64,000 nt of DNA, taken from positions 4,030,001-4,094,000 of the forward strand of contig OZ024754.1 of NCBI GenBank assembly GCA_964016885.1, given 5' to 3'. Positions within the stretch are counted from its first letter, which is position 1. Each line of letters starts with the position of its first letter. Shown one piece after another: positions 1 to 64,000 of this stretch. The position numbers and the translations under genes are program-made. The notes under the pieces were generated by a model. It made no database searches and was not told the DNA's origin. It worked only from the letters and a program-made list of their open reading frames with translations. The stretch is from Eledone cirrhosa. Lineage: Eukaryota.

Positions 1-205
<205 letters not shown>

Positions 206-688
206 CAAACACACATTATTTTTTCTTCTTTTAATTGTTGAACAAAATAACTTCTAACAGAATTAGACGAAAAGAAAAAAAGAAGGATGAAAGCAAGGCA
301 AATAAAAATGATATACTCACTAACTAGTGATGAATGAAATATGAAGTAGACACCCACCTGCATTGAAATGTTTCTACAAGTAGAATAATTATTGGAATTC
401 TGTTCAGGAATTAGAGATCTTGTGTGCGTTAATTTAATTATATTCCCTTCCAGTGGAGCATACATAGTATAAGGTGTTACAGATTAATGTTGTCCATGCA
501 AGTAACCATAATTTGAACATAGCTGAAGATATGCATCAATATGAATTTCTGGAGTGATGCTATGAGGTCAATCATCTTGAAAGAAATAGCAGTCAAATCT
601 TCTTCAATTTTCACACGTTTATGTTTATTTAAATTGTCACATTTTGCAGCATGGAATATGGTAGATGGTACATATCTAAGTCCATTGT

Positions 689-1601
<913 letters not shown>

Positions 1602-1604
1602 CGA

Positions 1605-1772
1605 CTCAGCGTAACACAGAATGTGACAAGACTGGCCGTTCGAATTGCAGGTACAACTCATTTTTGCCAGCTGAGTGGACTGGAGCAACGTGAAATAAAG
1701 TGTCTTGGTATCGAACTCCCAATCCTACGGTTATGAGCCGCATACCCTAAACAGAAATCCATGTTCCTTCAC
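1605..1772 (-). mobile_element. tRNA-derived SINE family B (CORE-like), internally deleted copy
   Basis: GGAGCAACGTGAAATAAAGTGTCTTG is the reverse complement of CAAGACACTTTATTTCACGTTGCTCC in the 48250 copy. B-box-like GTTCGATACC on minus. Confidence 0.75.
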
Positions 1773-2049
1773 TTTTTACCAGTAATTCAAAGATAACTTC
1801 TTGGGATATTGTTTTAAACTGAATCTTCCTGAGAACTATTTTAATGTTACATATATGTGCGTATCTAGGGATTAAGTAAGCCTGATGATCAATTGAGCGG
1901 ATACCTCAAATGTATTCGTAGAAAGTGACGGAGGATCTATTAAATATATATATTTAAATAGATGTGTGTGTGTACGTGTGTGAATGTATACATATATGTA
2001 TATACATATATGTGCATGTGTTTGTGCACGTGCGTGGGTGCATACATCA

Positions 2050-2080
<31 letters not shown>

Positions 2081-2081
2081 G

Positions 2082-2125
<44 letters not shown>

Positions 2126-2708
2126 GTTTATTATGTTATATTATATTATATGTACACACAACGACACGCCATTTATCGACATACAACCACGATATTTTTT
2201 TTCTCATAAATATAATGAATTCACACATCATTTAACATCGCCATGCTGGCATTAACAATCGCTCTTTTCTTTTCTATTTTCTTTATTGGCACCCTTACAT
2301 ATGTAGCAGTGTCAAAACTGTCTTTAATAACCAGACTATTGCATGATATGTTACTCTTACACAACAAAGCCATTGTACATGCCATATTTGGTTTGTGCGT
2401 AATCTAGACAATTCTGTTTCTGCACAAACCTTTTTCACCACGTTCAAGAGACGTTAAAGCAAATGATTCACGTTATGTAATCACAATTATAATACAACAG
2501 TTTTGTTGTTGTTATTGTTGTTGATTTGGTTTCTTTTAACTTCCACTGTTACGAGGAACTATTTCTCGCTGAGACCATAAGCTGTGGGCAACTTTTATTG
2601 AAGTTCACCTGACACCCATGCCTAATATTTATTACAACTCATTTATATGATTAGTTTTATCGGTAGATAGAAATACAGAAATGTAGGGTTAACCCTAACC
2701 CTAACCCT

Positions 2709-3219
2709 TCAGAAATGTAAGTATAAAGAAAACGTCTTCATAAAGTGATGAAAAGAGGAGGAGGATCTTTCAAATGCATTACGAAATTTATAAGAATGGT
2801 ACGGACAATCTTCGGTTTCAATGACAAATATTCCAGTTGATCGATCAATGAAGTATTCTGCTTGTAAAATTAACGTGAATATGTCTGAGTATTCCACAAA
2901 CACTTGTAGCATTAACATAATTCACAAAGGGATTCAACATGAAGCATGAGTCTTACGCCTGGCTTTTTGATTTGCATGTACACTCCATCGTTGTTTGTGT
3001 TACCCCAATGGCGTAGCAAATGGTGATTGCTGAAGAATACATTCAGTGGGAACGAACGTGGGACGTTATGATAGCAAAAATTAACTCTTAACCATTTAAT
3101 CATGTTGGATCCGTACAATATATTTTACTTGATGTAAATAAGTAAGATTTTCTGAAGCATCTTCTGTGTATTGAAATTTCCTTTCAAGTGGGAACTGTTG
3201 TATTTTGAGACATCCTGTA
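2709..3219 (-). mobile_element. Decayed Tc1/mariner-like DNA transposon relic
   Basis: Terminus reads TA-CAGGATGTCTCAAAA on minus (3219-3203), resembling Tc1/mariner TIR starts with a TA target. Minus peptide SFPLNVFFSNHHLLRHWGNTN resembles the FxLNGxVNxxNxRxWxxxNP motif after the first catalytic Asp. No second TIR seen. Confidence 0.4.
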
Positions 3220-3823
3220 ATTAATATCAAATATTTTACCTAGAGCTCACAATAAGCGAATTGTCATCATATACTACAATTACACTGTTTACTTTGTGAC
3301 AAGCGTTTACAAATCTAAGTTAATTATTTAACTTCAATATTAATCAAAATATTTCTATTACTATTAATAAAACCTTTGAAAGATATTTTATAATACTCTT
3401 TATATATTAACACAAATTTTAATATCTGAAAAATTTGAAAGATTTTTAATATTTTGAAAGAAAATTTAAAAGTATATTTTCTTTGCATTGAGAAATTATT
3501 TAACATTCCAAAATCAGAAATTATAATTTCCGCTATAGCGTTTAGTTTCTTTTATTTTATTTATATTAATTTTAAGTATAATGAAAATATGAACTCTCGT
3601 TATAAATATATGAGTGTAGCGAATCTCAAATCAGAAATTCTTCCGGTAGTGTTCTCATTATCAGATAATTTTTCTCTGTAGAATTCATTAAAACGGAAGT
3701 ATAACTAAATTTTGAAATCTTCATCTTTATTTATATATGAAATATTTCTGTAAACACCGAAAACTTTTCTCTTGTGTTCTTAACACATATCTATACATAC
3801 ACACATGCTTATACACATACATG

Positions 3824-3872
<49 letters not shown>

Positions 3873-4048
3873 GTATATGTGTGTGTGTATGCGTGTGTGT
3901 ATACATGTGTATGCGCGTGTATTTTTATGCGGTATACCAGAGATTTCTAACATAAACTAAGCAACGATCGAATATATCACTAATGAATTGTATATATAGA
4001 CAATATAACAGTTTACTTTTGTGTAAACACTCACCATTAACATTATAT

Positions 4049-4113
<65 letters not shown>

Positions 4114-5044
4114 AGCTGATTGATACATTCCTTTGTAATATCACGCGGATTCTTCAGCAGTTAGTCTCGTTATATAATCATTATGTCATGGGTTCGATTC
4201 CTGAGCTGTGTTCTGTGTGGTGTTCTTGTTGCGTTTATTATATATATATATATATGTATGTATGCATATAAATTCTCATAGATTTAATATTGTATATGAG
4301 ATATCACAGGGATATATGTTCTCGATTGTGTGGAAATTCATTAAGGTGATGTATAGTTTTTGTTGGCTAAACTGGAAAATTTCTTGATGATGGATTTCAT
4401 TTCCATGTTTCGAAAACAATATCATCTAGGATAATGTCACTCTATATATTCTACAGGGACAGAAACCTAATGCCATTCCAACAGCTGAGAACTAAATACA
4501 ATCCCTTTTACATCAGTCAAACTTTTATCTATATCTTCTACACACTATCTCTGTAAAATATACATTAAGATCATCGTACAGGGAAGACGTACTTGTGGGT
4601 ATGTTATCCAAAAGTTACTTACTTTAAAAAATTGAGAAGAAGACCAGCTGTAGGTAAATTTCCTGAGTGTGGTTCGGACTCACAGTAAAGAGCAAGATTT
4701 ATTTAATCTTAAATGCATTTCTATATTAAATTCATGGCAAATCCTAAAGCCGTTTGGTAAAAAAATTTGACACTTAAAACCCGATGATATTGAAAATAAA
4801 GTCGTGGGTGTAAGCTAATTATATTAGAAAATTATGGAAAGAAGAAGAATAAAACGATGAAATCAATGATATTGAGTATACCTTACATGCTCGTGATTGG
4901 TGAAATACAAAAACATATACGTACATATATTTAACTGCAATATATATTTCATTAGATTCCCGAATGTAAATTCATGATTTTAAAACGTGTTTCTATAACC
5001 GAACCACTACACATGTAAAGGATACTCATACAAATATACCGTGT

Positions 5045-5085
<41 letters not shown>

Positions 5086-5224
5086 CACACTCATATACAT
5101 ACATATATACATACATACATACATACATACATACATACATACATACATTTCTTTTCTTTTACAACCTTGCCACCAGGAAGGTGGCCGGTCAAAAAAATAT
5201 ACTCGAAATTAAGAGAAAGAGAAA

Positions 5225-7216
5225 ACATACATACATACATACATGCATACATACATACATACATACATACATACATACACATACATACATACATACATAC
5301 ACATACATACATACATACATACATACATACATACATACATACATACATACATACATACACATACATACATACATACATACACATACATACATACATACAT
5401 ACATACATACATAGATACATACATACATACATACATACATACATACATACATACACATACATACATACATACATACACATACATACATACATACATACAT
5501 ACATACATACATACATACATACACATACATACATACATACATACACATACATACATACATACATACATACATACATACATACATACACATACATACATAC
5601 ATACATACACATACATACATACATACATACATACATACATACATACATACATACATACATACATACATACATACATACATAGATACATACATACATACAT
5701 ACATACATACATACATACATACATACATACATACATACATACATACATACATACATACATACATACATACACATACATACATACATACATACACACATAC
5801 ATACATACATACATACATACATACATACATACATACATACATACATACATACATACATACATACATACATACATACATACATACATACACACATACATAC
5901 ATACATACATACATACATACATACATACATACACATACATACATACATACATACACATACATACATACATACATACATACATACATAGATACATACATAC
6001 ATACATACACAGACATACATACATACATACATACATACATACATACATACATACATACATACATACATACATACATACATACATACATACATACACATAC
6101 ATACATACATACATACATACATACATACATACATACATACATACATACATACATACACATACATACATACATACATACACATACATACATACATACATAC
6201 ATACATACATACATACATACATACACATACATACATACATACATACACATACATACATACATACATACACATACATACATACATACATACATACATACAT
6301 ACATACATACACATACATACATACATACATACACATACATACATACATACATACACATACATACATACATACATACATACATACATACATACATACATAC
6401 ATACATACATACATACATACACATACATACATACATACATACACATACATACATACATACATACACATACATACATACATACATACATACATACATACAT
6501 ACATACACATACATACATACATACATACACATACATACATACATACATACATACATACATACATACATACACATACATACATACATACATACACATACAT
6601 ACATACATACATACACATACATACATACATACATACATACATACATACATACATACATACATACATACATAGATACATACATACATACACACATACATAC
6701 ATACATACATACATACATACATACATACATACACATACATACATACATACATACACATACATACATACATACATACACATACATACATACATACATACAT
6801 ACATACATACATACATACATACATACATACATACATACATACACATACATACATACATACATACACATACATACATACATACATACACATACATACATAC
6901 ATACATACATACATACATACATACATACACATACATACATACATACATACACATACATACATACATACATACATACATACATACATACATACACATACAT
7001 ACATACATACATACACATACATACATACATACATACACATACATACATACATACATACATACATACATACATACATACATACATACATACATAGATACAT
7101 ACATACATACACACATACATACATACATACATACATACATACATACATACATACATACATACATACATACATACACATACATACATACATAGATACATAC
7201 ATACATACATACATAC
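5225..7216. repeat. About 2-kb (TACA)n tetranucleotide array with CA and GATA variants
   Basis: Direct reading. Source of the 650-725 aa MYVC/HTYI ORFs. Confidence 0.97.
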
Positions 7217-7317
7217 AAAAAACTTCTGCACAGCAGCTCAATAGAGTTGACAAAGTATGAGGGATCAAAGAGGTAACATGATCATTATCATCAAACTACT
7301 CACATTACTCTTATGTC

Positions 7318-7614
7318 TCCTCCTCCTCCTCCTCCTCATCACATCATCATCATCATCATCATCATCATCGTCTTAGTCGACGTTGTTGCTACAGTCATCA
7401 TCATCATCTCCATCATCATCATCTCTATCTTCATCCTTATATTCATCATCATCGTCCTCATCAACGTTCTTGTTACCGCCGTCGTCATTATCATCTCTAT
7501 CATCATCATCATCATCATCATCATCAACATCATTAACATCACCATTATAATCATCATCATCGTCATCATCATCATCATCATCATCATCATCAACATCATT
7601 AACATCACCATTAT

Positions 7615-7659
<45 letters not shown>

Positions 7660-7699
7660 CATCATTATCATCACCATTATAATCATCATCATGATCATG

Positions 7700-7731
<32 letters not shown>

Positions 7732-8227
7732 CATCATTATCATCACCATTATAATCATCATCATGATCATCATCATCATCATCATTATAATTATAATTAT
7801 CGTCTTCATCACCATCAGCATCATCACCATAATCACCATTGTCAGCATCAGATTCATCATCATCATCACCAACTTCAACAGTATAATCACCACCACCACC
7901 ACCACCCACACCACCAACAACATCAACCTCATCATCCCCACCATCGTCGTCATCCTTATCGCCCTCATTATCACTATGATCATCATCATGACCATCATCA
8001 AGTCCATTACCATGTCGACGACGACAATGATGATGATGATGATGATGATCATCATCATCATCATCATCATCGTCATTATCATTGTCCTCATCTTAATTAT
8101 ATACGTGATGACTCTTTGATGTACCAAATTATGATAATGATGATAGACATCACAGTCTATAAATATTACCACAATCTATTCATCATAATTTTACGCCATC
8201 ATCATCAAAATCAACAGCATTATCACT

Positions 8228-8261
<34 letters not shown>

Positions 8262-8895
8262 CCATCACCATCATCATCATTGACATTATCAACATCAACT
8301 TTATCAGTGTTATCAGTGTGGTCTTCATTACCAGCACCAGCAATGGAGGTCTCACAGCATTATCAGTGAAATCGCCATTAAAAAAAAAATCATCATAATC
8401 ATCAACACGACAACATCATTAGCATCATCATAATCATCATCATCTTTGTCATCATCGTCGTCGTCGTCGTCGTCGTCGTTGTTGTGTATTTCATCTTCAA
8501 CATCATCTTCATCATCATCATCATCGCCATTATCGTCATCATCATTCTCATTTTCTTCATTTTCTATTCCTTCTTCATCACCACCATACTCATATTCTTC
8601 ATGTTCCTACTCCTCCTCCTCCTTCTCCTCCTCAACAACATCATCACCATCGTCATCATCATCGTCATTATCATTATCATTTTCATCCACCTCATCATCA
8701 TTCTCATTTTCTTCATTTCGTCATCATCGTTCACTTTTTCCTCATCATCATCATCATCAACATCCTCATTTTTTTTTTCATTTGCTTCATCATCATCTTG
8801 ATTCTCTTCACCATCATCATCATCATCCTCATCATCATCATCATCATCGTGAACTTTACCACCATCACCATTATCCTAAGCATCACGGTCACCAT
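7318..8895. repeat. Degenerate (CAT)n-dominated trinucleotide region
   Basis: Runs of CAT/CAC/CGT with internal duplications such as CAACATCATTAACATCACCATTATAAT twice. Confidence 0.9.
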
Positions 8896-9022
8896 AACTG
8901 AGACATCTATTGCCCACTCATCAATCTGGTTCCCCTAACAAATCCTTACACATTCTAACACTTCCAACTTCTAACAGTGACCATACATCTTATCAACATC
9001 AACCTCGTCATCATAACAATGC

Positions 9023-9230
9023 TTTACAACACTGACAAAACTCCAGCATGTTTAGGGAGACGTCCATTATGTCGTCCCCAGTGTTGAAGTGTCATCTTAT
9101 TTTGTCGACCCTTGAAGGATAAAGAAGAAAGATGAATTCGTCGAGATTTGAACTTGGAATGTATTACGCCGAAAGAAACACCACAGGGATATTTTGTCAA
9201 ACGTTCTGCCAATTCTTCCAATAGACGGCA
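9023..9230 (-). mobile_element. SINE family A, diverged copy
   Basis: TTATTTTGTCGACCC...GATTTGAACT...GCCAATTC matches the reverse complement of the 32147 copy. Confidence 0.6.
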
Positions 9231-9415
9231 ATAAAAAAAACAAGAAGATTCTGGGAGGCACAGTAGATTTCAGGGTGATAATTAGTGTTAGTATCTGAGG
9301 CTTTGATGTGAAATTATAGAACCGTGAAGTATGACACGTTAACAGAAACATTTTACTTTTCCCCCTCATATATATATATATATGAAAAACCGTAGATGTT
9401 CTGAACTCTAACTAC

Positions 9416-9500
<85 letters not shown>

Positions 9501-9617
9501 CTCCCACCCACTAAATAATATCAATGCATGTTCGATAATAAATACGCATAAAAATGTTCATTCATTGCATGCTTAAATGTGCAATGTAAATATTTGAATT
9601 CAATTGCCATGCTTATA

Positions 9618-9652
<35 letters not shown>

Positions 9653-9767
9653 GGGGGGGGGTATGTGTGGGGGGGGGGTATGTGTGGGTGTGTGTGTGTG
9701 TGTGTGTGTGTGTGCTCACAAAATGAAAACTCACAGTGCCATAAACTCTCGACCGGATGCAGAGCTG

Positions 9768-9844
<77 letters not shown>

Positions 9845-10388
9845 TTATATGCCCGTTGAAAGCTTGAGCCTATGTCGTTGCCTTTTCAATACAAAATTCA
9901 AACAAAATACTCATCACAAAACAACAGCAATCAAAACAAACACCACACATAGCTAAACGCTTATTATATTTATTACACATCACATTAACGTATAATGCTG
10001 TGAAAATATGAATAAATTCGTATCATTTGATCATATTGAAGTTATTTCTTTATGAATCTAGTGTAATACGACATAATAAATCTATAAATTAGAATAAAAG
10101 CAACTGTGTAATCCCCCTTCCAACTTCTTTATACTGTGTTTCATTTTATATTTTTCTATAAATATGTTTTCCATGCATTTAATTTATAATTCTTTGTTTT
10201 ATTGAAATTTCGCCGGCCTGTTCACATATGTTTATATATGTATATACACACACACATACGCACATACACATGCATATGTGTATGTATATATATCATGTTT
10301 GTGTATGTGTGTTTCCGCAATGGTAATTGGTTTCGAATATGAATATTTTGTTTTCGTCTCTGCTTTGCTGTATTTATTTTTAAATATG

Positions 10389-10450
<62 letters not shown>

Positions 10451-10779
10451 CGTGTGTGTGAATGCCTGGGTGTGTAGGAGTGTGTCGGCCTATTTATATA
10501 AGTTGCTGATAGTAATATTCGATATAAGTTGGGAACTTTTTCTGTTTCTCTTCGCTGTCAGCTTTAATATTTTGACTTCATCAGTCTATATTTATGATTG
10601 ATTTCAATATTATTTAACGACTCATTTTCCTATTTCTCTTTTTGTATTTATTTAAGCTGTTATCTTATGTTTGCTCGTTGTTAATTTGGTTAGATTTGCT
10701 TTGAATTATTTTTTACTTTCGATTTTTATATTTACTCATTTATTTAGATATATACTCCATTTCATGTATTTATCTCGAC

Positions 10780-10874
<95 letters not shown>

Positions 10875-11446
10875 TGATTATATATATATGATTATATATT
10901 TATATATATATATATATAAAAGAAAGAATTATAAACATAGAAATACAAATCAGCTATACACTCTTCTCCATTTGTTGTTATCTTTTGCTAAGTTACCGCA
11001 TCCTCGCTGCCAACTTATATTCAACTTCCCCACTTGTCATCTGGGTGATCATCAACCCCAAGCCCACCACCACCACCGCCCCTCCATCCTACACAAAGTT
11101 ACTGACGAACGGGGTACAGTCTCCGAGAGTTCGTTTGAAACTATCAACATTTTTTCAACAACTCGTTTTATTTTCTGTTCATTTACATTTTTTTCTATAT
11201 GTATTATTATTTTTAATTATCTTTACTATTAATATTATTATTATTAATAATAATATTTGTAGTGTTTTACAATGTGAATTGATTTTTTTTTTCTTTATGT
11301 ATATTTTTTGAGGGGGTAAGGGGCTTTTCTGTCTTGCTGGGGTTATATGGTTAGTGTATTTCCTGCCGATTTTAAACATCAACGCCATTACATTATTTTA
11401 TTCTATTTTATTTTAGATTACATATTGTTCTTGTTAGAAGAGTTTT

Positions 11447-11529
<83 letters not shown>

Positions 11530-11646
11530 TGGACATAAATGCATACAAATACATATCTTCTCAATCTCGTTCCATTTATAACTCTCTCTCTTTCCCTCTC
11601 TCTGTATATATACATATATATATGTATATATATACATATATATATG

Positions 11647-11725
<79 letters not shown>

Positions 11726-11789
11726 ATTTATATATATATATATATATGTATATATATGTATGTATATACAAGCATATATATGTACATAC

Positions 11790-11836
<47 letters not shown>

Positions 11837-12394
11837 AAACATGTGTCCAAGTGTGTATGTATAAAAGAATGCATGCATATATATATATACATGTATGTGT
11901 GTTTGTAATAACCTCCAAAATTTCGTTTCATTGAAGTTGGCATTGTTGTTATTATTATTGTTGTCGGCTTTGCTTGTTATATTATTTCGTTGATTTTTCA
12001 TATTTTTCATATTTTTCATAACATATATTTTGTTCTTTTCTTATTTTCATGACACTGTAAGGTTTGCCCTGTTCCTTAAAACTGTTTTTTTTTTTTTGCT
12101 TAAATTATTTTGTTTATACTCAGTTGTTTTATTCATGGTTATTTGTTGTGTTTTTGGTTGCTTAGTTGAACATTTCGCCCTTTATTGCATGATAAATATC
12201 ACTAATTTTATCTTCAATATAGGCTTGTTGTTTCATCTGCTTTATGCACGGATTTTATTTAACAATTTTATTTGCACACATATGTGCAGATGCATCGACC
12301 TATAGATGTGTGCATATATACATATATAAGTATGTATATATATATATATACATATATGTGTATATATATATATGTATATATATATACATATATG

Positions 12395-12426
<32 letters not shown>

Positions 12427-12480
12427 CATATATGTATATATATATATATACATATATGTATATATATATATACATATATG

Positions 12481-12621
<141 letters not shown>

Positions 12622-12631
12622 TTATATATAA

Positions 12632-12665
<34 letters not shown>

Positions 12666-13105
12666 ATAAATATATATGTGTGTTTATGTATATGTATATT
12701 ATATATATATATGTGTATGTGTATGTGTGTGTGTATATAAGTACATACATACATATATATATATATATTATATATATATATATACGTACGTACTTACTTT
12801 GCTCTCTGTATATTTTGTCTTTCTTTAAAAGAACTGCATTTTTATTAGAGCATATCTGCCTTTGGCTGTTAATCTTTTGAGTTCACTCACATCTGAATGC
12901 AATTTACAAAATGTTTCTTGAAATCTAAACGGCTTTATCTGGTTGATTGTTTTTACTATATATGTATATATTTTTTTATTTTAAGTACGATGCCTTATTT
13001 TATCGCTCAAAAGGTTCTTTTTATTTTTGTTCCTAGGCTTTTTTAGCATATGTGCAAATGTGAATTTCAGTAAGTGTCACTAAAAGATCGCTTAAAACCT
13101 TCGTG

Positions 13106-13197
<92 letters not shown>

Positions 13198-14253
13198 GGA
13201 ATATATAAAGCCGATGGACAAACATAAGTACGGAAATAAAACAAACAGCAACAGGAAAAACACACGAAAATAATGCTTCAGAGGCAAACTGATGAAAAAC
13301 AGTTAGAAAGAGAGATGCGTTAGAAATATAAAGAGTGAGAAGGAGAGATAGTGAGTGAGTATAAAGAAAGGCCAATACAAAAAAGTGAGATGTAGTGGAG
13401 AAAAGTGGGAACGGAAGAGACATGGGGGCAATAAAAGAATAACTCGTTTCCCTTCAAAGCCATTAGAACAAGTCCTTCATTCCATTCTATGTTGATTGCT
13501 TTGACGCTCAGTTGATCCACTCCACAAGGCTGTGAAGATTCAATTTAGATTTTTATCACTTCTTCTTTTTCCGGAAGTCCATTTGCATGTAGCAATGGAC
13601 ATGTCACAGCCCATTGTTTTCGTAAGCAAGCTTTGACCCTTGGTGCAGTGATAGAAAAACTTGATACATGGGTGATAAAATCTGCAATGGCCAACGTTTG
13701 TCCGACTCTTATTTTGCATCTTGCACCACATTACCATTGTGTTCTCAAGCGAAAACAAGCCTGAAGCATCATAAAACATGGCTGCTACATTTTTTTACGT
13801 CTTCATTCAATACAAGATTTAGTTAGTTTCCTTTTTTATTTTTTCTGTATTTTCTAAATAATTTTCCTTTTTTTCTTTTTTCGACTTGTATTTCTTCTTC
13901 CTTTTACCTTCAGACATTTTTTTTATTTTATTTTTTTCTGTCTCCATACTCTAGCCTTCCTTCATTTGTTTTACGTATTTCATCTGGAGTTACTTTTTTT
14001 TTTCTATATCATCATCATTATCATCGTCATCATCATTATATTCTTCTATTACATATTCTTATTCTTCGTATTCTTCTTCTTTCTTCTGCTTCTAATCAGC
14101 TTTAGCCTCGTACACACTTATTACATTTCATCTCTCCCTTATTCTCTTCCTGTTTTATTAAATTATTTATTCTTTTACAATATATATCTACCCCAACGTT
14201 ATTTACCTCCTTTATTTTCCCCATAAGCATTTACACACGCGTTTATATATAAC

Positions 14254-14320
<67 letters not shown>

Positions 14321-14912
14321 CATTCCATTCTGTTTTTTATTACATTTCTTTGCCCTATCAATATATATATATGTGTGTGTGCGTGTGACGCTGTCATGGG
14401 GCAGCAATCTACGTGATTTTTTTAACGTAAGGATAGTGCAAGTAGCTGTTGGCGTTTGTTTCAGACCAATATTATATATATATATATATATATAAGTAAT
14501 GTACATAAAGAAATGGCTATTCTTCTTCAGCTGGTCTGGGGAACAATGCAAAAATGGCAAATTCAATCATCAGAATTGCCATTTTACTGTAGATAGAATT
14601 TCGTCGAAGTGTTTCATGTTTAAACTTATTGATATTCGTTCATGGTTTTTTGGGGGGGTTATCTTTTTTACAGTTTTATTATTTTTTTGCAAGATACTTC
14701 AGATTTAACTTATGCCTGGTTGACCCTGGATGTGCCTGGATGCAAACAATTGTCATCAAATATCCCGGTTCGTAATTTGTTACCTTTCTTCATTTGCCTG
14801 GTTCCTACTAGGGTTACTGTATTCAGAGTTTTTCATAAAAGATTACTATTAATTTTCAAAGATTATATTACGACAATTTATTAATAATAGCTGATAGACA
14901 AAGGTCATGTGA

Positions 14913-14993
<81 letters not shown>

Positions 14994-14997
<4 letters not shown>

Positions 14998-15186
14998 AAA
15001 AGAGTCAGGACCCCGACAGCTGAGCTGCGGCCGGTTCGACAGCTAGAACTGAAATCAGATCTGTCTGTCGAAACGGCCGTTTAGCCGTCGGAGTCCTGAC
15101 TCTATTCCTATTACCCACTCTACTACACAAAGTATCGAGTACTCTGGTGCGTGATGGTCCACCTGGTTCCTTACCACAGTTCCTTC

Positions 15187-15190
<4 letters not shown>
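14994..15190 (+). mobile_element. (TA)n-embedded palindromic element family P1, copy 1 (HHR 3' half, fold-back arm, ~80-bp tail); putative non-autonomous Penelope-like
   Basis: Imperfect palindrome 14994-15110. GAAA-CGGC-loop-GCCG-TC at 15070-15089. Tail shared with the 30153 and 52712 copies. (TA)n on both sides. Confidence 0.75.
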
Positions 15191-15253
<63 letters not shown>

Positions 15254-18200
15254 ATAACAGGAGGATGTATAAGAGAGTACTTGCTGTAAAAATAACCACC
15301 TCTACTCCATACTGTCCATATATACTTGTCTAATTATATATAGGTCACGCGTTCATATCATGTAACCGAAAATCATAAGAATTCTACCATATCACCTCTT
15401 CAACATATTTTGAATTTTTTAGATAAAACTTTCTGAAACCAATGGTGATAGATCTGACGTCACGACATGAGATGACAGATGAGTTCAGACTCCGTGAACG
15501 TGAGTATTATTGCATTACATGTATATGAACTCAAGGAAACTTATCGGATTTCAATGATTCTAAATGAATAATAAATATCTACTTCCATTTTCATAATATT
15601 GATACCTCATACTATTTGCACATGACATTTCTCTAACCAACTGTATATGTGTATGCCTGTCTGTGTATGTGTGTGTGAGAGTGATTATGTGTTTGTGGCT
15701 GTTTCTCTCTGTGTGTTTGTGTGTGTTTGTGTTTCTTTATATGTATGCGTGTACTCGTTTTTGGGAACCTAACTGAACATTTTAAATTCGTTCATGTTTT
15801 AGGATTTACTCTATTGGTACTCAGAGATGTTTCACATAGTACGATTCTTAGTAGTAAATATGGGCTCTCCCCTATTCAAAATATCGACAATGTATGAAAC
15901 AAAACGAAATGTGAATGTAGGTCAAAATGGGAGCTAGGTGAAGGGTAAAATAATAAGATATTGCGAAATTAGTGTTGAATTATTTACCAAAGGTAAAGCT
16001 GAAATTCAATAACATGTATTGAGAAGAAAGAATTAAGTGTGAATTAAATAGTAACCTTAGACATAAGCAATCTCAGGCATATAGAGAGAGATATGTCATT
16101 GGCTAGAGAATATATTTTCAAGTATTACAGAATACGTGGTACTAATAACTCCTGTAATATTGTCGCTATGGGAAACTACTATATATGTTTTGCAGAAAAA
16201 TAATTTTAATTTTCATCTATATTCGTCATAAGGTTTAAGCCATAAAAATCTTTCCAAACACATCTTACCACAACGCTAAATTGTCGGATTATATTCAAAG
16301 GAGACTTGCCTGTCATTTCTTGCTCATCGAGTGATTGCATAGAATGTAGAACTTTGAGGATGTGTGTGTTATGTAGGAAACATGTTTCTTGAATATCATA
16401 AGGGGTGATAATCTATTGAGTTCTAAAAGAAGGCCATTAGTTCTTATATTACAGTATCTGTAAATTTCTCTGTTTGTTAGGTTTATGAGGTTTTCGTTTG
16501 TTAGCGAAGTGTTGTGATTTGAGTGTGTTGTTCATATTCTGTGCGGAACTGTGACGTTGAAAATTGTGATAATGGCGGTATTTCCGGTGTGTAATGCTGG
16601 TGTGGATTGTATATTTGTTTTGTCATTTTTTATTATTTTTTTTGTAATGCGTCATTTATTCATGCAACGTTTTTGGTGTAAATGATGTATGTTTGTATTT
16701 TGGATAAATATATGCTGGAGAACACTCCACATTTTTTACAGATTTCAAAGTCTGCTTCCTGCACAGACATTTCTTTCAGATTGTCTACACGTGTAAGTGA
16801 TAGAAAACGTATTTTTATTTTGACTGTCTAAAAGCTAGCTGGTCGAGTGACTATGTCGAGGCTTCTTTTCATAACCATCGCTACTGATGTCGTTGGCATT
16901 TTTGTCATAGTGTTTTTATACGTTTTCAATATTGATGTTGGTATTGTTAATTCTCACATCATTTGTACTGTTCTATTCATTTAATCTAGTTTTTCCTCTT
17001 CCCCTCTGCTTAGCAATTTCACCAATCTGTCTCTTCTTCTTATCGCCATCTTCATCATACCATACGTTATATAAAAACATGTTCCTCATCATTATGAACA
17101 GTTTGTATCTCCAACTATCAACACTACAGTCACGCTAATGAAAAATAATTGCTCATGCTTCCATACAAGAAACAAATAACACTCACTAAATAATGACATT
17201 CCAACCCATATAACTTCAGAAGTTATTTAACAATTAAACCCTACTTTCTTTCTCCGTATGAAAACAATAAAAATAATAATATAAGGATGACAAAATTGAC
17301 ATAACAATAAAATGGATGCATATGGCTGCAACCTCTGTTAAAAATAAGCAACAACAAAGAAAAAACATTCAAGAAAATCGACCAGAATATGTACGAAAAC
17401 CATTTAAACTTGACTAAGTATATGCTTAAAATCATGTAACATTCTACAGAGCTTATAATTTGATTCAATGTAAGAATATATCATAAATCATACATATATG
17501 CATATATACATACATACATACATACTTACACATATTCATACATACAATTACATACACAGACTCACGCCTTCATATAACAGAGACACACACATATCTATAA
17601 ATATATGTGTATCTCTATGGTGTATGTGTGTGTGTATCTGTGTGTGTATCTGTGTGTGTATCTGTGTGTGTATGTGTGTATGTATATGTGCGTGTGTGTG
17701 TAAGATTGTTGGATAAGTATTCATATAGGTGATGTATGAGAGAAATACGTCCGAACAGAGTCACATTTAAAGAATTCAATGTTCTTTCTATAAGTGGGTG
17801 TTACGGAAAGACTGTCTGAATGAAACAAAAATAGAGTAAAAACCAAGAAAGACCAGGATAAATTTAAAGAAGGAGAGTGAAATATTGGATTGGAAAGACG
17901 TAGAAATATGAAGCATAGCAATGAGAGATTGAAGAGAATAATAGAAAAAAAAATTAATATAAAAAAGATATCGCAGTGATGGAAAGTAGTATATAACCGA
18001 AATAATGTGGGAGGTTTTAGATAGTAATAAAACGGTGAAATATAAAGAAATAAACACATAACACATATAAAATAGTAATGAAACTAAACATAAGAAAGGG
18101 CAAGAATAAAGTTGATAGGAATGGAAGGAGTGGAGAAAAATGCAAAATATGGTCTGACTTTAGCTAAAGAGAAAACTAAAAAAAAAAAAAATAATAATAA

Positions 18201-19001
18201 AAAATTGAAGATAGAATATGAAGAAAAAATGTCGGAAAGAAGAAAAGAGTTTGTTTTTTTTTTAAAGTAAAGAAATAAAATAAAATAATAACAAAAAGAG
18301 TAAAGCTATCTGAAGAAAACGGAACGGATTCAGTGACTTTCTGTTCTGTTTATGGCATTTTCCTTTATTCTCATCCTTTATCCACATTTTATTCACCCAC
18401 TACACCTCAACATCTGGCCTCTCTCTCCTACTCCTTCTTTCTCCCTCTATTATTCTCCGCCTTCCACTTTTACTCTCACACTTAAACTTTCTCTCTCTCT
18501 AATTATCTCTCAAACACACACTCTCTCTCTCTCTCTCACACACACTCTTTCTCCCCCCCCCTCTCTCTCTATCGCTCTCTCTCTACCTTTTCACTCTCAC
18601 ACAATGTCTGGTTGGATGCCCAACTAAATCTGACGATTCACTCACAGAACATCAATCATTGAATTCTAATGCCACAAACCAAAAAATATATAAAGTAAAA
18701 TAAAATAAAATAAAATACAAACAAAAAGACAAGAAAACAATGATAATAGCAAATAAATAAATAAAATAAAATAATAAAATGAAAGAATAATAATTATATA
18801 TATATACATATATATACATATATATACATATATATTAAAAATAAAAACTTAAATAAATAACAATAGGAAGAAAAAAAATATTCACTCCCAGGAAATTTAA
18901 TAATGTTATCAAAGATTAAAGCGTTCAAAAGAATGTACGAATTATAATTATCATGCTGCTTCTGATGATGATGATGACGATGGTGATGACGATGATGATA
19001 C

Positions 19002-19038
<37 letters not shown>

Positions 19039-19115
19039 AATACATGTAACAACAACACATGCACTATTACTAATAATAAATCTCTACAAAAAACTACGAA
19101 TTCTTCTTCATTCAA

Positions 19116-19168
<53 letters not shown>

Positions 19169-19582
19169 GCTATTTTTATCATTATTGTTGTTATTATAAT
19201 TATTGTTGTTGTTATTGATGTTATTTCTCAAAGAACAAAATGGCCATTGGCTGTAGCCATTTGAGCTAAAATGAAATATAAAGTAATTGAAGATAAAAAA
19301 AAAAAACCCTGATAGACGTGCAGACAAATGATATGGAAATTTATTTTTAGCCTGTACTTATGAACATATACAGATAGAAGATAAATAATGCTTTTTTCTC
19401 ATATACATGCTCATGCATACATATACATACATACCAATATATATATGTGTGTGTGTGTGCTTGTAGGTTTGTCTGTGAGTGTGTATGCGTGGGATCGTGC
19501 ACATCTGTCTTTGTGCGTGCGTGTATATATCTATCTATATATATAGGCATATACATATAGATTATGCATGTATGAGATATAC

Positions 19583-19622
<40 letters not shown>

Positions 19623-19669
19623 ATACATACACATACACACCATCATATATATATATATATATATATATA

Positions 19670-19720
19670 GTAATAATAATAAATGTGAAAACTAAAATCC
19701 GAAGAGGGCTCCATAAGGAT
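19670..19720 (-). mobile_element. 3'-tail fragment of (TA)n-embedded family P2
   Basis: GTAATAATAATAAATGTGAAAACTAAAATCCGAAGAGGGCTCCATAAGGAT closely matches 31349-31399. (TA)n on both sides. Confidence 0.7.
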
Positions 19721-19752
<32 letters not shown>

Positions 19753-19847
19753 GAACAAATATATAAAAATACATATATATATACGTGTATATATATATGC
19801 ATGAGTATTTATGTATGTATGTTATGTATGGGTGCAACCTAACTTCA

Positions 19848-20030
19848 TAATAATAATTGTTTCTACTTTAGGCACAAGGCCAGCAATCACCCAGTGCATT
19901 ACTGGTACTTTTATTTTATCGACCCCGTAAGGATGAAAGGCAAAGTCAACCTCGGCGGGATTTGAACTCAGATCGTAAAGGGACGTAACTATGCTGGAAA
20001 GCATGGCGTCCGACCCTCTCCCGATACTCC
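19848..20030 (-). mobile_element. SINE family A copy
   Basis: High-identity reverse complement of 32147-32332, with an (ATT)n tail on minus. Confidence 0.9.
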
Positions 20031-20149
20031 CATGTCCCTAGTATGCTCTCACTGTGTGGTATCTTGGCTATGTGTCATTTACCAAAGGATAAGTGTGACC
20101 TAACCATTCTAAATGAAATTGGGTCGATGGGAACTATAAGTATTGACTA

Positions 20150-20310
20150 TTTGTAATTCAAAGGCAAAGGACGAGCCTTGCCATACACCATGTCACGCGT
20201 AATCCCTCTGTGAATTACGTTTCGGGTACACGTGTTCTTGGAATGCTCAGCCACTTGCACGTTAGTTTTACGAGCACGCAGTTCCGTTGAACTTACAGCA
20301 GGAACACTCA
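20150..20310 (+). mobile_element. SINE family B, 3' portion
   Basis: GGGTACACGTG...CTCAGCCACTTGCACGTT...TTCCGTTG is shared with 56695-56830 and the 3' part of 37343-37650. Confidence 0.65.
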
Positions 20311-20438
20311 CCATAAAAAAAAACAATAGAGGTCTATTACATTCCATAATAATTCAAGGAATGTGTGAAAATATGGCCTGAGGTCATATGAAAGTTTAGA
20401 TATGGACAAAAATTTCATTTCAGCTTTCTTTCTCTCAC

Positions 20439-20483
<45 letters not shown>

Positions 20484-20696
20484 CTCTTCCTCACTTGCAT
20501 TCTCTTGCCCACAAACCCTCTTTCTACTTTCTATCAGTCTCCCCTTCTACCTCTTCACTCATCATCTTTCTCCTTTCTTCCTCTCCCTCACTCCATCTCT
20601 CTTTCAACCTCTCTCGCTCTCTCTCTCTGTCTCTCAGACACTCTCTATCTTTCTCTCTCTCTCTTACACCTCCCTCTGTGTCTCTCTCAATCTCTT

Positions 20697-20757
<61 letters not shown>

Positions 20758-21157
20758 ACATTCTCTTGCATTGTCTCGCCCTCTCACCTTCCTTCTAATT
20801 TCTCTCACTCTTTTCTGTCTCCTCTTCTGTCGCACGCACTCATCCTCTCTCTTTCCTCTCTCCCACCCTCACACACCATATCCCCCCTCTCTCTCTCTCT
20901 CTTTCTCTCTCTCTCACTCTATCCTAGTCCACTCTCCTCTCGTCTCCTATCTTCCCGCTCTCTTTCTAATTATTTAATATTATATTCCATATTTTGTTAC
21001 TTTCATTTTCGTGTCATCCATAATTCATTGTTTTTACACTTTTTTAGGAAGGGGAGGAGGAGGAGGGGGAGGATGAGGGGGGGGGGGGGGGAGGAGGAGG
21101 GGGTTCATTGAATCCCTGGTTACTATTTATATATTAATATCCCTGTGACGATTGTCG

Positions 21158-21710
<553 letters not shown>

Positions 21711-21849
21711 TCTGTTATTGTAAGTGCATGGTAAACGTGGAGATGCAGAATATAGAAAGATTTCAAAGAAATTTCACAAATCCGAAAATCTTTAACCTTC
21801 GTAATGTATAATTAATAAATAGATAATGGGAGGAGGAGGGGGGGGGGAC

Positions 21850-22560
21850 AAGAAGAAGAAGAAGAAGAAGAAGAAGAAGAAGAAGAAGAAGAAGAAGAAG
21901 AAGAAGAAGAAGAAAAAAGAAGAAGAAGAAGAAGAAGAAGAAAAAAGAAGAAGAAGAAGAAGAAAAAGAAAAAGAAAAAGAAGAAGAAGAAGAAGAAAAG
22001 AAGTAGAAGAAAAGAAGAAGAAGAAGGAGAAGAAGAAGAAGAAGAAGAAGAAGAAGAAGAAGAAGAAGAAGAAAAAAAGAAGAAGAGAAGAAGAAGAAGA
22101 AGAAGAAGAAGAAAAAAGAAGAAGAAGAAGAAGAAGAAGAAGAAGAAGAAGAAGAAGAAGAAGAAGAAAAAAAAGAAGAAGAAGAAGAAGAAGAAGAAGA
22201 AGAAAAAAGAAGAAGAAGAAGAAGAAGAAGAAGAAGAAGAAGAAGAAAAAGAAAAAGAAAAAGAAGAAGAAAAGAAGTAGAAGAAAAGAAGAAGAAGAAG
22301 AAGGAGAAGAAGAAGAAGAAAAGAAGAAGAAGAAGAAGAAGAAGAAGAAGAAGAAGAAGAAGAAGAAGAAGAAGAAGAAGAAAAAAAGAAGTAGAAGAAG
22401 AAGAAGAAGAAGAAGAAAAAAGAGAAAAAAGAAGAAGAAGAAGAAGAAGAAGAAGGAGAAGAAGAAGAAGAAGAAAAAAAGAAGAAGAAGAAGAAGAAGA
22501 AGAAGAAGAAGAAGAAGAAGAAGAAGAAGAAGAAGAAGGAGAAGAAGAAGAAGAAGAAGA
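21850..22560. repeat. (GAA)n polypurine array, about 700 bp
   Basis: Direct reading. Confidence 0.95.
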
Positions 22561-22850
22561 ACCGTAGTGACGATGGTGCATTAATGATTATGATGATGGC
22601 GGAGTTGATAGCGTTGGTAGTGGTAACGACGACGATGATGGTGATGATGATGATGGTGGTGATGATGTTGCTGCTGCTGACGATGATGACGATGGTGATG
22701 ATGGTGTTGCTGCTTACTGATGATAATGATGATGACGACGATGATGATGATGAAGAAGATGGCGATGACGATGATGGCGATGACGATGATGATGTATAAA
22801 TGTTGATGATGCAGAATATAAAGCAACGCATTTGGGAATAGAAAGAACAG

Positions 22851-22935
22851 AAGGAGGCGAGGGAGTGTAGAAGGAGGCGAGGGAGTGTAGAAGGAGGAGA
22901 GGGAGTGTAGAAGGAGGCGAGGGAGTGTAGAAGGA
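22851..22935. repeat. 20-bp tandem repeat x4 (AAGGAGGCGAGGGAGTGTAG)
   Basis: Units start at 22851, 22871, 22891 and 22911. Confidence 0.95.
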
Positions 22936-23446
22936 TAATATCCAATATAAGAAAGAAATAATTTAAACAAAGAAAAAAAGATAGGAAAAAAAAAAACCCC
23001 AAAAAAACCCCCAACGAAGAAAAGAAAGAATTATGAATCCAAAATATAATGGGTCAAATAAAAAAATGGTTTGGAGTGGGAGGGGAGGAATTTATTGAAA
23101 GGAAGGTTGGGGTGAGGACGAGAATTTGAGAGTTCAGTAAGGCATTGAGAAATTTGTTAAGCTGATTGACATGGCGAGAGGGAAAAAGAGAAGGAATGGA
23201 AGATATAGGGAATGATAGATGGATAGATAGATAGATGTAGAGAGAAAGATAGGGTGATTAGATGGATAGATATATATAGAGAGAAAGATAGATTGATAAA
23301 TAGATAGATATATATATAGAGAAAGATAGATTGATAAATAGATATATATATATAGAATGATATAATGAAAAATATATATAAAGAGAAGATAGGAAGATAT
23401 ATATATATATATATATATGGAGGGAAAGAGAGAGAGAGAGAGAATG

Positions 23447-23490
23447 ATATAATGAAAAATAGATATAAAGAGAAGATAGGAAGATATATG

Positions 23491-23572
<82 letters not shown>

Positions 23573-23617
23573 TATATATATATATCTTCCTATCTTCTCT
23601 TTATATCTATTTTTCAT

Positions 23618-23622
<5 letters not shown>
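23447..23622. repeat. 43-bp perfect inverted repeat flanking a (TA)n spacer
   Basis: 23447-23489 is the reverse complement of 23580-23622. A direct near-copy lies at about 23359-23401. Confidence 0.9.
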
Positions 23623-23673
<51 letters not shown>

Positions 23674-23882
23674 AGAGAGAGAGAGAGATAAATAGATAGG
23701 GATATAGAGAGAAAGATATATTGAAGAATAGATATATATATATTCAGAGAGAGAGAGAAATGTAGAGAATGATAGATTGATGAAGAGATAAAGATATGGA
23801 GAAAGAGAGACTTGGAGGAAAAGAAACTTATCACGGTGAGAGTTAGCGAGAGAAAGAAAAAGAAAGATAAAAGCAGACCAGA

Positions 23883-23954
<72 letters not shown>

Positions 23955-24062
23955 ACACACAAACATACATATGTATCTAGGGGTGGAGTTTGATGGTGTG
24001 TCTAATAAGATAACAGGAGAGAGAGAGAAATACCAAGAAAAAGAATTGTAGATATAAATATA

Positions 24063-24113
24063 TGGCGATTCCCCAGCAATGGCCGTAGTCTAATGTTTGA
24101 ACCATTAACAGAA
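24063..24113 (+). mobile_element. Short retroposon 3'-end fragment
   Basis: GGCGATTCCCCAGCAATGGCCGTAGTCTAATGTTTGAA is similar to 60746-60800. Confidence 0.5.
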
Positions 24114-24133
24114 TATATATATATGGAGAGAGA

Positions 24134-24197
<64 letters not shown>

Positions 24198-24285
24198 AGA
24201 TGTGTGTGCGTGTACGTGTGTGATGAGAGATAGGGAGAGAGTAGCAAGCAGAAATAAATATATGGGCAGAGAAAAATATAAATAA

Positions 24286-24334
<49 letters not shown>

Positions 24335-24893
24335 GCCAGGGTTTGAGAGAGAAAGGAGGGCGGAAATTGTGTTACGAATTATAAGAGAGAGATGGAAAGA
24401 GAGAATATGTTCTATTTGGAAGTGAATACAAAACAATATTAAAAAATATTAGAAAAAGATTTGACTGATGAACCGAAGAACAATCTGAGAACGTCTCGTA
24501 GAAAAAAAAAAGAAAAAAAGTTGGGTGAGAAAGGATTGAATTTATTGAAAAATTAATGAAAGGATGAAAAAGGATAGTTTTCATATGGCAACGAGTATGT
24601 TTTGATTGATGCAGTTGAAGTAGGATTTATGAATGGAAAAAAAAAAATGAATGGAACCGTCTTGCAAATTAATGCGTCTGCAATAGAGAAGTATTTGTTG
24701 GTACCCGGGTGAATTGCGGTTTAGAGTGTTACGTATTGTGGAGCAGGTGTGGTGCTGTCCATGTTTTCCTTTATCTTGTCTCCAATTGCATATATACCTA
24801 ACTTTTTGGATTAGGTTTTTCACACAAAGCCGCACTTTGAAGCTGTTAATTTTGGTAGCACATACTCACTCACTCACTCTCTCTCTCTCTCAT

Positions 24894-24933
<40 letters not shown>

Positions 24934-25110
24934 GTTTTAGGTAGTTCCGAAGAAAGAGCGAAGGAAAAAAGAGTGCTCTATGTATGGAAGAGAGCTATTT
25001 AATTGACATCTCTGTCTGATGAACGATCCAGACGTATATTAATATCGTCTAGGATCCAGAAGCCTTTTGTAATGGAGTAGTTATAGATTGTGTTGTTCAC
25101 TTTCTAAATA

Positions 25111-25201
<91 letters not shown>

Positions 25202-25365
25202 ATATATAGTGCCTCGGTATGTGTGTGTGTGTTTGTGTATATTATATTAAATTATGTTATACGACATTATATTTTATTATATCCAGACAGTTTTCATACC
25301 CAAGTACGTCGTTGAAGCTTCAAAATAAACAATTATCATTAATAAGAACGTGGGTGTGTGCTTTT

Positions 25366-25494
<129 letters not shown>

Positions 25495-25689
25495 TGTGGT
25501 ATCGGTATTTCTTAGTTAGTATCTGTGGCTGTGATCGTAATTGTGTCTCTACAATCAGCAAAACCGTGTTGCAATATGTTAAACCAGTCAACGTTATAGA
25601 GTGATTAGAGGTGCCGTAATTGACATACGGCGTTTTGGGGGCAATTTAAGCCTGGCGGAGGCCATCCCTCTCCAGGCCTGAGTACAGCA

Positions 25690-25872
25690 GAATTTCTTCC
25701 AGGGAGAGGAAGAATCGACCCCAGTACTAGACTAGTACTTGGTTTATCGACCTGGAAATGATGAAAGGCAAAGTTGACCTCGGCTGGATTTGAAATGAGA
25801 GAGCTGAGAGCCGGAACTAAAAATACTATAAAGCATTCTCTCTGACGTTCTAACGATTCTGCCAATTCGCCA
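25690..25872 (-). mobile_element. SINE family A copy (diverged)
   Basis: GATGAAAGGCAAAGTTGACCTCGGCTGGATTTGAA...GATTCTGCCAATTCGCC. Confidence 0.8.
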
Positions 25873-25970
25873 GCAATACCATCTATAAACTGGTATCAAT
25901 ACAATCAAATTTCCCATCAGTGTAAATTGTTACTATTATGCGTAAAGGAGAAACCATTATTATTTCATCA

Positions 25971-26160
25971 AGTGGATCGATCGGCAGTATCGGTAGAGGG
26001 TCTGACGCCATGCTTTGCAGCAAAGAGTTACGGCCCTTTATGGTCTGAGTTTAAATCTCGTCGAGGCTAACTTTGTCTTTCATCCTTACGGGGCCGATAA
26101 AATAAAGTACCAGTAATACACTGGGGTAATTTGTGGGCCTTGTACCAAAAGTAGAAAAAA
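25971..26160 (+). mobile_element. SINE family A copy, possible TSD ATTATTTCAT
   Basis: GGCAGTATCGGTAGAGGG...TTTCATCCTTACGGGG...AAAGTAGAAA. ATTATTTCAT occurs at both flanks. Confidence 0.85.
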
Positions 26161-27108
26161 TTATTTCATTATGTGAGGAGGGGGATCGGGTCGTTTCTTT
26201 TCTATCTTTACCTCAAAACCATCTAACACACACATGGACTAGTCTATCAGTGATTTTCTTTATTTTCATCACTATTGCTACATCCTCGTTCACATTAAAA
26301 CCTCTCCCACCTTTGTCATTTCTTCTGTAACGCTGCCCTCTTCTTTTTTCTTCTTCTTCATTACCTTCTTACCCGTCTTCGTATCTTTCTTTAACTCCAC
26401 CTCCTCTTATCCTCTTCTCTCCCTTTTCTTCTTCTTTATCTTGTTTTATTTTTTCATTTTTTTCATTTTCTATCTCTTCGTCTACCTTTTTTCTTCTTTT
26501 AGGTTTTTAAAATTTTTTTTCTTTTTATTATTATTTTTATTTATTCTCTTCTTTTTTTTCATCATCTTCATCAACATCATGTTCATCGTCTTCTTCTTCT
26601 TCTTACCATCCTTGGTTGCCTCCCTTTCCTCTGGTCTTTTTGCACCCCTTTTATTCTGTCATCTTTTTCTTTACATTATCAGTCTTTTATTTTTCCTAAA
26701 TATTCTTTTCTTCTTACTTTCGTTCATCTTCAAAGTCTACCACTTCTACGTTTTTTTATTCTTCATATAATGTTCTTTTTCTTTATTATTACTATTATTA
26801 TTATTATTATTATTATTATCTCTATTATTTATTTATTTTATTATTACTATCCGTAATTCTTTACTCAATTACTCCCCCTTCTTTCGTTTTAAGACCCTTC
26901 TTTTTCTCCTTCTCATACCCAGCTTCTCTTTTATATTTTAAATCTTTTTTTATATTTTATTCTTCGCATCTTCTTCTCGCTCACTCTATCACTTCTTTTA
27001 TCTCTTATTACCTCCCTTGCCATATTTTTTCTCTGGCTCTCATTTTCTATCTTTCTCTCCTTTTCGCCAATTCTCTGTCTCCATATACATACATTCATAC
27101 ACACCCAC

Positions 27109-27198
<90 letters not shown>

Positions 27199-27414
27199 GG
27201 GTGGAGTGTGCGTGTTTGTACGTATGTATACATGTGTAATTTCCATCCCTCTCCCAATTGTCTCATCTCACTCTCCATCTCTCTCTCACTATCTCTCTTC
27301 CCCCTCTCTCGGACACTCCCCTATAATTTCATTTCATCCTCCTCTCATCATTTCTAAACCTTTCCATCCTCTTCACTTTTTCCTCTTTTTATCAAATCTC
27401 TCTGCATATAAAGT

Positions 27415-27600
27415 CTGCAAATTGGCAGTCATTAATTTGGCAGCGCCAGTTCTGGCTCTCTGTTTTCAAATCCTGCCGAGGTCACCTTTACTTTTTCTCA
27501 CTGTGAGGTCTCAAAGTAAAATACCAGTCTAATACTGGTGTCAATAACATACTTTACCTTTCCTCAAAAATTCCTTATTTTGTATCTACACCAATATTAG
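27415..27600 (+). mobile_element. SINE family A, old diverged copy
   Basis: TTCAAATCCTGCCGAGGTCACCTTTACTTTT...AAAATACCAGT...CCTCAAAAATT. Confidence 0.5.
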
Positions 27601-28018
27601 TAGATGGTATATCAGTAGAACCATTATATCATCGCTTAGAATCTTTTGTAAGATCTGTTGCGGTTCTCTGCGCCCTCAATTTTAACATCGTAGCGAGGTC
27701 ATCATTGTAATTTGCGATCGGCCAATAAAGTTCTTGTCCAGCATTGGGAGCCATTCTTCTCCCTCTATATCTTGTTCACACTTTCTCACACTTATTTTTC
27801 TCTCTTTCTCATCTCTTTCTCTCTCTCTCTCTCCTTATATACTATCTTTCTCTTTCCACCCCTCCCTCATTCTAACTCGCTATTAACCCTGCTTTCTCCC
27901 TCTCTCTTTCTTTCTTACATCAATATACCTCACTACATGTTTCCCACATTTTCTTCCCGTCCCCTTTGCCTAGTATATATCGATCTCAATGTCTTTTCTA
28001 TTTTCTTACTTCCATCTC

Positions 28019-28150
<132 letters not shown>

Positions 28151-28453
28151 ATCCATCTATCTATTGCTTTTATTCTCTTTTCTCCTGATTTTCAAAAGTT
28201 GATTTTTATCTCTTTTTCTAATATATGTTTCATCTTAAGACATTTTGTTTTTGTTATTTTCACCATATAGTTCACCTACTGCACACACTCATATATCGTC
28301 ACACACACACTCCCTCACACATGCACACACTCACACAAAAGCCCACACAAACTCACACATCGATCTACATACATATCATGTCCCACACATGCAATCACAC
28401 TCAAATTGCAAACACAAACAAACACACTATTAAACCCCACATACATCTACACT

Positions 28454-28531
<78 letters not shown>

Positions 28532-29275
28532 TACAAGAATATACACAAACATGCATGCATACTGACAAACACCAAATTACTCACACGCACACAAAATTAC
28601 ATAGTTAAACACATAAACTCTCACACACACACAGAAATATACACCAAAACACCCACATAAAACTTGCATGCACAAAATCCCACTCACCCTTATATATACA
28701 CACACAATCAGGCACACCCAACTACACACGTACACATACACACAAACACACACACTCACACACACTCACACATGAACCGTCTTCTCATATCTCTATCACC
28801 CTCTCTATTTCTCCAACACTCTCTCTTTCTCTCTATCCTAATTCTATCAATCTCTTTCCTTTTATATCTCCTTACTATCTGTCTCTCTCCCTTCCTCTCC
28901 CCCCCCCTACCTATGCCATCACTCTCCCTCACATTCACTGTCCCCCTCTCTTACTGTCTCAAGCTTTACCTTTTTCTTTAAATTTTGTGTATATTATATT
29001 TCTCTTGTTTTTGTAGAGTCCCCCCCCCCCTTATCCCACCCCGTAATTTTCCTCTAATGTAATTAAGTTAATTTCTAATATGTTCTCAAGGAGAATATGA
29101 TTCCAGCTTCTGGTCAGTAATTTTCGACAGATCCTCTAATGAAAGTAAAGGAGGTGATGGTGTTATGGTGGTGGGAGAACAGAAGGCTGTGGTATGCTCT
29201 AGTGCAGTATAGTGTAGAATATTGCAGAATAGTGCACTGCATTGTATTCTAATGTTGTGTATTAAAGTGCCTAAC

Positions 29276-29635
29276 ATGGTGCTAGATTTGCAGAATCATT
29301 AGAGCGTCGGGACCAAGCGTAGTTTAAACCTAACCCAAACTCTAAACCTAACCCTAAAACGAAAGCTAACCCTTTCCCTAACTCTAGTCCTTAACCTAAC
29401 ACTAAGTTAACCCTAACCTTAACCCAGTAACGCTAACCCTAACCCTATTTACAACCATTTAACCAAGTACGTTTATATTTGAAATCCTGCCATGGCCAGG
29501 TTTACTTTTTATCTTTCTTGAGTATACAAAATAAAATACCAGTTATATACTGGTGGCAATATAATCGATTTTCGTCACACACACACACACACACCCCAAC
29601 CCCCAAAAAGTTGATGACCTGCCTAAATTAGAAAT
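29276..29635 (+). mobile_element. SINE family A, diverged copy interrupted by degenerate (CCCTAA)n
   Basis: Head TTGCAGAATCATTAGAGCGTCGG at about 29288. Body resumes at about 29470 (TTGAAATCCTGCC...AAAATAAAATACCAGT). Confidence 0.55.
29327..29447. repeat. Degenerate telomere-like (CCCTAA)n tract
   Basis: AACCTAACCC/CTAACCCTAA variants. Confidence 0.7.
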
Positions 29636-30069
29636 GATGGGGCAGGAATTAGCGTATGTAGGTTTATGTAGTGTACTTATGTATGTATATGGGGTGCTGT
29701 ACATGTGTGAGTCTGTGTTGAGGAGTTAGGGATGGCCTGTGTGTAGGGGCGGAGGTGCAATCAAACGCAAGGTGAACTGACTGCTGATTAGGACAGGAGT
29801 GGCAAGGAGATTTACAGAAGGGCGTTTCGATTTACTATAATCCTCCACCACCACCACCACCACCACGACAACAACAACAGCAACAGAAACAACAACAACA
29901 ACAACAACAAAGGGAAAGAACGGAATTACTCAAGAAACTAGTATCTAATGAAACCAACTGAGTGAAGGGGCAGAAGTAATTATATACAAAAACGAGAAGA
30001 TTAAAATATATCATTAAAACATTGTGCCACCCTAAACTATTTACTTTCCACCGGCCTTTTACACACACA

Positions 30070-30152
<83 letters not shown>

Positions 30153-30154
<2 letters not shown>

Positions 30155-44407: not shown

Positions 44408-44737
44408 TAAACCCATCTCTATATATATCGCCGTCTCTGGTGACCTCTCATTGCTTATTTATTTATCTATATATTCATTCCTGTGTAATTTTTTTTCTTA
44501 ATTGATTTCGTTTGTGACCATATCCTACAATAGGGAACCGGGAAGAAACAAAAAAAAAAAATAAACATATTATCTATCAAACACACAATGTGACGACTTT
44601 ACATATATGACGTACTTTGTACAACTTACACAATGCCCTCATTGTTTGTCTTCTTTGCAGCTATGAAAATAATTCTTTTGACACAAGAAATAATAATATT
44701 TTTTATACCTCTCTCTTCCCCCCCCCCTCTCGCTCTC

Positions 44738-44773
<36 letters not shown>

Positions 44774-44906
44774 TTGTTTTATGTATTTTTGTTGTTGCTG
44801 TTTTGTTTTGTTTTTTCAACATAAAGAACAACCTTTTTAAAATATGATATGTATACTCAATTATCAGAACAATAACAAATATATTAATATATTATTCTTA
44901 TTATTA

Positions 44907-44950
<44 letters not shown>

Positions 44951-45904
44951 CGCAAGGGCTCACAAAAAACAATACAGTAAGTGTTGCAATATATATACAA
45001 TCTCATATATCTCGTTTGACATGGTAACAAATTAATTAAAGATGTATAAAATTATGTAAATTTAACCTTTAGAAATTTAATAAATTCACAGAATATATAT
45101 AAATGCGTGCTCAATAATAAATTCCAAAACAGTGAGAAGCCTGTCCTTGAGAACCAGAATGTTCTGTTTCCTAGTGATCTTAACAAAACGAACGGAGATG
45201 CAGCAGTTGTTGCCTGTGACAATTCCGGAGCTAAGATGGAGGAATTAGTAGTCAGGTTGAATGAAGAAATACCATTTGTCCTGCCATAGATTATAATCCC
45301 CACAGTTCGAAACTCCTGGTAGAAGATCAGATACTGCAAAGCAACTTGTTCTACATTTTAGCAATCTTGCCAATGCATTGCCTTTAGTATGGTATTTTAC
45401 ATATCAATACCGAAAAGGTGAAGTCAAATGTGATCTCGAATGGGTTTAAACGAGGTTCGTCAAAATTCTGTAGAAATATCTACGTTGTAACGACTCAATC
45501 AATTCATTTCGTTTACAACAATGTTATTATTTAAGTACCAATCCACTCAATGTTATTCAATATAAAACTAACATTTTTATAGATATTAAATATAGAAACT
45601 ATTGATATCTTTATCACAAATTAATACCCCTAAACCTGCCATTTATTGGACTAAATGTTGGTGCAGAAAAAGTGGACTTCATTAGTATCTGGGGTGGTTA
45701 GATTAAGAATAAAGTTTTTGCTATTTAAAATGTTCATAATATGGTGGTGAGCAATATATTAACACTCTATATTAGTAGAGGGCTTTTTGGAAGCTCAACA
45801 GTCAGTCATGCATGGATACCTCCAGTCACAACGATACCAATGGAGGCCAGGTGAAAGCTAAAGGCCGATACAGATTGGCAGGGTTATTAGGTTTTGACGC
45901 TCAT

Positions 45905-46005
45905 GTGGACTAGTGAAACGTGACATGGTGTCTTCTCAAGAGCACATCGTGTCATACTTACTTGAAATCGAACGCGAGGCATTTCATTCGTAATCCTAGC
46001 ACATT
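45905..46005 (-). mobile_element. SINE family B, diverged 5' portion
   Basis: AAACGTGACATGGTGTCTTCTCAAGAGCACA...GAAATCGAAC. Confidence 0.55.
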
Positions 46006-46007
46006 CA

Positions 46008-46075
<68 letters not shown>

Positions 46076-46139
46076 GTGCATGTGAATGTTTTTGCGTGTA
46101 TGAGTATGTATGTGTGTATGAGTCTGGGTTTGTGTGCGC

Positions 46140-46265
<126 letters not shown>

Positions 46266-46585
46266 ATATCCATAAATACGTAGATATACACATACACACA
46301 TACATACTTACATTCATTCTTACATCAATCCATCCATACATACATATAAGACGTTGCGTTAGGTCCTAGACACGACAGATTCTCATTTAGATATATAGAT
46401 AGGTTGGGGTGCAAAGAGAATCATTTTCTTTAGGAAATGGTTAATCGTTTTGCTTTTAATGCGTCCGGCAAAAACTGTAATATAAAGTAATTTAATGGCA
46501 TTACAAACCGGAAGCGTCCATTTCCCCTTTTAACATGTAATACCTCACAATAGTTAAAATACTGCTAAAGTGTTTCGATATAAAC

Positions 46586-46623
<38 letters not shown>

Positions 46624-46887
46624 TACGATGAGGCTATTATTTCTCTGTTATTCTGGAGTATATATATATAAGGTTTCAATCCCCAGGGAATTGTGTGTTA
46701 CGCAACGTATTCATATGTTTTACTTTATAATCATTAGCAGACTTTAGAAGTAACCCCCATCAAGGCTAGCAGTTTGTTGATGTGTATTTACTCATGCCCG
46801 TATCACCATAAATACGCACGTATACGAATAAACGAACAAACAAACACGCACACACACACATATATATACATATGTATATATATATGC

Positions 46888-46928
<41 letters not shown>

Positions 46929-47001
46929 TAGATATAGATTTATAAATATGTACTTATATATGTATATAAATATATATATATATATATACAAATTTGTATA
47001 T

Positions 47002-47039
<38 letters not shown>

Positions 47040-47052
47040 TTATATATATATA

Positions 47053-47125
<73 letters not shown>

Positions 47126-47457
47126 ATATTAGCGAACTAAGTGAGGATTCGAGAAACAAGAACTGTGAACATTATTTCAGAGAGTTCATACATAACAGGA
47201 TTAGGAGTAAAAAGAAAATGGGAACGAATTTAAATCTAAAGGAAAGTTTTATAAAGTAGGGAAACATAGAGATAAATATATTTCAGTATTTGACAGGAAA
47301 ATGGCGGAGTTTAACGAAGTAGGTAACTATCAAATGAATATGATGAATGAAGATAGATGACCTTATATATGTTGTATGTAATAATGATGAAAATGAGGAT
47401 GAACGAAGGGGGGGGGGGTTGTAGGAGGAAGAGATAATAATAATAATAATAATAACA

Positions 47458-47661
47458 ATGGCTTCTTATATAGTCACAAGGCCAGTAAAATTTTGGAGGA
47501 GGGGAAAGTCGTTTAAATCGACCCCTGACTGGTACTTTATTTTCTCGACCCCATAAGATCGAAAGACAAAGTTAACCTCGGTGGGATTTGAACACAGATC
47601 ATAAAGGGCTGTATGCTGCAAAGCATGGCGTCCGACCCTCTACCGATACTGCCAATCCACC
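47458..47661 (-). mobile_element. SINE family A copy
   Basis: CTGGTACTTTATTTT...AAAGTTAACCTCG...CCCTCTACCGATACTGCCAATCCACC. Confidence 0.88.
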
Positions 47662-47687
47662 ATAATAATAATAATAATAATAATAAT

Positions 47688-47860
47688 GTTTCTTCTTTTT
47701 GGCACTAGGCCAGTAAATACCCAGTACATTACTGGTACTTTATTTTATCGATCCCGTAAGAATGAAAGGCTAAGTTAACCTCGGGGGAATTTGAACTCAG
47801 ATTGTAAAGGGACGTAACTATGCTGCAAAGCATGTCCGACCCTCTACCTATACTTCCAAT
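47688..47860 (-). mobile_element. SINE family A copy, in tandem with 47458 and separated by (AAT)n
   Basis: Same motifs as the 47458 copy. Confidence 0.88.
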
Positions 47861-48249
47861 AGTCCCGATAAAAACCCGGGTGTTTGTGCAAGTCTAAATT
47901 CAATTATCCTCTTAAAAATCCTTAAATGTCAAACCAACCTAAATAGGTCAAATAATGGTGTAATGAAGAATAAAACTTCATATATGAAGGGCTCACACCC
48001 GGCAAGTTTTCCCTGGTTCAGCTGCAGGGATCTGGCTGTCATCCACCCATTGGTTTTGTCCGAGTAAGAAGAAGGAACGAGTCAAGAACCAACTGGTACT
48101 GAAAAAAACAAAACAACTCTTATGAAATGTTATGTGAAAAGTGATCTCAGAAAGAAAGGCAACGAAGGCATAAAATCTGGAACGATATTCGTCTCTTTGA
48201 ATTAGGTGAACGCAAGCTAGAGGGTCAGATTCGTGTAATATGAATTAAT

Positions 48250-48394
48250 GTGAAGCCGCATGGCTTAGTGGTTAGAGCATTGGACTTTCAATCGAAAGGT
48301 TGTCAGTTCAATTCTCGGACCGAGTGATGTGTTGTTTCCTTGAGCAAGACACTTTATTTCACGTTGCTCCACTTTACTTAGCTGTAGAAATGAG
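48250..48394 (+). mobile_element. SINE family B, 5' portion (tRNA head plus CORE-like segment)
   Basis: A box TGGCTTAGTGG, B box GTTCAATTC, then TCCTTGAGCAAGACACTT resembling the CORE-SINE motif CCTTGGGCAAGTCACTT. Confidence 0.85.
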
Positions 48395-49009
48395 ATGATA
48401 GGACTGGGGTCCCTACAATTAAATTTCCCAAGACACCTCCAACGAGATATACCTTGGAGGAGGCCAGCTAAACCTGCAAAGGTGTGAGCTGTCACACACA
48501 CACACAATATGAATTAATGGAAGGATAAATGATTTGAAACTGGAGAAAATGTTTAGAGAGATTAAGCTGGAAATTGAAAGTGGAGTAGATCTGACAAAGG
48601 GACCTGTAGAAAGCGGAGCAAATCAAGCAAATAAGTCAGGAGGAAATGTTGGTAAAATGGTCGGGAGACTTGGGAAAGTAACTGAAGAGAATGATCTAAA
48701 TTTTGAAATAAATAACATCTGGAGTAACGATGCGGATATTGAGAAAATACTGTCGGACAGGGGCGAGATTTTGTTGATATTTTGAATTTAATGGTGCATG
48801 AAATGATTAAGGATAGTGAGAAACTTATGAATCTATGATTGTAGATTGAAAAATGTTAAAAGAAACGATAGCTAAGGTGTTCAGTAACATCCCATATCTT
48901 CAGACGAGTAATCTTCACCAATGCAACAATACCTTCAAAGCAGCCGCAAATATGGTGTAAAAATTACTTTCTATCAAAACGAGGGAAAAACAGACGAAAG
49001 ACATAACCT

Positions 49010-49250
49010 TGTTGATGATGATGATGGTAGTGGTGGTGGTGTTGGTGGTGGTGGTGTTGGTGGTGGTAGTGGTGTTGGTGGTGGTGGTGATACCGGTGGT
49101 GGTGGTAGTAGTGGTTCTGATGAAGATGAGGATAATCATGTTGGTGGTGATGATGATGATGGTGATGATGGTGGTGATGGTGATGATGGTGATGATGATG
49201 ATGGTGGTGATGAGGATGATGGTGGTGGTGATGGTGATGATGATGGCGGA
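49010..49250. repeat. (GGT)n/(GAT)n trinucleotide array
   Basis: Direct reading. Confidence 0.9.
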
Positions 49251-50049
49251 TATAATTTTAGAGAAATTATAGTTGATTAAGAATTGAATAGAAAGATAAC
49301 AACAATTTTAATAAGAAATAAACAATATCAACTACAACGTAAAGAAGAAGAAGAAGAAGAAGAAGAAGAAGAAGAAGAAGAAGAAGAAGAAGAAGAAGAA
49401 GAAGACTTAAGGGAAGGCGAAACAAGTATAAGAGAAAATAAAAAAATAACACGTTGAAATATATTTGTAACAAACAGAAGATCGTGAATGTGACACAAGA
49501 AGAAACCGCTTGGTTTTATTTTCAGTATGATAAAGTTGAAGCACAAATGATAATTCTATAAATATATAAAAAATATTGAATAATTTAAGGATACAGAAAT
49601 ATATGTCTGAAGTAAAGTTTCTAGAATCAGTCAATTGTTTTTGGCATTGCTATTGATTCGTTTTTTTTTTAAATTCACCATTAGAAGTTTAAGCTTAAAA
49701 TATTTGTATCTACTTTCGGCAATTTCAGGGAAGAAGAAAGTCGATTACCAGTGTGTTGCTGATATTTTACCTTATCGACCCCGATAACAAAAATAAATCA
49801 GGAATTAATGTGACAAAATATCATTTCAGACTATAAAAATTAGCACAAAATCAGAAAATTTCATTTTATATTCATCATTTATGAGCGAGCATGTTGCAAA
49901 GATTGCGATGAAAAATTTACCACCAAAAAAGACATAATGCTAAGTCATTCGAGAGAAAGAGAGTGAGAGTGAGAGAGAGGGGGGTAGAGAGAGAGAGTGA
50001 GAGAGAGAGAGTGAGAGAGAGAGAGTATGTGAAGGAAAGAAATATAAAG

Positions 50050-50210
50050 GAAGAATCGTCCTCAGTATTGTACTGATACTATATTTATCGATGTCAAAAC
50101 GACATGAAGCAAAAGGTGACATCAGGGAGATTCGAACTCAGGGCTCAGAGAGCCAGAAAGTAAACCGTAAACCGCTCCATGTTATACTCCAGCGACTGTG
50201 TCAATTTGCC
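50050..50210 (-). mobile_element. SINE family A, diverged copy
   Basis: TATTTATCGA...ATGAAGCAAAAGGTGACATCAGGGAGATTCGAACTCAG. Confidence 0.5.
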
Positions 50211-50245
50211 GTGCTAATATGCTAATTCGACACCGTCTTTGTGTG

Positions 50246-50292
<47 letters not shown>

Positions 50293-51195
50293 TTTCTTAT
50301 CTGTAGTATGTGTAGGTATCTCTATGTATGTAGGTATCTGTGTAGGTGGTTGTATGTGTATGTGTGTCTGTGTGTGTGTGTGTGTGTGTGTGTCAGCGTA
50401 TGTAGACACAGAATGTATTGGAGGAGATACATAGATATATTACAGATGGATTAGAAAGATAGGTGGTGTATCACCACGTTTCAAGTGAGTGTTGCGAAGA
50501 TGAAGAAGAATAACATGAACATGTAGTACATAAAACGAAGCAGGTTTTAAAAAATGATGGTAATATAGTTTATATAGTTATTGGGTGGGTGTTTATTAGT
50601 TTGCGAGGGAATTTATTAGATGCATTTGACAAGTGAAAAATGTAATGTAATCACATCAATCATAAAAAAAACCTACGACATTTAAAAGATGTGTAAGGAA
50701 GGAAGGAAGCTGCTGAAAAATAATATAAACATAAGAAAAAAAAAATATGACGAGATACATCCCAGGCGAATAACCACAGGGTATTTTCAACATTCATCAA
50801 TGACAGATGAATGGAACCGCATTATACGACACAGCACATGCAAAGCTATATCGATTGATAAAAAAAGCTCTGTTATCATGTGGTAGTCACGATAAAGTCG
50901 GCGGCGTGTTTTATAATGAGAGTACACTGTAATAAACGGCTCTTTCCTCTTCTCAACCATCAACCATCACCACCCTGCTCCCTCGCCATCACCACGGGAT
51001 CCTCTAGTAACTACAAAATGGTCACAGATGTGTGTATACAATTATGTATAATCTTGTACACTGTACGAGAAACGCAATAATTCGATTCGCATGAGTACCG
51101 AACAATGTATACGTATGTACGTATGTATGTAAATATGTATGTATGTATGTATGTATTTTATGTATGTGCAGATTTATATATTTATGTGTATATAC

Positions 51196-51310
<115 letters not shown>

Positions 51311-51961
51311 TGTATATGTGTGAGCGTATGTATGTGTTTCAGCATGTTCTTACGTGTGGTTAAATCACGACTGCGCACAAATGCATACACACAACACCAA
51401 TATACATATACCCCCCCCCCCCCTCACACACACAGACATACACACAGCCTCAGAGACACACACTATTTCCCACGCACACCACACACACACAGAAACATAT
51501 ATATATATACATTAAAAAACGTACGTAGGCATATACATATTTATATTTATATATATACATTAGAACACGTACGTACGTATGCATATACATATTTTTTTAC
51601 ATACTTACAGGTATATATACACACACATATATATATATACGTATATGTGTGACTATACACGAAGCCATTATGTCACAGGTTTGTTATTATATACTATTAA
51701 CATATATGTATCCCTGCATTAATATAAAAAGTGGGAGGGTGTGATATAATGATGCAGATATCAGCCATTAATATATGATAGAAACGTGTCATTAATGCGT
51801 CACAATTATATACTCGTATATCCCATTTACTCCAAGCTACCTGGTCTACAAGAAACACATGAACATAGGAAGATAAAAATGTTGATAAAAAAAAAGATAA
51901 AACCAATACTGTCGTTCATTGAATATCGCTCAAACTTCATATTATATCACATTATATATAC

Positions 51962-52028
<67 letters not shown>

Positions 52029-52125
52029 CATCTGTAGATATATGTACATACACACACGCACACATATGCACATATATATAAATATAAATGTATATACATA
52101 TATATATATACACATAAATAAATAA

Positions 52126-52168
<43 letters not shown>

Positions 52169-52662
52169 GATGTATAGAAATATATATATATATACAAATT
52201 TTTATATATATATATATACAAATATAGATATATATATATACAAATATAGATATATATACAAATATATATATATATACAAATATATATATATATACAAATA
52301 TAGATATATATATATATACAATTTGTAAACACTCTGTTTGATTTTCACACACACACACAAATATATATATATATATATATTTATATATATTTATATATAT
52401 ATATATATATATATATGAATAAAGTTAGTCCTTCATCAGTGATCTTCCAACCTTCATTGGTATTTCATTGCTTTAAAGACCATATACCTCCGGTTGGTGC
52501 GAGCAACGGCTAAAGAAAGTCGTTGGGTCACGTAAATAAGGGGAACGAGCGAGCCTGTAAACAAACAAAGATGGTAAAGCAACGAAAAGTGAGGAAGAAA
52601 GAGTCAAGTCCCAGATTTCCATGACTATGAGTTCGGTGAAATCGTGACGAGAGAGAATAAAA

Positions 52663-52711
<49 letters not shown>

Positions 52712-52713
<2 letters not shown>

Positions 52714-52912
52714 CGAAGGAAATGTGGTAAGGAACCAGGTGGACCATAACGCACCAAAGTACTCAATACTTGAGGTAGTAGAGTGGGTAATAGGAACCAG
52801 TAAGACCCCGACAGCTGAGCTCAAGCCGTTTCGACGGCTAATTCTGGACTGAGTCCAGAATTAGCCGTCGAAACGGCTTGAGCTCAGCTGTCGGGGTCTT
52901 ACTGGTTCCTAT
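52712..52912 (-). mobile_element. (TA)n-embedded palindromic family P1, copy 3 (perfect 61-bp arms)
   Basis: 52790-52850 is the exact reverse complement of 52852-52912, with a 1-nt spacer. Tail 52712-52789. Confidence 0.9.
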
Positions 52913-53026
52913 ATATATATATATAAAGGTAGAACACTGGAAGGTAATATCCGTAGTAGTAGTAGTAGAGCACTCAGTCCATGGGACGAGTTTGGTAGAA
53001 GTAGTAACACAACAGTTAGTTCACCA

Positions 53027-53071
53027 TACCGAGAACAACTGTTTCACCTTATGCGGATATTCAGCTCGGTA
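53027..53071 (-). ncRNA. Hammerhead ribozyme-like motif with core substitution (CTGAATA)
   Basis: Minus: TACCGAG-CTGAATA-TCC-GCATAA-GGT-GAAA-CAGTTG-TT-CTCGGTA. Perfect 7-bp stem I. Confidence 0.6.
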
Positions 53072-53075
53072 AAGG

Positions 53076-53109
<34 letters not shown>

Positions 53110-53479
53110 GTGTGTGTGTGTGAATATTCATATATCTTCAACAAGACAATTCATTTCATGTGCTGCAGTCTATTAAGTTGAGGAAAATGTGATCCAGTTC
53201 TTGCAAATTGCAAATAAAACTGGATAGGCAGTACCTTGGTCGAATCTAAGCATTTTTAATTATTGGCATGAATCGTTATGAAATGCCAGGTAACGTGCGT
53301 ATTTATTTCCCGGACAGTTTCTTCCTATTAATCGAACAACTACAGCACTCATCTTTAATATAATTCTCTAAAGTTGGAATATAGAGGACAGTACATTGTT
53401 TTTTTTAACTCGGGAGAAATATCAGATGAATCTCTTTCAAATCAGGAGTATAATCTTGAATAACATTAGGGTAATTCAT

Positions 53480-53692
53480 GTAAGATAATCCAACATACAC
53501 TTTAAATGTTGGCAATTTTAAGGAAAGGTGGTCCCTAGTCTGATCTGCTGAAAGTCGTTAATTAACAAGTTATTACAATTAGTACTAGGTAAGACAATCC
53601 AACATGCACTTTAAAAGTTGGTAATTTTAAGGAGAAGTAGTCTCTAGTTTGATCTGCAGAAAGTCATTAAGAAGTTATTACAATTTGTACTA
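53480..53692. repeat. About 107-bp diverged tandem dimer
   Basis: GTAAGAYAATCCAACATRCACTTTAAA...AAGTTATTACAATTWGTACTA occurs twice (53480, 53589). Confidence 0.85.
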
Positions 53693-54725
53693 CATGACAC
53701 TGTTTTATATTTTGTATTAATACAGATATATTTGGCCTATAGAAATGAATATAAATGGTATAAAAATACTTCGGGCTTCTAAGACGAACTTTCGAACTTT
53801 ACACACACCGGTTTTATAATTCCATGATTGTTAGAAACTTTTCATTATTCAGATTCAAAATTTAATTAGCGAATCAAAATATATAAAAAATATTTTAATA
53901 AATCCGCACACAAACATATACAAGTATATATATATATATATATATATTATTGTAAATATTTCGGGAGAAAACTTATGCATGTTTGAGGATGTATGAACGC
54001 GTGTTTTTATTGTAAGACGAGATGTATATGTTTATCTTCTTACCTGTGTTTTATAGGAGTAATATTTGTTATTATATTTCTGTCAAATTCTCTATTCGCA
54101 TGTTGTATTTTTTTCCCTTTGCTATACTTCGCCAAATTATCAAATATTTACTATACTCTATTCTTGAATAGATAAAAGAGATGGTTACATAAACATCAAC
54201 ATCTGAAGAAGACATTCAAACCTTTTGTTTCTATATTATTCCATACAACCAACAGCAAACATCATTAAAAGGGGTTTCTAGATTGGTATCTCTTTCGCTT
54301 TCTATATATCTCTATAATTTCACTTTTTGTTTTGTTATAGCAGAGGTGCAGATGTGACGATTATATATATTCTATATTGTCTCTATATATATTTTAGTTT
54401 GATTTGCTTTGTTTAGCTTAATTTTGTTATATTTTAATTAAGGTTTTTTGATGTTTTTATATTTATCTATTTACTTATTCATTTATTTGTTTTATTGACG
54501 ATATAAAGTAATATAAAGTAATGGTTGTAAACATTTACAATTTGACATCGCAACAACATTTTTATTGAAATCGAAGAAAACATAATACATACAGAATAAC
54601 AAATGAAATGAAACATCTTTTATTTTAATCGATAAAGATTGATAAATTAATATGAGGATTTTACTAGATTTAACTTTTTTGTTTTCTCTCTCTTTCTCTT
54701 TCTCTCTCACTCACTGTGTATATAC

Positions 54726-54786
<61 letters not shown>

Positions 54787-54810
54787 AATATATATATATA
54801 TACACGCACA

Positions 54811-54953
<143 letters not shown>

Positions 54954-55375
54954 TATATATACACAAATATATATATATATATGTACATATATATAAGTAT
55001 GTATATATTCATGCGTGTGTTTGTGTATGTGTATGTATTTGTCTTTCATTTTTGTTCCTTGTCGATTGACGTTGTTTTAATTTCAGAATATATATATTTA
55101 AAATATTTCAAATAGATATTTCTTTTCTTATTAAAATGAATAATGCATGTTTGTATAATTTGCCAAATATTTACACTTAGAGATGTTAATTCCTCTTATA
55201 ACAAAGACTTCGCGGCGGAATGAAAATATTTAAATATTTACATAAATAAGAGTCGAGTTAGTTCAATGTCGGCGTGTATTGTCCTGTCAAAAACTTTAGC
55301 GCACCAAGGTAAACATATACACACAAACACTAACACATAGAGAGAAACAGACATACACACATACAAGCAAGTACC

Positions 55376-55427
<52 letters not shown>

Positions 55428-55681
55428 CAGCGAGAATCGTATTTCGGCTGGTAGAAAAAGCGAAACGAAACGCAAAATCGTATAAATGGTGGGAAGCGCT
55501 CAATACTTAAAAAACCAGAGCTAAACAATACTATATATATATATATATATAGTAATAAAATATATATTGAAAACGAGTTTTTGAAAACAGGTTCTGTAGA
55601 TATATGTGTATGAATATACTTTCACATTGAAATATATATTTATATATATATATTATATATATATATATTTATATATATATA

Positions 55682-55712
<31 letters not shown>

Positions 55713-55743
55713 CATATATATACATATATATATATATATATAC

Positions 55744-55811
<68 letters not shown>

Positions 55812-55825
55812 ATATATATATATAT

Positions 55826-55874
<49 letters not shown>

Positions 55875-56159
55875 CATACATATCCCATTATATATATATA
55901 TATATGGATATAGATTGATAGACAGAGAGGCAGAGTGATAGGAAGATGTGAATAATAATACTGGAACGTCAGGAATCAGTAAAGAAAATATAATTTATAT
56001 GTATCGAGGTTTCTATGGCTGTGTACATACATACTCCCACCAGAATAACGATATATATAAATCCTCATATGTGTGTATCTCTGAGTATATGTATATGTAT
56101 GTGGGGTCGTGAGTTTTTGTATGTTTGTGTGTGTATTCTGTATCTGTTGCTGTTGTTTT

Positions 56160-56490
56160 TACAACTCACACTTCTGTAAATCAACCCCGATTAATACTAA
56201 ATTTTAAATAATGCGGAGAACAGAAGGGCAAACTTGGCTTCGGTGGCATTCGAACTCAGAACAAAAAACTCGTAAGAAGATACTGCATAGCATTTTGTCA
56301 GTCAGCTTCCCGATTCTACCAATCCAACAGACGCATACAAGCTATTAATAACTGTTTCTACTATAGGCACAAGACCAGCAATTTTTTTTTTTTTTTTTTG
56401 TGGGGTGGGTATTTGACTAAATCAACCCCAGTGTATTGCTGGTTCTATATTTTATTGTTCTTGTAAGGAAAAGCAAAGCTAACCTCACCT
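56160..56490 (-). mobile_element. Two adjacent diverged SINE family A copies
   Basis: GCATTCGAACTCAGAAC...GATTCTACCAATCC and TGTTTCTACTATAGGCACAAGACCAGCAATTT...GCAAAGCTAACCTC. Confidence 0.6.
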
Positions 56491-56694
56491 TTCATTCTTA
56501 CGAGCTCGATAATCCACTCGACTCAGCGTTAAGCAGTTCATTTTGGAATCATTACGCCCTGCGTTCTAGTCATATTTACCACAACCTCGGTTAGAATCAT
56601 GCCTAGTTATGGAAAATTGTCAGAAAGATATATTTTGGAAGAGAGTCGGACACAATACACCTGAAATTCAAAAGCCAATTTTGTTATTGATTGA

Positions 56695-56830
56695 GTCACG
56701 TGGAATCTAACTGAGATTTATGTTAAAGTTACACATATTTGTGGAATATTCAGCCACTTGCAGCTTGATACCATGAACAGGCATTCCGTTAATTGTACAT
56801 CCAGAAAACTCATCGTCGAAACCGACGGAT
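56695..56830 (+). mobile_element. SINE family B, 3' portion
   Basis: TCAGCCACTTGCA...TTCCGTT...CATCGTCGAAACCGACGGA. Confidence 0.6.
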
Positions 56831-59590
56831 TTTGACTCCTACATTCTCTTTTGATTAAGCTCATGTTATGTTGATTAAGCTCATGTTATGTTGATTAACT
56901 ATGCAGCATATAAACTAGATTTAAACCATTAAGATTAGGACTCTGTTATTTAAGTCAGGGCAGCATTTTTTACATTATCACTGAACTGAGATTAATAGTT
57001 TGAAATACAATCTCAAACAAATGAAAAGCAATATTCTTTGCAACAGTATTTGCAGTCTGTTTCACAAGAAATAAATAAACAAGCACACAATAAATCGGAT
57101 GTTTGTGTTTTTGGTAATTATTTGAAAAGCAGGACAGTTACTAAAATATATCACAATGTGCATTTTAATAAGAACCAATCCGTTCCTTCCGGTAGTTGTC
57201 AAGCGATTAGTTTCTCCCATAACAAATGACAGGAAATGCACAAACAATCCCTAGTTAATTATTCTAATATAGATAGCTGCCGAATCGAATGTAAACTAAG
57301 AAAAATGATGACAGGTAATATGATAAATTGCACTACAGTGATATTTATTTTCCTTGTATTTATTTGTTTGCTTGTTTGGTTATTTTATTTGATTTCCATC
57401 GGAAAATAAATCCGAAACAAACCTAAAAAAAAACGATGTCTGCCTGTAAAAATAAACAATAAAGAATGCTACGAATTATAATAAACAAACAAATATAATG
57501 AAAATTTATCAACGTGGGGTTTGAATGTGAAATAAAAATATAGAATAAAAAAAAGTTTCGAAATTAGAAACAGAACAAAAATATAATGTAAGATTGCATC
57601 AAGGAAGAGAGTCTCCAAATACCGCTGTGCCTCATCTGGCTCTGAAATACCTTCTAAATTGAAAAGCGGAAAACTCGGTGGCGTCACATTTCATATTTGA
57701 TTGGAACAATGTGATATTTAAAGATATGTCTTAGCTGTAATAATAATAGATGAGAGTTCTAATTAATTCCTATGTTTAGAACAGAGTCCTCAACAACCGT
57801 CAAACCATCGACGTCTATCTAGTTTGACTCCTCCTCAAATTACGCACCAATCAGCAAGAGAGGCTCTATATGAACGCACGAAAGCCTGCTAGAAATAACA
57901 GACATATATATCCTCAAAGCCAACCTAACCTTCTTATCAAATGGAATGATGCGTCGTATATCTACATAAATGTCTTTTGTTTAGCTTCGGATCATCCCTT
58001 ATGAAATACTTCATAGGCTGGTTTAATCAGAGTTGATCTGACGGCTCTACAAAACCAACATAACCCACTATTGAAATCACAATAATTACTATATCTGTAG
58101 CTTTACAAATTCTATGTGTTTGAGCCAGCGAGTTAATCTCCACGAAGTCAATTGCATTGGCATATGTTACATGCAACTATTTAGTAACTCACACCGTACT
58201 CTCTAACACAATATATGATATATTGTATAATCTAGAGCTAGAAATTGTAAATAAATAAAAAAGAGAAGGATCATGGCCCAAAATATCTTTCCTCAACGTT
58301 CAGTGAAAGCATTGCTGATCTGTAGGTAAACACCAAACTAAATAACTAGGTATAGACGAATACAAGTATCTGTATCTAAGAGGATGCCTTCGGAATCATG
58401 ACGTCCGTTGATCTGTCCCAATGCGTATCATTGTAGACAGGTGTCATTTATCATGATCACATTTCAACAACAGACTTGGGAGTGAACCTGGGTACAATAA
58501 CACTTTGTGAAAGTCGTTCATATGCCGTAAGACTTTCATTCAAAAGTCCATACTTGCACACACGCTGTAAAAGAATTCCTAGATTTATCACCAATATAAA
58601 TCTATGATGTCTTATTGCGTTTTAGAAGTAAGTTGATTTCTCCGTATTCTTGTTCAGGTGTAATAGTGAAATAGCATTTATTGCAGGAAAGTAGTAATTG
58701 TATTATAAAAAAAAAACGTTATTAAAGAAATACAATTGGTAGACTGTGGATGGGTGGGGGATTACAGAATGAACAGAATATATATATATATATATTGTCC
58801 AAAGCTCCTACTCACGTATCAGCAATTACTTGGTAAGTGCTGCAAAAACATCTGGGTCCAATAGAGATAACTACTTATATGGGGGTCATTTTATAATGTT
58901 ATTTTTGTTGTTCTTGCTGTTGTTGTCGTTATTTTATTTAAGTTTGAGTAGAACGGCAAATCCGTACGATGACACATACTTTACGTATTCTAATAACATC
59001 TTTTACTAATTAAATAAATAAATAAAATGTCAGAATATAACACAAGTGAAATAAAAACAAAATTCCAGTGAAAATTTTCTAGAAAAGGTTTTGTTTTTTT
59101 CTGTATAATAATGGTCCCTTATTCGTAGTCACATGTGGAATGATTTTTCCATTTCTTTTTATTATTTTAAATAAATATCATTTGATTGAAAGAAACACAC
59201 ATACACAAGCGTACGTATACCTACACCAACCAAGAAGACAGATATTCATCCATATATACACATAAGCAAATCCGAAATCACACTCCTCTTCATCTATATA
59301 CTTACGCCTAACCGCCACAAATACATAGACACATACATGTATATAACTACAACAGCCGCAAAGACACATACACTCAAACATAGAGACAAGTACACAAAAT
59401 AATATTAATTATACACAGGCATTTTTTTATAGTTTAGATTATATCATAGATATACTGGAAGGAGAAAGACTATTTATTGTAGATAACTCACTTAAAAATA
59501 CATTCATTATCTCAGAACTGGTAAGAGTAAAAGCATCTCAAGCATTTGTCATAATTTCTGATGGTTTTTAAAGTAAAGGATTTGCTTTTC

Positions 59591-59640
59591 CTTATCCTTT
59601 CATTAGTTAATATTTCTATATTAACTAATGAAAGGATAAG
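59591..59640. repeat. Perfect 23-bp-arm hairpin with 4-nt loop
   Basis: CTTATCCTTTCATTAGTTAATAT-TTCT-ATATTAACTAATGAAAGGATAAG. Confidence 0.92.
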
Positions 59641-60745
59641 AAAAACCACGTTAAACGGTAATCAAGCGAATATATAACAAAATAATGTGTCAATATATAA
59701 CAAAATAATGTGTCATATTTTCTTTAACTGCTGTAAAATCATAATGGAATTTATATTAAACAGTGGAATTCTATCTATAATGATGGAAAAAAAAAACATT
59801 GAAAAAAAAAAAAATAATAATAATTCCGTTTTAAACAATTTGCACTAGACAAAATTGAAGAGAGCTTCTATGTGAGTTGTTTTATGTTTATTCTATTTCC
59901 GTTCAAATTAAATTGAGTCCACAACAAAACCAAATGAAAAGATATCAATAGATATTCGCAAACAACTTAGAGATTCATTTTAATATACATACTCGGAAAG
60001 CGCACACAGAGACACACACAAGCATTTAAGCAAACTTATGTTGTATATAGAGCAGGATTACAGATTCTGTTCATACTATATTTTACAAATAAAGATCTAG
60101 AACATAATGCATTGAACTGGCAGTGAATGTCGCTGAGCAACGTGTAAACTTATGGGAGATACAAAAACGTACATTTCCCTCCTTCAATATCTTAGAAAAA
60201 GCCAAAGGTTGTGACATTTTCGGTAGACATTGCACTCGGCAGATAGTATTAACAATAAAAATACCAGAAGATCACATAATCTTAATGTCCAATTTGACGG
60301 GTGACTCAATTCATTTCTTTGTTTTAACCGTAGAGTTTAATTTGTAGAATATCTTGCTAATATTTTTAGCAAAAGAGTTAACCACTTTTTATTGCCGGAA
60401 AATCATATTAATACCGGATAAATATTTATCATGCCAGCGTATGTAGACCGCCTATATATCATCGTTATGTTTGGTGTGTTTGTGTGTGTGTGAGTATGTG
60501 GAAGCTTGGTTGAATGTGAGTGTTTGTGTGTGTCGCAGTAAACTGGCAATTATATGGCAAGAGAGAGTAAAGTATAGATTTCATTTTTAAGTTGATATAT
60601 GTTCTATTGTTATCTGAGAAACATGTCTTGTTAGCAAAGACAACTAAACTGAATCCACTATGTACCAGTTCCTTCATCATATAATTTATATTATATATGT
60701 ATATATATATATGTATACAAATAAGTATAAATATTTATATATATA

Positions 60746-60800
60746 GGGCGGTGCCCCAGCATGGCCTCAGCCGGATGGCTGAAACAGGTAAAAGAGAATA
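60746..60800 (+). mobile_element. Short retroposon 3'-end fragment in a (TA)-rich tract
   Basis: GGCGGTGCCCCAGCATGGCCTCAGCCGGATGGCTGAAACAGGTAAAAGAGAATA. Related copy at 24063. Confidence 0.55.
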
Positions 60801-60821
60801 TGAATATATAAATAAATAAAT

Positions 60822-60855
<34 letters not shown>

Positions 60856-60872
60856 GTATATACATATATATG

Positions 60873-60932
<60 letters not shown>

Positions 60933-62302
60933 AACCCTTATGTATTGTATAAACTATATAGCTGTATGATGTAACGTAATGAAGTACATCATTATTATCT
61001 GTACAACATTCACACCATGGCATGTAAAATCAGAACAAAAACACTGCACATTTAATTTACAATAATAATAATAATACAAGATTGTAGGTGATAGGCAAGA
61101 AGATTCTAAGGAAAAAAAATCCAATCCACTTTTTCTGGCCATCTTTTTTCTAACTTCAATGTCTTCTTTCCATTCCTGGCTATCCAGACGTTGCACTGAA
61201 TTCATTTTTAGTTTTTTTACAGGATTAAAATTTCGTATTTGTCATAGAGTTTTTTTTTTCTTTGTTTGTTTATTTTTTCTAATCTCCTTGGCTCGGAATA
61301 TCACTAAATGATGGGCATTGCCTAACGAAAGGGATGTCTATATGCAGGCTGTATGATAGGGAATGGTTTGCTGTATAAATTGATTATGAATGATGCTTAA
61401 ATGAGATATGTGTTTCACAAACCATTCTCGACCATTTCTGCTTTATATTTATGTTTTATCAGTTGTGATGATCAATTAAGGCTGAACACTGACATATTCT
61501 GCAAGAAAGCACTTTACAGAAAGCTATTCACTATAATATTTTCTATTTTCATGTCTTGTTACTTGCTTTGTTTGAGGTTGTTTCTTTTTCGTATTCTTTT
61601 CTCCTATCTATGCATATAAGACGTACGCCAAGACAAAAATCTTGCACAACTGATACAAAAAAAAATGCATACATTGATAAATAAATATAATATTAGAAAA
61701 CATATACATAATTACAATTACTGTGAAGAATGATCTACAAAAAACACAAACAAACATTATATATCACCACAAAAAGGAAAGCATGAATACAAAGTGGGAT
61801 GGAGGTAAAACAAACCATAACAGAAAATAAGACATTTCTTGGCTTCATGACTGCGAAATAATGATCTTTATAGAAACGGAGTGAGAGAAGAGACGTGGAT
61901 TTAATAGCCATGACACATTGGCCAGCTTAGATTTCTAATCAGATTTGCAACCAACTGGTTATCACTAGCTCTCATGGGAAGTGCAACTTCCGTATCTGTT
62001 TGGTGTTTGGACAATAGCTACAAATATATTGTCCTTCCCTCATTACAAATTTCACTGCCTGCTTGAATTATTTTCTTGTACGTTCTCTCTGATCCGGAAT
62101 CCGTCATAATTAATTGCTATCCGTTCTTTCCTGCTTAAAGGGATTCTCCTAACCAACTTTTCTGCTTATTTTCTGTGTGTTATTTATTCCCACTTATTCC
62201 CACGTCTTTCTATTTCTATTTTTTCTATTAATTAGTTTGATTAATAGTTCTGACATCTGAATAATTTGGGCGAGAAATTCCCTGCAGTCTTAATTCAGAT
62301 TA

Positions 62303-62345
<43 letters not shown>

Positions 62346-62690
62346 TGATTAAAGTGAAACACTTCAATAGATTCCAGCCGCTAGAATAATAAAAAGAATA
62401 TCTATATATATATATATATATATACCTACATAGATTATTAAGAATGATAATTAAAGAAAAAATAGAAAAAGTGTCTGATATATAGTAAACATATAAGGCT
62501 TTATTAAAAAATATCTAAGGAGTCCTTTATTTATATTGTGTATCCTTTATACATATTTGTCACCAATGATTTCGCTATTCAAGTCTTAAATCTTATTTGC
62601 CGATGCAAACAAACACATACAGCTCATTGCTCAGTTTTAATATATGATCAAAGAAAAATGAAATCTGAAAGAAAACAACGTCTTTGGGTG

Positions 62691-62768
<78 letters not shown>

Positions 62769-63058
62769 ATGTATCTATGTTATTCCCCACCTTTTTCCAT
62801 AGTGGGGCTTACTGCACTTCCATCTTTTTTCACATGCCTTGAGAAATGTTTTTATAATTATACCTGATTTACATACACACACACATATATATATACGCAC
62901 TCATATATATACATATATATGTGTGTGTGTGTGTATGTATTTCCATATACATATTTGTATGTTTATATACATACATATATACACACATACACATATATAC
63001 ATATATACACATATATACGTACATATACTCACGTACATATATACATATATATATATAC

Positions 63059-63090
<32 letters not shown>

Positions 63091-63266
63091 GTATTTACAT
63101 AGACATATTCGTATATTTACTTGTGTACATATGTTTCTATACAAACACACACACACAACTATATTATTATATCTATCTACCTAGTTAAATATCCATCTAT
63201 ACATGTGTGTCCGTTATATATATTCATTGTGGTGATCACAGTCACTTGCCTATGGGCATGCTGAGG

Positions 63267-63328
<62 letters not shown>

Positions 63329-63472
63329 ATGTATTATGTAAGTAAGTAAGTATGTAAACGAAAGCAACACAATGAAGTTATACGTTAGTTTAACGCTTGC
63401 TTATAATATGGAACGATTGTACACATAAACACACACAAACACTATATATATACATATACATATATATGTGTA

Positions 63473-63554
<82 letters not shown>

Positions 63555-63557
<3 letters not shown>

Positions 63558-63828
63558 CGGGTAAAATTCCCGAAATCCATGGACGAGTTCTCTCCAGCGG
63601 TCTCTGTCCCTCATTATCGCTGCCATATCCTGCGTCTCCAACAGACCAGTGTCTGTCCTTAGGGCATCAACATACGTTAACCTTGGTCTTCCTCTTCCAG
63701 TGTGTCCATGTAGGGGCTCCCACAGGAGGATGAAAAACTTAGAGCTGTATGGGAGCCTCCCAAAAGTCAGCTCAAAGGTGACACAGAGGAGACTGAGGTT
63801 AGCTGGACATGGTCACCGACATCCAGAG

Positions 63829-63831
<3 letters not shown>
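63555..63831 (-). mobile_element. RTE/RTE-X-like LINE 3' fragment with inverted 5' segment, inside (TA)n
   Basis: Minus 63730-63555: [29 protein letters not shown]...[10 protein letters not shown]. Plus 63736-63828: NLELYGSLPKVSSKVTQRRLRLAGHGHRHPE. These are adjacent parts of the ORF2 C-terminus. Confidence 0.85.
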
Positions 63832-63872
<41 letters not shown>

Positions 63873-64000
63873 CATTATCGGAGAAAGCTTTTAGCGATAC
63901 TCCGGCTAAATTCCAACTCACTCAACAAACATTAGTAAATAAGTGAGTATATTCCTAATTAAACGTTGGGGGTGCTAACTAAATGTATTGTGTGGAAAAT

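What the first reader, a model, noticed from the sequence alone, without database searches (positions are those of the whole stretch)
14994..15190. Family P1: (TA)n-embedded element in which half a hammerhead ribozyme is folded back into a palindrome
Seen: three full copies (14994-15190 +, 30153-30346 -, 52712-52912 -) and a fragment (30355). Each full copy lies between (TA)n tracts and consists of a ~115-120 bp palindrome plus a shared ~80-bp tail. The tail-side arm reads hairpin-GAAA-CGGC-loop-GCYG-TC-GGRGTC, which is stem II, GAAA, stem III, a GUC cleavage triplet and the stem I 3' strand of a type I HHR. The expected 5' half (stem I plus CUGANGA) is absent and replaced by an inverted copy turning at the stem II loop. 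Established: Penelope-like element (PLE) pseudo-LTRs carry type I HHRs and often show inverted 5' duplications. Inference: a non-autonomous PLE derivative that inserts in (TA)n and uses the ribozyme's own stem II hairpin to self-prime second-strand synthesis, leaving a ribozyme-dead hairpin.
Basis: partly seen in the sequence, partly recalled or inferred. Interest (0 to 1): 0.78.

Follow-up and report, generated by a model that had tools for sequence, protein, structure and literature searches.

The report
Twin-primed stubs of Hydra retrotransposon
These hairpin-shaped repeats are short stubs, at least 17,000 in the genome, of an intact Penelope-like retrotransposon, and their junctions suggest each likely forms when two reverse transcriptions start on one RNA and are joined head to head, which would explain the puzzling inverted ends of these elements.

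Summary
The three copies and the fragment are real. They are not a separate non-autonomous hairpin family but the shortest insertions of an autonomous Hydra-clade Penelope-like element (3,543-bp unit, intact 717-719-aa RT + GIY-YIG ORF). Copy 3 is identical to that unit. The parent holds a whole type I hammerhead-like motif; its core reads UUGANAA (U3-A8), so a CUGANGA search misses it. Cleavage is untested. Stem II self-priming is not supported: 1 of 58 short copies reaches the 5' strand of stem II, junctions differ copy by copy, and either arm can be the longer. Genome-wide, at least 96% of palindromes carry the 80-bp tail on exactly one end (50% expected if ends were independent). Arms stop at a wall 41-45 nt upstream of the predicted cut site, and long arms pair with long arms (33 of 39). 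Best reading: two cDNAs, primed at both nicks of a (TA)n target from two start sites on one RNA, run off that RNA's 5' end (likely a TATA/Inr start inside loop II) and are end-joined. New member of a known clade; useful for an open mechanistic question.

The parts
14994..15190 (+). Copy 1: inverted arm plus direct arm plus tail; older subfamily (stem II 3' strand of the GATCTAG type)
   Evidence: 84% to the intact unit over 126 nt; long relative L021
15070..15095 (+). Copy 1: 3' half of the hammerhead-like motif (GAAA at 15070, GTC triplet 15087-15089, stem I 3' strand)
15112..15190 (+). Copy 1 tail = first ~80 nt of the next tandem unit (5' UTR of the ORF), between the two inferred RT start sites
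30153..30346 (-). Copy 2: palindrome plus tail
   Evidence: 91% to the intact unit over 123 nt
30355..30394 (+). Fragment: ~40-nt tail-less arm of the copy-1 subfamily, beside copy 2 across a short TA tract
   Evidence: 85% to copy 1 over 40 nt
52710..52850 (-). Copy 3 tail-side arm: positions -41 to +99 of the parent (0 = first base after the predicted cut), 141 of 141 identical to an ORF-intact unit
52852..52912 (+). Copy 3 inverted, tail-less arm: positions -41 to +19 read in the opposite direction, 61 of 61 identical; one extra base at 52851 joins the arms
52804..52832 (-). Copy 3: GAAA, stem III, GTC triplet (52812-52810) and stem I 3' strand
14944..14995 (.). (TA)n target tract left of copy 1 (like tracts flank all copies; no TSD can be read)

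Best explanation
The palindromes are the shortest insertions of an autonomous Hydra-clade Penelope-like retrotransposon, likely made by twin target-primed reverse transcription on one RNA. Shown: the parent is a 3,543-bp unit with an intact RT + GIY-YIG ORF and a complete type I hammerhead-like motif (U3-A8 core, ~35-nt loop II); both genomic ends of an insertion are element 3' ends at a pyrimidine-TAT site (+19 and about +97 from the predicted cut); the tail is the sequence between them; almost every palindrome has one end of each kind; arms stop independently in position but share a wall at -41 to -45; junctions are blunt, microhomologous or filled. Inferred: the protein (probably a dimer) nicks both strands of (TA)n; one nick primes at +97, the other at +19 of the same RNA; both cDNAs run to the RNA's 5' end or drop off; their 3' ends are trimmed and end-joined head to head. 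Inferred, weaker (about even odds): the wall is the start of the element's own transcript (TATA-like box at -70/-72, Inr-like A at -41, inside loop II), so stubs are copies of the mRNA's 5' end, which never held the ribozyme's 5' half, while long copies come from multi-unit or circular RNA.
For: Parent and continuity: four 717-719-aa ORFs; tandem units 99.8% alike; top fold match TERT; Hydra motifs. One-tail rule: 17,746 one-tail versus about 170 no-tail and about 604 apparent two-tail elements; 9 of 10 inspected 'two-tail' loci really have one tail. Either arm longer: short copies 20 tail / 19 tail-less / 19 equal of 58, lengths uncorrelated; long copies 16 / 14 of 30 (counted by eye). Wall: 105 of 142 arms end at -48..-33, 3 at -49..-90, mode -41; short-read contigs fall about 20-fold across it. 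Coupling: 33 of 39 elements with a long arm and a partner arm are long-long; 5-15% expected if stops were independent. Same template: in 13 of 17 long pairs the two arms are closer to each other than to any other arm sampled. TATA-like to -41 spacing 29-32 nt in all listed haplotypes. Precedent: Poseidon PAc extends both nicked strands, starts at two internal sites that bound the tail, and is predicted dimeric (PMC11167929).
Against: No RNA data: one 140-nt contig in one RNA run, so start site, cleavage and circles are untested. No cap-G signature in my tallies: after -41, G 5 vs C 7 overall and G 1 vs C 8 in the young subfamily; only the loose-end consensus of two runs of one sample starts with the expected base. 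No long arm ended one unit upstream at the equivalent of -41, while five elements ran past it, so long copies need another RNA class. Some centres hold foreign sequence duplicated as a palindrome (L043, L050, L058) and some junctions recur, as fold-back priming would give. Shared variants could reflect later conversion between arms. Hammerhead covariation does not beat shuffles, fold z 0.4, and 27 of 100 cores are C3/A8 mismatches. 24 of 34 unpaired long arms have no partner arm.
Confidence: 0.7

Rival explanations
1. Fold-back self-priming: one cDNA is primed at the tail end, its 3' end snaps back and copies itself, and the endonuclease resolves the copy at the +19 TAT site (general form of the first reader's idea; Arkhipova et al. 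2013 proposed self-priming).
For: Explains the one-tail rule and shared variants; foreign sequence duplicated at some centres and recurring short-loop junctions; PMC3846280 (passages).
Against: Predicts tail arm at least as long as the other; the tail-less arm is longer in 19 of 58 short and 14 of 30 long copies, by up to ~2.6 kb. Many junctions are blunt or filled. The specific stem II version fails: 1 of 58 reaches that strand.
Confidence: 0.12
2. Twin priming as above, but the wall at -41..-45 is a processed RNA end or a protein/structure block in loop II, not a transcription start.
For: No cap-G excess; no arm ends at the equivalent site one unit upstream; spread of ends from -41 to -47.
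Against: A stochastic block predicts mostly long-short pairs (2 of 39 seen) and stops at the upstream ribozyme (0 stops, 5 passes); TATA-like/Inr-like spacing fits -41. A processed end is not excluded.
Confidence: 0.3
3. Stubs are remnants of long inverted insertions whose centres were deleted later (cruciform instability).
For: Long inverted elements with the same ends exist; palindromes are deletion-prone (established knowledge).
Against: Does not give a sharp wall with almost nothing at -49..-90; copy 3 is 100% identical to young units; older long inverted copies persist.
Confidence: 0.07
4. A non-autonomous hairpin master (retrozyme- or SINE-like) is copied as a unit.
For: A few junction types recur; stubs outnumber long arms about 10 to 1.
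Against: 57 distinct junctions in 58 copies; each subfamily checked has long ORF-bearing relatives, including copy 3's (2,171 cores).
Confidence: 0.04
5. A TA-targeting MITE or Helitron-type DNA element.
For: Inverted ends in (TA)n.
Against: Tail lies outside one inverted end; centres vary; sequence is continuous with an RT + GIY-YIG unit.
Confidence: 0.01

Closest known systems
Hydra clade of PLEs (Craig et al. 2021, PMC8557442; sections 6, 11, 12, 15 and supplement part 2 read)
   Same: Single ORF, C-terminal GIY-YIG, DKT, CxCX5C linker, CxxC and CxH around E and N, 3' hammerhead motif, (TA)n target, inverted 5'-truncated copies.
   Different: Unit 3.54 kb (most are under 3 kb); RWR instead of RWK; core U3-A8 with a long loop II whereas all Hydra HHRs in their File S2 read CTGA; 80-bp tail versus 30-40 bp given for PLEs in general; tens of thousands of stubs.
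Hydra-1_Obim (Octopus bimaculoides; same supplement)
   Same: Same clade; protein passages look related by eye.
   Different: 2,507 bp, canonical CTGAAGAG core, different stems and 3' end, 'no pLTR'. Not aligned by tool.
Poseidon PAc of Anolis (Frangieh et al. 2024, PMC11167929; parts 1-2 of 4 read)
   Same: Tail bounded by two internal RT start sites; both strands nicked and extended; AT-rich target; predicted dimer.
   Different: Other clade; start site not homologous to target there, whereas both ends here are at TAT; strict one-tail pairing and head-to-head joining were not described in the parts read.
U3-A8 hammerheads of Schistosoma PLEs and other natural variants (PMC4209133 passages; PMC3088659 section 8)
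   Same: Same core covariation, reported active in vitro; opposite-strand motif pairs 100-700 bp apart also noted.
   Different: Those are minimal motifs lacking helix III; this one has a 4-5-bp stem III and a ~35-nt loop II.
LINE-1 twin priming (recalled, not looked up in a paper)
   Same: Second target strand primes a second cDNA; inversion junction with microhomology.
   Different: L1 arms copy non-overlapping RNA; here both arms copy the same region from two fixed start sites.
Non-LTR retrozymes (bioRxiv 10.64898/2026.07.22.740005, part 1 of 5 read)
   Same: PLE-derived short repeats with type I hammerhead sequence.
   Different: Retrozymes are head-to-tail tandems with whole ribozymes; these are head-to-head stubs with half a ribozyme.

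Membership tests
Penelope-like elements | Single ORF with telomerase-like RT | tested here: met
   719-aa ORF; model pLDDT 93, top PDB fold match TERT, E 2.5e-8. Pfam gave no hit.
Penelope-like elements | GIY-YIG endonuclease | tested here: met
   Y, YIG, R, H, E, N conserved in 113-115 of 117 aligned relatives; by motif only, no profile or fold match for this domain was obtained.
Penelope-like elements | Tandem / inverted pLTR organisation with optional tail | tested here: met
Hydra clade | DKT, CxCX5C linker, CxxC before E, CxH after N, no CCHH | tested here: met
   against criteria; absence of CCHH judged by eye
Hydra clade | RWK motif | tested here: inconclusive
   RWR here; RW invariant, K in 84 of 117 relatives
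Hydra clade | (TA)n insertion preference | tested here: met
Hydra clade | Groups with published Hydra RTs in a tree | not tested
   Published sequences were seen only as supplement passages and not entered into tools.
Type I hammerhead ribozyme (parent) | Core residues and three stems | tested here: met
   U3-U-G-A-N-A8-A, G10.1-C11.1, GAAA, GUC; position 7 free; 90% of cells paired versus 28-52% when slid; MFE three-way junction for the young unit
Type I hammerhead ribozyme (parent) | Significant covariation / Rfam match | tested here: inconclusive
   Three both-side changes, all in stem II, not above shuffles; no Rfam hammerhead hit
Type I hammerhead ribozyme (parent) | Self-cleavage after GUC | not testable with these tools
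   needs an RNA assay
Type I hammerhead ribozyme (window copies) | 5' core and stem II 5' strand | tested here: not met
Non-autonomous element / retrozyme | Copies descend from a fixed short master | tested here: not met
   57 of 58 junctions distinct
MITE | TIRs at both termini, constant interior, transposase partner | tested here: not met

The most novel reading that the evidence does not exclude
PLE inverted repeats and the one-sided tail arise from one obligatory reaction: a dimeric RT-endonuclease primes both strands of the target from two fixed sites on a single RNA. In this family the promoter sits inside the ribozyme's loop II, so the mRNA's first ribozyme is born incomplete, linear mRNA yields mainly 200-bp palindromic stubs, and full-length copies come from ribozyme-made multimeric or circular RNA.
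Probability: 0.35. Interest if true: 0.8.

Novelty: new member of a known kind. Interest (0 to 1): 0.58.

Why it matters
How PLEs, the closest relatives of telomerase RT, make tandem/inverted ends and a one-sided tail is named as open in PMC8557442. This family offers at least 17,000 independent junctions and natural intact ORFs in near-identical tandem units, so twin priming versus self-priming can be decided by census and by an in vitro assay. It also shows that CUGANGA-based searches miss an abundant PLE ribozyme, and that such stubs can be mis-filed as MITEs. Thousands of perfect 40-60-bp hairpins may also feed dsRNA pathways (speculation).

Tried and rejected
DNA search of G000 with the tail returned nothing because common words are skipped; patterns were used instead. 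Canonical CTGANGA parent search gave 44 hits; the 30 read were junction or chimera by-products. Rfam: only microsatellite-type noise in the 150 of 428 rows listed for the window and no hammerhead for a whole parent motif. Pfam and PDB-sequence searches of the ORF: no significant hit. First blast-based junction parse over-extended and was replaced. I suspected a non-autonomous source for copy 3's subfamily (only 49 long arms); rejected once its variant core was found (2,171 hits). Splice acceptor as cause of the wall: the site reads like one, but arms keep the AG and upstream bases and share no upstream exon. Cap-G test inconclusive. RNA runs uninformative. No earlier scan findings returned. 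No complex prediction was run.

Full report
Observation. Copy 3's palindrome is 123 bp and 99% self-complementary; copies 1 and 2 about 78%. The window holds no piece of the parent ORF. The genome is 3.0 Gb; its repeat landscape looks octopus-like to me (recalled motifs, not a tool result).

Abundance. Exact-pattern counts in G000, all with reversed controls at 0: tail motif 38,983; arm motif 79,393; short palindromes with both arm motifs within 60 bp 17,303. These are lower bounds. Short-read contigs of one study (two samples; may include the source sample) show the same strand-switch joints.

Parent. Among the first 30 tail loci several were not palindromic and ran upstream into an ORF end. 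Upstream of stem II they read ACCCC-TTGANAA-G: a hammerhead core with U3-A8 in place of C3-G8. A pattern open at those positions gave 4,708 hits; of the first 100 listed, 71 are U3/A8, 27 C3/A8, 2 U3/G8, none C3/G8, and position 7 takes all four bases (counted by eye). A further subfamily adds 2,171, so roughly 9% of arms hold the 5' half. U3-A8 is a known natural variant (PMC4209133 passages; PMC3088659 section 8). A five-unit tandem array (period 3,543 bp, 99.8% alike) and another locus carry four uninterrupted 717-719-aa ORFs. The protein has the Hydra-clade motifs listed in PMC8557442, conserved across 117 aligned sequences, and its model matches TERT best. Relatives are 38-54% identical. 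The published octopus family Hydra-1_Obim has another ribozyme and length. Copy 3 equals this unit base for base: -41..+99 on one arm, -41..+19 on the other, one base between (0 = first base after the predicted cut).

Ribozyme. Pairing is good (90% of cells versus 28-52% slid) but covariation is not above shuffles in 13 rows; the three both-side changes are in stem II. The young unit folds into the three-way junction at MFE, two other copies do not, and no z-score is significant. Rfam gave no hammerhead match. Activity is untested, and the C3/A8 subfamily argues for weak constraint.

Ends. In tandem units the tail continues into the 5' UTR and the ATG at +190, so it is the start of the next unit. 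Both genomic ends are element 3' ends at a TAT: +19 and about +97. Counting short palindromes by end type gave 17,746 one-tail, 339 matches (about 170 elements) no-tail and 1,208 matches (about 604) two-tail: 96% one-tail against 50% under independent choice. Of 10 'two-tail' loci read, 9 have one tail and a start shifted by two bases; of 8 'no-tail' loci, 2 have a tail displaced by a TA run and 1 is not a palindrome.

Arms. Of 62 short palindromes my pattern parsed, 58 had usable junctions (4 dropped): 57 distinct; tail arm longer 20, tail-less longer 19, within 2 nt 19; rho 0.09; one reached the 5' strand of stem II (a minority came from motif-selected loci). Of 36 long loci, 30 were simple inverted elements (6 complex left out): tail arm longer 16, tail-less 14, junctions mostly 1-7-nt microhomology, blunt or short fill (by eye). 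A copy of a tail-primed cDNA cannot be longer than its template, and a cDNA primed at +19 holds no tail, so two primings are needed. In 142 arms from tail- and end-anchored loci, 105 end at -48..-33 (mode -41), 3 at -49..-90, 9 beyond, 25 shorter; contig depth drops about 20-fold across the wall (depth is a rough measure). Among the first 100 cores of the young subfamily, 29 inverted pairs were read from coordinates (about half fetched), 8 were tandem extras and all 34 singles were fetched: 24 have no partner arm, 4 a long partner, 3 a partner ending in the tail, 2 a partner at -35/-41, 1 at -65 (by eye). So 33 of 39 are long-long, against 5-15% if each arm stopped independently: passing the wall is a property of the shared template. 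In 13 of 17 long pairs the arms are each other's nearest match and 13 share private substitutions.

What is the wall? A TATA-like motif starts at -70/-72 and an Inr-like TTAGTCC/TCAGTCC has its A at -41, 29-32 nt apart in all haplotypes listed. A TATA plus Inr-like pair was noted in a rotifer pLTR (PMC3846280 passages); Drosophila Penelope has a TATA-less internal promoter (PMC2377424 passages). Against: no cap-G excess and no long arm ending at the same site one unit upstream, while five elements pass it. The last point also argues against a simple block and suggests long copies use multi-unit or circular RNA (inference).

Against the main reading. Foreign sequence duplicated at some centres (L043, L050, L058) and recurring short-loop junctions fit fold-back priming in a minority. 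Four chimeras join an arm of this family head to head with an arm of another hammerhead-bearing repeat, with uncoupled ends: two RNAs can be joined, or neighbours were fused by deletion.

Comparison and novelty. Membership in PLEs and, by motifs, the Hydra clade is met; no tree was made. Tail-as-two-start-sites and two-strand extension are published for PAc (PMC11167929, parts 1-2 of 4); self-priming was proposed in PMC3846280. Searches and 108 of an open-access library found no description of this family, of a one-tail rule or of twin priming in PLEs; a 2026 octopus repeat annotation lists recently active Penelope families without detail in the passages seen (PMC13282606; its supplements and Repbase/Dfam were not seen and may hold the family).

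Noticed in passing
window 31348-31564: A second, unrelated palindrome (123 bp, 90% self-complementary) with a ~95-bp one-sided tail between (TA)n tracts and a GAAA motif in the arm: same architecture, likely a stub of another PLE family.
   Followed up: partly
L031, L039, L051, L056 (centres): Head-to-head chimeras between this family and another repeat with a canonical CTGAAGA hammerhead and its own tail; ends are tail/tail, none/none twice, and mixed. That repeat also forms its own palindrome in L084.
   Followed up: partly
L043, L050, L058, L122: Foreign or other-family sequence duplicated as a palindrome at the centre or 5' of an arm.
   Followed up: partly
L269-L271 (G000:C1:91472500-91495000): Five head-to-tail 3,543-bp units, then a ~3.6-kb array of a 55-bp repeat, then an inverted arm; fits rolling-circle or multimer copying.
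   Followed up: partly
L022, L110, L168, L026: Long poly(T)/poly(A) runs at junctions right upstream of -44, as from RT slippage or tailing.
   Followed up: no
L009, L012, L020, L140, L148: Tail-side arms that begin at or within a base or two of the predicted ribozyme cut; may reflect cleaved RNA or blocking by the second primer.
   Followed up: partly
window 59583-59648: 66-bp AT-rich palindrome, no TA tracts beside it.
   Followed up: no
window 865-1210 and 5009-7300: 48-bp tandem repeat (7 copies) and a long tetranucleotide-type array.
   Followed up: no
L109:1-4500: Helitron-like Rep-helicase reading frames near one copy (recognised from memory).
   Followed up: no
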